From: Spirochaetaceae bacterium
Lineage (GTDB): Bacteria; Spirochaetota; Spirochaetia; DSM-2461
Assembly (NCBI GenBank): GCA_051531975.1
Contig: JAOPTT010000007.1
Span: 56,985-120,984, forward strand
Length of the DNA: 64,000 nt
Direction: 5' to 3'
The notes beneath the pieces are model-generated. The model made no database searches. It was not told where the DNA came from and saw only the letters and a program-made list of their open reading frames with translations. The position numbers and the translations under genes are program-made. Positions 1 to 64,000 of the stretch are shown here, in pieces; the stretch's first letter is position 1; the number at the start of each line of letters is the position of its first letter.

Positions 1-1
1 A

Positions 2-1489
2 GTATCTAAACCTCCAAATAAAGGTGAAATTATAGAAGTATCTGGGCTTGGTGTTAGTACTCCTGAAACAGTTGTTGGAAACTCTCTTTATAGAGTTTCT
101 GTTCGTTCATGGATATATACTGCTCTAGAAGTTGGTGCTGTTAAAATCCCTTCAGTAAGAGTAGATATTAATGGATTAACAAGGTATACCGAACCACTAG
201 AATTAAAGGTTCTTCCTCTACCTGAAGTTAATGCAACTGGTGGAGTTGGACAATTTATAATACAGAGTGAAGTTGATAGCACCCAAGTAACTCCAGAAGA
301 TATATTTCATTATAAAGTTAGGATTTCTGGCCAAGGAAATCTTCCTTATATAAAATATCCAAATGTTGATTTTTCAGGAATAATACTAATTGATAAAACA
401 GAAACAAGCTCCATCGGTCATAGTGAAAACGGTTTTTTAGGCTGGAAAGAACTAGACTTTACCTTACAGGCACTAGAACCAGGAGTTAAAGAGATCAGAC
501 TATCAGAAGTTAGCTGGATTAATACAAATGGGTTTGAAATATTTTTTAATGGCTCGGTTTCAAATATCAATGTAGTATCAGTTAAAGTTGTCGAAGAGGA
601 TATTCTTCCTTTTCTTTCATTTATGACAACTCCAGAAATAATAAGTTCTTATACTGTGTTTTTATATAAAAAACCATTTATGTGGGGGCTACTTTTTTTA
701 AGTCCATTTTTACTTTTAATAATGAAGTTCTCCAAAACTATAAAGTTAAATAGGGAGAGGAAAACATTGTTAATTACTGCTGCTTTGATTCCATTTTTAC
801 TTCTCTCTTCAATATTTGCAAAAGGATTTGAGTATCAAGGAGATCTAGTTGTAGCCGAAAATTTCATCAATTCTGGGGAATATGAAAGAGCTCTAGAAGT
901 ATATAATAAATTGAGTGATAAGCTACCAAATAATTATGGTATATTTGTAAATAAGGCTATACTTTGTGATAGGCTTGGTGATATTGCCCATGCTGTTTAT
1001 AATATTAGAATTGCGGAAAGAATCGTTCCTGATAATAAAAAAGTACATCAGGTTAAACTTTATCTCTCTGATTCGGAAGAATTTAACCAGAAGCAGGCTA
1101 AAACATCAAATCCAATAAACCCTGATTATATATTTTTAATACTTATAACTTTTTTTAATATTCTTTTTATTGTAAGCATTCGTTTAATTAAAATAAAAAG
1201 CATAACAGCTTTTTCTATGTTTTTTACAATTATTTTATTTACATTATTAGCTACTATCTTTTTAATATATGTTGATATGCGTAATAGTATACAAGCTGGT
1301 GTTATTGATAATGGAGGAGCTTTATTAACCAAAGTTCCAAGTCAAAATGCATTGGACTGGATGACACTAGGAGAAGGACACTGTGTATATATTATTGGTG
1401 ATTGGGAAAGTAAATATTTAATAGAAACTGAATATGGCCTACAAGGCTGGGTTGAAAAAGACTCTCTGTTAGTTTTTGAAGAAAGGTAG
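2..1489 (+). CDS. BatD-like protein with C-terminal TPR, membrane and SH3-like (BatE-like) region; 5' end outside window
   Basis: Frame of ORF 623..1489 is open back to position 2 (…NATGGVGQF…ISGQGNL…, BatD-like beta repeats), then TM, TPR helices, TMs and a GLQGWVEK SH3-like end. Confidence 0.75.
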   Translation, partial: VSKPPNKGEIIEVSGLGVSTPETVVGNSLYRVSVRSWIYTALEVGAVKIPSVRVDINGLTRYTEPLELKVLPLPEVNATGGVGQFIIQSEVDSTQVTPEDIFHYKVRISGQGNLPYIKYPNVDFSGIILIDKTETSSIGHSENGFLGWKELDFTLQALEPGVKEIRLSEVSWINTNGFEIFFNGSVSNINVVSVKVVEEDILPFLSFMTTPEIISSYTVFLYKKPFMWGLLFLSPFLLLIMKFSKTIKLNRERKTLLITAALIPFLLLSSIFAKGFEYQGDLVVAENFINSGEYERALEVYNKLSDKLPNNYGIFVNKAILCDRLGDIAHAVYNIRIAERIVPDNKKVHQVKLYLSDSEEFNQKQAKTSNPINPDYIFLILITFFNILFIVSIRLIKIKSITAFSMFFTIILFTLLATIFLIYVDMRNSIQAGVIDNGGALLTKVPSQNALDWMTLGEGHCVYIIGDWESKYLIETEYGLQGWVEKDSLLVFEER

Positions 1490-1494
1490 CAGAT

Positions 1495-1968
1495 ATGGAC
1501 TTTGAAGATATCCTGAATCAGTGGGATAAAGATTTAAAAAGTAACCCAAAGAAAAAGAAAGTTAGCATAAAAAAAGAGAACAAAGTTGAAAAACCCCAGA
1601 TGTCATCTTTTTTAGACATGTATCCTCCAGATGAAAATTTAGCTGAAGGGGAACCATATAAACCGACGCAAAGACAAAAAAGACGTAATTATAGGCGAAT
1701 GAAACCTCAGGAAGTATTAGATCTACACGGTTTTAGACTCGTTTCAGCTATTGTTGAATTAGAAGATTTTTTATCTCGGTGCAGAAAGCGTAAACTTGAA
1801 AAAGTTTTGATAATTCATGGTAAAGGACTTCACTCTCCAGAGGGTGAGGCAGTATTAAGAAATGGTATTAGAGGTGAATTAAAATCATTAAATTACATAG
1901 GTGAAATTGGCCACCCTTCAGAAAAAGAGGGTGGTGCTGGTGCTACGTGGGCAATTATTAAGTATTAA
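1495..1968 (+). CDS. Smr (small MutS-related) domain protein
   Basis: LDLHG and IIHGKGLHS motifs, GGAGAT near the C-terminus. Confidence 0.9.
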
Positions 1969-2183
1969 CGCTCTCTGAAGATAATTCTTCCTCGAGTTAA
2001 GTCATATGGAGATAGGGCAACAGTTACCTTATCACCAGGAACTATTCTAATAAAATGCTTTCTCATTTTACCAGATAGGTGAGCCAAGATAATATGGCCA
2101 TTTTGTAATTCTACTCTAAACTGCGTATTAGGCAAGGCTTCTTTTACTATACCTTGTACTTCTATTGCTTCTTCTTTAGACAA
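1965..2183 (-). CDS. infA: translation initiation factor IF-1
   Basis: 72 aa, [11 protein letters not shown]…LSGKMR…[12 protein letters not shown] start with AGGAG upstream. Confidence 0.98.
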
Positions 2184-2211
2184 AAAAGACTCCTGATTTA
2201 TGTTTTTTTAG

Positions 2212-2272
2212 AGTTTAGTAATAATAATCTTCTATGTCAACCACTTGACAATAATGCATATAATAGTATATT
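2212..2272. promoter_or_regulatory. back-to-back sigma70 promoters for infA and the dksA-like gene
   Basis: TGTCAA-ccac-TTGACA at 2235-2250; minus strand TTGACA-17-TAAACT, plus strand TTGACA-16-TATATT. Confidence 0.6.
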
Positions 2273-2311
2273 TATCTGTAATTTTATAAAAAAGATTAAA
2301 AAGGATAATTC

Positions 2312-2668
2312 ATGACTGAAACTTTTTTAGAGGAAATGAGAGTACAATTAGATAGTAAAAAGAAGGATGTTGTAGATCTTCTCGCTTCAGAATATAGTGC
2401 ATTTCAAGAAACCAATAACGCCTCAGGTAGAGATTTGGTAGATTTAGCTTCAAACGATTTTGAAAAACAAATATTAGATGTATCTAGTGCTTTGGAAGTA
2501 AAAACTTTAAATAAAATTAATGCCGCAATAAATAGAATGCAAAACGGTCACTATGGTGTTTGTGCCCAATGTAGTGAACATATTAACCAAGATCGTCTAA
2601 AAGCTATGCCTTACGCTGTTTTATGTGTTAAATGTAAGACAAAACGTGAACGATTCCCAAATAATTAA
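2312..2668 (+). CDS. TraR/DksA family C4 zinc-finger protein
   Basis: DLVDLAS coiled-coil tip, YGVCAQC…RLKAMPYAVLCVKC. Confidence 0.9.
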   Translation: MTETFLEEMRVQLDSKKKDVVDLLASEYSAFQETNNASGRDLVDLASNDFEKQILDVSSALEVKTLNKINAAINRMQNGHYGVCAQCSEHINQDRLKAMPYAVLCVKCKTKRERFPNN

Positions 2669-2723
2669 AAAAAGCTAATACTCTTTTTTTTTCCTCCGAT
2701 ACTTTAAGTATCAGGGGGAGAAT

Positions 2724-3095
2724 GTGATAAATTCAGTATCAGGGCAACTTGGATCTATAAACAGTTATTACAATACAGGAAATCAGAATCCAGCTAAGAT
2801 TGAAGTCCCGGTACCATCAAATGTATCTATTTATGCACAATTTAAACATGTGCGTGGTGTTCCTGCTTCTGCAAATCAAGAACCTGTTTCACTTTCTAAA
2901 GCACAAATTATTAATAATATGGTCTCTTTTTTAAATAATTCCTCTGATGAGATACAACTCAATAACAGTGAGGAATTTGTAATTGAGGAACTTGAACAAG
3001 AAGTTCACCGAGTTGTAAACGATAAACCTATAAACTTTAATTCCCTGCCTGGAAAAAGTGCTGAGACAGGTATTATTTTTAATCTAACAGCTTAA
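2724..3095 (+). CDS. hypothetical protein, possibly flagellar-regulon
   Basis: GTG start with GGGGGAG RBS; sigma28-like promoter upstream. Confidence 0.7.
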   Translation: MINSVSGQLGSINSYYNTGNQNPAKIEVPVPSNVSIYAQFKHVRGVPASANQEPVSLSKAQIINNMVSFLNNSSDEIQLNNSEEFVIEELEQEVHRVVNDKPINFNSLPGKSAETGIIFNLTA

Positions 3096-3724
3096 CTTTT
3101 TTCTGCACCTATAGTCGTAATTTCCCCATGTCCAGGATAAGCGACAGTATTATTTGGTAATTTAAACAAGCTTTTTAAACTTTTTATTAAAGTATTATAA
3201 TCTCCTCCAGTAAAATCCGTTCTACCTAAACCACCATTAAAAAGAGTATCACCTGTAAAAATAACTCCATTTTTTTTAGAATAAAAACATGAACTACCTG
3301 GAGAATGTCCTGGAGTGTGTATTACTAGCAATTCAAAATCAGACAAAATATCATTGTTATCAAATAAGAAATCGGGCTCACCACATTCTGTGTAATAGTT
3401 ATTAAAATAATAATCTGCATTTGGACCCATGGATGAGAACATCAACTTATGTCTATTTCCGCCCTCCTTGCCTAAATAAGTACCATCAGCATGATGAATG
3501 TACACTGGTATAGAATATTTACCTTTTAGTTGTTCAACAGCCCCTATGTGGTCAAAATGGCCATGGGTTAGTATTATTGCTTTTGGTGTCTGTCTATTAG
3601 ATTCAATTTTTTTTATTATCTTTGAAGCGTCGGCTCCTGGATCAATAATCACAACTTTATCTTCTTTAAAGTTGTATAGGTATGTGTTTACACCTAATTC
3701 TCCTGTTATTATTATATCTATCAT
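3092..3724 (-). CDS. MBL-fold metallo-hydrolase (glyoxalase II-like)
   Basis: THGHFDH, HTPGHSPG, TGD and PGHG motifs. Confidence 0.93.
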   Translation of the reverse strand: MIDIIITGELGVNTYLYNFKEDKVVIIDPGADASKIIKKIESNRQTPKAIILTHGHFDHIGAVEQLKGKYSIPVYIHHADGTYLGKEGGNRHKLMFSSMGPNADYYFNNYYTECGEPDFLFDNNDILSDFELLVIHTPGHSPGSSCFYSKKNGVIFTGDTLFNGGLGRTDFTGGDYNTLIKSLKSLFKLPNNTVAYPGHGEITTIGAEKS

Positions 3725-3767
3725 AGTATTATGATAACAATAATTATTTATACTTCAAAGGTGTTTT

Positions 3768-4646
3768 ATGACTTTTATTGCATTAGGTTTGTTTACATAT
3801 ATGGCTTTTTTTATACTAATCCCAGGAATTGGTGCTGTAACATTACGTAGAAAATGGGCAAAATTTAGAGAATCTGTTTATATCAGCTCTGAAGCTCCAA
3901 AGTTAGAATATAACAACCTAGTTATTGGTGAATTATTTACTTTTTATGGAAGTTTAGAATCTTTTAAAAGCGATGATATCCTATGGTTAAAATCTGAGAA
4001 CCTCTCTATTTGTATAGATTTAAGTGACCAAGAGGTATATACAATACCAAATGGTAAAACAGAGATTGATAAATCTAGCTGGAGTAGTGTCTCATCTATA
4101 ATCGAAGGTACACAATTTTATGTATCTGGATATTTAGCATATAACAAAGGTGTTCCTTATCTCGTTGGAGATGAAAATAGTAAGCTACTGGTTGTAATAT
4201 GCGACAATGAAGAGAAGATTTTAGAAAAACTCCTTGAAAGGGGGCGTAATAAAAATGAAATGTGGAATAGCTATTCTCCTTACTCATATATAACAGGAAT
4301 CTTTGTTTTAATTATCTTAAGCTATTTCTCTTATAGAACTAATTCCGATAAGCTGGAATCATATTTTCTACTACTAGCGGCAGGTACACCATTTTACTTT
4401 ATATTACCCCCAGGTCTCTTTTTTTACCTGAATTATAGACGTTTATGGGATTTATCAGTTCGATGGTCAATTTTAAGAGATCTAAAAAGATTGAAAGATC
4501 CTAATATTATATCTAATAATTTTAAGAAAATATCTAAAAGCAGAGAAAGACTATCTCTGCTTAATTACCTTTTAGGTTACCTTCTAAATATAATTATAGC
4601 TGGTATTATTCTTTATAAAATGTTTGAATATATTATTGCTAATTAG
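3768..4646 (+). CDS. hypothetical membrane protein
   Basis: 292 aa ORF with an N-terminal TM and three C-terminal hydrophobic segments. Confidence 0.7.
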   Translation: MTFIALGLFTYMAFFILIPGIGAVTLRRKWAKFRESVYISSEAPKLEYNNLVIGELFTFYGSLESFKSDDILWLKSENLSICIDLSDQEVYTIPNGKTEIDKSSWSSVSSIIEGTQFYVSGYLAYNKGVPYLVGDENSKLLVVICDNEEKILEKLLERGRNKNEMWNSYSPYSYITGIFVLIILSYFSYRTNSDKLESYFLLLAAGTPFYFILPPGLFFYLNYRRLWDLSVRWSILRDLKRLKDPNIISNNFKKISKSRERLSLLNYLLGYLLNIIIAGIILYKMFEYIIAN

Positions 4647-5110
4647 ATATCTTTTTTAGCATAGTTTACAGTAAGTTTTCTTCCTCTGTACTCAGTACTA
4701 TCTAAAGAACTTACTACTTTCTCGGCATAATCCCCAGCAACATTTACAAATGAGTAATTATCCAAAATTTTAATATTACCGATATTTTCTTTTTCTATTT
4801 CGGCAGTTTTTGATACTAATTGAATTAAATCAGAAGGATAAACTCGTCTGTTTTTACCAATGTTAATAAATAGAGATTTTTCACCCTCTTTTTTGACGCT
4901 TCTTTTTCTCGGCTTGTTATTTAAATATTCTTTTAATAAAAATGCAGTTAAATAAGACCTCAAGTGTAATGGTACATTCTTTTTTACTATTTTTTTGTAT
5001 GATACAATTGTATCTAAATCTAAACTACTCTTGATTGATTCTATAATAGCTTTGATAGATGGTCCTAGGTTCTCGTTTAATGTTGAGAACTCCTGATTCT
5101 TTTTACTCAT
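4643..5110 (-). CDS. DbpA RNA-binding domain protein (no helicase core)
   Basis: LFINIGKNRRVYP…IGNIKILDNYSFV…YRGRKLTVNYA. Confidence 0.88.
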   Translation of the reverse strand: MSKKNQEFSTLNENLGPSIKAIIESIKSSLDLDTIVSYKKIVKKNVPLHLRSYLTAFLLKEYLNNKPRKRSVKKEGEKSLFINIGKNRRVYPSDLIQLVSKTAEIEKENIGNIKILDNYSFVNVAGDYAEKVVSSLDSTEYRGRKLTVNYAKKDI

Positions 5111-5240
5111 CTTATCTCCTTAATAAATGAAAAAGTTGGTGTTTTTGTAAGCATTATGATAGTCTATAATATAGATAGTGGAAAGTAGTTAGTGTTAATT
5201 AGCTAAAAAGCTTTTTGTTTTAAACTTAGGAAGTGTAAAA

Positions 5241-6368
5241 ATGAAAGATTATGATAAAATTGTAAAAGTTAAAAAAGAGATAAAAGTAATAAATATTGAG
5301 CTAAATGAGCTGTCTGCTCAACTAGGAGGAGTGTTTTATGATACCGATCCGGTCTTAGATGATTCGAATTTAATTATTGAAATTGATGAACTAGAGATAA
5401 TAATTCCACAGATTAAGAAAAAAATGGAAACTCTTCAGGGGTATAATCTCACAATTGCCGAATCTAAAGAGAATATTGATGTTTGTTCTGATAAAATTAA
5501 AGAGCTAGAAACTCACATGAATTCACTTTTTGAGAAAGTAGGTGTCGAATTGTACTGCTTTATAGGTGATAAGGAACTAGCATATTCTGGAATTAAGAAG
5601 ATCTATACAGAATTAAAAGAAGCTGAAGAAAAATCTGAAAAATTAGAAAACACACTCTTTTCACTTGAAAAAAGTGTAACTAAAAAAAGTCTTGTAGAGA
5701 GGATCTCAAGACCTATTAAAATAAGAAGAATAAAAAAAGATATAGAACAGAGAAATAGAGAGAGTTTATACTCATTCAAAGAATTAGGTCGATCTTATTC
5801 TCAGATACCACAACTTATAGATGAAGAGACTAATGAATCTCTTTTAGATGTTCTAGAAGAATATAAAACCATTGATAGTAACCTTCGACATCAAAAGGAA
5901 AAACAACACTCTCTGAAAGTTAGAATTGAAGAGAATGAAATGAAGATTAAAGAGGGTAGTGAAGGATTAAAACTTAAAATTCTATATTCAAAATTGGAAC
6001 AAGATATTGTTGAACATCAAAACAGTATTGCAGATAAGCTTGTAGAGTTAGGTTACTTTATAGCTGGGAAAAAAGATTTTTTAAGTGAAAACTCTGAGGT
6101 GTCTACTAAATTAGAGATTTACAACCAGAAAAAAACTGAATTAGAAAGAAAAGATGAAGAACTTGTTTATTTTGAGAAAAAAGTGAAGTTAACAAAAATG
6201 GATAAGGAGATTTCAGAGCGAAAAGTAAGTATTTCTAGAGAACTAGAACATATTGCTATTTGCCAAGAAAAGCTAAGTACCCATGAAGCAGGACTTGAAT
6301 CGCTAAAAGAAGAATCTAATAACTTAAAGTCTTGGTTAGAATCTAACTCTTTTGAGAATGAACTTTAA
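5241..6368 (+). CDS. hypothetical coiled-coil protein
   Basis: 375 aa, E/K/L-rich heptad pattern. Confidence 0.7.
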   Translation: MKDYDKIVKVKKEIKVINIELNELSAQLGGVFYDTDPVLDDSNLIIEIDELEIIIPQIKKKMETLQGYNLTIAESKENIDVCSDKIKELETHMNSLFEKVGVELYCFIGDKELAYSGIKKIYTELKEAEEKSEKLENTLFSLEKSVTKKSLVERISRPIKIRRIKKDIEQRNRESLYSFKELGRSYSQIPQLIDEETNESLLDVLEEYKTIDSNLRHQKEKQHSLKVRIEENEMKIKEGSEGLKLKILYSKLEQDIVEHQNSIADKLVELGYFIAGKKDFLSENSEVSTKLEIYNQKKTELERKDEELVYFEKKVKLTKMDKEISERKVSISRELEHIAICQEKLSTHEAGLESLKEESNNLKSWLESNSFENEL

Positions 6369-7014
6369 AATCTAGGAAAGTTAAATAGATAGCAGATGGT
6401 ACTAATATCGATGTTGTAATAAATGACCAAGAAATAGCACTGGTTGTAACCTCATTAATTATTATTAAAAAAACATTAGTAATAATTAATGTAGTAGCTG
6501 CTCTTAATAACTTTCTCTTTATAATTTTGTATAAGTAGTGTGTTGATAATGAAATTAGTTGCAGAGATATAAAACTCGGGAATCCATAACTAAGAAACCA
6601 ATTATTACTTGTTGTTAACAGATCAAGTCCATAAAGAAACAGTGCAATCAAGAAATTAGCAGAAGTATACAGAAGGATTGGGTTTCTTTTAAAGTTTAGA
6701 GTCGAAGATAAAATCAGATACAAAAATATTAAAGTCATAGTTGAGAATAGAGACCAAGTTAAATTAGCATTAGAATAATAGTCAATTCCTGTTGTTAAAA
6801 GTGTTAACAAAAATGTTAAAAACCCTGCAAAATGTATTGTTATCCAATCTTTCCGATTTTTAGGGTTTTTAATAAAACCAATTTTATGGACATCTTTAGG
6901 ATAAAGAGGATATACCTCTTCTCTTACTGAGTTATATTCAAGCTCTATATCACATAGTGGACAGTCAGTATATCTATGGTTTAATTTTACACCGCAATGA
7001 ATACAGAAAGGCAT
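6343..7014 (-). CDS. zinc-ribbon membrane protein (DUF6320-like)
   Basis: CIHCG…CPLC followed by about six TM helices; directly downstream of the acyltransferase-like gene. Confidence 0.7.
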   Translation of the reverse strand: MPFCIHCGVKLNHRYTDCPLCDIELEYNSVREEVYPLYPKDVHKIGFIKNPKNRKDWITIHFAGFLTFLLTLLTTGIDYYSNANLTWSLFSTMTLIFLYLILSSTLNFKRNPILLYTSANFLIALFLYGLDLLTTSNNWFLSYGFPSFISLQLISLSTHYLYKIIKRKLLRAATTLIITNVFLIIINEVTTSAISWSFITTSILVPSAIYLTFLDFKVHSQKS

Positions 7015-7016
7015 AA

Positions 7017-8273
7017 TTATCTCCTATTACTCTCAATTTCTACTGGAATTCCATCTTTAACCAGTCTACTAAAAAACAATTGTTCTAGCTTTGTCTCTTT
7101 TACTGTGCTCCCAAAACTTATTGTTAGTGTGTCGTTACATGTAACAACTCCTAGTTTTATTTTACACAGTGAAGATGGTGGAGGAATAAATTCCACCCTT
7201 TTTATATTCTCTTTTATAGATTTATCAAAATCGATAATTCCCATATTTGATATACTTGTAGAGTATTTACCTTCACCCATTTTTGTATAAAGTGAAATTA
7301 AAATAAGATTTTTAATTGGTAATGGAATTAGTTTATTATCAATCTGTCCTCTAATATTTCTAGATATTTGCCTAGAAATATATTTATCATTTACTTCTAC
7401 TTGCATAAAGTGATGAATGATTTTTAATATTTCCTGGAATGAGAACTCTCCTAACTCTGGGTCAAAACTAGGTTCAACACTTAAAAAGAAATTCCTTAGT
7501 GATTTTGACGGAAATATTTTTCTAAGATTTATTGGAACCATTAATCTAAAGGGTTTTGATTTTCTTCTTCTTTTTTTCTCAGGCATCGCAAGATATACTT
7601 CTTGGAGTGCCCAACCCAAAACAGATAATAGATACTCTGTTATTGTTACCCCATAAAATTTTGAAACTTCTTTAACGTTAGCTGCTGGTGTAAAGCCTGA
7701 TATAATATTATATGCATCTTTTAAATCATGTTTCCATGGCACATGAAATGCTTTATCACTTTTTCTTGGAGGTGGTATTTGGGGCTTAAAGTACTTTTTA
7801 AAAGAGTCTTCAAGTTCCTCTTCAATTATTGATTCAGATCTCTCTTTTAAGTCGATTTTGTGACCTATTTCAATAAAATAACAGTGAATTAAGTACTGCA
7901 AAAAAGTAAAAGCACCTGTTCCATCGGTAACTGCATGGCTAATCTCCAGAGATATCCTATTATGGAAAGCCTTAATTTGAAGGGGATGCACACCTCTTCT
8001 TTTTAATGGTATTTTTCTACAAGGATATAGACTATCTCTTGTCACTAATAATCTTTTTTTATTCTCTTCAAAGTAGAACCAAAAAAAACCTCGACGGCAG
8101 TGAACATTAAATTGTGGGTAGTCTTGTAATGTTCTATCTAAAGCTAATTGTAATTTTTCAATTTTTATCGGGTGGTCTGTGGTTACTGCTAATCTAAATA
8201 CAGTTGTAACTCTATCTGTTGCTATCGAAGGATAAAATATACCTGCATTATCTATAGGGAACCATCTTTTCAT
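7017..8273 (-). CDS. alcohol acetyltransferase / condensation-fold acyltransferase
   Basis: HAVTDG (HxxxDG) motif; PINLR…SLRNF; ISNMG. Confidence 0.78.
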   Translation of the reverse strand: MKRWFPIDNAGIFYPSIATDRVTTVFRLAVTTDHPIKIEKLQLALDRTLQDYPQFNVHCRRGFFWFYFEENKKRLLVTRDSLYPCRKIPLKRRGVHPLQIKAFHNRISLEISHAVTDGTGAFTFLQYLIHCYFIEIGHKIDLKERSESIIEEELEDSFKKYFKPQIPPPRKSDKAFHVPWKHDLKDAYNIISGFTPAANVKEVSKFYGVTITEYLLSVLGWALQEVYLAMPEKKRRRKSKPFRLMVPINLRKIFPSKSLRNFFLSVEPSFDPELGEFSFQEILKIIHHFMQVEVNDKYISRQISRNIRGQIDNKLIPLPIKNLILISLYTKMGEGKYSTSISNMGIIDFDKSIKENIKRVEFIPPPSSLCKIKLGVVTCNDTLTISFGSTVKETKLEQLFFSRLVKDGIPVEIESNRR

Positions 8274-8336
8274 AATATAATTATAGTTAATAAATCAACT
8301 CTTGAATACAATTATTAACTAATGTAAAATCTCACC

Positions 8337-9014
8337 ATGATTTCTACTATATTACTCTCAGGTGGAGTTGGCTCAAGATCAGGTAAAAACTTACCTAAAC
8401 AGTATTCTGAGATATTTGGTAAAATGATAATTTCATATTGCCTCAACTCTATATGTGAAGCAGAAGTAACCGATGAGTTAATTATTGTTTATGGTGAGGG
8501 GTTCTTAGAGCTTTTACAACAAATTATGCTTGAATATCAAGATCAATTTGGTTCTATAAAATATGTATTAGGTGGTAATTCTAGGCAAGACTCAGTTCTA
8601 AATGGATTAAGAGTATGTTCCCACGATAAAGTACTTCTCCATGAATCTGCAAGACCTTTAGTTACATCAGAAAATATAAAGAGTATTATTTTACATCCGT
8701 CTGAAAATGTTACAATGGGAATGGATATTCCTTTTACTATTCTTAGACAGATGAATGGGTATATTAAAGAAGTCTTAAAAAGAGACGAGTTATTTAATGT
8801 TCAGCTACCTCAAAAATTTAACAAAACTAAACTTTTACAAGCTCATATAAGTGCAGAAAAGGAACATAGAGTATTTACTGACGACTCTTCCTTACTATTT
8901 CATTATGGTACTGATGTTTGTGTCTTAAAAGGATCCAGTGAGAATATAAAAATTACAACACCTGGAGATTTTGTTGTTGCTGAAGAGATATTAAATAGTC
9001 GGAAAAATAGGTAG
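8337..9014 (+). CDS. IspD/TarI family cytidylyltransferase
   Basis: GGVGSR…PKQY, HESARP, QLPQKF, TDD, NIKITT. Confidence 0.88.
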   Translation: MISTILLSGGVGSRSGKNLPKQYSEIFGKMIISYCLNSICEAEVTDELIIVYGEGFLELLQQIMLEYQDQFGSIKYVLGGNSRQDSVLNGLRVCSHDKVLLHESARPLVTSENIKSIILHPSENVTMGMDIPFTILRQMNGYIKEVLKRDELFNVQLPQKFNKTKLLQAHISAEKEHRVFTDDSSLLFHYGTDVCVLKGSSENIKITTPGDFVVAEEILNSRKNR

Positions 9015-9023
9015 GAGTTTATT

Positions 9024-9821
9024 TTGAAGTTAAAGATATTAGATAGTGTTAATGATCTTTTAGAAAAGGTTAAGGTAGAAACAGGTAAAGAAGTTCTAAT
9101 TTTTGAAAATAACCAGGTATCTAGTATGGTCGAGGCAAAGACCGCTCGAGAATCTGACAAAAATCATTTTATTGCTTATTCTCCAGATTATACTCCTGAG
9201 ATAAATCATTTAATAGCAGCTAAAGCCCTGCAATTTTTACGTATATATAAAGAGAGTCCAGAAAATAGAAAGATCGCTGTTGCCTACCAAGAGCACTTAA
9301 ACAATGCTAGAATGAGCATAGCCTTAGAATCTAAGGATAAACCCCATTTAGAGGTTGTTTTAAACGATGCACAGCTAACATCTACCTGGGTTTTAAGTCT
9401 AATAAACCAGTTAATAAGTCAGCCTGTAAGTATTAATATTGAAAGATATATCTATAATAATTTCCCTGAACTTAGAGAATTCCAAAAAAATGTAGTTTCT
9501 GCACAGTTTAAGGATTTTAATCTTACGCTGTCTCCAGAAGTTGAAAGATTAAGTCCAAATGTAATATATAACAGTTCTGCTATAATGAACTATGTATATT
9601 TAAATAGTATTGATGACATTGCAGGGACAACTTTTATCCAGGAATTAAATTATATTGTTAAAAAAAGAAAGTGTGAAAAGCTTTATGAATATACTAAAGA
9701 TAACCTAAAAGATTCAATTGTTTCTGATAATTCTATGATCGATTATTGGGCTGACTTTTTTAAGATTTCTGAATGGTATACATGGACCAGTTTTGAGTCC
9801 GTTGGAGAAACTAATGCGTAA
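9024..9821 (+). CDS. hypothetical protein
   Basis: TTG start with AGGAG RBS; lies between the IspD-like and MMPL genes in one apparent operon. Confidence 0.75.
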   Translation: MKLKILDSVNDLLEKVKVETGKEVLIFENNQVSSMVEAKTARESDKNHFIAYSPDYTPEINHLIAAKALQFLRIYKESPENRKIAVAYQEHLNNARMSIALESKDKPHLEVVLNDAQLTSTWVLSLINQLISQPVSINIERYIYNNFPELREFQKNVVSAQFKDFNLTLSPEVERLSPNVIYNSSAIMNYVYLNSIDDIAGTTFIQELNYIVKKRKCEKLYEYTKDNLKDSIVSDNSMIDYWADFFKISEWYTWTSFESVGETNA

Positions 9822-12135
9822 ACTAATAAATTTCTGTATTACTCATTCCAAATCTTGTATCGTCTTTTTCCTTATAGCAACAATTATATTAGGTTGGTTT
9901 GCGTCATCAGTTAAAATTGATTCTAATCTTAAAAATGTACTTCCCAAAGATGGTAAAACATCCTTTGAGGATTTAGATTCTTATCTATTTATTGGCTATA
10001 GTATAAAAGAAGGTGAAGAGTTATTTTCTCTAGAAAGTCTTAATGTATTAAATGATGTTATCTCTGATATAGAATCTTTACCTGAAATAAAAGATACAAT
10101 ATCACTTTTTAATACAGAGACTCTTTTAGTTGGAAGTAGTGGTAGGTTAATCTCTGGTACAACTCTACCAGGAGGTAAGTTCCCAACTAACATAGAAGAA
10201 CTTGAACTCTTTAAAGAGAGAGTTTTAAATAATCCATTTTTTGAGAACTTTTTGGTTGCAGATGGTGGTAAGTATATTATTACAATCTTTTTAACTACTG
10301 CAGAATCAGAAAACAACCTTCTTTTTAATAATAGAGTAGGGGAGATTGTAACACCACTTAGAGAGTATGTAGATGTTAGTGTAGCAGGGGATCTGATTAT
10401 AATTAATAGAGCTGAGTATTATCTTACAAGGGACTTCTCTACTCTGTTAGTTGCAGCTTTAATTGTAATGCTTGTTATTCTGTTTTTTAGTTTTAGATCA
10501 AGAAGAGCACTTCTCCTACCTGTCTCTGTTGTTTTAATTGGTGTTATATGGACTCTAGGTTTTATTTCAATGGCAGGATTTACCCTGTCTGTTGTAACCT
10601 GCGTTGTTCCCGCTCTTGTATTAACTATTGGTAGTTCATATACCATTCATGTTTTAAATGAATTTTATAGAAATGCACCAGACGATTCAAAAGGTGATAG
10701 GAAATGGATTTCTGATGCAGTAAACCATGTTAATAAAACTATTCTTATGGCATCTTTAACAACTATTATTGGTTTTCTAAGTTTATTAGGTGGAAGCCAA
10801 CCAGTTATTAAAGAATTTGCATTATCTGTAAGTTTTGGTGTCGCTTCAACTGCATTTTTATCTCTGTTTTTATTACCAGTTATATTTTCTATGTTAAAAG
10901 ATCCTACTAGTTTACATTTAGAAGTAACAAAAGAAGGGATGTTAACAAAGGTTATTAGTTCTGTAGGTCTGAAAGTATCAAAGTTTAGATATTTGATTGT
11001 AACTATAGGTGTAATTATAGGACTTTCTACATTTTACTTTATACCAAAACTAATAATTGGTTCTGACTATTATTCCTATTTCCCATCTGAGGATCAGGCA
11101 ATAAAAGATCTTCTGCATGTTACTAAAATGAGTGGTGGTACCACTTGGATAAATTTAACATTAGAAGCACCAGATGGTACCGAAGGTTATTTTGGAACAT
11201 ATGAAGGGCTGGAATTACTTTCTGATATTGAAAATGAAATTAAAGAGAGCTCCTATGTATACGATGTTGTATCAATGGTCTCTTATCTTAAAAAGATAAA
11301 TAAACTGCGATTTGGTACCTATGAGGTTCCTAAACGTAAAGGTCTAATTATTTTATTAAAGAAAGCTTTTGATAATATGTTAAGTTCAAACGATGGCATG
11401 TTTAAAGAAGCAACACTAGTTGAAGATAATTATAATGAAGTTACTTTTATGATTCGAATTTATGATAAAGAGAAAGAAATTCCTGTTATTGAAAACGACT
11501 TCCCAATACTTTTAGATACAATAGAAACAGCTCTGATTCCTTCGGGGAAATTAGGAATAAATTCTAATTTATGGGGTGTTGGATATGTCGCTTCAACAGT
11601 CTCAAGAATCCTATTAAAAGATCAAGTTTTAACTCTTATTATCTCATTTATTCTAGTATTTTTTGTTGCATGTGTATATTTTAAATCATTTTATTATGGA
11701 ATAGTAACCATAATTCCGTTAATTACCGCTGTTTGTACAAACTATATTTTTATGGTTATTTTAAATATACCTTTAGATATAACAACAATTATGGTTTCTA
11801 GTGTTGCAATTGGTGTTGGTGTAGACGATGCAATTCATTTTCTAATACAGTATAAATATCAACTTAAACAATATCCTGATGATATAAATAAAGTGTTATA
11901 TAATACTTTCAAGATTACAGGTAGACCAATAGTTTTAACTACTATCTCTATTGTTGCTGGAATGTTGGTTTTAGTTTTAGCAAGTTTTGTTCCTATCGGT
12001 TATTTTGGAATCTTAGTTTCTCTATCTTTAATTGGAGCATTAATTGGAACACTTCTGTTTTTACCTGGAGTATTAGTTATTATGTTTAACCTAAATTTAA
12101 AGATGACATTATTTCTCTCTAGGAGAAAAAATTAG
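9814..12135 (+). CDS. MMPL/RND family transporter
   Basis: Two repeats of 1+5 TM with large soluble loops; IGVGVDDAIHF motif; ATG 9814 has GGAG RBS. Confidence 0.9.
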   Translation: MRKLINFCITHSKSCIVFFLIATIILGWFASSVKIDSNLKNVLPKDGKTSFEDLDSYLFIGYSIKEGEELFSLESLNVLNDVISDIESLPEIKDTISLFNTETLLVGSSGRLISGTTLPGGKFPTNIEELELFKERVLNNPFFENFLVADGGKYIITIFLTTAESENNLLFNNRVGEIVTPLREYVDVSVAGDLIIINRAEYYLTRDFSTLLVAALIVMLVILFFSFRSRRALLLPVSVVLIGVIWTLGFISMAGFTLSVVTCVVPALVLTIGSSYTIHVLNEFYRNAPDDSKGDRKWISDAVNHVNKTILMASLTTIIGFLSLLGGSQPVIKEFALSVSFGVASTAFLSLFLLPVIFSMLKDPTSLHLEVTKEGMLTKVISSVGLKVSKFRYLIVTIGVIIGLSTFYFIPKLIIGSDYYSYFPSEDQAIKDLLHVTKMSGGTTWINLTLEAPDGTEGYFGTYEGLELLSDIENEIKESSYVYDVVSMVSYLKKINKLRFGTYEVPKRKGLIILLKKAFDNMLSSNDGMFKEATLVEDNYNEVTFMIRIYDKEKEIPVIENDFPILLDTIETALIPSGKLGINSNLWGVGYVASTVSRILLKDQVLTLIISFILVFFVACVYFKSFYYGIVTIIPLITAVCTNYIFMVILNIPLDITTIMVSSVAIGVGVDDAIHFLIQYKYQLKQYPDDINKVLYNTFKITGRPIVLTTISIVAGMLVLVLASFVPIGYFGILVSLSLIGALIGTLLFLPGVLVIMFNLNLKMTLFLSRRKN

Positions 12136-12903
12136 TGCAACTAAAGTGATTATATAGGGCAGTGCTAATATAATATCTGATGGTATTGTCCTACCCTGCC
12201 CAATATTTGATAACATCTGGGATAGTGTAAAGATTCCACATCCAATCAGTATTCCAATAGGTCTTTTTCTACCTAAAAATACGATTACTAAAGATATCCA
12301 TCCTCTGCCTGCACTTATTCCTGGGACAAAACTTCTTAGTTCCATACTTAGAAATATACCAGCTAAGGCGGAAAATGTTGCTGAGATTATTACTGGAGTA
12401 ATTCTGTAAAAGTTAGGATTTATATTTGAATATATAAGATTTTTTTTACCACTACCCCGGGCCCTAAGTCGTAATCCATATCTAGTGTAATTGATAATGA
12501 AAATTGATATAAAAGGTAATAATAGGGCTATAAAGGTGATTATTTCTGTATTTATCGGATCAATTTGATCTAATACAATGACACCTTTTGTATTAAAAAT
12601 CTTAACTGCTAGTGCAGAAATAAGTCCAAAAAAGCCCATGTTTATTGCTAACCCTGTAATTATTGGGTTCGCTTTTAACTTTATAGTTGATAAAGAGTGT
12701 AGGAAAGATATGACAATAATTATTAATATTGTAAAAATAACTCCAATATAGATATTGCCTGTAAGTTTAGAAAAAGTAATAAATAGAAAGGCTCCCATGG
12801 TTATATAACCCTCTATTGCAACATTTGTCGTCCCTGAGTGTTCGGTATATAAACCACCAATTGATGCTAATAAAAAAGGAGTTATTATTTGTAAAAAATC
12901 CAT
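12109..12903 (-). CDS. nucleoside/sugar ABC transporter permease
   Basis: EHSGTTNVAIEG, TRYGLRLRA, GRGWISL. Confidence 0.9.
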   Translation of the reverse strand: MDFLQIITPFLLASIGGLYTEHSGTTNVAIEGYITMGAFLFITFSKLTGNIYIGVIFTILIIIVISFLHSLSTIKLKANPIITGLAINMGFFGLISALAVKIFNTKGVIVLDQIDPINTEIITFIALLLPFISIFIINYTRYGLRLRARGSGKKNLIYSNINPNFYRITPVIISATFSALAGIFLSMELRSFVPGISAGRGWISLVIVFLGRKRPIGILIGCGIFTLSQMLSNIGQGRTIPSDIILALPYIITLVALIFSPREK

Positions 12904-13925
12904 TATAGACTTCTCCTTTTTATCATCTGCTCTTTTATCAGTCTAGACGATATTACAAAAAATAGAACACTCTGAATAATAGAAGAAAGCTCTATAGTAA
13001 CATCTGAAGCTACCGATGCGTATCTGGAACCTGCATCTAGATATGAATAAAACAGAGATGAAACTATTACCATTATTGGCTTTGTCCCAGCTAACAGAGC
13101 AGAAGACAGACCATTCCAACCTAAACCACTATGGAACCCAACTATTACTGAGTGGTAGCTTCCTAATACCAATATAATACCTGCAGTACCATGTAACATT
13201 CCACTAATTGTTAAACCTGCTATTTTGTATCTACTACTGTTAATTCCCATTGAATTGGCAAAATCTGTATTTCGACCTGATATATTAAACTCGTAACCCC
13301 ATATAGTCTTTTTTAATATTAGAGCAATTAATATTACAATTATCATGGCAATTATAAATCCAGTTGATAATGCTGAAGGTAGCAATACTCTTCCTAATTC
13401 GTAACTCTTAGGTATTTTGTCTGTAGTTAAAATATTACTTCCAATTTTTATAAATGGACCAGTAATAAAATAATCGCATATATGAATAACTGCCATAGAA
13501 ATTAAATAAGTTGATATTAAACTATTAACCTTATATTTTATTTCTAGAAATGCTGATAACCATGTCATAAATCCTGTTGCCATTATAGTTATAATTACAA
13601 TTATTATTAAGGTGAATGGAGATTCAAATGCCTGTAAATAGGCTGAAAGAATTCCAGTTATTGTAGCACCAAGATATACTTGACCCTCACCACCAAGATT
13701 AAAGCTATTGGATTTAAGTGCAATAAAAGCACCAAGTGATGTAAAAAGCAGTGGAGCTGATTTATTTAGCATATTTCCAAAGCTATATACATTTGTAAAA
13801 GGACCTGTAAAAAAAGAGTAAAATGATAATAGAGGTGTATTACTTAATAACGCGATTAAAATTATAGACGGTACTATCGTTAATAATAGTATTAATATTG
13901 CTGGATGTTTGAAAAGTTTATTCAT
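12903..13925 (-). CDS. nucleoside/sugar ABC transporter permease
   Basis: FNLGGEGQ, GLGWNGL; multiple TMs. Confidence 0.9.
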   Translation of the reverse strand: MNKLFKHPAILILLLTIVPSIILIALLSNTPLLSFYSFFTGPFTNVYSFGNMLNKSAPLLFTSLGAFIALKSNSFNLGGEGQVYLGATITGILSAYLQAFESPFTLIIIVIITIMATGFMTWLSAFLEIKYKVNSLISTYLISMAVIHICDYFITGPFIKIGSNILTTDKIPKSYELGRVLLPSALSTGFIIAMIIVILIALILKKTIWGYEFNISGRNTDFANSMGINSSRYKIAGLTISGMLHGTAGIILVLGSYHSVIVGFHSGLGWNGLSSALLAGTKPIMVIVSSLFYSYLDAGSRYASVASDVTIELSSIIQSVLFFVISSRLIKEQMIKRRSL

Positions 13926-15288
13926 TCAATATTCCTGATGCTAATCTACCAATAACTTCACTAGTAGTTTTTTTACTATTATTAAGTTCTTTAATTATTC
14001 GACCTTTATACATAATAAATATCCTATTTGAAAGTTTAAGGATCTCCTCTATATCCGAGGAAAGTAATAATATACCTCTGTTTTTACCTTTTAATCTTTT
14101 AATTTCGGTATAAATGTTATTAGAACTTTCAATATCTATACCCCAAGTAGGAGAACATAATATTAATGTTTCTGGGTCCTGTTCTAAAACTCTAGCTAAA
14201 ACACTTTTTTGTAGATTTCCACCACTTAAAGTACCAGTCTGACTATTTATAGAGCCTTTAATATTAAACTTCTTTATAAGATTTTCTGAAAACTTATCAA
14301 TTTTTTTTTGGTTTAATATTCCTTTGAAAGAGAACTCTTTTCTTTTCTGAGCGATTAAGGTCTCTTTTAAACTCGAGTTTAGTTCCACTCCCTTTACTAG
14401 CCTATCGGAAGGGACATAACCTATATCCCCAGACTGTAGACTAATTTCTTCTAATTTATCTTCTAGTTCATGTATTCCACAATCACTATAGCCGGTTATC
14501 CCAATTATTTCCTTTTTATGAAGTGTAATCTTGGTATCATTTATATTAAAATCAAAAATAGGAATCCCTACAGAACTATCTGTATTGAGCAAGGTTTTAA
14601 TAATTTTTGTCCCACTCATGTGTTTGGATATTTCATCTAGATTAACTTTATCTGTTTCTACAGTCTCGATAAATCGCCCTTGACGGATTATTGTAAACCT
14701 ATCTGATATTGACGAAATATCTTTTATTTTATGAGATATTATTATTACAGTTTTTCCATTTATTTTTAAAGATTTTATAGTCTTTCTCAATTTATCAGCT
14801 TCGGCATCACTAAGTATTGCTGTAGGTTCATCAAATATTAGAATATCTGCATTATTGTAAATAACTTTGATTATCTCTACCAACTGCTTTTGTCCAATAG
14901 ATAGATTTCTTACTGTTTTTGAAATATCTAGATTAAAATTGTACTTCCTAAGAATTTTTAGAACTAAATCTTTTGCTTTGACTCTATCTATAAAAATACC
15001 AAATTTGGTGGGCTCTTTTCCCATAATAATATTTTCTAAAATTGAAAGCTCTTCTACAAGTCTGAAATGCTGGGAGACCATACCTGTAGTACCAAGAATC
15101 TTGATCTGACCAGAATCACTGTGTTCAATTTTATGTAGAATCTTCATTAAGGTAGATTTTCCTGCCCCATTTTCTCCTACAATTGCATGAATCTCACCAC
15201 TTTTAACACAAAGCTCCATGTTATACAGAGCTTGTGTGTCATTTATAGAAAAGTATTTTGAAATTTGACTCATTTCAATAATATTCAT
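13918..15288 (-). CDS. CUT2-type ABC ATPase (two fused NBDs)
   Basis: GENGAGKST, DEPT, LSGGNLQK, PTWGID. Confidence 0.92.
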   Translation of the reverse strand: MNIIEMSQISKYFSINDTQALYNMELCVKSGEIHAIVGENGAGKSTLMKILHKIEHSDSGQIKILGTTGMVSQHFRLVEELSILENIIMGKEPTKFGIFIDRVKAKDLVLKILRKYNFNLDISKTVRNLSIGQKQLVEIIKVIYNNADILIFDEPTAILSDAEADKLRKTIKSLKINGKTVIIISHKIKDISSISDRFTIIRQGRFIETVETDKVNLDEISKHMSGTKIIKTLLNTDSSVGIPIFDFNINDTKITLHKKEIIGITGYSDCGIHELEDKLEEISLQSGDIGYVPSDRLVKGVELNSSLKETLIAQKRKEFSFKGILNQKKIDKFSENLIKKFNIKGSINSQTGTLSGGNLQKSVLARVLEQDPETLILCSPTWGIDIESSNNIYTEIKRLKGKNRGILLLSSDIEEILKLSNRIFIMYKGRIIKELNNSKKTTSEVIGRLASGILNE

Positions 15289-16271
15289 TATTTTTTAATT
15301 TTTTGAATTACCTTACGCATTTCAGATTTAATTTCTTCTGGTACAAAATCCTGATAACCTGGATCATTCTCTATAAAGTCTATATATCCATCTTTGGCAG
15401 AAAATGTATCTGCTTTTCCAAAAGGTAGAGAACCATTTATATAGTCTGTAACAAGCTTGTATGTTAGCTCTTTTTGTCTAATTATTGTACTTCCTAGAAC
15501 AGTTCCAGGTGCTTTGTCATATCCATTACTGTCAAAATGTATTATGTATTTCCCTAAGTCTTGGCATTTACTAATAACACCCTGGGTTGCCCCACCAGAA
15601 ATAGATAAAAAGACATCTGAACCCTCGTTTATCATTATTGAAGTTAACTCTGCAGCTTTTGTTGCATCGTACCAGTTCCCAACAACTCTTATATCTACAG
15701 TTATTTCAGGATCTACATCGGCTAATCCCTTTACAAAACCGGGAATCAATATTTCATCAAGAATAGGGTAGTGATGTGCAACAACCATCCCAACTTTCTT
15801 TTCTTCATTAGCGCCTTCTAGATTACTAAGAGTAACTAGACCAGCCATATATCCAGCCATATAAGCTTGCTCGAACTGTTCAAATTGTGCTGTGTAAATA
15901 TTGGGATTTCCTACTGTAAAACCATCGAGACATAAAAACTTTTGCTCTGGGAAATCTGCTGATACTTCCTGAAATATTTGTGGCATTGATGGATTTGAAC
16001 TAATAATTAGATCATATTTTCCAGTTGCAGCAATCTCTTTTACTTTTTCTGGCCATTCTGCAGTGTTGAATCCACCCTCTATTGTTTTAACAATAATACT
16101 GCTTTTATCAGCTGCAAGCCGAACTCCAGCATCTAAATCTTCATATATTGGGCTTCCTGCCATTACTCCAGGGATAAAAACTGCGATCTCTTTTGGTCCA
16201 CTTTCTTTCTCAGACATGGAGAAGATTGGGCTGATAATTAAACATGTTATCAATAATAGTATGTATCTCAT
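15288..16271 (-). CDS. BMP family ABC substrate-binding protein
   Basis: AYMAGYMAG, VVGNWYDATKA; signal peptide; first gene of the ABC operon. Confidence 0.88.
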   Translation of the reverse strand: MRYILLLITCLIISPIFSMSEKESGPKEIAVFIPGVMAGSPIYEDLDAGVRLAADKSSIIVKTIEGGFNTAEWPEKVKEIAATGKYDLIISSNPSMPQIFQEVSADFPEQKFLCLDGFTVGNPNIYTAQFEQFEQAYMAGYMAGLVTLSNLEGANEEKKVGMVVAHHYPILDEILIPGFVKGLADVDPEITVDIRVVGNWYDATKAAELTSIMINEGSDVFLSISGGATQGVISKCQDLGKYIIHFDSNGYDKAPGTVLGSTIIRQKELTYKLVTDYINGSLPFGKADTFSAKDGYIDFIENDPGYQDFVPEEIKSEMRKVIQKIKK

Positions 16272-16357
16272 ATTACCTCTTACTTAAATATATTCGTTTT
16301 GGATTAGAAAGTCTATGATACGGTTGAAATCCTTAGAAAGTAGTGTGATAATTAGAT

Positions 16358-17476
16358 ATGATTTTGACAATGGATGTAGGAACTTCTTTTTTTAAAGTAG
16401 GAGTTATTGATATTAAAGGAAATATACTTTTTTTTAATAAAGTTAAGATAACTTTAGACGCTGGAGAATTGAATCCGTACCAGTGGGAAATTTCACTAAT
16501 AAAAGCGTGTAGTTCAATACCTTTAAAGTATTTAAATATAATTGAAGTTATTGTTGTAAGTGGAAATGGACCTACAATTATTCCTATAGGTTCTAGTGGT
16601 AAACCAATTGCTGATGCTCTACTTTGGAACGATACACGTTCTTTATCTGTATCAGATGAGATTAGACAGAAGATTAAACAGAGCCTACCACCTAATTTCT
16701 TTTTAAGTAAAGCATACTGGTTTTATAAGGAACACCCTGAATTATATGATCAAACTGTAAGCTTTTTATCATGCCCTGAATATATATCTTATTTACTAAC
16801 TGGAAATGTATTTACTTTGCTTCCTGTAGAAGGTTTTTCTGCTTTTTACTGGAATAGTGAAAAAATAACGAAATTAGGATTAGACCCGGTTAAATTTCCA
16901 GAATTTATATCTCCATTTCAGACTTATGGTTCTTATTCGAATTTTGATCTTATACCAAAAATCAAAAAGAATATTCCTGTAATCTGCGCTGGGCCAGATT
17001 TTTTAATGTCAATATTAGGATCTGGTTCCATAAAGCAGGGAATACTTTGCGATAGGACAGGTACTAGTGAAGGTCTTAATTTTTGCTCATCTACTCCTAT
17101 ACAGGTTGACAATTTTAGAACTTTACCCCACTTAATGCCCGGGCTTTATACTGTGGCTGGGTTAATCCCAAACTCAGGGGATTATGTCCTAAACAACAAA
17201 TTAGATCTGCTAATAGAGCAGTATAAAAACATATTGAAAGGGCTTTCTGATGCCGGGATAATAGTAGAAGAAATTAGAATTGTTGGTGGGCATGCAAATA
17301 TAGATGAGTTAAATAAATTAAAATCTATGTGCACCAAAGTCCCAATAAAGATTTATGCTGAAGGTTCAGAACTTGTTGGTAATGCTATATTAGGTTCAGT
17401 TGTGACTGGTAAACATCCCGATATAAAATCAGCATGTAAAAGTATGGTAAGGGAAAAATTCTGTTACAACATTTGA
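16358..17476 (+). CDS. FGGY-family carbohydrate kinase with shortened C-terminal domain
   Basis: MDVGTS, ALLWND, GPD, TGTS, VGGHA. Confidence 0.82.
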   Translation: MILTMDVGTSFFKVGVIDIKGNILFFNKVKITLDAGELNPYQWEISLIKACSSIPLKYLNIIEVIVVSGNGPTIIPIGSSGKPIADALLWNDTRSLSVSDEIRQKIKQSLPPNFFLSKAYWFYKEHPELYDQTVSFLSCPEYISYLLTGNVFTLLPVEGFSAFYWNSEKITKLGLDPVKFPEFISPFQTYGSYSNFDLIPKIKKNIPVICAGPDFLMSILGSGSIKQGILCDRTGTSEGLNFCSSTPIQVDNFRTLPHLMPGLYTVAGLIPNSGDYVLNNKLDLLIEQYKNILKGLSDAGIIVEEIRIVGGHANIDELNKLKSMCTKVPIKIYAEGSELVGNAILGSVVTGKHPDIKSACKSMVREKFCYNI

Positions 17477-19065
17477 GAATATTTTTATTTGTATTACCTC
17501 TTTTTCTACTATCCTGTCGTAGTACACCTTCAGAGACTTATGAGAGTAGAATATCAGAATATTTTAACAATAACGATATAAATGATTGGTTGGCAGGGTT
17601 AGAACTAATTAATAAAACTCCAGAAAACCAATTTATCCTTTTATATGAAGTCTATTTAGATCCTAAGTTTAGCTTAATCCGGGATGAAGTTGCTGATACA
17701 ATATTGGGAACTATGGATAGGCAAAACTATGTTTTTCCAGATGTTATTTTTTTAGTACAAAACTCAGAACAAGTTCTATTGATTACCCAGTTAGCATCTA
17801 AATTCAGAATGCCTGATAAGTTAAGATTTTCAGAAACATGTTATCTTCTTGAGAGTTCTGATATTAAAAGCGAATTATTGCAAGGATTAGGGGAAACAGT
17901 GTTGGATTATTCTAATGCTCTTAATCTATATATATCAGATGAGATTCTTGTTAAAGCCGGAGTTATACAAAGTGCTGGGTACATAGTGGGGACTGAGGTG
18001 CAACATTGGCTAGTAGAAAGGTTATATGAAGAGAATACAGAACTATCAACAGGAGCTGTCTTTTCACTGTCTAAACATGGCTCCTATGGCTTATCCCTAC
18101 TAGCAAAAAATCTTCTATATCTATCCAATAGATTAATTTTAGTATCGTTAGATATTTTATCATTTAACAAAGTGGAAGATGCATATCCACTTTTTGCAGA
18201 ATTATTAGTAACAAGAAATGAACTAATTGAAGCAACTGTTGTAAAAGCTTACTCAGATCTTGGTTTAAAGGGAAAAGATTATATTGTAGATGCACTAAGA
18301 ATTTGTCACCCAGAAATTAGATTAACTCTGCTTAATTTGTTAAATAATATTGGGGAGAATGACTTTTTAGAAGAGATCCTATATCTAATAGAATATCCTG
18401 AATTACAAAAATTTATTCTAGAGCTTTATTTTAATAATAGTGCTGTAGATCTAATACGAGAAGTTCTTCTTAATTATAATCTGGATAAAATAGTTATCAA
18501 TTATGCTATACAGAATAATGATAAGATACTTTTTAATGATTATTCATTAACTGAATATACTCTTAATTATTTCCTTTTAAATTACGATCCAGAAATAGTC
18601 TATAATTATTTTACAGCTATAGGTTTTGAAGATAACTATATTAACGACTACTCATTTATGGTAGAAATTTTTAACGAACTAAATTATATAGAAGAAATTG
18701 ATAGCTTAAATGGTGAGATAGAATATGTAACTAAATATTTTGAATTGGAAGATAGTAGTGCTTTAGCTCAAAAAGAAAATGAAACTTTTTTTAAAGGTAT
18801 GGAGAACTGGTTAGAAACCAAAGATAATATTTTTCTTGATGAATCTTTAGCCGTTCGAGAAACAAATAATCCAAGATCTATACAGATTCGAGATTTAAAG
18901 AAAATATATCTAAAATCTTTGAATGAAGAACAGTACTTTAAAATATCAGATTACGAAAAATCAAAAAAAAATGTTGTAGCTAATTATAGGAAACTTACAT
19001 ATCGTCTGAAAGATTTTGCTAGAACACATATATACCATAGAGGTTATTTATCCCTGTTGTTATAA
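17473..19065 (+). CDS. lipoprotein with HEAT-like helical repeats
   Basis: LLSC lipobox, Leu-rich helical repeats; TTG start overlaps the upstream stop. Confidence 0.6.
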   Translation: MRIFLFVLPLFLLSCRSTPSETYESRISEYFNNNDINDWLAGLELINKTPENQFILLYEVYLDPKFSLIRDEVADTILGTMDRQNYVFPDVIFLVQNSEQVLLITQLASKFRMPDKLRFSETCYLLESSDIKSELLQGLGETVLDYSNALNLYISDEILVKAGVIQSAGYIVGTEVQHWLVERLYEENTELSTGAVFSLSKHGSYGLSLLAKNLLYLSNRLILVSLDILSFNKVEDAYPLFAELLVTRNELIEATVVKAYSDLGLKGKDYIVDALRICHPEIRLTLLNLLNNIGENDFLEEILYLIEYPELQKFILELYFNNSAVDLIREVLLNYNLDKIVINYAIQNNDKILFNDYSLTEYTLNYFLLNYDPEIVYNYFTAIGFEDNYINDYSFMVEIFNELNYIEEIDSLNGEIEYVTKYFELEDSSALAQKENETFFKGMENWLETKDNIFLDESLAVRETNNPRSIQIRDLKKIYLKSLNEEQYFKISDYEKSKKNVVANYRKLTYRLKDFARTHIYHRGYLSLLL

Positions 19066-19084
19066 ATTATTAAAAGGGCGAAAA

Positions 19085-19112
19085 AAAAGTGTAATCAAAT
19101 GATTACACTTTT
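19085..19112. terminator. bidirectional intrinsic terminator
   Basis: AAAAGTGTAATC-aaat-GATTACACTTTT between a convergent CDS and the tRNA operon. Confidence 0.8.
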
Positions 19113-19115
19113 ATC

Positions 19116-19189
19116 CGAGAACAACGGGGATCGAACCCGTGATCTACGGCTTGACAGGCCGTCGCGATAACCAGCTTCGCTATGCTCCC
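19116..19189 (-). tRNA. tRNA-Asp(GTC)
   Basis: Cloverleaf; anticodon arm ACGGC-CTGTCAA-GCCGT; GTTCGA T-loop; no encoded CCA. Confidence 0.96.
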
Positions 19190-19232
19190 AATTTGTTGTT
19201 TAGCGCTATTTTACCTAAGTAAAAAAGAGTTA

Positions 19233-19306
19233 CGAGAACAACGGGGATCGAACCCGTGATCTACGGCTTGACAGGCCGTCGCGATAACCAGCTTCGCTAT
19301 GCTCCC
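19233..19306 (-). tRNA. tRNA-Asp(GTC), identical second copy
   Basis: Same 74-nt sequence as 19116..19189. Confidence 0.96.
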
Positions 19307-19325
19307 AATTTAACATCCTAAGAAA

Positions 19326-19398
19326 TACCCCGGAGCCGATTCGAACGGCCGGCCTATCGCTTAGGAGGCGATTGCTCTATCCCCTGAGCTACCGGGGC
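19326..19398 (-). tRNA. tRNA-Arg(CCT)
   Basis: Anticodon arm ATCGC-CTCCTAA-GCGAT; GCCCCGG/CCGGGGT acceptor stem. Confidence 0.95.
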
Positions 19399-19414
19399 GC
19401 TAACAACGAAGATG

Positions 19415-19443
19415 ATATTAAGCAAACAACAGAAAAGAGTCAA
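19415..19443 (-). promoter_or_regulatory. sigma70 promoter of the tRNA Arg-Asp-Asp operon
   Basis: TTGACT-17-TAATAT on the minus strand. Confidence 0.65.
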
Positions 19444-19474
19444 CACCTTCTAGTTATTTATTATTAAAATTATA

Positions 19475-20572
19475 TTATTTAATATAATATCTTTTTACTC
19501 TATGAATATTTGTTAGTACTTCATAACTGATTGTTCCAATTTTTAATGCAATGGTATGGGCATTGGGTTCACCCTTTTTTGTCCCTATAAGGGTCACCTT
19601 GTCATATAGTTTAACAGTAGAATCAACTTCTAACATAATTTGATCCATACATATATTACCAACAATAGGGTAAATTTTATTATTAATTGAAACCTTTCCT
19701 AAATTAGATAATAGCCTAAAATATCCATCGGCGTATCCTATAGGTATTGTGGCTATAAATGTCTGCTTTGTTGTTGTATATGTCCGCCCATAGGATATAG
19801 AGCTACCTTTAGGGACTTGTTTAAGAGACACCACCTCTGTTTCTAATTCTAATACTGGCTTTAATCTAAAAACATTTTGTAGATATTCTGCTGGAGGATA
19901 TCCATAAAGAGTTATACCTGGTCTCACCATATTAAAAATTGAATCTGGGTTGATAGATATTCCACCAGAATTTGCAGCGTGTATGCACTGTGGTTTTATG
20001 TTTTCTGACTTTAAGTCTGTTAAAACATCTTTGAAAAGAGATAATTGTCTGTTTGTATAATCCTGGTTTTCAGATTCAGATGTTGATAAGTGGGTGCAAA
20101 TACCCTTAAGATTTAAATACTTTGAAACCTTAATTTTTAGTGCAATATCAAGCGCATCAGCTGGGGTACAACCAATTCTACCCATACCAGTATCAACTTT
20201 TAGGTGCACATTTGTTATTTTCCCTTGTGTGATACTCTCTTTTTCAATCTCTTGTATATAATTTATTGATGATACTACTGTCTCTATACCTAGCCTTACA
20301 ATATCCTTAACTTCAGATATAGACTGTAATGAATATAATATTATAGGAACTTTTATTCCATTGTTAAGAAGTTCTTCAGCTTCGTATATCGTTGCTACAC
20401 CAAAAAAATCACAACCATTTTCTTCTAAAGTCTTGGCAACTTGTACTGCGCCATGTCCATAAGCATTCGCTTTTACAGCTGCAGAGATCATAATATCGGG
20501 ACACCTTTTTTTAATTTGTAAAAAGTTATCCACTAAGTTATTTAAATGAATTTTTACTTTTGTGCACCTCAT
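19475..20572 (-). CDS. alr: alanine racemase
   Basis: VKANAYGHG (PLP lysine), HLKVDTGMGRIG, VRPGI, GYADG, CMDQ. Confidence 0.97.
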   Translation of the reverse strand: MRCTKVKIHLNNLVDNFLQIKKRCPDIMISAAVKANAYGHGAVQVAKTLEENGCDFFGVATIYEAEELLNNGIKVPIILYSLQSISEVKDIVRLGIETVVSSINYIQEIEKESITQGKITNVHLKVDTGMGRIGCTPADALDIALKIKVSKYLNLKGICTHLSTSESENQDYTNRQLSLFKDVLTDLKSENIKPQCIHAANSGGISINPDSIFNMVRPGITLYGYPPAEYLQNVFRLKPVLELETEVVSLKQVPKGSSISYGRTYTTTKQTFIATIPIGYADGYFRLLSNLGKVSINNKIYPIVGNICMDQIMLEVDSTVKLYDKVTLIGTKKGEPNAHTIALKIGTISYEVLTNIHRVKRYYIK

Positions 20573-20767
20573 TTAATTTTTCCTTTGATTTTTATTTACA
20601 TAGTATTAAACTATTAATATGTTAAAAAATAAATATAAATCACATGTAATTTTAATCATATGTTTTTTTACATCATTTATAGTGCAATTAGTATTTACCC
20701 AAATGCTTTTACATTTTGGTTTTTTTAATGCATAATAGTTTTTTAATAGTTTTATGGAAGGTAACCT

Positions 20768-22318
20768 ATGAGTGATGAAGTACAGTTTGCTAGTGAAAAG
20801 GTAGAGATAAATAAAAATGATTCAGCAGCTCTAAGCAATTGGAAAATTCTTATCGTTGATGATGAGAAAGAGATTCACCTAGTTACAACACATGTATTAA
20901 AAAACTTTAACTTTAATGAACGTGGCATTGATTTTTTTCACGCTTATAGTGCAGAAGAGTCAAAGGCTATTTTAAAAGATAATTCAGATATAGCACTTAT
21001 ATTTTTAGATGTTGTGATGGAAACTGATGACGCAGGACTTAGGCTCATCGAGTGGATTCGGGGATATTTAGGAAATAGGTTTGTTAGAATTGTATTACGA
21101 ACAGGCCAGCCTGGGTTAGCCCCAGAAAAAAATGTAATTTTAAATTATGACATCGATGACTATAGAGCAAAAACAGAACTTACAGCGGTTAGACTTTTTA
21201 CTACAACAGTAGCCTCTCTTAGAGCATATCGAATCATGATGGATCAAGAAGAAAACAGGATAGCTTTAGAGGCGTTAGTTAAAACATCTTGGTCAATGAA
21301 TTCAATTAGAAATGTAAAAATGTTTTTAGATGGAGTTATGCCCCAAGTAAGTTCATTTATGTCACTTGGTGAAAACTCATTTTTCTCCGAAGTAAAAAAA
21401 GTTAACGGTGTAAATATATTAAAACCTTTAATGGGTAGTGGGCGTTTTAAGTTAATAGATGATGATTTTGCATCTGAGTTAACTGAACATGAACATGAAA
21501 TTGTTGATATTGCCTTAGCTGAAGGACATCATGTTTTTGAAGATCAAATTGTTGTTGGTGTCGTTTTACATACAGATCCAGCAAATAGTCGATTACTTTT
21601 TATAGAGAGTCATGAAAAAATAAAAAGTTTAGATCTTTCAGTACTAAAAATATTTTTATCAAGTTTAGATTCAGCATTTGAGAATATGTTACTTGCATTC
21701 GAAGTTGAAGAGGCCCATGTTTCTCAAATTAATATGCAAAAAGCTCTACTAGATAGGCTTAATAATGTCATTTCAATACGGTCAAAAGAGACTGCAGGGC
21801 ATGTTAGAAGAGTTGCAGAGTGTTCTGTGTTGTTAGCAGAATATCACGGACAGGAAAGTGAATATTTAGAGTTGTTAAAAACCGCATCCCCAATGCATGA
21901 TATTGGAAAGATAGGTGTACCCGATTCTATTCTTTTAAAACCCGGACAACTTACTGAATCAGAGAGAGATATAATAAATACCCATGCCTCTATAGGACGA
22001 GATATGTTTGAAGGAGATGAATCACCACTACTTCAGATGACTAGAGATATAGCTGGAGGGCACCATGAAAAATGGGATGGATCTGGTTACCCTAGCCAAT
22101 TAAAGGGTGTAGAGATACCTTTAGCAGGTCGTATAACAGCGATTTGTGATGTCTTTGATGCTCTATCTTCCGCACGTCCATATAAAGATGCACTACCTTT
22201 AGATATTGTAACTGAGATAATGAATAATGGTCGAGGACAACATTTTGACCCTGAACTTTTAGATCTTTTTATGGATCATCTAGATGAGATGTGTGGCATA
22301 TTTAATACTTACGATTAA
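20768..22318 (+). CDS. response regulator with DUF3369-like and HD-GYP domains (c-di-GMP phosphodiesterase)
   Basis: ILIVDD…LDVVME receiver; MHDIGK; HHEKWDGSGYP. Confidence 0.9.
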   Translation: MSDEVQFASEKVEINKNDSAALSNWKILIVDDEKEIHLVTTHVLKNFNFNERGIDFFHAYSAEESKAILKDNSDIALIFLDVVMETDDAGLRLIEWIRGYLGNRFVRIVLRTGQPGLAPEKNVILNYDIDDYRAKTELTAVRLFTTTVASLRAYRIMMDQEENRIALEALVKTSWSMNSIRNVKMFLDGVMPQVSSFMSLGENSFFSEVKKVNGVNILKPLMGSGRFKLIDDDFASELTEHEHEIVDIALAEGHHVFEDQIVVGVVLHTDPANSRLLFIESHEKIKSLDLSVLKIFLSSLDSAFENMLLAFEVEEAHVSQINMQKALLDRLNNVISIRSKETAGHVRRVAECSVLLAEYHGQESEYLELLKTASPMHDIGKIGVPDSILLKPGQLTESERDIINTHASIGRDMFEGDESPLLQMTRDIAGGHHEKWDGSGYPSQLKGVEIPLAGRITAICDVFDALSSARPYKDALPLDIVTEIMNNGRGQHFDPELLDLFMDHLDEMCGIFNTYD

Positions 22319-22325
22319 TACCTAT

Positions 22326-22364
22326 TTAACACAATCTTAACAATTCTCAAATACAACTTTAATA
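22326..22364 (+). promoter_or_regulatory. Pho-box-like direct repeats
   Basis: TTAACA at 22326 and 22337, TTAATA at 22359 (11-bp register) upstream of phoB. Confidence 0.65.
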
Positions 22365-22403
22365 ACTGTTTTTTATGATATTATAAGTAAGAGGTACTAT
22401 TTT

Positions 22404-23096
22404 ATGGCACATGAGAAAATCTTAATAATAGAAGATGAAAAAGATATATTAGAATTAATTGCATTTAATCTAGAATGTTCTGGATACGAAGTTTTGAAAG
22501 CTTCCGATGGAGAAGTTGGATTAAAACTTGCAAAAGAGGCAAATCCAGACCTTGTTCTTTTAGATCTAATGCTGCCAGGAATAGATGGTTTTGATGTATG
22601 TCGAGGGTTAAAACAAGAGAAAAATAGTAGAAATATTCCAATAATAATGTTAACAGCTAGAGGTGAAGATACAGATATTGTTTCTGGACTTGAACTCGGG
22701 GCTGAGGATTATATTACAAAACCATTTAGCCCAAAGATTTTAGTTGCACGTATACGAACTGTTTTACGAAGAGCTGCTGGAAATACTGAGGACGATGAAG
22801 AAACTTTAAATATTAATGGTATTTATATGGATATTAGCAAACATATAGTAAAAATTGAATCCGATAAGATTGATCTTTCTACAACCGAGTTTGATATCTT
22901 GAGAGTCTTGATGTCATCGCCAGGTTGGGTATATTCTAGAAATCAGATTATAGATGCTGTTAAAGGTTCTAATTACCCAGTAACACAAAGGTCGGTAGAT
23001 GTTCAAATTTTAGGTTTAAGAAAAAAACTTGGGAATAAAGGTCTGTATATTGAAACTGTAAGAGGTGTTGGATATAGGTTGAAGGAAGAGTCGTGA
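22404..23096 (+). CDS. phoB: PhoB/PhoP-type OmpR-family response regulator
   Basis: LLDLMLP, MLTARGE, KPFSP, IETVRGVGY; paired with a PhoR-like kinase. Confidence 0.82.
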   Translation: MAHEKILIIEDEKDILELIAFNLECSGYEVLKASDGEVGLKLAKEANPDLVLLDLMLPGIDGFDVCRGLKQEKNSRNIPIIMLTARGEDTDIVSGLELGAEDYITKPFSPKILVARIRTVLRRAAGNTEDDEETLNINGIYMDISKHIVKIESDKIDLSTTEFDILRVLMSSPGWVYSRNQIIDAVKGSNYPVTQRSVDVQILGLRKKLGNKGLYIETVRGVGYRLKEES

Positions 23097-24850
23097 AACA
23101 AAGAAGTATATTTACAACACTTTTTACAATATTTCTATTTATTATTTTAACATCCATTGGAGCTTCAGCAATATATAGTATAACAACTTTTAGTAACCTT
23201 ATATATCAGATGGAAGAAGATGAACTAATAGAAAAAACTGAGATTATGCACTCTTTGTTTCCCATAAACAGTATAAAAAACAGGGCAATTATTAACAACT
23301 TTACTAATTCAGGTTTGGGGAAATCTACCCGAATTACTATCTTGGATAAAAATGGAAAGATCCTTTCAGACTCTCAACAAGATTATGAACTGATGGATAA
23401 TCATATAAATAGACCAGAGATTCAATTAAGTATTAGTGGCAAGTCTCAGATCGTTTCAAGATATAGTGAAACATTAAAGCAGCATATGACATATTATGCT
23501 CTACCAATAATTAAAGATTCAAAAATTATCGGTTTTATTCGTACTTCTGCATCGGTTGAACTCTTAAAAAGTAGGGTTAGAGTTGTAACTATTACCATAA
23601 GCATTATTAGTTTGGTTATTATCATTTTATCAATCGCAATATGTTATACAATAGCGATAAATTTTAGTGTATCTATTAACTCAGTTAAAAGGGTTGCTAA
23701 TTTTTACTCAAAAGGTAAATTTAACTACTCTTTATCTGAAGAAGGAACTAGAGAGATGGCCTCTTTATCTAATTCTATAAATAATATGGGACAACTATTA
23801 CAAGATCGGTTTTTTACAATAAGTAAACAAAAAAATAGATATAAATCAATGTTGGAGAGCATGATAGAGCCAGTTATTAGGATGGATAATAATTTTATTA
23901 TAGAAGAAATTAATAGATCTGCAGAACTAATATTTGGTAATAAAAGAGAATATGTTAAAGGTAAAATTTTAACTAATTTTATAGATAACAGTAATATTTA
24001 TGAATTTTGTAAGAGTATAATTGATGGTAACCCATTATTAGAAACTATTGTTGACCATAATGGATCACATCTACAGATTCATGGATCAATCTTATACGAT
24101 GCAGAAAAGACAAAAATTGGGATATTATTAGTGATTAATGACTTAACAGAGAGGGTTCGCCTCGAGCATATGAGAAAGGAATTTGTTGCCAATGTATCCC
24201 ATGAACTTAGGACTCCTACAACTGCAATTCAAGGGTATATTGAGACTTTAATGAACAATGAAGTAAGCCCAGAGCAAAATACTAAGTTCTTAAATATACT
24301 TTACAGCCATAGTACCAGACTTAATAATATTATAGACGATCTTCTGGTTTTAGCTGGTTTAGAAAGAGATGGAGCTAGTTTTATTCCCGAGAGTTTTCCT
24401 GTCTTAGACCTTATATCCAGTGCAATTAATATTGTTAATAGTAAAGCAATTAGTAAAAATATAGATATTGTTGTTAATAGCTCTGAAAAGCATATTATTT
24501 ACGCACATCCTCTATTATCTGAGCAAGCTCTAATAAACTTATTATCAAATGCTGTTAATTATAGTGACCCGGGTAGTGTAGTAACAGTTAGAACCATATT
24601 TGAAAAACCGGACTTAATAATAGAAGTTGAGGATAATGGTCAAGGAATACCCAAAAAAGATATAGAGGATATTTTTGAACGGTTTTTTAGAGTAGATAGA
24701 GCTCGAAGTCGTAATCAAGGTGGTTCAGGATTAGGCCTTTCTATTGTAAAAAGAGTAATGAATATCCATGGGGGATATGCTTCTGTTTTGAGTGAAATTG
24801 ATAAAGGTTCAATATTTTCTTTAAGGTTTCCTTGCCGTAATAACAGTTAA
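23093..24850 (+). CDS. phoR: PhoR-type sensor histidine kinase (HAMP, PAS, HisKA, HATPase)
   Basis: MDNHINRPEI, FVANVSHELRTP, FERFFRVDRARSRNQGGSGLGLSI. Confidence 0.85.
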   Translation: MKQRSIFTTLFTIFLFIILTSIGASAIYSITTFSNLIYQMEEDELIEKTEIMHSLFPINSIKNRAIINNFTNSGLGKSTRITILDKNGKILSDSQQDYELMDNHINRPEIQLSISGKSQIVSRYSETLKQHMTYYALPIIKDSKIIGFIRTSASVELLKSRVRVVTITISIISLVIIILSIAICYTIAINFSVSINSVKRVANFYSKGKFNYSLSEEGTREMASLSNSINNMGQLLQDRFFTISKQKNRYKSMLESMIEPVIRMDNNFIIEEINRSAELIFGNKREYVKGKILTNFIDNSNIYEFCKSIIDGNPLLETIVDHNGSHLQIHGSILYDAEKTKIGILLVINDLTERVRLEHMRKEFVANVSHELRTPTTAIQGYIETLMNNEVSPEQNTKFLNILYSHSTRLNNIIDDLLVLAGLERDGASFIPESFPVLDLISSAINIVNSKAISKNIDIVVNSSEKHIIYAHPLLSEQALINLLSNAVNYSDPGSVVTVRTIFEKPDLIIEVEDNGQGIPKKDIEDIFERFFRVDRARSRNQGGSGLGLSIVKRVMNIHGGYASVLSEIDKGSIFSLRFPCRNNS

Positions 24851-24866
24851 GAACTATATTACACAT

Positions 24867-25217
24867 ATGATAAATCTTATATACAGAGTAGTTTTTTATA
24901 TTCTACTCTTAAAATTAACTATGACTTTGTATCAGAGAAGATATAACTCTGAAGGTGGAAAAAAAAGAATAGCGTCTCTATATCAGAGTGTTGTAATAGG
25001 TGCATTATATTGCTTTATATCAATTGTTATGGCCAAATCTTTTAACTATTATTTAGTTTATATTGCTGTTTTTGTTACAATAAGTTCTTGTATCTACTAT
25101 AGAAAAAAGTTGTTCCCATACAAATCTAAGTGTCAAAATTGTGGTGATAAACTAAAAATCCGACAAATTCTGTTCATTGATAGCCAAATATGTCCAAATT
25201 GTGAAATAAAGGATTGA
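24867..25217 (+). CDS. small membrane protein with C-terminal zinc ribbon
   Basis: Three TMs, then CQNC…CPNC. Confidence 0.65.
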   Translation: MINLIYRVVFYILLLKLTMTLYQRRYNSEGGKKRIASLYQSVVIGALYCFISIVMAKSFNYYLVYIAVFVTISSCIYYRKKLFPYKSKCQNCGDKLKIRQILFIDSQICPNCEIKD

Positions 25218-25270
25218 CCTTAGTCGCTTCTCGTATTATAAAAGTATAGTTGATTGATAAAACAAACTAT
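25214..25270 (+). promoter_or_regulatory. sigma70 promoter plus ROK/XylR-type operator
   Basis: TTGACC-17-TATAAA, then 25-bp imperfect palindrome ATAGTTGATTGATAAAACAAACTAT (25246-25270). Confidence 0.65.
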
Positions 25271-25287
25271 CAATAAGAGGAGTGAAT

Positions 25288-26385
25288 ATGGCTGATAATA
25301 AATCTTTTCAGAAAAGTGCTAACGTTTCATTAGTTATGCAGACTATTAGAGTCAAAAAACATATTTCACGTATAGATATTTCTAGAGAGTTAGGTCTAGA
25401 TAGGTCTACAATTACAAATATTGTAACAAAACTTATAGATAAAAAACTATTGTTGGAAGTTGCTGAGGGTAGTTCTGTTTCTAAAGGTGGTAGAAAGCCA
25501 GTTTTATTAGGTATAAACAGTAACTTTGGTCTTATACTAGGTTTGGAAATACAGGTTCAATTTTATAGAGCAACTCTAATGTCACTAGACGGAACAATAA
25601 TTTGGAATAAAACTGATACATTAAATAATACTACAAATCTTAAAAATATAATATTAGATGTCTATTCTAATTTAAAAGATGATATTGAGAGTATCAATAC
25701 ACCTCTACTTGGAATTGGAATTGGGCTTCCTGGGCAGATAAATCCTGTAGAAGGAACCCTATTACCTCCTAGCCCTTTTTATAACTCAAATGATAATAAT
25801 ACTAACGACATTTCAGACATGTTTGATATACCTGTTCTTTTTGATAACGATGCAAATTGCTGTGCTTGGGGTGTTTTAGAACAGCGTAAAGAGAATAATA
25901 TTCAAAACTTTTTATATTCAATAATGGAAGTACACGGTGCTGATGATAAAGCTACAGAAAATGATTTTGGTTTTGGAATTGTTGTAAACGGGGATGTATA
26001 TTATGGATACAATTACGCTGCTGGAGAGATGTATAAATCATTAATTGAAAATACCTCTATTGATACAGATGCAGAAGGTTACTTTAATGAACTTTTTGAT
26101 AAATTATCCATGTTTGTTTCATTTTTAAATCCTAGCCACCTTTTTTTAGGTGGGGAATTTATTACCCATGAAGAGGTTGCACTAAAAAGTCTTAAACAGA
26201 GTCCTTTAAATGATCAATGTGAAGTCGTATTTTCTTGTCATAGAGAATTTGAAGTCTCTTTTGGTGCTGCTAGTATGTTTATAGAGAGATTATTTAAAGT
26301 TCAGGGTGTAGAAGATCATGACAAGCCAGAACTTACTTGGGACAGTATTATAGAAGTTAGAAGCAACAGAAGGAGTATCTCATGA
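25288..26385 (+). CDS. ROK family transcriptional repressor
   Basis: SRIDISRELGLDRSTIT HTH, GGRKP, GIGLPG, DNDAN, AAGE. Confidence 0.92.
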   Translation: MADNKSFQKSANVSLVMQTIRVKKHISRIDISRELGLDRSTITNIVTKLIDKKLLLEVAEGSSVSKGGRKPVLLGINSNFGLILGLEIQVQFYRATLMSLDGTIIWNKTDTLNNTTNLKNIILDVYSNLKDDIESINTPLLGIGIGLPGQINPVEGTLLPPSPFYNSNDNNTNDISDMFDIPVLFDNDANCCAWGVLEQRKENNIQNFLYSIMEVHGADDKATENDFGFGIVVNGDVYYGYNYAAGEMYKSLIENTSIDTDAEGYFNELFDKLSMFVSFLNPSHLFLGGEFITHEEVALKSLKQSPLNDQCEVVFSCHREFEVSFGAASMFIERLFKVQGVEDHDKPELTWDSIIEVRSNRRSIS

Positions 26386-27026
26386 AATCAATAGACATAC
26401 ACTTTATAGATACTATAGTTGATATAGAATTAAGTTATATGCATGATTATTTTGAAGATTTACCTAAATATGAAATAGGTGAAATTAACTGGAAAAAGTT
26501 TTCTTATCTTCCAGAAGCTAAATTTAGAATCTTTTATTCAAATATATCGATTTTCATTAAGTATGATGTCTTAGAGCAGAGTGTTTTAGCGCAAAAATTA
26601 AATGTAAACGACCCTGTTCATAAAGATAGTTGTGTTGAGTTTTTTGTATCCCCAGGGGACGGTAAATATTATAACTTTGAGTTCAACTGTATAGGGACAA
26701 AATATTTAGGAAGTGGTGCTGATAGATCCTCAGGGAAAACAATGCATAAAGAAACTACAAGTAAAATAAAGACTATGTCTAGTTTAGGACACAGAGGGTT
26801 TGATGAGATAAAAAAGGACACTAGATGGTCACTTATTGTTGAGATACCTTTTGAAATATTTACAGATAAAAATATCGATGAAATTAAAGGCTCATCGATG
26901 GAAGCAAACTTTTACAAGTGTGGTGATCAAATGTTAGTTCCACACTATGTTACATGGAATAAAATAAATACAGAGGAACCAGACTTTCATAGACCTGAAT
27001 GTTTTGGCCAGATTAATTTTAAATAA
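26382..27026 (+). CDS. carbohydrate-binding family 9-like protein
   Basis: DSCVEFF, YYNFEFN, ANFYKCGD, PDFHRPE. Confidence 0.85.
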   Translation: MKSIDIHFIDTIVDIELSYMHDYFEDLPKYEIGEINWKKFSYLPEAKFRIFYSNISIFIKYDVLEQSVLAQKLNVNDPVHKDSCVEFFVSPGDGKYYNFEFNCIGTKYLGSGADRSSGKTMHKETTSKIKTMSSLGHRGFDEIKKDTRWSLIVEIPFEIFTDKNIDEIKGSSMEANFYKCGDQMLVPHYVTWNKINTEEPDFHRPECFGQINFK

Positions 27027-27036
27027 TGGAGGAATT

Positions 27037-28245
27037 ATGTCATTAAAAGGAAACGCAATTATTGGACAGTCAGGAGGTCCAACTTCGGTAATCAATTCAT
27101 CATTAGCAGGTGTTATTGAAGGTGCTTTAAAAAGCGAACTTATAGAAAATGTTTACGGTATGAACTACGGTATTGAAGGATTTATGAATGAGTGGCTTTA
27201 TGATTTAACAGCACAACCAGATGAAATTATTAAGGGTCTAAGAGAGACTCCATCATCTGCTTTAGGTTCTTCTAGATTAAAGTTACAAGATGAACATTTT
27301 CCTAAAATCATGGAAGTTTTTAAGAAGTACGATATCAGATACTTTTTCTTAATTGGTGGAAACGACACTATGGATACTGTTCATAGAGTAGAAGCTTATT
27401 GCCAAAAAGTTGGGTACGATCTAAAAGGTATTGGTATACCTAAAACTGTTGATAATGACCTATATGGAACAGACCATACACCTGGTTTTGCTTCTGCTGG
27501 TAGATATAACGCACTTTCTGTAATGCAGGGTGGTCAGTTAGCAAGAGACATGAAAAAAGTTGATAAATTTGTTGTATTCCAAACTATCGGGCGAGATGCT
27601 GGTTGGTTAGCCGCAGCTTGTGCTTGTGGTAAAAAGAAAGAAGACGATGCACCACACTTAATATACTGTCCAGAGAGAAAGTTTAACCCAGATGAGTTTG
27701 TAGAAGATGCTAAGGCATGTATAGAAAAATATGGTTGGGTATCAGTTGTTGTATCAGAAGGTATCTGTTACGAAGATGGGACCCCGGTTTCTGCAGCATT
27801 AACAAAAGATAAGTTTAATAATACTGAATTTGGTGCCATGGGTGGAGCTTCTGTTGCACTTAATGTACATAAGATATTAAGAGAGACAACAGGGGAGAGA
27901 GGTGAATTCCAAATATTAGAATCACTTAATATGTCTGCCCACGACAGAGCTACTAAGCAGGACTTACAAGAAGCATTTGATTGTGGTTTAGAAGCCGTAA
28001 GACTTGCGGAAAGTGGAGAGACAGGATTTATGGTAACTATTGATAGAGTATCAAATGTTCCATACAAATCAAAAATGGGTAAAACACCACTATCAAATGT
28101 TGCAGTTAGAGCTAAATCTATGCCTGATGATTTTATTAACGAAAGAGGTAACTTTGTAACTGATAAAGCCTTAGAGTACTTAAACCCACTAATAACTGAT
28201 CTACCAAACTATGTAGAACTAAAACCAATATTTGTAAAGAAATAA
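27037..28245 (+). CDS. phosphofructokinase, probably PPi-dependent
   Basis: QSGGPT, GGNDT (Asp is typical of PPi-type enzymes), PKTVDND, GRDAGW. Confidence 0.88.
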   Translation: MSLKGNAIIGQSGGPTSVINSSLAGVIEGALKSELIENVYGMNYGIEGFMNEWLYDLTAQPDEIIKGLRETPSSALGSSRLKLQDEHFPKIMEVFKKYDIRYFFLIGGNDTMDTVHRVEAYCQKVGYDLKGIGIPKTVDNDLYGTDHTPGFASAGRYNALSVMQGGQLARDMKKVDKFVVFQTIGRDAGWLAAACACGKKKEDDAPHLIYCPERKFNPDEFVEDAKACIEKYGWVSVVVSEGICYEDGTPVSAALTKDKFNNTEFGAMGGASVALNVHKILRETTGERGEFQILESLNMSAHDRATKQDLQEAFDCGLEAVRLAESGETGFMVTIDRVSNVPYKSKMGKTPLSNVAVRAKSMPDDFINERGNFVTDKALEYLNPLITDLPNYVELKPIFVKK

Positions 28246-28280
28246 TAATTAATACCGGCTAGGAAATTTAGGAGAAATAG

Positions 28281-29297
28281 ATGAATTTAACAGATAAAAA
28301 ATATACACAGTTTGAGCTACCAAAAGATATGCTAGAGACAGCAAATGTTCTAAGAAATTTTGATACAAACATTGGGAAAGAGTATGCCGATGCTTTTAAA
28401 GCTAAAAAAGGTATTTTTTACACAGGTGAAGGGTCTTCTAGACTATTTCCTGGAAAAAGAGCTATATACGAATCAATGAAAGCTGCTGGACATAAACCTT
28501 CTGCAACCGATGGTGCAACTCAAGCTTTAGAGTATGATCTATCAGACTATGCAGTAGTTGGAGCTTCTAACTCTGGTAAAACAAAAGAGCTTATAAGACT
28601 TTTCCATAAGCTAAAAAAAGAGGGGCATGATGCACTTTTTGGTGTGACAGCATTTCCTGATACTCCACTAGAGACAATCTCAAACAAAACTACTGTTTTA
28701 GGATGTGGTGAAGAGGGTGCTGTAGCTGCAACTAAATCAGTTGTAGAACAAGCTTTAGTTATCGACTCAATTCTTCACGCTATAGATGGGAAAGAGATGC
28801 CTAACATAGCTGCTGCAGCAGATGCAGTTGAGGAAGCTCTTAAGATTGAAATTGATCCAAAGTTAATCAAGAAGATAGCAAATGCAGGGACAATATACTT
28901 TGCAGGACGTAATAACGGTGTTGCAGAGGAATTAACTCTAAAAACAAATGAGATAACTAGAAAAAAATCTGACTTTCTAGAGGGAACATATGCAGCTCAT
29001 GGAATCGAAGAGGTTCAAAATGCTGATGATGTTATTATTGTAATAAATCCATTCGAAGATGAAGAGGCTAAGTTTAAAGAGTGTCTAATCGATGTAGTTG
29101 GTTTAACTATTATTGCAATAGCTGATAGAGAGACTTCATTTCCAACAATTAAAATTCCTAATGCAGGACATTATCAGAACTACGTAGAGCTTGCAGCTGG
29201 TTGGAATATATTAGTTGAGACAGGTTTAGCTTTAGGTGTAAAGTTAGATACTTGTGATAGAGCAAGAAAAGTTGGAAACGAATTTATTCCTGAATAA
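28281..29297 (+). CDS. double-SIS sugar-phosphate isomerase/deaminase (GlmS C-terminal-like)
   Basis: TGEGSS, SNSGKTKE, EGAVAATKS, ELTLKTNE; no glutaminase domain. Confidence 0.82.
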   Translation: MNLTDKKYTQFELPKDMLETANVLRNFDTNIGKEYADAFKAKKGIFYTGEGSSRLFPGKRAIYESMKAAGHKPSATDGATQALEYDLSDYAVVGASNSGKTKELIRLFHKLKKEGHDALFGVTAFPDTPLETISNKTTVLGCGEEGAVAATKSVVEQALVIDSILHAIDGKEMPNIAAAADAVEEALKIEIDPKLIKKIANAGTIYFAGRNNGVAEELTLKTNEITRKKSDFLEGTYAAHGIEEVQNADDVIIVINPFEDEEAKFKECLIDVVGLTIIAIADRETSFPTIKIPNAGHYQNYVELAAGWNILVETGLALGVKLDTCDRARKVGNEFIPE

Positions 29298-29328
29298 ACA
29301 ATATATGAACAAATTTTATCCTATTTTT

Positions 29329-29355
29329 GGTCCCCTATTACAGGGGGCTTTTTTT
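29329..29355 (+). terminator. intrinsic terminator of the ROK operon
   Basis: GGTCCCCT-attac-AGGGGGCT followed by a T-tract. Confidence 0.8.
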
Positions 29356-29422
29356 ATATTTATATATACGTAAAATTAAATTAAAACTATAATCAGTTAA
29401 ATAAAAGCTTTAGGTGGAAATT

Positions 29423-29629
29423 ATGATCGATTTAGATTTAAAAGAAGTTATCGAAGTTGTAGGTAGCGGTATGATAGTTAAATTAACAAATAGTGACGAA
29501 GGTATACTGTTAAATTTTGAATCAGAAGAGGGTGGACGTGTAATTAGAATTCAGCCCCATGAAAGTGATCCTAAAACATTAGTACTATCTTTAGATAGAA
29601 AGAAACCAACATTTGAAGTTGTAAAATAG
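29423..29629 (+). CDS. small hypothetical protein
   Basis: 68 aa ORF with GGTGG RBS, ending 1 nt before the next gene. Confidence 0.6.
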   Translation: MIDLDLKEVIEVVGSGMIVKLTNSDEGILLNFESEEGGRVIRIQPHESDPKTLVLSLDRKKPTFEVVK

Positions 29630-29630
29630 A

Positions 29631-30533
29631 ATGGGTAACTATATAGGAGAGATTGCATCCTTTGGAACAGTTATCTGTTGGATAGTATGTTCTATGGCAT
29701 TTGAAAAAGCCGGAAAAAAAATTGGTTCCATGACTGTTAACTTAATAAGGCTTATATTTGCATTAGTTTTTATATGTATCATTACTTATATTACACGAGG
29801 TTTTATCTTACCAACAGATGCTACATCTAAAACCTGGTTTTGGTTGTCTCTATCTGGAGTTGTAGGTTTTTTTATTGGAGATCTATGTCTGTTCAGAGCT
29901 TTTGTGACAATAGGATCCAGGATTTCAATGTTAATCTATTCCCTAGTTCCACCAATATCCGCAGTATTAGGTCTAGTCGTATTTAATGAAAAAATGTCTG
30001 CTATCGCAATTGTAGGTATGATCGTGACTCTTGTAGGAATTGGTTTTGCAATTCTAAAAAAGACAGATAATAAAATTAGCTTTTCTCATCCAGTTAAAGG
30101 AGTAACTTTAGCTGTAATTGGAGCAATATGCCAAGCTCTAGGTGTTGGACTTAGTAAATTTGGTATGACTTTAACTGATGGATCGATATACGACCCTTGG
30201 GCCTGTACTCAGATTCGAATAATATCAGCTACTATATGTTTTATTCTGCTTTTTATATTTACAAAACGATGGTCATATATTAAAAAGGCTATTGTTATGC
30301 CTAGACCTATGGTAGAAGTTGCAGTTGGATCTGTTTTTGGCCCTGTAATAGGTGTTACTTTAGGATTAATCGCAATTACATATATCTCTATGGGTGTATC
30401 ATCTACTATTATCGCAGTTTTACCTGTAGCTATAATAATACCCCATGTTATATTTTACAAAGAAAAAATACATCTAAGAGAAATTATAGGTGCTGTAATA
30501 ACAGTTATTGGAGTCTCTTTATTGTTCATTTAG
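29631..30533 (+). CDS. DMT/EamA family transporter
   Basis: 10 TM in two repeats; SGVVGFFIGD. Confidence 0.88.
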   Translation: MGNYIGEIASFGTVICWIVCSMAFEKAGKKIGSMTVNLIRLIFALVFICIITYITRGFILPTDATSKTWFWLSLSGVVGFFIGDLCLFRAFVTIGSRISMLIYSLVPPISAVLGLVVFNEKMSAIAIVGMIVTLVGIGFAILKKTDNKISFSHPVKGVTLAVIGAICQALGVGLSKFGMTLTDGSIYDPWACTQIRIISATICFILLFIFTKRWSYIKKAIVMPRPMVEVAVGSVFGPVIGVTLGLIAITYISMGVSSTIIAVLPVAIIIPHVIFYKEKIHLREIIGAVITVIGVSLLFI

Positions 30534-31379
30534 TAAAAAATCTACTAGAGAATTAACACCTACCAGACTATTTTTATAGTTATCTATATGGTTGTTACTA
30601 TCTAGTTCTATATCTAGAGCAGTAACACCTTCAATTTTACCTGTGTATGAAATTAGTTCCCCTTCAAAACGTTCTATAATTGCTTTTGCTGGGGTATACA
30701 TTGTTTCAGGGATATAACTAGATGTTTTAGCAAAAGCTTTCGCCATTTCCCAGGCCCTATTATTTATTAAAATTTCACCTTTTTCTACACGGTATTCAGG
30801 GTAAACTCTGCCTTTATCCATATAACCATGAAAGGATAATATTGTAACATTTTTATGTTCTGCTTTTAATCTATCTATTAATTCCACCAAAAGTCTTGTA
30901 GATGGTAGATACATCTCTAAAAAATCCCTATTTGGATCAACATATCTGTTTATTCCATTTTTATATGTTTTGTCATTTCCATAAAATATTCGGTAAAAAA
31001 GTTTCTTATCGAAGTTTTCTAATGGACTCTTTTTAATAACATAACCCTCTGAATCAAGATGTTCTTTTAGATATCCACGTCTGCCTTTAATAACTTCAAC
31101 GCCTTTAATTTTTTCTTTTATTGCGTATATTGTTGGATTTATAGAGGGAATAAAGTAGGTAGTTATAGGATAATTAGAATTGAGGCGAATATGGTCTACA
31201 ACTTGGCTTGTGTAGGATTCATCCCCATGAATTCCACCAATAATTAGAAGAACATCGTCGGTTAATTGCCCGTTATTATAAATAAATATTGGATTGTGAC
31301 CAGAATCCTCTCCTAAAACATCTAATGCATTTATGGAAAGAGATGATATTATAAATAATGTAGCAATAAAATATTTCAT
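30519..31379 (-). CDS. secreted M14-family zinc carboxypeptidase-like protein
   Basis: Signal peptide; GGIHGDE (HxxE), DPNRDF, SFHG. Confidence 0.72.
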   Translation of the reverse strand: MKYFIATLFIISSLSINALDVLGEDSGHNPIFIYNNGQLTDDVLLIIGGIHGDESYTSQVVDHIRLNSNYPITTYFIPSINPTIYAIKEKIKGVEVIKGRRGYLKEHLDSEGYVIKKSPLENFDKKLFYRIFYGNDKTYKNGINRYVDPNRDFLEMYLPSTRLLVELIDRLKAEHKNVTILSFHGYMDKGRVYPEYRVEKGEILINNRAWEMAKAFAKTSSYIPETMYTPAKAIIERFEGELISYTGKIEGVTALDIELDSNNHIDNYKNSLVGVNSLVDFLLNEQ

Positions 31380-31420
31380 ACTTATTTAAAGTTAGTATAT
31401 TCCAATGTTTTGTGCAAATT

Positions 31421-31444
31421 AAAAAGGGGAGAAGCTCCCCTTTT
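31421..31444 (-). terminator. intrinsic terminator of the ECF operon
   Basis: AAAAGGGGAG-aag-CTCCCCTTTT. Confidence 0.8.
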
Positions 31445-31448
31445 ATTA

Positions 31449-31964
31449 CTAATTCTTCTTAATTATTTTACTAGCAACTAAAAATAGAACTCTACCACCA
31501 ATTAATCCACCAAATAGTTGGATTGTATTTGTAGGGAACAGTTCACCTATCGCCATCTCCATTCCACCTATATCTTTTAGGAAGAAAGCTTCTCCAATAA
31601 AATAAGTGGCAACCATTAAAACTCCACCAATTAATAAAATTAATAGATGTTTAATTCCCTTTTTCTGGAAAGATAAATATGCCATCGCCGCTTCCAAACC
31701 TTTTGCTATAAAAGTCATTGGAGCAAATATCCCATATCCTAGATATAGATCCGCACAGGCTGTCCCTAGACCGGCAACTAAAAATGCTGCAGCTAAATTG
31801 CCCCATTTTTTATCCCCAATAAAATGAGCAATAAAAAGTCCAGAAAATACAACAGCAACGTCGCTGAAATTAAAAAAACCTACCCCAACAGGGATAGCAA
31901 CAAATACCGTCGTTAGAGATACCGTTGCAAAAAGTACGAGTAGTGTAATTACTCTTTTAGTCAT
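31449..31964 (-). CDS. ECF transporter S component (HmpT/PdxU-like)
   Basis: IPVGVGFFNFSD…GTACADLYLGY…APMTFIAKGLE. Confidence 0.85.
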   Translation of the reverse strand: MTKRVITLLVLFATVSLTTVFVAIPVGVGFFNFSDVAVVFSGLFIAHFIGDKKWGNLAAAFLVAGLGTACADLYLGYGIFAPMTFIAKGLEAAMAYLSFQKKGIKHLLILLIGGVLMVATYFIGEAFFLKDIGGMEMAIGELFPTNTIQLFGGLIGGRVLFLVASKIIKKN

Positions 31965-32590
31965 GTTTTCTCCTCTAAAATGTGCTCTCTTTCAAGAAGC
32001 AGTTTATGTTTATGTTCAAATCCTCTATAAATACCAAAAAATAAGCTAAGTGGTACCGCCAAGTAGTGTGATACCATATCTAACCATTTTTTTGAACTGT
32101 TTTCTGGATGATGTTCATAATGAATTCTTAACCTTTCCATAACCTCGATACCAGCCACAAAAAGAATATAAATCACCTTAGTTTTTTTACTATTTTTAGA
32201 TAGTAGCATAATATCAATAATACTTACTTTTGAGATTAAAATATTAAAAAATGCGAATATATTAGGAATTATAAATACTCTAATAAAAATAAGTCTCCAC
32301 ATTCCAGTATAGTAATCTATTGCAAAATCCCATCCTCTTCCAATACCTTTTACAAGGAAAAATATTATGTGAAGAATAAGTATTACAATAGCTAAGAATT
32401 TGGTAAAACCAATAAAACTTTTAAGGTTATCTCTGTTAGTAGAAGCGTAATATATTACAACTGTTAAGTAGACTATTATTTGGTATGTTATATTTTTACT
32501 AAAAGTATTAGTAGTTAAATATATAAAAGCTATTATAAGTAGAATTAAAATAGTAAATTTAACTCTCGCTTTAAGAAATAAGGAATTCAA
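31961..32590 (-). CDS. divergent ECF transporter T component
   Basis: ARVKF start resembling PRxK, several TMs, position between the ATPase and S component. Confidence 0.55.
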   Translation of the reverse strand: MNSLFLKARVKFTILILLIIAFIYLTTNTFSKNITYQIIVYLTVVIYYASTNRDNLKSFIGFTKFLAIVILILHIIFFLVKGIGRGWDFAIDYYTGMWRLIFIRVFIIPNIFAFFNILISKVSIIDIMLLSKNSKKTKVIYILFVAGIEVMERLRIHYEHHPENSSKKWLDMVSHYLAVPLSLFFGIYRGFEHKHKLLLEREHILEEKT

Positions 32591-33185
32591 TATTTACTCC
32601 TTGTATATCTTTAGTCAAAGTTAGATTCTTCTGGTTATTTATAAGCTTGTCTGTGTTATTTAGTATATGGGATATAATAAAAATGTTTTTAACTTTAATA
32701 GAGGTAATAAAATCGGTGAAATCCTTTGATGATACGAAGTATTTATCAACTTCATCAAATATTATCACATCTGCATCGTTAAATTTTTTACACTCACCTA
32801 AAATAAAATTATATATAGTTCCACTATTAGGATCTAATACTTCTTCCTGATTAAAATCAAGTTTAATGGATTCATGGGCATCATCGTTTAGGAATATAGT
32901 TTTAAAGAATGACTTCTGTTTCTTAAGACCTCCAATAAACTCTTTTACTAAAGATATTAGTTTATATGAGAGCAGTTGGTTTTCAATATCTTGGGCAAAA
33001 TAGAGTGTTTTAAGGGATCTATCTTTGAACTCTTTTAAGAGCACACCTTCTATAAACCTACTCTTCCCAATACCATTTTCCCCTTGTAATAGGTAAACAG
33101 CATCTGAGTTTAGAGAAATATCATCTTTTAATTTATATGATGTTTTTGAGGTTGAATCATGGTAATTACCCCTGTTTAGTAACAT
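32571..33185 (-). CDS. ABC/ECF ATPase lacking the signature motif
   Basis: Walker A GENGIGKS, Q-loop FAQD, Walker B IIFDE, switch IISH; no LSGGQ. Confidence 0.75.
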   Translation of the reverse strand: MLLNRGNYHDSTSKTSYKLKDDISLNSDAVYLLQGENGIGKSRFIEGVLLKEFKDRSLKTLYFAQDIENQLLSYKLISLVKEFIGGLKKQKSFFKTIFLNDDAHESIKLDFNQEEVLDPNSGTIYNFILGECKKFNDADVIIFDEVDKYFVSSKDFTDFITSIKVKNIFIISHILNNTDKLINNQKNLTLTKDIQGVNIEFLIS

Positions 33186-33516
33186 TGATGCCCCGTTCTT
33201 TTAAGTATTTTACTATTTTATCTCTATTTTTTGATGTAAGAGATTCTAAAATGTTATTAAGTTCTAAATCTATATTTTTAATATTTTTCTCTTCTAATAT
33301 ATAAGCAAGGGTTATTAAATAAGTAAGGGATCTTTGTCCACCACTTAGTGTATTTATATCTCTATTTAATCCTACCTGAAAATTAAAAAGATCATCAATA
33401 TCTTTTAATATTAGGGACTCGTTTAAATTAAAGCTAAATATATCATTAAGTAGTAGCTCATCCTTAATTTTATTAGAGATAAATTCATGGCTATAGTCTA
33501 TATTTAAAGATCTCAT
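33166..33516 (-). CDS. signature-only ABC ATPase-derived protein
   Basis: RDINTLSGGQR; no Walker A or B; own AGGGAG RBS. Confidence 0.65.
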   Translation of the reverse strand: MRSLNIDYSHEFISNKIKDELLLNDIFSFNLNESLILKDIDDLFNFQVGLNRDINTLSGGQRSLTYLITLAYILEEKNIKNIDLELNNILESLTSKNRDKIVKYLKERGINVTKQG

Positions 33517-33611
33517 TAGGCTCCCTTTGGCAGAATAATAGCTTATTCAGGATTTTTACACTAGTATATTTAATACTTTGAAATAAATCTTAAATGGTAC
33601 ATAATATTCCA

Positions 33612-34265
33612 ATGATATTTAAAGAAAATACAATATTAGTTAATAGTTCAGATCATAGCTTAATGGCTTCAGATATAGCTGAAGAAGGGCAGGAATATGT
33701 TCATGTAAGAGCTCTTATTCCCATATTATCATCAGAAGAAATGCAGAATGTATTATTAGAATTTCAGAACTTCTCTTGGCAACGTAGAACAACGTTTTGT
33801 GGAGTATGTGGTACAAAAAGTATCCTAGATGATTCTGAGGGTTGTAATACATGCCCAAATTGCTCCGAGAAATTCTTTCCAGCTCAGTTCCCTGCAGTTA
33901 TAGTAGCAATTATAAAGGGTGATGAAATATTATTGGCCCATAATGTTAACTTTCCAGGAGATATGACTTCTATTATTGCTGGTTTTGTTGACCTAGGTGA
34001 AAATGCTGAAGAAGCTATTAAGCGCGAAGTTATGGAAGAGGTTGGGTTAAAAGTTAAAAATATAAAGTATCACAGTAGTCAAAATTGGGGTTTTACTTCT
34101 TCTTTGATGTTAGGTTATACCGCAGAATATGAGTCCGGAGAGATTAAAATCGATGAAGTTGAAATCGATAAGGCTGGTTGGTTTAATCGAAATTCAATGC
34201 CAGAGACTCTGCCTCCTAAAATAAGTATTGCCAGAGCTATAATAGATGATTTCATTAAAGGCTAG
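33612..34265 (+). CDS. nudC: NAD(+) diphosphatase NudC
   Basis: FCGVCG…CPNC zinc ribbon, Nudix box AGFVDLGE…REVMEEVG, SQNW (SQPW-like); start at 33612 inferred from promoter position. Confidence 0.88.
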   Translation: MIFKENTILVNSSDHSLMASDIAEEGQEYVHVRALIPILSSEEMQNVLLEFQNFSWQRRTTFCGVCGTKSILDDSEGCNTCPNCSEKFFPAQFPAVIVAIIKGDEILLAHNVNFPGDMTSIIAGFVDLGENAEEAIKREVMEEVGLKVKNIKYHSSQNWGFTSSLMLGYTAEYESGEIKIDEVEIDKAGWFNRNSMPETLPPKISIARAIIDDFIKG

Positions 34266-35229
34266 TTTCAGATCTAATATTATTATATTTGTATCGACTC
34301 TATTACTCGTTTCTTGTCAGACACTAAATTTCCCATCTGAAGAGATTTTACAAGAGAGAGAACTTCTAAGAAGTAAACGATCAAATTTAAATGATGATTG
34401 GGTCCCAGCGGATCCACTTTTTGATAAATATTATTCAGAAATGGCCCAAGGAGTTCCCGGAGCAAATTATTACCCTATTTGGTTTGATTCAATCGGTTCA
34501 AAAATGAATGGAATTATATTAACACCTGCTTCACAGGAAGAACCGGAGCTTAAAAGTAAGGGCACTGTTTTACTTATTCATGGTTATGCAGGAAACCTTA
34601 GAGGTTACAGGTTTTTAATTCCAGAACTATTAAGTGAAGGTTATACTGTAGCCGCTTTATCACTACCTGGGCATGGCTTAGCAGGAGGGGATAGGGGAGA
34701 TATTGATAACTTTAATAATTACGGTATTCTTGTACATGATTTCTTAGAGCAGTTAGAGGGTAAAATACCTAAACCTTATAATGCTGTTGGCCACAGTACT
34801 GGTTGCTCAGCCCTTATGATATACAATCAGGATTATGGATGGGACTTTGATAATGTTGTTTTTATAGCTCCACTAATAAGATCTTCAGCATGGTACCCAT
34901 CTGTCACTGTTCGGTTTTTAACTAAACCTTTTATTCAATATTATAATACTCCTTGGAGTGGGGCTATAGCTGTACAGGTTTTTCCAATGCACTGGCTCGA
35001 TGAACTTAAAAAATGGAATAAAGAAGTAAAAAAGTACAATGTTAAAGACGATGAAATATTGATTTTCCAGGGTGACAGGGATAGTGTTGTAGACTGGAAA
35101 TATAATACAAAGTTCATTAAGAGCAAGTATGCAAATAGTAGCCTAATTTTAAAAGAGGGTGGTTCTCATACATTTTTTTTCAAGGATGAAGAGTTGATAA
35201 CTGATATTGTTGGTTATTTTAATAACTAA
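34246..35229 (+). CDS. alpha/beta hydrolase lipoprotein (lysophospholipase-like)
   Basis: LVSC lipobox, IHGY, PGHG, GHSTG, GDRDSVV, SH. Confidence 0.85.
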   Translation: MISLKASFRSNIIIFVSTLLLVSCQTLNFPSEEILQERELLRSKRSNLNDDWVPADPLFDKYYSEMAQGVPGANYYPIWFDSIGSKMNGIILTPASQEEPELKSKGTVLLIHGYAGNLRGYRFLIPELLSEGYTVAALSLPGHGLAGGDRGDIDNFNNYGILVHDFLEQLEGKIPKPYNAVGHSTGCSALMIYNQDYGWDFDNVVFIAPLIRSSAWYPSVTVRFLTKPFIQYYNTPWSGAIAVQVFPMHWLDELKKWNKEVKKYNVKDDEILIFQGDRDSVVDWKYNTKFIKSKYANSSLILKEGGSHTFFFKDEELITDIVGYFNN

Positions 35230-36809
35230 AATATACAATATTGGTTTCTACCAGATTCTTTTGCTCTATATAAAGCCTTATCAGCCATTAATATAAAATC
35301 TTTAATCTCATCATTGTCCTTAGGTGACATAAATGCAATACCAATACTGAATGTTACAAATTCTGCTATTTCTGACTTTGCATGTCTAATATTCAGTTCT
35401 TTCATATCTGCTAAAAGTGATTTCGTTAGTTTAATTATATCTTCATTATCATTATTGGAGAAGATCAATCCAAATTCTTCTCCTCCATACCTAGCAGCAA
35501 GTTCTCCCGCTCTTTTAGTCTTTTTAGCTAGTAACTGACCGATTTTTTTTAAGCATTCATCTCCAGCCTGATGACCATAATAGTCGTTATAGTTTTTAAA
35601 ATAATCTATATCTATCAGTAATAAGGTTATATTTTTTTTAAACCTTTTTTGACGATTCCACTCTAACAACAATGTTTCATCAAATTTCCTTCTGTTTCCA
35701 ATATTTGTTAACGCATCGATTGTTGAAAGTTTTTTTAACTGCAATCTCTGTTTCTCTATTTTTGTAATAAAATAATTGAATGCCCTAGTTAGATCACCAA
35801 TTTCATCTTTACTTTCAGTTCCTAAGCGGATAGAAAAATCATTGTTTTTCATTATGGAGGTCATATGTTTATCAAGTTTAAGTATTGGATATAAAATATA
35901 TTTATTAAGTAACAAAATGATTAACAATAGAACTATAATTCCTGCGATAATAATGGAAATTGTTGCATATTTTATTATACGTTTACCCTGTTTGGATATA
36001 GTTCTGGGAAATACAATCTTAATTAGAAAAGATGGGTTTCCCTCTATATCATAATAGTAACTGTATAAATTGTAGCTGGAGTCATCACTGTTTTCTTCTA
36101 TATATAATGGTTTTTTATTTAAACTATCTGTAATTGACTTATATGCTTCTATATCTGAATTATTATAGAGATCAATAATATCAAACTCTACACTAGTCTG
36201 TGCACTTATCTTTTTAATTATATCATCGTTTAAAATAATGCCCATAATCATGAATCCATGACTTGGACCTTCTGCTTCACTTGTTAATATAAGCTCTGTA
36301 GTAATTAAAACTGGTCCTTTTTCTGTATTATACACACCTACTATCTTGTATTCTGATAAATCCTGTATGTTGTTTTTTATATTTATAATAGGATGATCTA
36401 TTACGAAATTATCCTGTGGAAAGTTTTTAAGATTTATCTCTTTATTGTTCTCCAAATCAAAGACTTTACCCCAAATGACATCACCCTCTGTATTAATAAT
36501 ATAAATTAAACTAAGACCGATCTCATTAAATATCTGATCGGTTAGATTTGAACTAATAAATTCATCTGAATTATCCATAACAAAATTGTATGTATCATCC
36601 CATGTGGCCCAGTCATTACAAAGTGTATCCAAATGATCGATCTCATTATTTAATGCATCAACTATGCGTTTCATGTTATTTGCGGCTTCTTTTTTCTCCA
36701 ATGATAAAAAGGCTGGTAAAACAACAAAACTTTGTATCATAGATACGCTGATTGTGATAAGTGAAAACAGGATAACTACGATTAGGGATGTTTTGTATTT
36801 AATATTCAT
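35226..36809 (-). CDS. CHASE4-HAMP-GGDEF diguanylate cyclase
   Basis: DWATWDDTY (CHASE4), DEIGDL (HAMP), RYGGEEF. Confidence 0.92.
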   Translation of the reverse strand: MNIKYKTSLIVVILFSLITISVSMIQSFVVLPAFLSLEKKEAANNMKRIVDALNNEIDHLDTLCNDWATWDDTYNFVMDNSDEFISSNLTDQIFNEIGLSLIYIINTEGDVIWGKVFDLENNKEINLKNFPQDNFVIDHPIINIKNNIQDLSEYKIVGVYNTEKGPVLITTELILTSEAEGPSHGFMIMGIILNDDIIKKISAQTSVEFDIIDLYNNSDIEAYKSITDSLNKKPLYIEENSDDSSYNLYSYYYDIEGNPSFLIKIVFPRTISKQGKRIIKYATISIIIAGIIVLLLIILLLNKYILYPILKLDKHMTSIMKNNDFSIRLGTESKDEIGDLTRAFNYFITKIEKQRLQLKKLSTIDALTNIGNRRKFDETLLLEWNRQKRFKKNITLLLIDIDYFKNYNDYYGHQAGDECLKKIGQLLAKKTKRAGELAARYGGEEFGLIFSNNDNEDIIKLTKSLLADMKELNIRHAKSEIAEFVTFSIGIAFMSPKDNDEIKDFILMADKALYRAKESGRNQYCIF

Positions 36810-36856
36810 TACCTTTACATCATAACTCGAAACTTCTAAGAATGAAATAAAAAAGT

Positions 36857-36885
36857 TGCGGACGACTGGACTTGAATCAATACGG
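36857..36885 (-). repeat. duplicated tRNA-Leu 3' end (att-like direct repeat)
   Basis: TGCGGACGACTGGACTTGAA is identical to 37415-37434; similarity continues with mismatches to ACGG. Confidence 0.85.
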
Positions 36886-36923
36886 AATTATAAGAAGAGG
36901 CCAAATAACCTCTACTTAGCTTA

Positions 36924-37268
36924 TTATTGAGGGGTCATAGTAAAGTATTGATATGCACCTGGGCCATAAGACCATAATAAGGAAGGCCACCATAATATAA
37001 TTCCCAAAATTAGGTTTACTGGTTTTACTTCTTTTTTAATTGAAGAATGTTTATCTATATATCCTTCTTTTTTAAGTACAATTACAGGTTCTTCCCAAAT
37101 TCCATTACCCATATTAATGCTTGTTGGTGTTGTACCATATGATTCTCCATCTATAAGTAGTTCAACACCATCTACATTAGATTCAAAAGAAACTCTTGTA
37201 TTTGTTACACAACTAGTAAGAAATATAAGTAATGCAATCAATAATAATAACCTTTTAAATAATTTCAT
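36924..37268 (-). CDS. PEGA-domain small lipoprotein
   Basis: LTSC lipobox; SNVDGVELLIDGESYGTTP…LKKEGY. Confidence 0.8.
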   Translation of the reverse strand: MKLFKRLLLLIALLIFLTSCVTNTRVSFESNVDGVELLIDGESYGTTPTSINMGNGIWEEPVIVLKKEGYIDKHSSIKKEVKPVNLILGIILWWPSLLWSYGPGAYQYFTMTPQ

Positions 37269-37414
37269 AATCTAATCCTTTTAAAAATTGTTTATTGTAA
37301 ATTATTCTTAATTCACATTTATATCAACTCTTTTTTGAATTATAGAAATTTAATATGTGTTTTTTACTAATAAGGCAAATTAGTCTGTATTGAAGTTCTT
37401 GTTATTGTAATTGA

Positions 37415-37498
37415 TGCGGACGACTGGACTTGAACCAGCACGGGATTGCTCCCACTACCCCCTCAAGGTAGCGTGTCTACCAATTTCACCACGTCCGC
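37415..37498 (-). tRNA. tRNA-Leu(GAG)
   Basis: Anticodon arm CTACC-TTGAGGG-GGTAG, long variable arm, GTTCAA T-loop. Confidence 0.96.
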
Positions 37499-37550
37499 GA
37501 AATTGTATGGTTATATTAACGTCTAATAACATAATTAGTCAATAAATAAT

Positions 37551-37579
37551 TTGACGAATATAGGGGCTAGTAGTATAAT
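37551..37579 (+). promoter_or_regulatory. near-consensus sigma70 promoter with no downstream CDS
   Basis: TTGACG-17-TATAAT. Confidence 0.75.
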
Positions 37580-37585
37580 AATATT

Positions 37586-37688
37586 AAGTAAGGAGCAATT
37601 CCTTATTATATAAAATGCGAGGGTTTCCAGACAACATTGTATGCTCAACTGGAAGCGTTTCTAAGCCGGCTCTAATAACCGGCTTTTT
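37586..37688 (+). ncRNA. candidate small RNA, family not recognised
   Basis: Lies between the promoter and a plus-oriented terminator AAGCCGG-N9-CCGGCTTTTT; two internal hairpins. Confidence 0.55.
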
Positions 37689-37711
37689 ATGTTTATAAGC
37701 TCTTTTTAAAC

Positions 37712-38533
37712 TTAAATTTCACCTAATTGACCACATGCTCCAGCTATTGATTGCCCTTTACCGTGCCTTATTGTTACTTTTAGATCTAGATTATGTATAA
37801 ACTGTGAAAACCCTTTTACATCATTAAGTTCAGGAGCTTCAAACTCTGATTCTCCTATAGAGTTAAAAGGTATTAGGTTAATTATAACATCTAGATCAGT
37901 TAAGAAATTTTTAATAGCAATAGCTTCATCTAGAGTTGTATTAATACCCTTAAAATTGATGACTTCTATAATTATTCTTTTTCTAGATATTCTCTGGTAC
38001 TCTAATAAGCAAAGTTTAATAATATCTAAACTTGGAGAACCAGGCATAATTCTTGACCTTAATTCCTGGTTGGCAGTTATTAACGAGAATGCTAAACCTG
38101 GATATGGTGCCTTTTCTACTAATTCAGTAATACCTTTAATTACTCCACTTGTAGAAACTGTTATCCGTCTTAAAAATATATTTGAACCTTTTGGGTCTGT
38201 AAAAACCCTAATAGATTTAACAACATTTTGTGTATTGTGCAGAGGTTCACCCATTCCCATATATACGATATTGGTTACTTCTCTATTAAAACTATTTTGT
38301 AAAAGCTGCAATTGACCTGTAATTTCAGATACTGAAAGATTACGTCCTAGACCTAAAGCACCTGTTTTGCAAAAGAGACAACCCTGGGCACAACCAACTT
38401 GGCTACTTATACAAGCTGTTACTCTGTTGGTCTGATCTACTAAAAGAACACTTTCAATAACTGCTCCATCATCGAGTCTAATTGAAATCTTCCCTGTGTT
38501 ATCAATGTCTTTTAATATCTTCTCTACAATCAT
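37712..38533 (-). CDS. rlmN: RlmN/Cfr-family radical SAM RNA methyltransferase, N-terminally short
   Basis: CISSQVGCAQGCLFC, MGMGEPL, ACGQL. Confidence 0.82.
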   Translation of the reverse strand: MIVEKILKDIDNTGKISIRLDDGAVIESVLLVDQTNRVTACISSQVGCAQGCLFCKTGALGLGRNLSVSEITGQLQLLQNSFNREVTNIVYMGMGEPLHNTQNVVKSIRVFTDPKGSNIFLRRITVSTSGVIKGITELVEKAPYPGLAFSLITANQELRSRIMPGSPSLDIIKLCLLEYQRISRKRIIIEVINFKGINTTLDEAIAIKNFLTDLDVIINLIPFNSIGESEFEAPELNDVKGFSQFIHNLDLKVTIRHGKGQSIAGACGQLGEI

Positions 38534-38592
38534 AAGTGTAGAGTATAAAACCCGATAGTATATGTCAATATTCTAATATATAATCTGGAACT

Positions 38593-39258
38593 ATGAGTCT
38601 TATTAATGAACATTATAACGATTGTTATTTCTCCTCTGAAAGTGGTTACCTAGAATCAAAATATGTATTTATAGATGGTAACAACCTTACTGATAAGCTG
38701 AATTCAGACCTATTTATTGGTGAAACAGGCTTTGGGACTGGATTAAATTTGTTAGTTCTTGAAGATTTCTTAGAAAAACAAGATAGTTTTGTTAATGTTA
38801 CTTTCAACTCAGTAGAAAAATATCCCCTAGACTTGAGTATAGTTAAAAAAACACTTTCACAATTAGAGAATGTGACCAAATTGTCATTAGAGCGTCATTG
38901 TAAATTATATGAATCTCTTTTTCTAGATATAAAACCCGGTTGGAATAGTATAAAGTTAGTTCGTGAATGGGGGAATCTTCAAATTAACCTATATGTTGGA
39001 GATGTTATTGATTCATTCATATTATATCCAAATAAGATTACTTGCTGGTTTCTAGATGGTCATAGCCCCGATAAGAACCCAGACATGTGGAACTCAAAAG
39101 TCTTTGGTTTAATAGCTTTAAACAGTATAAAAGGAACTTCTTTTGCAACATTTACTGCTGCTGGAATTGTTAAGCAAGGGTTAAGAAATACTGGATTTTT
39201 TGTACAAAGAAAAAAGGGTTATGGAAAAAAAAGACATATGATTTTTGGTAACTATTAA
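38593..39258 (+). CDS. mnmD: stand-alone MnmC methyltransferase domain (MnmD)
   Basis: YNDCYFS…ESKYVF, ETGFGTGLN, WFLDGHSPDKNPDMW, GYGKKRHM. Confidence 0.88.
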   Translation: MSLINEHYNDCYFSSESGYLESKYVFIDGNNLTDKLNSDLFIGETGFGTGLNLLVLEDFLEKQDSFVNVTFNSVEKYPLDLSIVKKTLSQLENVTKLSLERHCKLYESLFLDIKPGWNSIKLVREWGNLQINLYVGDVIDSFILYPNKITCWFLDGHSPDKNPDMWNSKVFGLIALNSIKGTSFATFTAAGIVKQGLRNTGFFVQRKKGYGKKRHMIFGNY

Positions 39259-39344
39259 TTTTTATATATATTTAAAAATCTTGACAATTTTGGTTATGAT
39301 TATATAATGACAGTACTAAATAAATATTAATTGGAGGGAATCAT

Positions 39345-40877
39345 ATGCCACAACTGGTTGTGATTTTAGGTTGTTCCCTCGCAGGTTTGTTAATTGGTTG
39401 GCTAATTAGATTAGCCTATGCAAAATATCAATTGTCATCTTCTGAGCAGAGAGCTGTTAGATTAAAGCAAGATGCACTTAAAGAAGCTGAAAGACAGAAA
39501 AACGAGTTTTTACTGGAAGGTAAAGACCAACTTCATCGCGAACGGAAACAACATGATAAAGAGATTAGAGAGCGTAGAGCTGAATTACAAAAGTATGAAA
39601 AGAGGATCTTAACTAAAGAAGACACTGTAGAGAAGAAGTTAGAGGGTATAGATTCTCAGATAAAAAACTTAGAAACTAAAGAGTCCAAATTAGAAGAAAG
39701 AAGTACAGAATTAGGTTCTTTAGAGGATAACTTAAAACTAGAACTTGAAAAAGTTTCAGGTTTATCCCGAGAAGAAGCTAAAAGAATTATTATTGAGCGT
39801 GTAGAAAACGAAGCTAAACATGATGCACAAGCACTTGTAATGAAAATAGAACAAGACGCTAAAGATATTGCTGAGAAAAAAGCTAGAGATATTCTAGTTT
39901 CTACTATTCAGAGAATTGCTACAGATGTTACAAGTGACATAACAGTTACTTCAGTAAGTCTGCCAAGCGATGAAATGAAAGGTAGAATTATTGGTCGAGA
40001 GGGACGGAATATCCGAACACTTGAGACTTTAACAGGTGTTGATATTATAATTGATGATACCCCTGAAGCTGTAGTTATATCTTGTTTTGATCCTATTAGA
40101 AAGGTTATTGCAAAACGTTCATTAGAGCGACTTATCTCTGACGGAAGAATTCATCCTGCTAGGATTGAGGAAGTTGTTCAGAAAGTTGCAGCTGAAATTA
40201 GTCAAATAATTTTAGAAGAAGGTGAAAAACTTCTATTTGATCTAGGTATACATAATATTCCAAGAGAAGGTGTTAAAGCCCTTGGTCGATTATACTTTAG
40301 AACAAGTTATGGTCAAAATATTCTAAGTCACTCTAAAGAAGTTGCTGTTTTAGCTGGTATGATTGCCGCTGAAGTTGGAGCTGATAGAGAACTTGCTAAA
40401 CGTGGAGCACTACTGCACGATATTGGTAAAGGTTTAGAAACAGACGGTGAAGGTAACCATGCTGAACTTGGTGCTGAATTCTGTAAACGGATGGGAGAGA
40501 AGCCTTTAGTAATTAATGCTGTTGCTGCTCACCATAACGACGTAGAGTTTGGTTCAGTTGAAGCTATTATTGTACAGTTAGCCGATGCTATATCTGCTGC
40601 AAGACCTGGTGCTAGACGTGAGAGTTTAGACAACTATATTAAGAGACTTGAGAACCTTGAACGGATCGCAGTAAGTTTTGATGGTGTAGAAAAGTGTTTT
40701 GCAATACAAGCTGGTAGAGAGTTAAGAATTATTGTAAATAGCGATGCTGTTTCCGATAAAGATGCACTTCCTTTAGCTAAAGAGATAGCAAAACAGATAG
40801 AATCAGAATTAACTTACCCTGGTAGAATTAGGGTAGCTATTATAAGAGAGACTAGAGCAATAGAATATGCAAGATAG
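39345..40877 (+). CDS. rny: ribonuclease Y
   Basis: N-terminal TM, coiled coil, KH domain (MKGRIIGREGRNI), HD domain (LLHDIGK). Confidence 0.97.
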   Translation: MPQLVVILGCSLAGLLIGWLIRLAYAKYQLSSSEQRAVRLKQDALKEAERQKNEFLLEGKDQLHRERKQHDKEIRERRAELQKYEKRILTKEDTVEKKLEGIDSQIKNLETKESKLEERSTELGSLEDNLKLELEKVSGLSREEAKRIIIERVENEAKHDAQALVMKIEQDAKDIAEKKARDILVSTIQRIATDVTSDITVTSVSLPSDEMKGRIIGREGRNIRTLETLTGVDIIIDDTPEAVVISCFDPIRKVIAKRSLERLISDGRIHPARIEEVVQKVAAEISQIILEEGEKLLFDLGIHNIPREGVKALGRLYFRTSYGQNILSHSKEVAVLAGMIAAEVGADRELAKRGALLHDIGKGLETDGEGNHAELGAEFCKRMGEKPLVINAVAAHHNDVEFGSVEAIIVQLADAISAARPGARRESLDNYIKRLENLERIAVSFDGVEKCFAIQAGRELRIIVNSDAVSDKDALPLAKEIAKQIESELTYPGRIRVAIIRETRAIEYAR

Positions 40878-41670
40878 TTTATCTATAAGAGTTCTAATGC
40901 TGGGTGACATTATTGGTCACCCGGGCATGAGGGCTCTTTTTTCGTCTCTAAAACGTCTAAAAAAAGATCTTAAAAGTGATTTCGTAGTTATTAATGGGGA
41001 GAATGCCGCCGACGGTTTTGGCCTTCTACCTAACCAGGTAGCTGAGATCTTTAATTATGGTGCCGATGTAATTACAAGTGGGAATCATATATGGCAAAAA
41101 GAAGATCTTATGCCACTACTTGATAGCCAAGATAAGCTTTTAAGGCCTTCAAACTATCCTAATGGTGTTCCGGGACATGGTGATTGTATTGTTGAATACA
41201 AAGGTGTAAAACTGGCTGTATTAAATCTACAAGGTCGAGTTAGAATGTCCGTTAATTGCGAATGTCCCTTTAAACAAGGCTTAAAAGATGTTAAAAGATT
41301 AAAATCTAAAACCAAAAATATTGTCATTGATTTTCATGCAGAAGATGTAACTGAAAAAGAGGCTTTAGCAGAATATTTTAATGGAAAGGTTAGTGCTGTT
41401 GTAGGAACTCATACCCATGTTCAAACTGCTGATGAGAGAATATTATCAGGTGGAACAGCTTATATTTCTGATTTAGGAATGACAGGTCCAACAAATGGTA
41501 TTATTGGTTCTGATCCTGAAGCTGCAATTAAGCGTGCATTTAATTCCATTCCATATAAAACTCATATTCTAGATGAAGATGCTGTAATAAATGGTGTATT
41601 AATTGTTATTGATACAAAAAGTGGAAAAGCAACCTCTATAGAAAGAGTTTCATACGAAACAGGCCAGTAG
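40867..41670 (+). CDS. YmdB-family metallophosphoesterase
   Basis: GDIIG, NGEN, TSGNH, DFHAE, GTHTHVQT; follows rny. Confidence 0.93.
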   Translation: MQDSLSIRVLMLGDIIGHPGMRALFSSLKRLKKDLKSDFVVINGENAADGFGLLPNQVAEIFNYGADVITSGNHIWQKEDLMPLLDSQDKLLRPSNYPNGVPGHGDCIVEYKGVKLAVLNLQGRVRMSVNCECPFKQGLKDVKRLKSKTKNIVIDFHAEDVTEKEALAEYFNGKVSAVVGTHTHVQTADERILSGGTAYISDLGMTGPTNGIIGSDPEAAIKRAFNSIPYKTHILDEDAVINGVLIVIDTKSGKATSIERVSYETGQ

Positions 41671-42441
41671 ATGGCTACTAAAAATCTCCTACACATATTA
41701 AAAGAACGATTCCCAGAATTAGAAGAGAAGAAACTTTTTGCCCATATAATGTGTGGTGAGGTTATCTGTAATGGTGGTCGAATAAAAAACCCTAAAGAAA
41801 AAGTTAAAACCGACAGTATTATCCAAATTGAGGGTATGAAGTATGTCTCTAGAGGTGGGTTTAAATTAGAAAGTGGACTTGATAGTTTTAACTACGATGT
41901 AGAAGGTAAAATATGTATTGACGCTGGTTGTTCTACTGGTGGCTTTACAGATTGTCTTTTACAACGTGGTGCAGTTAAGGTTTTTGCTATAGATGTTGGT
42001 AGTAATCAGCTAGCATGGTCTTTGGTCCATGATGATAGGGTAGTTCCTATGGAAAAAACAAATATTATGTCGATAGAAAAGTTAGAGCCAAAACCACATT
42101 TTGCTGTTGCCGACTTATCCTTTCGATCAGTTTTAAGTCCTGCTAAACTTCTGTTTAATCTAATTTCTGGAAACGAGATATTAGTATTAGTTAAACCTCA
42201 ATTTGAGTGGGAAGACCCAGATGATGACTTTGATGGTGTAGTTAGAGAGGGCGAAACTATTATCTCTATTTGTTTGAATCTAATAGATAAACTTAGAGAA
42301 GGTAATATTTATGTTAAAGATGTAACTCTATCTAAAACCAAAGGCAGAAAGGGCAACCAAGAACTTCTGTTTCTACTTACAACTGACAGCAAACATACTC
42401 TTAGTAATATAGAGGGATTCCTTACTAATCTAATGAGTTAA
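41671..42441 (+). CDS. tlyA: TlyA-family RNA methyltransferase
   Basis: YVSRGGFKL, DAGCSTGGFTD, LVKPQFE, GNQE. Confidence 0.92.
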   Translation: MATKNLLHILKERFPELEEKKLFAHIMCGEVICNGGRIKNPKEKVKTDSIIQIEGMKYVSRGGFKLESGLDSFNYDVEGKICIDAGCSTGGFTDCLLQRGAVKVFAIDVGSNQLAWSLVHDDRVVPMEKTNIMSIEKLEPKPHFAVADLSFRSVLSPAKLLFNLISGNEILVLVKPQFEWEDPDDDFDGVVREGETIISICLNLIDKLREGNIYVKDVTLSKTKGRKGNQELLFLLTTDSKHTLSNIEGFLTNLMS

Positions 42442-42497
42442 AAAATATTAATGCAAACTGCATTACATATTTGCACTGTTTTATATATATTCATTGG

Positions 42498-43361
42498 ATG
42501 AAAGATAAAACTAAAGCTCTTATATATATATTAATTTCTACCCTAAGTTTTACGTTTATGAGTGCAACGATTAAATATATTCAGGATATACCTGTATTTG
42601 AAAAAGTTTTTTTTAGGAACTTAGTCAGCCTTTTTATTGCAGCTTATTTAATTGCAAAAAACAGACCAAAAAAAATTACAGATATATTGGGGAATAGACA
42701 AAATGTACCTTTTTTATTATCTAGATCAATTCTAGGTTTTTTAGGAGTCGTATTAAACTTTTACGCTGTTACTAATCTGCAATTAGCTGACTCACAAATA
42801 CTTAATAGAATATCCCCTATATGGGTTGCAATATTCGCGTTACTTTTTCTTAGAGAACACTTAAAAAGATCTCAAATTATATCAATAATAATAGCTTTAA
42901 TTGGTTCTCTATTAGTCATAAAACCTGAATTTAGTTTTGAAATGTTACCAGCAATTGCAGGATTTATATCTTCAATAACTGCTGGAGCAGCATACACAAT
43001 TGTTAGATATCTAAAAGATAAAGAAGAACCTAGAGTAATTATCTTCTATTTTTCACTTATTTCTTTATTACTATCTATACCATTAATGCTTAACAATTTT
43101 ATTATTCCTTCTAAAACTCAGTTAGGTTTATTACTATTAATTGGTCTCTTTGCGTCTGTTGGTCAATTTGGATTAACCCATGCGTACAGGTATGCTAAGG
43201 CTTCTAGAGTATCAATTTATACTTACTCTGGTATAATTTTTGCTTCCTTTTTAGGATTTCTAATATGGCAAGAGATACCAGACCCACTATCAATTATCGG
43301 AGGTCTATTAATTATATCCTCAGGTTATATTGTTTATAGATACAGCAGAAGAGAATCTTAA
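42498..43361 (+). CDS. DMT/EamA family transporter
   Basis: 10 TM; VFFRN, RSILG. Confidence 0.88.
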   Translation: MKDKTKALIYILISTLSFTFMSATIKYIQDIPVFEKVFFRNLVSLFIAAYLIAKNRPKKITDILGNRQNVPFLLSRSILGFLGVVLNFYAVTNLQLADSQILNRISPIWVAIFALLFLREHLKRSQIISIIIALIGSLLVIKPEFSFEMLPAIAGFISSITAGAAYTIVRYLKDKEEPRVIIFYFSLISLLLSIPLMLNNFIIPSKTQLGLLLLIGLFASVGQFGLTHAYRYAKASRVSIYTYSGIIFASFLGFLIWQEIPDPLSIIGGLLIISSGYIVYRYSRRES

Positions 43362-43415
43362 TATACTAAAGAAAAGTAAAATTGATAGTTCTCTTTTTTA
43401 GTGTTATCATAACTT

Positions 43416-44534
43416 ATGAGATTTAAAATTATAAAGTGGATTATTTTTTCATCAGTTTTTTTATTCATAAATGCTTGCTCTAGTAATAGTGAAGCAAGTA
43501 GTTCTTACGCAAAATCTGCTATGTACGAAGAAGATATGGAACCAGAAATGGAAGTTTCAGATTCTATGGATGAGTACGCTGAAAATGATATAGTTGGTAG
43601 TAAAGGCTCTGAGGTTTCTGAAAGGAAAAGAATATATAATGGTGAAACTCGTCTAGTAGTCGAAAGTATTGAAGATTCAAAAAAAGAGATTGAGGAGCTA
43701 ACAATCTCTGTTGGTGGGTATATAACACAAATTTATGACAACTCTATCTCTATAAAAATTCCAGCAGCACAGTTCCATGAAATATTTGAAAATATACTTC
43801 TTATGGGGGATGTTGAATCTAAAAATATAACAACATACGATGTTACCGATTATTACAATGATAGTACTGCTCAGTTAGAAACAGCAAACAAGACTAGAGA
43901 GAGATTACAACTATTACTTCTAAAGAGTACCAAACCAGAAGAGAGAGCAAAAATATTAAAAGAGATTGGTCGTTTAACTGAGGAAATTGAGTTAATAAAA
44001 AATAGACTATTAACCTTAGATAATAATATCTCATTTTCAACAATAGTTGTAGAATTGATACCTAGATTAGAACAAAATATTATTGGATTAGATATCCCAT
44101 TCTCCTGGATAGAAGATTTACACCCATTATATTCTGTATCAAATAGAATTAAAGCTAAGTTAGATTTTAATCCTGGAACAGAGTATGCTGTTTTTAGTAA
44201 AGACAAAATATACCGAGCTGAGAGTTCTTTGGGGACTACAATAACAGTTTCTACTGTTAAAAACCAACCTTTAGGGGATAACAAGTTTTGGCATAGAGCT
44301 TTATTACATTTTATATCTAATTATTATAGCAGTGCAAAATCCATAGAGTCTTCAATTGGAGACCAAAAGATGTTAGGTATAGAATTTCTAAGTAAAGATA
44401 AAGAACCATTTAAATACTTTGTAGGTATTGTTGTTATTAAAAAAGAAATCCATGTTATTGAGATATTCTCACCAAAGGCAAATACTAGTTTTAGTCTGCT
44501 TTATATAAAGTTTGAAGAGGGGAAAATAAGATGA
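43416..44534 (+). CDS. DUF4349-like lipoprotein
   Basis: NAC lipobox; GGYI…IKIP…DVTDYYND coiled coil…FSTIVV. Confidence 0.75.
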   Translation: MRFKIIKWIIFSSVFLFINACSSNSEASSSYAKSAMYEEDMEPEMEVSDSMDEYAENDIVGSKGSEVSERKRIYNGETRLVVESIEDSKKEIEELTISVGGYITQIYDNSISIKIPAAQFHEIFENILLMGDVESKNITTYDVTDYYNDSTAQLETANKTRERLQLLLLKSTKPEERAKILKEIGRLTEEIELIKNRLLTLDNNISFSTIVVELIPRLEQNIIGLDIPFSWIEDLHPLYSVSNRIKAKLDFNPGTEYAVFSKDKIYRAESSLGTTITVSTVKNQPLGDNKFWHRALLHFISNYYSSAKSIESSIGDQKMLGIEFLSKDKEPFKYFVGIVVIKKEIHVIEIFSPKANTSFSLLYIKFEEGKIR

Positions 44535-45511
44535 AAAAAATAGTATCGGTTTTAATTCTATCTATTTTCTTTGTTGGTACCATATGGTGTAATCAAGGGC
44601 TTTCCCATAAAATTAATAGCCAGTTACTTGTTTTAGATAGTAATAAAGCTGGTGATTTAATTGTTGATTGGTGTGAGAACATTGGAGGTTATTATATACA
44701 AAGAACCCCAGATGTTATCTCTTTACGAATTCCAAACAAATCACTTCCAGATCTTAAACCTTTCTTAGAATCAATTTCTGAGGATATTGTTAGTTATACA
44801 CAAAACTCAAATAGTCTTACATCTTATATTGCAGAACTTAAATCAGGAATAAAAGCTAGGGAAGATATTTTAGTGCAAAATCTTTTTTATCTAGATACCT
44901 CAGATGTAGAAGGGACCCTAACATTAGAAAGAGAAATCAGAAGGCTTAGGTCAGAAGTTGATAGTTATAAAGGCTCACTAAGAAAACACTTAAATGATAT
45001 AGAGATGGCTACTGTTGTCATAAGTATAACGTTTAGAAGCAGAACTCTTAATAACCAGGAGTATTCTTCCTTTGACTGGGTTAATGAAATTGATTTTTAC
45101 TCTGTTATGAACAGTGATATGAAAAATAATAATAGAGGTTCTGGTGGAGCACATACAACACTGCCAACGGGATTTGCATTAGTAGATACAAGTCCAAGAC
45201 TTAAAGCTATCTCCTCAGAGGGAGGAAGGTTAATATTAGATTCATTTAAAAATTATCCTAAGCAAGAACTTAAGTTCTGGGAAGAGACTCTTTTTAATCA
45301 TTTAGAGAAAAAAGGATACCTTCGTATAGGAGTAGTAGGTACATATGAACCAGAAGGAGAGATTGCTTTTACAGCAGTTAAGTGGGGTGTTCCATATGGT
45401 AATGTTGACTATATTTTCATGACAGGAATTCGTCTTAATAAAAACAGAATAGAAGTATTACAGGTTGCAACAGAGACTAATTTCTTTGAAAGTTACATAT
45501 CTTTTAACTAG
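44531..45511 (+). CDS. secreted DUF4349-like paralog
   Basis: Signal peptide; GGYY…LRIP, coiled coil, FDWVN, KNYP…KFW mirror the upstream gene. Confidence 0.65.
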   Translation: MKKIVSVLILSIFFVGTIWCNQGLSHKINSQLLVLDSNKAGDLIVDWCENIGGYYIQRTPDVISLRIPNKSLPDLKPFLESISEDIVSYTQNSNSLTSYIAELKSGIKAREDILVQNLFYLDTSDVEGTLTLEREIRRLRSEVDSYKGSLRKHLNDIEMATVVISITFRSRTLNNQEYSSFDWVNEIDFYSVMNSDMKNNNRGSGGAHTTLPTGFALVDTSPRLKAISSEGGRLILDSFKNYPKQELKFWEETLFNHLEKKGYLRIGVVGTYEPEGEIAFTAVKWGVPYGNVDYIFMTGIRLNKNRIEVLQVATETNFFESYISFN

Positions 45512-45545
45512 TTTATTATCAAATATGAGTTAGTTTATGGAAATA

Positions 45546-45875
45546 TTATTCAACAAATAACATAAGGTTCTCATTCCAAAACATAGGATCTTTTATTTCA
45601 TCCTTAACAAAGCCTTCAAGTTTATTGAATAAAAATAGTAATTTTATATTACCAACATTTTCATCGTTTAGATGATATGTATATTCTAATCCTTCAACTA
45701 TAAGTCCATAAGAATACATCTCTGAAAGCTCATATGCTGAACATACCACATCAGGTATTCCCTCACCTAACATATACCAATATATAAACCGTGCATGTAA
45801 GTGCGTAGACACATCAAAAGCACCAATAAATCTTCTTATTTCATAACATAGTTCTGTAGTTTTATTATTATTCAT
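45546..45875 (-). CDS. hypothetical protein
   Basis: 109 aa ORF; TAAGAT 6 nt before the ATG. Confidence 0.6.
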   Translation of the reverse strand: MNNNKTTELCYEIRRFIGAFDVSTHLHARFIYWYMLGEGIPDVVCSAYELSEMYSYGLIVEGLEYTYHLNDENVGNIKLLFLFNKLEGFVKDEIKDPMFWNENLMLFVE

Positions 45876-45939
45876 AAAGAGATCTTAGGATATGTGTGCG
45901 AAGGGTTGGTTCGGGGGAAAAATAATTTAAAACAGGTTT

Positions 45940-46042
45940 GTTTTATACCTTTACGGGTATACTATTGCTACTAAAGTAGAGTTTTATACCTTTACGGGTA
46001 TAATATGTCGATTCTCCCTTGTTTTATACCCGAAAGGGTATA
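45940..46042. promoter_or_regulatory. three palindromic HipB-type operators
   Basis: GTTT-TATACC-N6-GGTATA at 45940, 45981 and 46021. Confidence 0.85.
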
Positions 46043-46052
46043 TAGTGATGGT

Positions 46053-46271
46053 ATGAAGTTAGGTGAATTTGTTAAAGATAAACGTAAAGATACTGGTTTA
46101 ACTCAGGAAGATCTGTCGTATAAGGCAGGTGTTGGTTTGCGATTTATTAGAGAGTTAGAGTCAGATAAACCAACACAACAGATGGACAAAGTTAATATGG
46201 TATTAAACCTGTTTGGTTATGAACTAGGACCAGTTCCAATGGTAAGAGAGGAAAACAGTGAGGAAGGCTAA
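46053..46271 (+). CDS. hipB: HipB-type XRE HTH regulator
   Basis: LTQEDLSYKAGVGLRFIRELE; start moved to the ATG after the third operator. Confidence 0.87.
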   Translation: MKLGEFVKDKRKDTGLTQEDLSYKAGVGLRFIRELESDKPTQQMDKVNMVLNLFGYELGPVPMVREENSEEG

Positions 46272-46569
46272 TATTTATATGTATGATGAGTTAGCTGGAA
46301 TATTAACAGAAGATGATAACGGATATCATTTTTTATATTTAGACTCATATCTTTATAATGGAAGTTCTGAATCTATCAGCCTAACACTGCCCATAGCAAA
46401 AAAAAGTTTCAATAACAGTGTTTTGTTTCCATTTTTTGATGGATTAATACCAGAAGGTTGGCTATTAAACATTGCAGAAAAAAATTGGAAACTTAATCCA
46501 AGAGATAGAATGGGGATATTATTAGAAACATGTGGGGATTGTATAGGTGCAGTATCAATTAGAAAATAG
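46258..46569 (+). CDS. HipA N-terminal domain protein (HipS-like antitoxin)
   Basis: ISLTLP…LFPFFDGLIPEGW…DCIGAV. Confidence 0.88.
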   Translation: MRKANIYMYDELAGILTEDDNGYHFLYLDSYLYNGSSESISLTLPIAKKSFNNSVLFPFFDGLIPEGWLLNIAEKNWKLNPRDRMGILLETCGDCIGAVSIRK

Positions 46570-47500
46570 ATGTTTATATTGTTACAATAATTTAGAAGAA
46601 GCTGAAAATCTATATCACAACAAGTGTGCAAAAAAGTTTTTTGGAACTATAACTCCACCTGAAATTGATTATTCAACAGAAGATCTTGCCGATTTAGCCG
46701 CACAGTTTTTAGAAAGTCGAACTACAGTTACTGGAGTACAGCCTAAATTGTCACTTGGAATTAAAAAGAGTGAAGTTACGAACAGCATAAGTAAATTTAC
46801 AATTATGGGGATTGCTGGAAACTATATCCTAAAACCACAATCAGAAGTTTATCCCGAATTACCTGAGTTAGAAGATTTAACTATGCATTTAGCAAAGATT
46901 AGTAAGATCGAAACTGTAAATCACGCACTTATACCATTAAAGTCTGGGGAACTAGCTTATATAACTAAAAGAGTTGATAGAGTAGAAAACAAAAAATTAC
47001 ATATGGAAGATATGTGTCAGTTAACAGAGCGACTTACAGAGCAAAAATATATGGGATCTTATGAGCAGATTTCAAAAATTATTAAAAAATATTCGGCTAA
47101 CCCTATTTTAGACATAGTTAACTTTTATGAAGTTGTACTGTTCTCTTTTTTGACAGGAAATAACGATATGCATCTGAAGAATTTTTCATTATTAAAAAAA
47201 ATAACATATTGCTTATGCCCTGCCTATGACCTTGTACCTTCAGAGTTGGTAGTAATTGGGGATGATGAAGAACTAGCTTTAAACTTAAATGGTAAAAAAA
47301 AGAGACTCAAAAAAGTTGATTTTGAAAAAGCTATGTTAGGTTCTGGTCTTCCAGAGAAGACTATAAATAATATGTTTCTTAGATTTAGAAAAGTAATTCC
47401 AAAGTGGATTCTGTTTATTGAAAAAAGTTTTTTGAGTGACGAGTTTAAAAAATCTTACATAGAACTAATTAATAATAAACTTAAGCAGATCGGTATTTAG
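46547..47500 (+). CDS. HipA-family Ser/Thr kinase toxin (HipT-like)
   Basis: GVQPKLS, YILKP, MEDMCQ, GNNDMHLKNFS, PAYD. Confidence 0.92.
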   Translation: MQYQLENRCLYCYNNLEEAENLYHNKCAKKFFGTITPPEIDYSTEDLADLAAQFLESRTTVTGVQPKLSLGIKKSEVTNSISKFTIMGIAGNYILKPQSEVYPELPELEDLTMHLAKISKIETVNHALIPLKSGELAYITKRVDRVENKKLHMEDMCQLTERLTEQKYMGSYEQISKIIKKYSANPILDIVNFYEVVLFSFLTGNNDMHLKNFSLLKKITYCLCPAYDLVPSELVVIGDDEELALNLNGKKKRLKKVDFEKAMLGSGLPEKTINNMFLRFRKVIPKWILFIEKSFLSDEFKKSYIELINNKLKQIGI

Positions 47501-47550
47501 TCATTGTTAATTTGCTTGACTGCTTCTAAATCTTTACCTATCATAACTCC

Positions 47551-48408
47551 ATGAAAAACTTATATTTAATATTAAAAGGCATGACTGTAGGAGTCGCAAA
47601 TGTAATCCCTGGAGTATCTGGTGGAACATTTGCATTTATATTTGGAATATACGATAAATTAACCGAGGCAATTGGTAACTTTTTTACAGATAAAGCTAGA
47701 CGAAAAGAGTACTTTTTCTTTCTACTCCAAGTAATTGGTGGTGCAATCTTAGGTATACTTCTATTTGCTAAGATATTAGGTTTCTTATTAGATTATAATC
47801 AGATTTCAAAACAGATAACATATGCATTCTTTATTGGGCTAATTGGTGGATCAATTCCGTTTATTATAAAATCTCACCATGATATGAAGATAAACTTAAA
47901 ACGAGTTCTGATTTTTATATTTGGAGTAGTTTTAATAGTTTTAACAATTGTTTTTAATCAGGATAAGGGTGGAACTGTTACAGATCATTCAAATCCACTA
48001 CGGTTATTATGGCTATTTTTATGTGGATTGTTCTCTGGTGGTTCTATGATTGTTCCTGGATTCTCTGGCTCAGCTCTTTTAGTATCTTTAGGTGAATATG
48101 AGACTGTTGTTACAGTTTATTTACGTGATATAAAAACATACATTGTACCTGTTATTGTTTTTTCACTTGGTGCTGCTAGTGGTATAGTCGTATTTGCTAA
48201 AGTTGTAGAAGTATGTTTTAAGAAGTTTAAATCTGGAACACTATTTTTTATATTGGGTCTGATTTTTGCATCATTATTACAACTAACATTAACAACTTCC
48301 TCAGGATTTGATACTTCTATTTTGGCTCTTCTTGGTGTTTTAGTTGCTCTAGGTGCTGGATATTTCTTAGCCTATCTAACAAGTAAGATAAAAAAAAGTA
48401 GTGTATAA
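47551..48408 (+). CDS. DUF368 membrane protein
   Basis: IPGVSGGT and MIVPGFSGS repeats. Confidence 0.92.
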   Translation: MKNLYLILKGMTVGVANVIPGVSGGTFAFIFGIYDKLTEAIGNFFTDKARRKEYFFFLLQVIGGAILGILLFAKILGFLLDYNQISKQITYAFFIGLIGGSIPFIIKSHHDMKINLKRVLIFIFGVVLIVLTIVFNQDKGGTVTDHSNPLRLLWLFLCGLFSGGSMIVPGFSGSALLVSLGEYETVVTVYLRDIKTYIVPVIVFSLGAASGIVVFAKVVEVCFKKFKSGTLFFILGLIFASLLQLTLTTSSGFDTSILALLGVLVALGAGYFLAYLTSKIKKSSV

Positions 48409-49021
48409 AGATCTAAGTAGCTCATTAAAAACATTCTCTCCATCGGAATTAGAGACAGCACAGATTGTTAATAATTTCCTGAACCATAATTTTATACATA
48501 GTGGTGATAATTTACATGGAGAGGAATATGAGGCTTGGATATACGAATACCTTAAAAGTTGGGCAGTTCAAAATTCCGATGTTTCAAAGTTTTTAATTAA
48601 AGATGGATCAAAAAAAATAGTTTCTAATAAAGATGGTCTAAATTTTGATAAAAATGGTCAGATAGTCTATTTTAAAGCTGGAATTAAGGTTGCTGAATAC
48701 GACTGCCTCTTTGTTTATAAAGGTAAAATCATATTTGTTGAATGTTCAGTTAGCGATCTAAGAAGTTATTATAGAAGACTAGAAGATAAAATAATAGTTA
48801 AACGTAATTATCTAGTAGACCTATATAATACAGAAGAGGTTTATTATCTAGTTGTTACAAAACCTAAAAAAAGAAGTATTACATATAGGTCATTACCACA
48901 TTTAGTTCTTTATAAACTAAAAAACCCGGAATTCTCTACATTAAAAAAGACAGACCAGGTTTTTAATACTAAAAGTGAAAAGTTAGTAACTATTTCTTCT
49001 TTTTCTTCTTCTTCTTTTTAG
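48401..49021 (+). CDS. hypothetical protein with possible PD-(D/E)xK-like fold
   Basis: GEEYE…EYDCLF…IIFVECS. Confidence 0.5.
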   Translation: MYKDLSSSLKTFSPSELETAQIVNNFLNHNFIHSGDNLHGEEYEAWIYEYLKSWAVQNSDVSKFLIKDGSKKIVSNKDGLNFDKNGQIVYFKAGIKVAEYDCLFVYKGKIIFVECSVSDLRSYYRRLEDKIIVKRNYLVDLYNTEEVYYLVVTKPKKRSITYRSLPHLVLYKLKNPEFSTLKKTDQVFNTKSEKLVTISSFSSSSF

Positions 49022-49349
49022 CAGCTTTAGGGTCAGCATCTCCTAACTTTCTAAATGTCCAAGCTGAAAACTTTAGTCTTAAAATAGTAAATGGATTTTT
49101 TGTATGTTTTCTCATTATATCTAAGTTTTTAAGATTCATCTTTAAAACAACACCCTGAACAATTTTAGGAAGTGCATTATACTCTTTTGAACCTGGAGCT
49201 TTCTGTGACTGTAAGAACTCAGCAAGTATCTTTTTATCTTTTCCTGAAAGTCTTTTAATTAGTTGTTTTATCATCTGTTCCTGAACTTTTTGTAGTTCAT
49301 TCATCATTACTTGTTGTTTAGCTGATAGGGGTTTTTGTTTTTTAGCCAT
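48990..49349 (-). CDS. highly basic hypothetical protein
   Basis: AAGGA RBS; Lys-rich with a poly-K tail. Confidence 0.7.
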   Translation of the reverse strand: MAKKQKPLSAKQQVMMNELQKVQEQMIKQLIKRLSGKDKKILAEFLQSQKAPGSKEYNALPKIVQGVVLKMNLKNLDIMRKHTKNPFTILRLKFSAWTFRKLGDADPKAAKKKKKKKKK

Positions 49350-49488
49350 GGGATTTCCTTATAATTGTCAATATTTGTAGGTGTAGAATAACATTCTTAG
49401 TTAATAAGTGGAATAGTTGAAATTGAATCTTTTTAAACAATAATATATTATCTTATTTAACTTATTAAAAGATACCTTGGAGGGTAAC

Positions 49489-49758
49489 ATGAATTCAGTT
49501 GTAACCGTTGTTGGAAAAGATAGTGTAGGAATTATATCTACAGTTAGTAATATCATGGCGGATCACAAGATTAATATCTTAGAAATTAGTCAAACTATAA
49601 TGGAAGGCTATTTTACAATGATCATGGTTGTAGACGTTTCGGTTTCTACGGAAGAGATAAAAGTAATTCGGGAATTATTAAACGAATCTGGAGAAACGCT
49701 TGGTGTTAGTATTACTATTCAGCACGAGCAAGTATTCCAAGCAATGCACAGGATTTAG
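49489..49758 (+). CDS. ACT domain protein (UPF0237)
   Basis: VTVVGKD…NILEISQTI…[12 protein letters not shown]. Confidence 0.92.
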
Positions 49759-49766
49759 GGGGATTT

Positions 49767-51128
49767 ATGTTATATACTCCATTTGAAATAACTGAAACAG
49801 TAAAAATGTTTACTGATCAGCACTTAGATATTAGAACAATTACTATGGGAATTTCACTATTAGACTGCATAAGTCACGATAGTAAAATTGCAAGAGATAG
49901 AGTCTACGATAAGATAATGAGAAAAGCTGGGAACTTAGTTTCTACTGCTGAAAAAATTGAAGCAGAATACGGTGTCCCAATAATTAATAAAAGAATCTCT
50001 GTAACTCCAATTGCTTTAATCGGTGGTGCTACAGATGATAAAGACTATGTTAATTTTGCTAGAACTTTAGATAGAGCTGCAAAAGAGACAGGAGTTGACT
50101 TCTTAGGTGGTTTTTCTGCTTTAGTTGATAAAGGTTTTACAAAAGGGGACAGAATATTACTAGATTCTATTCCTGAAGCATTAGCTGCAACTGAGAGAGT
50201 TTGTGCGTCTGTTAATTTAGGTTCTACTAGATACGGTATAAATATGGATGCTGTTAAGGATATGGGACACATTATTAAAAAGACTGCAGAGTTAACTAAA
50301 GATGCTGATGGTATTGGTTGTGCAAAACTTGTTGTTTTTTGTAACGCCCCTGGGGATAACCCATTTATGGCTGGTGCATTCCATGGTGTTAACGAAGGTG
50401 ATGCTGTTGTAAGTGTTGGTGTTAGTGGACCTGGTGTTGTTAAGTGTGCCCTAGAAGGTTCTAAAGGCGAAGCTTTCGATGTTATAGCTGATAAAATTAA
50501 GAAGACTTCATTTAAAATAACTAGACTTGGACATATGGTTGCAACTGTTGCAGCTGAGAGATTAGGTGTTCCATTTGGTATACTAGACCTATCATTAGCT
50601 CCAACTCCTGCAGTTGGGGACAGTATTGCAAGAATTTTCCAAGAGATGGGACTTGAATATACTGGTTGTCATGGTACTACTGCAGCACTTTGTATGTTAA
50701 ACGACGCTGTTAAAAAAGGTGGAATTATGGCTTCTACTCATGTTGGAGGTCTATCTGGAGCTTTTATCCCAGTAACTGAAGATGAGGGTATGGTTGAAGC
50801 GTTAAATGTTGGTGCCTTAACTCTTGATAAGTTAGAAGCGATGACATGTGTTTGTTCTGTTGGTTTAGATATGGTTCCAGTTCCTGGAGATACTCCAGCT
50901 GAAACCCTTTCTGGAATGATTGCTGACGAAGCAGCTATTGGTATGGCTAATAGTAAAACAACTGCTGTTAGAGTAATTCCAGTACCTGGGAAAACAGTAG
51001 GAGAGTGGGCAGAGTTTGGTGGTCTATTAGGTGGTTCACCTATAATGGCTGTTAACAAATTCTCATCTGCTGATTTTATTAACAGAGGTGGAAGAATACC
51101 TGCACCTGTTCATAGTTTTAAGAACTAG
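49767..51128 (+). CDS. PFL-like protein (UPF0210/DUF711)
   Basis: [37 protein letters not shown]; usual pairing with the ACT protein. Confidence 0.93.
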
Positions 51129-51141
51129 AATAAAAATATTA

Positions 51142-51170
51142 AACTGCAGTTATTATTTATAGCTGCAGTT
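51142..51170 (+). terminator. probable terminator hairpin
   Basis: AACTGCAG…CTGCAGTT inverted repeat after the PFL-like gene. Confidence 0.55.
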
Positions 51171-51188
51171 AATTAAAAGGAATACAAA

Positions 51189-51722
51189 ATGGACTTACAA
51201 AAACTATTTGATTTGCAAACAGAGATAGAAAATGACATTAGTAATATAACTACTATCCCTGAAGATGAAATGGGATCTCACAATGTTGAAGAATTACGTT
51301 TTTTAGCTCTTCACATAAAGATTGCAGAGTTAGCAAACCTAACAAAGTGTTATAAGTATGTACATATAAAAGAAAATATTCCAAAAGATAAACTAACTTT
51401 AAGGTATGTTGATGCATTCCAGTATCTTCTTTCAATAGGAAACAGAACTGGTTATCATATTATTAGATACGATGCTCTACCAAACGTTGCTGAAAAGGAT
51501 GTTATTAAACTTTTCTCTATATTAATAGACCAAACTTCCCAGGTAAAAAAATACTTCTTTAACGATAACTTTATTCAAGGGATTCATGAGTATACTCTAC
51601 TGTTTGCCATTATGGTAAATCTTGGAAAAGCTCTTAAAATAGATTTTAAAGATGCAGAACAGATCCTTAAAAATAAGAGATTAACTTTTACTACTTTGAA
51701 GTTTGAAGAAATTAACCTATAA
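51189..51722 (+). CDS. dimeric all-alpha dUTPase-like protein, degenerate
   Basis: LFDLQ…LALHIKIAELANLTKCYKY…YVDAFQYLLSIG. Confidence 0.7.
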   Translation: MDLQKLFDLQTEIENDISNITTIPEDEMGSHNVEELRFLALHIKIAELANLTKCYKYVHIKENIPKDKLTLRYVDAFQYLLSIGNRTGYHIIRYDALPNVAEKDVIKLFSILIDQTSQVKKYFFNDNFIQGIHEYTLLFAIMVNLGKALKIDFKDAEQILKNKRLTFTTLKFEEINL

Positions 51723-51967
51723 CCAGTAAATTTTTAATGTAAATTTAATGTAATTTTATTTTTTACCATGTACGTTGTGGACTACTGCTCTTATTATTTA
51801 TATAATTTTATTAACTATTTAATAATAAGAGGCAATAATGAAAAAGTTACTATTAATATCCTTAATACTCCTATATCTAACAGGATGTGATCTTTTTACA
51901 TCTAACAATGATTCTAATAATTCTGAAATAACTATAACTTTACCTAATTCTAGGGCACTAATTGATG
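51695..51967 (+). repeat. copy 1 of duplicated segment (dUTPase tail + promoter + lipoprotein 5' end)
   Basis: Aligns with 53054..53308. Confidence 0.85.
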
Positions 51968-52773
51968 TCGCATCAATATCTTTAACTATTTCAGGTACTG
52001 GGATGAGTAATCTTGAGCAGACTGTAAATGGTACAAGTAGTATCTCTGTAAATGTTCCTGTTGGAAGTGATCGTACATTTGACATTGTTGTTACTCTTGA
52101 GAATGGTAATACTCTTGTTGGAAGCAGTACTCAGGATATATCTTCAGATACTTCTGCAGTTGTTATTATACTTGATATCGCAGAATCTACATATAGTAGC
52201 TATACGCATATAGAATTTGTAGTAGATGCAGAGACAGGTGGAGGTCCCGGTGTAGGATCTAATATGCAACTAACAGTCATCGATGATACTATTTCTTGGT
52301 TGTACAAAACTTCTGGAGTAGATCAATTTGAGGATATATACAGGGGAACTGAATATACAAAAAGTGTAACTACAAGCTCTGCTATTTTTGACTTTACTTC
52401 TGATAATGGTTTGGAACATTTTGAATTTGATTTTAATACTGAAAACTCTGGAACATTTCTATCTACCGTATCTACCGGAGAGTATACATATTCTGGGACA
52501 TTTACCGCCTATACAACAAGTAGAAGCGCTGAAATTTTAGAATTTGATATTGAGGGTGATTCTGGGATATTTAATGGAACAGATATTGCAGTTACATATA
52601 ATGGGGGTGATGTTTCAGCTTTAACTCCGACTATATCATTATCAATTGGTGCCTTTGTATCTCCTGCATCTGGTTCTGTGCAAAATTTTACTTCACCTGT
52701 GAACTATATTGTAACAGCAGCAGACGGTACTATTAAGGTTTACACAGTAACAGTTACAATTGCACCATCTTGA
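51838..52773 (+). CDS. modular lipoprotein 1 (C-terminal DUF5018-like beta-sandwich)
   Basis: LTGC lipobox, LPNSR, GSDRTF; C-terminal VSPASGSVQNFTSPVNYIVTAADG. Confidence 0.8.
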   Translation: MKKLLLISLILLYLTGCDLFTSNNDSNNSEITITLPNSRALIDVASISLTISGTGMSNLEQTVNGTSSISVNVPVGSDRTFDIVVTLENGNTLVGSSTQDISSDTSAVVIILDIAESTYSSYTHIEFVVDAETGGGPGVGSNMQLTVIDDTISWLYKTSGVDQFEDIYRGTEYTKSVTTSSAIFDFTSDNGLEHFEFDFNTENSGTFLSTVSTGEYTYSGTFTAYTTSRSAEILEFDIEGDSGIFNGTDIAVTYNGGDVSALTPTISLSIGAFVSPASGSVQNFTSPVNYIVTAADGTIKVYTVTVTIAPS

Positions 52774-53053
52774 GTATAAGGAAGAGTTAAAGTGGAATCA
52801 AATGAACAATTTGAATTTTGTTAATAAAGATAAAAAACTTGGCAAACAAATAAAAGATTATATTGGTTTCCGAATTGTTAGAACATCTGCAGGAAAAGGT
52901 TATAAACTTCTTCTTTTTAGATAATTAGAAGAAATCAAAGATCTATCTGAACTAAAGCTGAAAGTGTGTAAGCGTTCTCAGATTTTACTAAACTCTGTGA
53001 TGTTTTGATATGTTAAAAGTAACTGGGCAAGAATTGTACTTGAGGTTTAATAA

Positions 53054-53308
53054 TTTGAAGTTTGAAGATATTAATTTATAAAGTAAGTCCATTTTAATTA
53101 TTTATTGCATATAATAATCTAGACTACAGTATTTTTTAGTCATATAATTTATTAACTATTTAATAATAAGAGGTAACAATGAAAAAAATATTATTTATAT
53201 CCTTAATTCTCCTATATCTATCAGGGTGTGATCTATTTATATCTAATAAAGATTCTAATTATTCTGAAATAACTATATCTTTACCTAATTCTAGGGCTTT
53301 AATTGATG
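53054..53308 (+). repeat. copy 2 of duplicated segment
   Basis: Aligns with 51695..51967. Confidence 0.85.
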
Positions 53309-54207
53309 AGGCTGGAGTATACGAGCTAATTGTGAGTGGTACTGATTTTGAGGATGTAACTATTACTTCTGAAACTGGCACTTTAACTACAGAAGTCTTG
53401 ATTGGTGATGACCGTACATTTACTGTGAATATATATAATTCAGATCGAACACTTCTATTATATACTGGCGAAACTACTGAGAATGTTATTTCATCTGGTT
53501 TAACAAATATTGATATTACTCTTTCACAATCAGCAGGGCAAATAATATACCATAGTAATAGTCAAACAGGTGGATCAGTTCCAGCCAATTCTGATTATTA
53601 TAATTTTAATACTGAGATTACTGTTTTAGATAATACTAATTCATTGGTTAAAACGGGGTTTTCATTTTTTAGTTGGAACACTTTAGAAGATGGGAGTGGT
53701 ACTACTTATTTTCCAGATTCAATAGTTACAATTTCTAGTGGTGATGTTCATCTGTATGCAGACTGGTTTGACCCTGCATCAATCTCCGCTGATGCTTATG
53801 AAGCTGATAATAATAAAGTGGATGCGGATACTTATAATAGAACAATTTCATTAAATGAGACACAATACCATACTATTGATATTGCAGGGGATTTTGATTG
53901 GATGAAGTTTGATGCAACAAGTGGTGTTACCTATACATTTTATACCACTGAGACTGGGCATGAAACGAGTGTTGATACTTATATGTACTTGTATGATGTT
54001 GATGGTACTACACTCATTGAAGAAGATGATGATGATGGACAAGATTATCGTGGTCTATGTTCAGCTATAGTTTTTCCATGTACTACCACTGGTACTTATT
54101 ATCTAGTAATAAAGGATTTAAATAGTGGAGGATATAGTCTTGATTATTTTGTGTCGGTGGTAGATTCAGCTTATACTCCACCAGCCTATGATGGTGGCGG
54201 AGAGTAA
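53179..54207 (+). CDS. modular lipoprotein 2 (InlB B-repeat + PPC-like domain)
   Basis: LSGC, LPNSR, GDDRTF; GFSFFSWNT..DGSG…LYADW; DAYE…DFDWMKF…DTYMYLYD…DDD…GTYYLVI. Confidence 0.82.
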   Translation: MKKILFISLILLYLSGCDLFISNKDSNYSEITISLPNSRALIDEAGVYELIVSGTDFEDVTITSETGTLTTEVLIGDDRTFTVNIYNSDRTLLLYTGETTENVISSGLTNIDITLSQSAGQIIYHSNSQTGGSVPANSDYYNFNTEITVLDNTNSLVKTGFSFFSWNTLEDGSGTTYFPDSIVTISSGDVHLYADWFDPASISADAYEADNNKVDADTYNRTISLNETQYHTIDIAGDFDWMKFDATSGVTYTFYTTETGHETSVDTYMYLYDVDGTTLIEEDDDDGQDYRGLCSAIVFPCTTTGTYYLVIKDLNSGGYSLDYFVSVVDSAYTPPAYDGGGE

Positions 54208-54221
54208 TCTTAATAAACTAA

Positions 54222-54593
54222 CTATAACAGTTCTTCTTCTACAGACGCATAATATTCTATTTTGTAATCAATAGTACTAAGTGCATTTTTTAATGTTTCC
54301 ATCTCTTTTAGTATGGTTTCTCTTTGGTTACTTAATAGTTCTTTTCTATCACAAGCAGTAATATTACCTTGATTCATAAGCTCTTTATATTCTTTAATTT
54401 TTTTTAATGGCATACCTGTAGATCTTAGGCATAATACAAATTTTAACCACTCTAAATCGTGATTTGAATATCTTCTGTGACCATTAGGAAGCCTTAAAAT
54501 ATCAGTTAATAATCCATCTTTCTCATAGTATCTTAAAGTATCGCTGGTTAGACCTGTCTCATTTATTATTTCTTTCATTGTAAAATTTTTCAT
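54222..54593 (-). CDS. MerR-family regulator (AdhR-like)
   Basis: TLRYYEKDGLL…NGHRRY…CLRSTGMP…KIEYY. Confidence 0.92.
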   Translation of the reverse strand: MKNFTMKEIINETGLTSDTLRYYEKDGLLTDILRLPNGHRRYSNHDLEWLKFVLCLRSTGMPLKKIKEYKELMNQGNITACDRKELLSNQRETILKEMETLKNALSTIDYKIEYYASVEEELL

Positions 54594-54620
54594 AAAATAA
54601 TAATAACACATTATTAACCC

Positions 54621-54651
54621 TTGACCTAGAGCAAGCTCTAAGTGTTAAGGT
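54621..54651 (+). promoter_or_regulatory. MerR-type promoter/operator
   Basis: TTGACC-19-TAAGGT with dyad TAGAGC-AA-GCTCTA in the spacer. Confidence 0.85.
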
Positions 54652-54674
54652 AATAACAGTGAGAGGGAAAACAA

Positions 54675-55838
54675 ATGAACAATTTTACATACGATAATAA
54701 AACTAAAGTAATTTTTGGTAAATCAACAGAGGATTGTGTTGGTTCAGAAACAAAAAAATATTCAGATAAAGTTCTACTACATTATGGTGGTGGAAGTATT
54801 AAAAAAACAGGACTATATGATAGAGTTTTAAAATCTTTAAAAGAAGCAGATGTTGAAGTTATTGAGTTAGGTGGAGTATCTCCAAACCCAAGACTAACAT
54901 TAGTTAACGAAGGTATTAAAATCTGTAAAGAGAATAATATTGGGTTTATTTTAGCTGTTGGAGGTGGAAGTGTAATCGATTCTGCTAAAGCTATAGGTGT
55001 AGGGGTTTGTTACGAAGGTGATGTTTGGGACTTTTATGAATATAAAGCTTCACCTAAAAAGACCCTACCTTTAGGAGTTATATTAACAATTCCAGCAGCA
55101 GGAAGTGAAACTAGTCCTGGAAGTGTAATTACAAACCAAGCTAAGAAACTTAAACGTGGAATGGGTGCTATATGCATGAGACCGGAGTTTTGTATATTAA
55201 ATCCAGAACTTACATTTACTCTCCCAGATTATCAGACAGCATGTGGAGCTGCAGATATGCTTGCCCATGTTATGGAGAGATATTTTGTTGCTACAAAAAA
55301 TGTTGATCTAACTGACAGATTATGTGAAGCTACTATGAAATCTATAATATTACAGGCAAAAAAACTTGTAATTAATCCTAATGATTATGAGGCTCGTGCT
55401 GAAATTATGTTAAGTGGAACAATAGCTCATAATGATAGTTTAGATGTTGGACGTGGGGGAGATTGGGCATCCCATGAGATGGAACATGAACTTAGTGCCA
55501 TGAATGATATAGCCCATGGAGCAGGGTTAGCAATAATATTCCCTGCATGGATGAAGCATGTATACAAAGAAAATCCAGATAAGTTTGTACAGTTTTTCAC
55601 TAGGGTTTTTAACATAGACGAAAACCATGAAAATAGAGAAGAGACTATACTGTTAGGAATAAAAGCTTTAGAAGAATTTTACAAAGAGTTAGGATTACCA
55701 ACTAGATTATCAGATGTGGATTTTGATAATAGCCTGATTCCTGAGATGGCAACCAAAGCTGTAAAAGGTGGAACATTAGGTAATTTTAAAACATTAACAA
55801 GTGTCGATACAGAAAAAATATACAACTTAGCAAAATAG
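54675..55838 (+). CDS. iron-containing alcohol dehydrogenase (BdhA/YqhD-like)
   Basis: YGGGSIK, GGGSVIDSAK, HVMERYF, WASHEMEHELSA…HGAGLA. Confidence 0.93.
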   Translation: MNNFTYDNKTKVIFGKSTEDCVGSETKKYSDKVLLHYGGGSIKKTGLYDRVLKSLKEADVEVIELGGVSPNPRLTLVNEGIKICKENNIGFILAVGGGSVIDSAKAIGVGVCYEGDVWDFYEYKASPKKTLPLGVILTIPAAGSETSPGSVITNQAKKLKRGMGAICMRPEFCILNPELTFTLPDYQTACGAADMLAHVMERYFVATKNVDLTDRLCEATMKSIILQAKKLVINPNDYEARAEIMLSGTIAHNDSLDVGRGGDWASHEMEHELSAMNDIAHGAGLAIIFPAWMKHVYKENPDKFVQFFTRVFNIDENHENREETILLGIKALEEFYKELGLPTRLSDVDFDNSLIPEMATKAVKGGTLGNFKTLTSVDTEKIYNLAK

Positions 55839-55847
55839 GAAGGAATT

Positions 55848-56543
55848 ATGGATATCAGAGGAAAATGGGCACTAGTTACAGGTGCTAGTAGAGGTGTTGG
55901 TTTACGGATAGCTAGAGCACTTGCAGAGAAAGGTTGTAAAGTTATTCTTCATTCCAGGAAATTAGAAGGAACTAAAGATCTGTTAGATGAACTAAAAGCA
56001 GAAGGTGTAGAAGCTTTCTCTGTAGCTGCAGAACTGAGTTCTTTAGAACAAGTTGAGGCCTTAATAAAAGAGGTTAAAGAGATCACTTCTGATCACTTGG
56101 ATATACTTTACAACAATGCAGCAATTATGACTGCTTATAGAGATATGTTTGCACCAACTGCTGGGGAGTACATGGATAGTTTTTTTGTGAATTCTGTTGT
56201 TCCTTCTAAACTTTGTGATGCTTTTTTACCAAGTATGTTAAAAAGAGATTGGGGTAGAGTTGTAAATGTAACTTCTGGTATTGCGGATCAGCCACAGTTG
56301 ATGGCATACAGTTGTTCAAAAGCTGCATTAGATCGATACGTTAGAGATATGGTTACATCATTAAAAGATACAAATGTATTAATGAGTTTATTGGATCCTG
56401 GTTGGTTAACTACAGATTTAGGTGGTCCAGATGCTCCTAATAGCCCTGATACAGTTCTGCCTGGTGCAATGATTCCTGTACTTCTTGAAAAAGAGGAAGG
56501 TTCTGGTAAGTTCTTTAGTGCTCAGGATTATAACTTAAAATAA
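55848..56543 (+). CDS. short-chain dehydrogenase/reductase
   Basis: TGASRGVG, NNAA, YSCSK. Confidence 0.92.
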   Translation: MDIRGKWALVTGASRGVGLRIARALAEKGCKVILHSRKLEGTKDLLDELKAEGVEAFSVAAELSSLEQVEALIKEVKEITSDHLDILYNNAAIMTAYRDMFAPTAGEYMDSFFVNSVVPSKLCDAFLPSMLKRDWGRVVNVTSGIADQPQLMAYSCSKAALDRYVRDMVTSLKDTNVLMSLLDPGWLTTDLGGPDAPNSPDTVLPGAMIPVLLEKEEGSGKFFSAQDYNLK

Positions 56544-56631
56544 TTAAATATTTTTTAGTTCACAATAACCCCTTATATAGTTTAAAATGCATAGATATTC
56601 AAATATTGTATTCTATCTAAGGGGGAGTTAT

Positions 56632-57813
56632 ATGAGGAAAACAGTTTTACTCATAATTTCTAGTCTATTATTAACATTTGTTGCGTGTGAGCTTTTTCAA
56701 CCTCAAGATAAACTAGAATATACAAACATAAATTTATCTCTACCTAATTCTAGGTCTTTATCTGAAGATATTGTTAATTACGAATTAGTAGTTACGTCAT
56801 CAGGTATGGTTACTGAAACATATACCTCGATAACTGATAGTATTTCTGCAGAAATCCCATCAGGCTCTGATAGAACGTTCACATTAAGTATTTATAATGA
56901 TGATAACTCAATACTACTTTACCAAGGTACAGAGACAGTTGATCTTGAGCCTGGTGGAACTATCTCTTTAGAAATAACTGTTTCAAGAACAGCATTTTAC
57001 ATTACATATGATGGGAATGAAGCTACCACTATTACTATTCCAGATACCCTATATTTCGAAGATAACACCAGTGTTACAATTGCTGGTAATTTAACTAATT
57101 TAGTCTATTCTGGTTATACATTTTCGGAGTGGAATACAGCCGCTGATGGTAATGGAACGAGTTATGATATTGGTGATGCTTTAACACTTGATGGTCAGGA
57201 TATTACTCTTTATGCCATATGGGCTGTTGAATATGATACCAATATACTGTTTTTTGATGACTTTAGCAGTACAGGTAATCTTCATGGGCAAAGTCCAGAT
57301 GTAGGTTCTGGGACATGGGATGTAACTTTTGGAGGATTATCTACATCCTCAGGTAGTTGCATAACTTCAGGTACTACAGGAGTCGTTGATACGGGTTTTG
57401 GTACATTTACTAGAGCAATGGCTTCTGGTGAAATATTAACATTAGAATTTACAACATCAGCGATTACACCTTTTGGTAATGCAGGGTGGGCTGGAATAAG
57501 TCTTTTTGCTGGTGGAACAGAAAAATTTTATTTTGGAAACATAGGTGGTTTTAATGGTTGGGGGATCGACGTTGTTGGATTTACTCAGTCAACTACTTCC
57601 CCTCTTTTAACTACTTCTGCTCAGGTTGCTACCTTTACATATGAATATAGTTCTGGATATTGGACATGGTCTATTGCAGGCCAATATCATACTGGTACAG
57701 GTACATCTGATCTAGAAATAAACCAGGTACGTATTGGTGGTGAGGCATCATCAACAACTGATATCTCTGTGGATTCCATTGAAGTTACAGTTGATATTGC
57801 ACCTCCTTCTTAA
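56632..57813 (+). CDS. modular lipoprotein 3 (InlB B-repeat + lectin-like beta domain)
   Basis: FVAC, LPNSR, GSDRTF; GYTFSEWNTAADGNG…LYAIW; LFFDDF-initiated beta-rich domain. Confidence 0.8.
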   Translation: MRKTVLLIISSLLLTFVACELFQPQDKLEYTNINLSLPNSRSLSEDIVNYELVVTSSGMVTETYTSITDSISAEIPSGSDRTFTLSIYNDDNSILLYQGTETVDLEPGGTISLEITVSRTAFYITYDGNEATTITIPDTLYFEDNTSVTIAGNLTNLVYSGYTFSEWNTAADGNGTSYDIGDALTLDGQDITLYAIWAVEYDTNILFFDDFSSTGNLHGQSPDVGSGTWDVTFGGLSTSSGSCITSGTTGVVDTGFGTFTRAMASGEILTLEFTTSAITPFGNAGWAGISLFAGGTEKFYFGNIGGFNGWGIDVVGFTQSTTSPLLTTSAQVATFTYEYSSGYWTWSIAGQYHTGTGTSDLEINQVRIGGEASSTTDISVDSIEVTVDIAPPS

Positions 57814-57901
57814 TAAGTAGTAGCACAATAGTTACAAATATCTCTTTATCTGGTTTATACTCTAGATATAATCATTAATTTTATATTAGTTGGAGGACAA
57901 A

Positions 57902-59626
57902 ATGAGAAAAAATAATGCACTCATTATCTCTGTAATTCTCATGCTATTTTTTGTATCATGCGAGCTTTTTCAGACACAAAAGGAATCAGAATATTCTCTT
58001 GTTAATATAACTCTTCCTAGTTCCAGGTTATTATCAGATAACATTAGGCAATATGATTTAGTAGTTTCTGCTACTGATTTAGGTAGTGAAACTTATACTG
58101 ATATATCTGAAGAGACCTCTTTAGAAATTTTAGCAGGATCAGATCGGACATTCACATTAAATGCATATAACGAAGATAAATCTCTGCTGTTATACCAAGG
58201 TGTAAAAGTTTTAGATCTTGAACCTGGTATTGATACACCTATAAACATTGTTATTTCTAGGTCTGCTAGAACTATTACATACCATGATAATGGGACTGAT
58301 TCAGGTAGTGTTCCAGAGACTCTGTATTATAATAACAATACTGAAGTAGTTGTTTTGGGAAATACTGGTCTGCTAGTAAAAGATACTTACAACTTTGATG
58401 GATGGAATACTTTAGCAGATGGAAGTGGTTCTAGTTATGTGGTTGGTTCGTTAATAGATATTGAAGCTGAAGATATAGATTTATATGCAAAATGGAGTTC
58501 TTATCCAACTTATACGGTTTTATACCACCTTGATGATGGGGTTGGAACACTTCCAACAGATCCAGCAACATATTATGAAAATGATGATATAACTTTAGCA
58601 AGTAGTGCTGGTTTAACTAAATCTGGGTATTATTTTTACGGATGGTCTACTAGTTTAGGTGGTTCAATAATTACAGGGGCATACCCATGTCCATCAAATA
58701 ATGTGACATTTTATGCAGTGTGGGCAGTGTTTACAACTGGAACATTTACAAATGCTAGTGCTACTGGTGCAGTTGGTCCAACCCAAGCACAACTTGATGC
58801 AGAATATTCAGGAACAAGTTTAGAAGGATATGTTACTAATCCATCTACTAATGATGGTTACCAATTGTGGACCGTTCCAACTACTGGGGACTATATTATT
58901 GAGGCAACGGGTGCCCAGGGAGCTTATAATGTTGGTTCTGCACAAGTTGGTGCGAATGGGGCAACCATGGTCGGTACTTTTAGCCTAACTGCTGGGGATC
59001 AATTAATTATATTAGTTGGGCAGCAAGGTTCAATATCAGTTGGAGCTTCTTCTAGTTCAGGTGGAGGAGGAACATTTGTTACAGTGATTGATTCAGGTTC
59101 TTCTTATATTCATGTTCTGAGTTCTCAAAAAGTTACACCTCTAATTATTGCTGGAGGAGGCGGTGGAGTTGGTAACAGTGGAGAGGAACAAGGAGTCGGA
59201 GGAGCTATAACTAATTCCGGAACATTAGATGGTGGAGGTAATGGAACTCCAGGGACATCTGGTGGAGGAGGTTTATCTGGAACTATCGCTAATAATAATG
59301 GTGGCGGTGGTGGAGGTGGCTTTATTGGTAATGGTACAGTCAAACTATCAAATAGTGGTTATCCAGGGTATTCATTTTTAAATGGTGGACTTGGTGGATC
59401 TTCTAGAGACGGTGGATCCTATGGTGGATTTGGTGGAGCTGGTGGAAATCATGAATCTACTGGTGGTGGTGGTGCCGGAGGAGGTTACTCCGGTGGTTCT
59501 GGTGGACAAAATATCTCTATTTATTATGGTGGAGGAGGTGGAGGTTCCTATAATACTGGAACAAGTCCTACTAACACTGCAGGTAATAACTCAGGAAATG
59601 GTTCCGTAATAATAACTTTACAGTAA
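57902..59626 (+). CDS. modular lipoprotein 4 (two InlB B-repeats + ALK/LTK-like glycine-rich domain)
   Basis: FVSC, LPSSR, GSDRTF; two B-repeats; GPTQAQ…QLWTVP…GAQG…PLIIAGGGGG and poly-Gly runs. Confidence 0.82.
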   Translation: MRKNNALIISVILMLFFVSCELFQTQKESEYSLVNITLPSSRLLSDNIRQYDLVVSATDLGSETYTDISEETSLEILAGSDRTFTLNAYNEDKSLLLYQGVKVLDLEPGIDTPINIVISRSARTITYHDNGTDSGSVPETLYYNNNTEVVVLGNTGLLVKDTYNFDGWNTLADGSGSSYVVGSLIDIEAEDIDLYAKWSSYPTYTVLYHLDDGVGTLPTDPATYYENDDITLASSAGLTKSGYYFYGWSTSLGGSIITGAYPCPSNNVTFYAVWAVFTTGTFTNASATGAVGPTQAQLDAEYSGTSLEGYVTNPSTNDGYQLWTVPTTGDYIIEATGAQGAYNVGSAQVGANGATMVGTFSLTAGDQLIILVGQQGSISVGASSSSGGGGTFVTVIDSGSSYIHVLSSQKVTPLIIAGGGGGVGNSGEEQGVGGAITNSGTLDGGGNGTPGTSGGGGLSGTIANNNGGGGGGGFIGNGTVKLSNSGYPGYSFLNGGLGGSSRDGGSYGGFGGAGGNHESTGGGGAGGGYSGGSGGQNISIYYGGGGGGSYNTGTSPTNTAGNNSGNGSVIITLQ

Positions 59627-59640
59627 TAGAGCTATAAAAT

Positions 59641-59668
59641 GTTGCTACTAACATATCTTAGTAGCAAC
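59641..59668. terminator. bidirectional hairpin between convergent genes
   Basis: GTTGCTACTAA-N6-TTAGTAGCAAC. Confidence 0.75.
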
Positions 59669-59676
59669 GATTATAA

Positions 59677-60711
59677 TTAACTAACTATTATTGTCTCTGG
59701 ATTTGTTGTAATTTCTCCAACAATATAAGCGTCGATACCGTTATCTTTCATAACACTTAATATATCTTTTGCTTTATCTGGAGCTATTGTAAATAGCAGA
59801 CCTCCAGATGTTTGAGGGTCAAATAGTATAGATTTTGTAGAATTTTCTAAAGTATCTATGTTCTCAACAAAGCTTCCTCTAAACTCCATGTTCTTTTTGG
59901 TTCCACCTGGAACTGCACCTCTGTTTATGCAATCCATAGCACCTGGTAATAGTTTTATACCCTTAAAGTTTATTGTTAAACCAAGACCTGAACCTGAGAT
60001 CATTTCACAGGCATGTCCAACTAAACCAAACCCTGTAACGTCAGTACAACACTTAACAGGGAACTCTGTAATAATCTCAGATGCTCTCTTATTTAAATTA
60101 CACATAGATTCCATTGAAGCTTGTATTGATTCCTCTGTTGCCAAACCACGTTTTAAAGCTGTATTTATTGTACCAGTACCTAAAGGTTTTGTTAAAATAA
60201 CAGTTTGCCCTAATTCTGGTTTATTATTTACTAATACTTTGTCTGGGTGAACTAAACCAGAAACTGACAAACCAAATTTTAACTCTTCGTCCTGTATACT
60301 GTGACCACCAACTAAAGGAACATTTGCCTCTTTAAGTTTATCAAGACAACCCTCAGTTATTGTACGTAGAACTGATATGTCCGCTTTATCTAGAGGAAAC
60401 CCAACAATACTCATAGCCGTAATTGGTCTTGCTCCCATGGCATATACGTCAGATAGTGCATTTGCTGTAGCTATCTGTCCAAATGCATATGGGTCATCTA
60501 CAATAGGTGGGAAAAAATCTAGAGTATTAACTAATGCTAAATCATTAGAAATTTTATATACACCAGCGTCATCACTAGTTGTAAAGTCTACCATTAGTTC
60601 TGGGAATACTGGTTGTGTTAAGCCACACAGAGCTTTATCTAAAAGGCCTGGACCTAATTTTGCTCCACACCCTGAAAATTTAGTTAATGTTGTTAGTTTT
60701 ATATCATCCAT
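59677..60711 (-). CDS. selD: selenide, water dikinase (Cys form)
   Basis: SGCGAK, DDAGVY, DFFPPIVDDP, GGHS, TDVTGFGL, DPQTSGGLL. Confidence 0.96.
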   Translation of the reverse strand: MDDIKLTTLTKFSGCGAKLGPGLLDKALCGLTQPVFPELMVDFTTSDDAGVYKISNDLALVNTLDFFPPIVDDPYAFGQIATANALSDVYAMGARPITAMSIVGFPLDKADISVLRTITEGCLDKLKEANVPLVGGHSIQDEELKFGLSVSGLVHPDKVLVNNKPELGQTVILTKPLGTGTINTALKRGLATEESIQASMESMCNLNKRASEIITEFPVKCCTDVTGFGLVGHACEMISGSGLGLTINFKGIKLLPGAMDCINRGAVPGGTKKNMEFRGSFVENIDTLENSTKSILFDPQTSGGLLFTIAPDKAKDILSVMKDNGIDAYIVGEITTNPETIIVS

Positions 60712-61726
60712 TTGTTATATCCTTTAATTTTATTGCTGTATTTATTGGGTCATCGGCATCGAGTTTTACAACAGTACGTAACTCCTCGGACCGTCTTGCT
60801 AACCCTTTAGTATATGACTTATCGTAGTAGGGAAGTATTAAGATTGCAGCTTCCTTATACTGATTATTATTTACGTATTCTACAATTGCTGTAAATCTCT
60901 CTGAAAGTCTCTTTTTTAATATTTCTAAAGATTCTAAAATTGTTTCATTTCCGTAGGCTGTATAGTCTATTGCTAAACGTTCTGCTCTTATCTCTCTAGA
61001 TAGTTCAATTACAAATCTCTTTGATGTTTCCATTCTTTTAAATATAGGAGGAGGAACTAGTACCTTGCCAACATTTCGACTTTCATCCTCAATCCATATA
61101 GGTATAGACAGATCAAAACCCATCATTTTATTAAATATACTGTTTTCATACTTCTCGGTGGATGTTTCTGGGTTTTTACCAATACCACCAAAAGCGGAAC
61201 CTCTATGGTCTGCAAAACCTTCTAAATCGATTACCTGCATACCAATTTTTTCCATTTCTAATAAAATATCTGTTTTACCACTACCTGTCATACCAGATAG
61301 TACATGCAAAGTATAATTTTTCTCAAAAAAGCTCTGGGCATAATTTCTAAATGCTTTATATCCCTTTTCTAATCTGTATACTTTTTTAAAACCTGCAGTG
61401 TCTAATAACCAGCTAAAACTACCACTTCGCATACCACCACGGGCACAGTAGACTTTTATCTCCCCATTGCTATTGAGCTTTTTACACTCTTTTACAAAGG
61501 TTGCAAGTTTTGGACCTACTAATTCTAAGCCAAGTTCAACTGCATTATCATGACCCTCTTCTTTGTAACAAAGACCAACTGAAGCTCTCTCTATATCAGT
61601 AAAAAGTGGAATGTTTATGGCCCCAGGGATATGCCCTTTGTTATACTCAATTGGAGCTCTAACATCAATTATTGGAAGTTCTTGGTTGTTGTTTAAAAAG
61701 TCATCTACTTTAATAATTTCAGTCAT
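60704..61726 (-). CDS. mnmH: tRNA 2-selenouridine synthase
   Basis: Rhodanese domain (IDVRAP, YCARGGMRS) plus P-loop GMTGSGKT, HRGSAFG, EDES; overlaps selD. Confidence 0.94.
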   Translation of the reverse strand: MTEIIKVDDFLNNNQELPIIDVRAPIEYNKGHIPGAINIPLFTDIERASVGLCYKEEGHDNAVELGLELVGPKLATFVKECKKLNSNGEIKVYCARGGMRSGSFSWLLDTAGFKKVYRLEKGYKAFRNYAQSFFEKNYTLHVLSGMTGSGKTDILLEMEKIGMQVIDLEGFADHRGSAFGGIGKNPETSTEKYENSIFNKMMGFDLSIPIWIEDESRNVGKVLVPPPIFKRMETSKRFVIELSREIRAERLAIDYTAYGNETILESLEILKKRLSERFTAIVEYVNNNQYKEAAILILPYYDKSYTKGLARRSEELRTVVKLDADDPINTAIKLKDITNG

Positions 61727-61782
61727 TTTTTCACCTTTTTGATATAGTAGCATATTTGTAGTATTATTAGAAACATGGGGAC

Positions 61783-62850
61783 ATGAACTACATGAGAAAC
61801 TTTGTAAACGAAACAGCAGTTAAAAAATTAGCAGACAAGATCTATATAAACTATCCAGAACTTGACCAAGATTCTTTTTGCAATAAGATAATACCTAATT
61901 TAGACCCTTTAGGACTTTTTGAGAGATTGGATCTAGTTACTAAAGAGTTACATAATTTTCTTCCTTCTGATTTTAAAACAACATTAAATATAATAACAAA
62001 ATCTGTAACCGATGGCTTTCTTGTCTGTTCATTATCAAATTACATATCAACTTATGGTATAGAATATTTTGATATTTCAATGAACGCTTTAAAAGAGATG
62101 ACAAAAGTATTTTCCAGCGAGTTTGCAATTAGACACTTTATTATTAGATATCCAGACGAATCTATAAAATTGTTTAAATCATGGGCCTTAGATGAAAATG
62201 AACATGTAAGAAGATTAGTCTCTGAGGGGTTAAGACCTAGGCTGCCATGGGGAATTAGATTACATCAGTATGTAGAGAATCCAGAACCAATTATAGAGTT
62301 TTTAAATATATTAAGAGATGATAAAGAGTTATATGTAAGGCGATCTGTTGCTAATAATATAAATGATATTGCTAAAGATCACCCCAAAGTTGTAATTGAT
62401 ACACTAAAAAAATGGGATAAAACAGAACATAGTGATTGGGTAATTAGACACTCTCTACGAACATTAGTTAAGCAGGGTAATTTAGATGCCTTAGAAATTT
62501 TAGGTTATAGTAAAGATCCTAAAGTCCAGATAAGTTCCACCCAGTTTAGTAAAGATGTGATTTTAGGTGGGTATTTAGAGTTCTCATTTAAACTTAAATC
62601 ATTAGCAAAAAAAGATCAAAAATTAGTTATAGATTATATTGTTTATCATCAGAAAGCGAATGGGAAAAAGAGTCCAAAAGTATTTAAACTTAAAAACTTA
62701 ATATTAAAAGCTGGAAGTGATTTAGTCATAAAAAAACGGCATGGTATAAAAGAGATTTCAACACGTAAATATTATACTGGTGAACACTCTTTGGAAGTTA
62801 AAATTAATGGAAAGGAGACACCCTTTGGAGAGTTTAACCTACAGGTTTGA
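61783..62850 (+). CDS. DNA alkylation repair protein (AlkC-like HEAT glycosylase with C-terminal Ig-like domain)
   Basis: SSEFAIR, HVRRLVSEGLRPRLPW, YVRRSVANNIND, TRKYYTGEH. Confidence 0.88.
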   Translation: MNYMRNFVNETAVKKLADKIYINYPELDQDSFCNKIIPNLDPLGLFERLDLVTKELHNFLPSDFKTTLNIITKSVTDGFLVCSLSNYISTYGIEYFDISMNALKEMTKVFSSEFAIRHFIIRYPDESIKLFKSWALDENEHVRRLVSEGLRPRLPWGIRLHQYVENPEPIIEFLNILRDDKELYVRRSVANNINDIAKDHPKVVIDTLKKWDKTEHSDWVIRHSLRTLVKQGNLDALEILGYSKDPKVQISSTQFSKDVILGGYLEFSFKLKSLAKKDQKLVIDYIVYHQKANGKKSPKVFKLKNLILKAGSDLVIKKRHGIKEISTRKYYTGEHSLEVKINGKETPFGEFNLQV

Positions 62851-63277
62851 ACCGATAACCTATGCAGATGTTTTAGTTATGGAAAGATGGAGATATAAAG
62901 GCTTTGAACCAGCAATTTATATGGATCGATACCATGAAAGCAAGGACAGGGGAGATTCTCCTATAAAAGGTCCAAGAGGTTGTATCGGTTATACAGTTTA
63001 TAATACTGAAAATATTATGTTTGGATTAATGGAGTATTATTTTGAAGATGATGGAGTGTATCTAGGTCTTGCTATTAACCCTGAGTTTATAGGGAAAGGT
63101 CTTTCTCAGAATTTTATATTTGAAGGAATTGAATTTCTTAAAAGTAACTATAACTTAAATAAACAGATCAAAATCGAAGTTCATAGGCGCAACATTCAGG
63201 CTATAAAAGCATATGAGAAGTGTGGATTTAAGTTTGTAAAACGAGATGAAGAAATCTTGTTATATTTGTGTCCATGA
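62825..63277 (+). CDS. GNAT family N-acetyltransferase
   Basis: PEFIGKGL, NIQAIKAYEKCGF; TTG start after AAGGAG (start inferred). Confidence 0.85.
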   Translation: MESLTYRFEPITYADVLVMERWRYKGFEPAIYMDRYHESKDRGDSPIKGPRGCIGYTVYNTENIMFGLMEYYFEDDGVYLGLAINPEFIGKGLSQNFIFEGIEFLKSNYNLNKQIKIEVHRRNIQAIKAYEKCGFKFVKRDEEILLYLCP

Positions 63278-63309
63278 ATTAATATAAAATTTATATCTAT
63301 TTAGTACGT

Positions 63310-64000
63310 ATGAACAATATAAGAAAGATAGTCAGTTTTGACTGGGCTATAAAGAACATACTACGGGAAAAATCTAACTTTAATATTTTAGAGGGCTTCT
63401 TGTTTGCTCTATTGAAACAAAAGATAAAAATTGTAAGTCTTTTAGATTCTGAATCAAATCAATCTGTAAAAACAATGAAGTATAACCGAGTCGATCTTAT
63501 TGCAGAAAATGATGATGGTGAGCATATTATTATAGAAGTGCAATATGCCCCAGAGAAAAATTATTTCAAAAGGCTGCTATTTGGAACTTGTAAAGATATT
63601 GTTGATAATATTAGTAATGGTGAGGATTATAGTTATATAAAAAAAGTCTATTCGATAAGTTTAATATATTTTGATATAGAGGATCATTTTTTTCATATTT
63701 CTTCTACAGATTATGTATATCATGGTGTCTTGAATTTCACTGGATATCATAATAGTAATGATGTGAACATAGACAGCAGGTTGTTAGTTGGGTACAATAA
63801 TAATAGGGAGAAGATAAATATTTTCCCCGAGTATTTTATACTATCAATGAAAGTATTTGATAATAAGGTAAAAGATCTACTAGATGAGTGGATTTATTCT
63901 TTTAAAAACAGTGAAGTAAAGATGAACTTTGCAGCCCCAGGAATAAAAGATATGAGTGATAAGTTAAATTATATGGATATGAACCCTCAGGAACAACGAA
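63310..64000 (+). CDS. Rpn family PD-(D/E)xK nuclease / putative transposase; 3' end outside window
   Basis: Frame open to the window end: SFDWAIKNILR…LEGFL…ESN…NRVDL…IIIEVQ…IFPEYF…LDEWIY. Confidence 0.9.
   Translation, partial: MNNIRKIVSFDWAIKNILREKSNFNILEGFLFALLKQKIKIVSLLDSESNQSVKTMKYNRVDLIAENDDGEHIIIEVQYAPEKNYFKRLLFGTCKDIVDNISNGEDYSYIKKVYSISLIYFDIEDHFFHISSTDYVYHGVLNFTGYHNSNDVNIDSRLLVGYNNNREKINIFPEYFILSMKVFDNKVKDLLDEWIYSFKNSEVKMNFAAPGIKDMSDKLNYMDMNPQEQR

Follow-up and report, generated by a model that had tools for sequence, protein, structure and literature searches.

In ABC transporters each ATP site is composite, the Walker motifs being contributed by one NBD and the signature by the other, and ECF modules normally contain two full NBDs. 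The window analysed here, a stretch of 64,000 nucleotides from a Spirochaetaceae bacterium, contains an operon with one full NBD and one fragment equivalent to about 45% of an NBD. This raises the question of whether the two proteins together can make up the motor of an ECF-type transporter. The initial annotation had proposed that their motifs are complementary and form a single composite ATP site, and this proposal is supported by the motifs, the predicted folds, the fused relatives of these ATPases, the matches of the two proteins to the NBD1 and NBD2 of those relatives, and the selection acting on the genes.

The four genes lie on the minus strand and encode, in this order, proteins of 116 aa and 204 aa, a 209-aa membrane protein and a 171-aa S component; they are translationally coupled and followed by a terminator (Table 1). 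The 116/204 and 204/209 junctions are both overlaps of 20 nt, and an ATGA overlap joins the 209 and 171 genes. Ribosome-binding sites were found before the ATG of the 116-aa gene (AAGGGAG), the TTG of the 209-aa gene (AAGGAG) and the ATG of the 171-aa gene (GAGGAG). The terminator stem-loop (GGGGAGCTTCTCC, at 31440..31428 on the minus strand), followed by CCTTTTT (CCTTTTTAAT in the terminator scan), comes directly after the last stop codon. The ORFs, the junctions and the terminator scan thus bear out the operon order, the overlapping stops and starts and the terminator described previously. The 116-aa gene does have its own ribosome-binding site, as had been claimed, and, with just 77 bp between it and a divergent NudC-like gene, there is no upstream room for a lost N-terminus. 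This region, common to the operon and the divergent gene, presumably contains the promoter; a promoter scan of its minus strand yielded nothing above shuffle expectation. An Rfam search of positions 31000–34000 (E ≤ 1) identified no riboswitch, and no family other than a sub-threshold match to sraA (E 0.026) over the terminator. The NudC-like gene matches the Pfam NUDIX family (1.5e-15) and, with 21.2 bits, falls under the cut-off of 24.8 for Zn_ribbon_NUD. It is regarded simply as a conserved neighbour of the operon, with the same divergent arrangement at loci L001/L004, L002 and L005.

Table 1. Features of the operon and its flanks, in window positions
Feature	Positions	Strand	Evidence
116-aa signature-only half-NBD gene	33166..33516	-	ORF, alignment, AF2 model, hhalign
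204-aa minimal ABC-type NBD gene	32571..33185	-	ORF, alignment, AF2 model, hhalign
209-aa membrane protein gene, T-component slot	31961..32590	-	ORF, alignment, hydropathy, position
171-aa ECF S component gene, PF07155	31449..31964	-	Pfam above cut-off, identity to S homologues
Intrinsic terminator 3' of the S gene	31421..31440	-	Terminator scan and sequence reading
Intergenic region, 77 bp, upstream of the 116-aa gene	33517..33593	-	Sequence reading
NUDIX/NudC-like gene, divergent from the operon	33594..34265	+	Pfam

The 204-aa protein has a Walker A motif at residues 35–42 (G35-E-N-G-I-G-K-S42), in which G35, N37, G38, G40 and K41 are invariant in all 17 sequences of the family alignment. 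Q65 (Q-loop), D144 and E145 (Walker B) and H173 (H-switch) are also invariant in these 17 sequences, occur in the canonical order and, in a profile alignment, coincide with the equivalent motifs of 98 NBDs from the same genome. LSGGQ is absent: P119-N-S-G occupies the place of the canonical LSGG when the protein is aligned with the own-genome NBD profile, and the residues following the invariant P119 are variable in the 17 sequences. The initial annotation had listed precisely these four motifs and noted the missing signature, and the 17-sequence alignment agrees on both points. An AF2 model of the protein (pLDDT 86.2, pTM 0.81) was compared with PDB representatives by VIA-align, and all 50 of the 50 matches listed were ABC-superfamily ATPases (Z 9.8–11.6; 143–187 residues aligned); the values were Z 11.0 over 163 residues (rmsd 3.6) for EcfA-A' 4hlu_A and Z 10.1 for 4huq_A. 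In the Foldseek list for this model, ABC ATPases were mixed with RecA-like ATPases at TM values of 0.4–0.55. At the sequence level, hhalign aligned the family with the profile of the 98 own-genome NBDs (Prob 97.9%, E 4.8e-13); the Pfam PF00005 match covered residues 23–68 only and scored 13.6 bits, under the cut-off of 25. Searches of PDB sequences with the profiles of the 204-aa and 116-aa families and with S returned marginal matches only. Its alignment and predicted fold identify the 204-aa protein as an ABC NBD that is minimal yet complete, apart from the loss of its own signature.

In the 116-aa protein, N55-T-L-S-G-G-Q-R62 is invariant in 18 of 18 sequences, and this alignment contains no Walker A motif (GxxxxGK[ST]). 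When the protein is aligned to NBD1 of the fused ATPases described below, the Walker B Asp corresponds to the variable position 87, and the place of the catalytic Glu is taken by N88, an Asn in at least 90% of the sequences. Its last strand is the one after which the H-switch His would be expected, and the H-switch itself is missing. The earlier description of an LSGGQR-bearing protein devoid of Walker A and Walker B therefore holds across the 18 sequences. The protein spans a Q-loop strand, a helical subdomain, NTLSGGQR, a dead Walker B strand, a D-loop helix and the strand before the H-loop, and its conserved positions in the 18 sequences are the signature, a D-loop-like ESL[ST] and a post-Q-loop HEFISN..DEL. 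Widening the alignment to 20 sequences leaves Met1, F12, E20, S58-G59-G60 and S92 as the invariant residues. The AF2 model (pLDDT 88.7, pTM 0.85) places a helix (residues 59–76) after the LSGGQ signature, and at least 45 of the 50 VIA-align matches listed for it are ABC, SMC or Rad50 ATPases. The model superposes only on NBD residues ~75–195 (~105 of 116 residues, rmsd ~3), with Z values of 5.2–7.0 that are not safe when taken alone; this also applies to the match to residues 76..195 of EcfA 4hlu_A (Z 6.0, 106 residues aligned). The hhalign Prob against the own-genome NBD profile was 89.8%, and weak SMC/Rad50 matches were obtained with Pfam SMC_N (13.1 bits, below threshold) and with SMC3 in the PDB (E 0.04). 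Taken together, alignment and model suggest that the 116-aa protein corresponds to the middle of a partner NBD that has lost the half with the P-loop and all that follows from the H-loop on.

A single gene split by a simple frameshift, which the initial annotation had ruled out from the order of signature before Walker A, can be rejected: Walker A, Q-loop, Walker B and His are all found, in normal order, within the 204-aa protein by itself. A fusion of the 116-aa and 204-aa proteins by frameshifting is rejected as well, since the offset between the two starts is 331 nt in three loci but their stops lie at different positions, and none of 22 all-length profile matches is a fused form.

The fourth protein of the operon matches Pfam PF07155 (8.7e-11; 42.6 bits against a cut-off of 26.7) and is 78–83% identical to its homologues within the genus and 28–39% identical to S components encoded downstream of canonical fused-A and CbiQ genes. 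Homologues of this S component are present in 32 of 151 sampled genomes of the class. At eight (L070–L077) of nine loci examined around them, these eight coming from eight other spirochaete genomes, a fused double NBD of 439–512 aa is followed by CbiQ and S; the ninth, G062, is split. In all eight fused ATPases, NBD1 combines [LFT]SGGE and a Walker B DE (DET, DEP, DEI or DES) with a Ser or Ala in place of the H-switch His; in NBD2, Walker A, DE and His are all present, but LSGGQ is replaced by [LM]S[FY][SG]x. Judged by these motifs, the fused ECF ATPase of the related operons is already asymmetric, with one consensus and one degenerate site. With hhalign, the 204 family gave a Prob of 95% over 145 columns against NBD2 and 55% over 23 columns against NBD1, and the 116 family gave 91–96% against NBD1 and 0.2–4.5% against NBD2. 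These comparisons suggest that the 116 family corresponds to NBD1 and the 204 family to NBD2, an assignment that is partly driven by the differing motifs and is not fully independent of them; it agrees with the gene order. The operon is best read as a derived ECF module that has physically lost its degenerate ATP site.

The fused relatives, in which NBD1 already contributes an intact signature and NBD2 an intact catalytic set, also argue against a reading in which the 204-aa protein works alone or as a homodimer without a signature, and the 116-aa protein is an accessory or regulatory factor, for instance a brake or assembly factor acting on the T-slot protein, that completes no ATP site. The 116-aa model does fold confidently by itself, and its exposed edge strand and strongly conserved N-terminal HEFISN..DEL could make some other contact. 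However, the most conserved element of the protein, in close and distant relatives alike, is the SGG[QE] at the N-terminus of the long helix, and contacting the ATP on a partner NBD is, to our knowledge, the one job of an ABC ATPase signature. A purely accessory role for the 116-aa protein therefore seems unlikely.

The 209-aa protein occupies the position held by the CbiQ gene in the eight related operons. An alignment of 22 sequences and a hydropathy profile revealed a hydrophobic N-terminal part and a conserved, amphipathic stretch formed by the last 70 residues (YILMISGIEVMERLRIYYEYHP ... HYLAVPLxLFFGIYRGFE). The protein had no Pfam match at E ≤ 1, and thus no PF02361, and NCBIfam also gave no significant result. 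The hhalign Prob values were 1.6% against 29 spirochaete T proteins, 0.2% against the eight T proteins of the related fused-ATPase operons and 0.14% against the T-slot protein of G062; the latter reached, in a T-homology search of its own, a non-significant Prob of 56% over 44 columns. An HMM of the 209-aa family matched only itself among the 5107 ORFs of the genome. The ESM Atlas language-model neighbours, which serve as leads only, include an unnamed cluster (0.91), one protein auto-named as a cobalt transport protein, and a further cluster (0.85) with PF02361 in 30% of its members. The label of T-like protein given to it in the initial annotation is thus favoured by its position and by weak language-model leads, but not by any CbiQ/EcfT homology detectable with Pfam or hhalign.

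Docking to EcfT is said to require an AxxxA motif in helix 1 of S (available part of PMC11109136); the place of this motif is taken by L9xxxA13 in three sequences of the genus and by VxxxV in G062, and the motif is intact in six of the seven aligned S homologues accompanied by a canonical T, with SxxxA in L077. The sole CbiQ match in this genome, which is 98.5% complete, is the BioN of a BioY-M-N operon, so no shared ECF module is available for the 171-aa S component. The suggestion of vitamin B6 or HMP as the substrate found no support in this analysis. The altered docking motif and a T-slot protein not recognisable as CbiQ could also be accommodated if the system were not a micronutrient importer at all, with the S-fold protein and its non-CbiQ partner using the asymmetric ATPase for a different purpose, such as sensing, export or remodelling of the membrane; receptors and MreD share the fold of S components, according to the same part of PMC11109136. 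Nevertheless, the S protein passes the PF07155 cut-off and is homologous to the S proteins of eight canonical A-T-S operons with an equal gene order, and we consider such a non-import function improbable.

The initial annotation had proposed looking for the same four-gene arrangement in other genomes, together with an analysis of selection. A 204-like match was found in three of the 38 genomes of the order, this genome included; the four-gene layout recurs in the other two, and on a partial metagenome contig the operon begins in the same way. The split layout was also recovered in another spirochaete family, at G062, where a 125-aa protein (HTLSGGQQ, no Walker A) is followed by a 173-aa protein carrying Walker A, Walker B and His, a 219-aa membrane protein and S. 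The small and large G062 proteins matched the 116 and 204 family profiles with Prob values of 97.4% and 97.6%, respectively; as a query against 401 genomes of the class, the 125-aa protein matched only G062. Profile scans with the 204-aa family detected one locus in genome contigs and one partial locus in metagenome contigs. A phylum-wide scan of 401 genomes with a broad small-protein profile returned, outside this genome, just SMC C-termini and ordinary ABC genes; a 147-aa candidate from it (L052) was rejected as the end of a broken SMC gene. Small signature-only relatives of 134–155 aa and T-slot look-alikes occur in metagenomes, and the language-model neighbours of the small and T-slot proteins are commonest in Thermodesulfobacteriota and Cloacimonadota (leads only). 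The names in the cluster records of the distant small relatives are uninformative.

Both ATPase proteins are 43–66% identical to their homologues (16 other sequences for the 204-aa protein and 17 for the 116-aa protein), and their lengths are conserved, at 113–120 aa in the 116-aa family (18 sequences) and 191–204 aa in the 204-aa family (33 sequences). We report pN/pS in place of dN/dS, as the synonymous sites are saturated (pS 0.64–0.83). At this saturated pS, the ratio is 0.35–0.44 for the 116-aa gene and 0.42–0.44 for the 204-aa gene, equal to that of the T-slot and nudC-like genes; neither ATPase gene is evolving neutrally, and the substitution patterns indicate that all four genes are under purifying selection. 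A decaying, no longer functional operon whose two small genes are what is left of a canonical ecfA-ecfA' pair, as might be thought from the scores of both proteins under the Pfam ABC_tran threshold and from the truncation of the 116-aa protein at both ends relative to an NBD, is hardly credible given the absence of internal stops, the translational coupling, the conserved lengths and invariant motif residues, pN/pS ratios like those of the neighbours, the presence of the layout in another spirochaete family, and the distant small relatives of the 116-aa protein (E down to 4.6e-13 in the all-length profile search with 22 matches).

From the sequence comparisons and predicted structures, we therefore consider it likely that the operon encodes a dedicated, group I-like ECF-type importer with an ATPase module reduced to one composite ATP site; its motor can probably form just one such site. 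In such an importer, the 116-aa and 204-aa proteins would sit next to each other, as a heterodimer, on cytoplasmic helices of the 209-aa T-slot protein. The 204-aa protein would use its Walker A, Q-loop, Walker B and H-switch to bind and hydrolyse ATP. The 116-aa protein would retain the Q-loop and helical part that seats a coupling helix, as well as LSGGQ and the D-loop, and its LSGGQ would clamp the ATP held on the P-loop of the 204-aa protein. Closure of this single site and hydrolysis would then power the toppling or release of the PF07155 S component. We infer a 1:1:1:1 complex, and likewise transport, its direction and its substrate.

The closest known systems, together with the eight related operons, are group I ECF transporters of the YkoEDC type, whose double ATPase is fused (as presented in the available part of PMC5037267). 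The operon studied here resembles the eight operons in the order of ATPase(s), T slot and S, in its homologous S component (28–35% identity) and in the pairing of an NBD1 signature with the Walker A, Walker B and His of NBD2. However, their NBD1 has here been cut from ~260 to 116 residues, with the loss of Walker A, the Walker B acids, the H-loop region and the C-terminal extension; the NBDs are separate polypeptides, and the T-slot protein, of 209 aa, is not recognisable as CbiQ. TM287/288 and other heterodimeric ABC exporters have one consensus and one degenerate ATP site (available part of PMC3971661). As in these exporters, the departures from consensus are all in one composite site and a single catalytic site is left; however, the degenerate site of the exporters persists and can bind nucleotide, according to the same part of that source, whereas here its P-loop is absent and no second pocket would be possible. 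The 116-aa family also weakly matches the signature-bearing C-terminal head segment of SMC and Rad50, but it has no coiled coil and no Walker A half upstream, and its context is one of membrane transporter genes. The BioY-BioM-BioN operon of the same genome (contig C2, L006) is likewise a dedicated ECF module adjoining its S component. Unlike the four-gene operon, it has a canonical 248-aa NBD, BioM (GCNGSGKT, LSGGEKKR, ILDEP and ITHD), and a PF02361 member, BioN. A full-text literature search found no paper describing an ECF transporter whose NBD is truncated or retains only the signature.

An ABC transporter normally clamps two ATP molecules between its two complete domains, and in many of these transporters one of the sites is degenerate. 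The purpose of the degenerate site is a long-standing question; it has been proposed to keep the dimer associated, to exert allosteric control or to serve no purpose. In the operon described here, the degenerate site appears to have been physically removed and the signature-donating piece kept, with one coupling helix presumably seated by it. Whether such modules represent a distinct class of ABC motors without a second nucleotide pocket, in which a signature donor of ~115–150 residues (hemi-NBD) and a signature-less NBD are mounted on a membrane scaffold diverged beyond recognition from CbiQ, and which is not limited to one spirochaete genus, is in our judgement evenly balanced. If the four proteins do form an active transporter, one ATP site and half of a partner domain would suffice for an ECF-type cycle, and the system, with ~700 residues in total, would be a very small and tractable model for single-site ABC mechanics. 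It would then also follow that annotation pipelines miss such modules: in a named relative, the homologues of the 204-aa and 209-aa proteins are annotated as hypothetical.

The 116-aa protein appears, from its sequence and predicted structure, to be the middle piece of an ABC-type nucleotide-binding domain (NBD). NTLSGGQR (55–62) is invariant in 18 aligned 116-like sequences, together with Y8, E11–N15, D19–L21 and S92–L93. Comparison with canonical domains places the Walker B aspartate at variable position 87 and the catalytic glutamate at N88, and the chain ends with the strand that in a full NBD would lead up to the H-switch. The model (pLDDT 88.7, pTM 0.85) has strands at 2–7, 82–87 and 110–115, and a helix (59–76) beginning at the signature. 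When 48,161 PDB representatives were searched with VIA-align, at least 45 of the 50 matches listed were ABC, SMC or Rad50 ATPases, always aligned over the same NBD segment (e.g., 76..195 of EcfA 4hlu_A and 71..190 of 1l7v_C; about 105 residues, rmsd of about 3); ranks 25, 33 and 38 were unrelated folds. The Z values (5.2–7.0) are not convincing alone, but they agree with the hhalign comparison of the 116 family with a profile of 98 NBD domains gathered from the window's genome (Prob 89.8%, E 1.8e-6, core residues 37–63), the extended alignment pairing residues 4–116 with 78–194 of 248. The three strands retained presumably lie side by side along one border of that sheet in an NBD (RecA-like topology), and truncation would therefore be structurally clean.

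The 204-aa protein, by the same kinds of evidence, is predicted to be an ABC NBD lacking the signature. Walker A (G35, N37, G38, G40, K41), Q65 of the Q-loop, D144–E145 of Walker B and H173 of the H-switch are invariant in 17 aligned 204-like sequences, whereas the canonical LSGG position falls on P119-N-S-G in the profile alignment, the residues after P119 being variable in the same sequences. The distribution of motifs between the two proteins described in the initial annotation thus holds across both families. All 50 VIA-align matches listed for the 204-aa AlphaFold2 model (pLDDT 86.2, pTM 0.81) were ABC-superfamily ATPases (Z 9.8–11.6), including VmlR (Z 11.6, rmsd 3.4, 157 aligned), EcfA-A' 4hlu_A (Z 11.0, rmsd 3.6, 163 aligned) and 4huq_A (Z 10.1). 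Foldseek was less clear, with ABC mixed with RecA-like ATPases (TM 0.4–0.55). The family matched the own-genome NBD profile over residues 22–176 (Prob 97.9%, E 4.8e-13).

The four ORFs are arranged head to tail, with 20-nt overlaps at the 116/204 and 204/209 junctions and an ATGA overlap at the 209/171 junction; AAGGGAG, AAGGAG and GAGGAG lie upstream of the 116-, 209- and 171-aa starts, respectively. The initial annotation saw no space for a lost N-terminus ahead of the 116-aa gene, and indeed no extension is possible, because its start lies just 77 bp from the divergent NudC-like gene. This neighbour recurs in four independent loci (the window; L001/L004, which are one genome, and L002, both of the window's genus; and the partial metagenome contig L005), and a connection with the transported substrate is possible. 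No Rfam family reached threshold in 31000-34000; a sub-threshold sraA match over the terminator hairpin (31385-31454, plus strand; 31.8 bits against 56, E 0.026) is probably spurious. Downstream, a 286-aa protein (30519-31379, minus strand) keeps its position in L001 and L002; its N-terminus is signal-like, it has an IGGIHGDE motif, and Pfam gave no match at E≤0.001. A 527-aa ORF translation (35226-36809, minus strand) contains GGEEF, a motif characteristic of diguanylate cyclases.

Features of the operon and of the related loci
Feature	Position	Strand	Remarks
116-aa ORF	33516..33166	-	ORF
204-aa ORF	33185..32571	-	ORF
209-aa ORF	32590..31961	-	ORF
171-aa ORF	31964..31449	-	ORF
Hairpin and T-run	31440..31428	-	Directly past last stop codon (terminator scan)
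NUDIX/NudC-like gene with zinc ribbon	33594-34265	+	Divergent, adjoins operon
Fused-NBD loci L070-L077			Genomes G075, G011, G038, G054, G067, G081, G094, G085
G062 operon	L078:2313-4342		125 aa, 173 aa, 219-aa membrane protein, S

Pfam identified the 171-aa protein as a PF07155 ECF S component (42.6 bits; cut-off 26.7). The 209-aa protein had no family match at E≤1, the 204-aa protein had sub-threshold P-loop matches only (ABC_tran, 13.6 bits), and the sole, also sub-threshold, match of the 116-aa protein was SMC_N (13.1 bits). We found 17 other 116-like (113–120 aa, 52–66% identity), 32 other 204-like (191–204 aa, 44–60% identity) and 25 other 209-like proteins; none has an informative name, and two are annotated as hypothetical proteins of Thiospirochaeta perfilievii. 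The longest contig had the same size as that of a 204-like cluster for 10 of the 17 116-like and 15 of the 25 209-like clusters, an indirect sign of linkage among these genes. Neither the 116-aa nor the 204-aa gene drifts neutrally, which bears on a check proposed in the initial annotation: when the window, L002 and L001 were compared by Nei–Gojobori counting, they gave, at saturated synonymous sites (pS 0.64–0.83), pN/pS values of 0.35–0.44 (116), 0.42–0.44 (204), 0.39–0.45 (209), 0.15–0.22 (S) and 0.34–0.42 (nudC-like).

Of 151 genomes sampled from the class, 32 have an S homologue, and nine loci around such homologues were retrieved. Eight carry, in the window's gene order, a fused double NBD (439–512 aa), a PF02361 CbiQ (235–262 aa) and an S component (176–212 aa). 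The best NCBIfam matches of the fused protein are ECF_ATPase_1 for its N-terminal half (NBD1) and ECF_ATPase_2 for its C-terminal half (NBD2), both below equivalog cut-offs. NBD1 has, in all eight, [LFT]SGGE and a Walker B DE (DET/DEP/DEI/DES), with Ser or Ala at the H-switch His site; NBD2 has, in all eight, GxNG[CS]GKST, DE and His, with [LM]S[FY][SG]x where LSGGQ is expected. These relatives therefore already hold one consensus and one degenerate site, the consensus site being, as read from the motifs, the NBD2 catalytic set plus the NBD1 signature, a built-in asymmetry in an ECF importer. In hhalign comparisons, the 204 family matched NBD2 (Prob 95%, E 3.5e-8, 145 columns) rather than NBD1 (55%, 23 columns), and the 116 families matched NBD1 (91% and 96%) rather than NBD2 (0.2% and 4.5%); HMMER agrees weakly. 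This assignment rests partly on the very motifs that differ, and gene order, with the small gene first, provides independent support.

The initial annotation had also proposed a search for the four-gene arrangement, which does recur. A 204-like match was found in 3 of 38 genomes of the order, all of the window's genus, and both other genus genomes have the same four genes and flanks; on L005, the NudC-like gene is accompanied by a 113-aa gene and the first part of a 204-like one. The closest S component outside the genus (43% identity; PF07155 at 2.7e-22) is from G062, a genome that belongs to a different spirochaete family and has a split operon. Its 125-aa protein has HTLSGGQQ, no Walker A and an Asp at the N88 position, and its 173-aa protein has GPNGSGKST, LIILLDEPT and ITHD, with ALSYLKK at the signature place; comparison with the window's families gave Prob 97.4% for the former and 97.6% for the latter. 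G062 looks like a split, more canonical version of the same system, and its 219-aa protein reached Prob 56% against an EcfT profile (44 columns). A 116-family profile search of 1.84 billion representatives returned 22 proteins at E≤1e-3, with no full-length or fused NBD among them; they include a wider family of metagenomic proteins of 134–155 aa (P0080-P0098) with [YLF]SGG[QE], 'LLxN' and ESLS and without Walker A. None of the 16 of these 22 proteins that were scanned had a Pfam match above threshold, and none of 10 cluster records looked up had an informative name. As a lead only, the 116- and 209-aa proteins both have unnamed clusters as language-model neighbours, found most often in Thermodesulfobacteriota and Cloacimonadota. 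In L052 (genome G343), an SMC C-terminal head forms a separate 147-aa frame beside a 456-aa coiled-coil ORF, and this broken SMC may reflect a frameshift or assembly error.

The T slot, the gene position held by CbiQ in the relatives, is the weak point of the ECF reading. The 209-aa protein occupies this position; it has hydrophobic segments in its N-terminal part, and its C-terminal third is amphipathic and conserved. Its language-model neighbours include a cluster automatically named cobalt transport protein and another with PF02361 in 30% of members. However, hhalign matches to EcfT profiles were insignificant (Prob 1.6% and 0.2%), and no similarity to the G062 T-slot protein was found. PMC11109136 describes AxxxA of S helix 1 as needed for docking to EcfT. 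This motif is intact in six of seven aligned S homologues with a canonical T (SxxxA in L077) and is LxxxA in the window and VxxxV in G062; such changes would be consistent with an altered S–T interface, but a partnership of another kind would also look like this. The sole PF02361 match in the 98.5%-complete genome is BioN, in a canonical BioY-BioM-BioN operon (contig C2, L006:199-2181), so there is no shared ECF module for the 171-aa S component; a second, weak PF07155 match is MreD.

ABC transporters in which one site is degenerate are a familiar class (PMC3971661), and fused double ATPases are known in group I ECF systems (PMC5037267). A full-text literature search found no account of a physically truncated, signature-only partner in an ECF transporter. 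The evidence best supports a dedicated ECF-type importer in which the already-degenerate ATP site has been deleted. We infer the binding, stoichiometry, transport and substrate of the four-protein complex: the 204-aa NBD would bind and hydrolyse ATP, the 116-aa half-NBD would act in trans, contributing its signature and D-loop and probably also one coupling-helix groove, and this single ATP site would drive the S component via the membrane scaffold.
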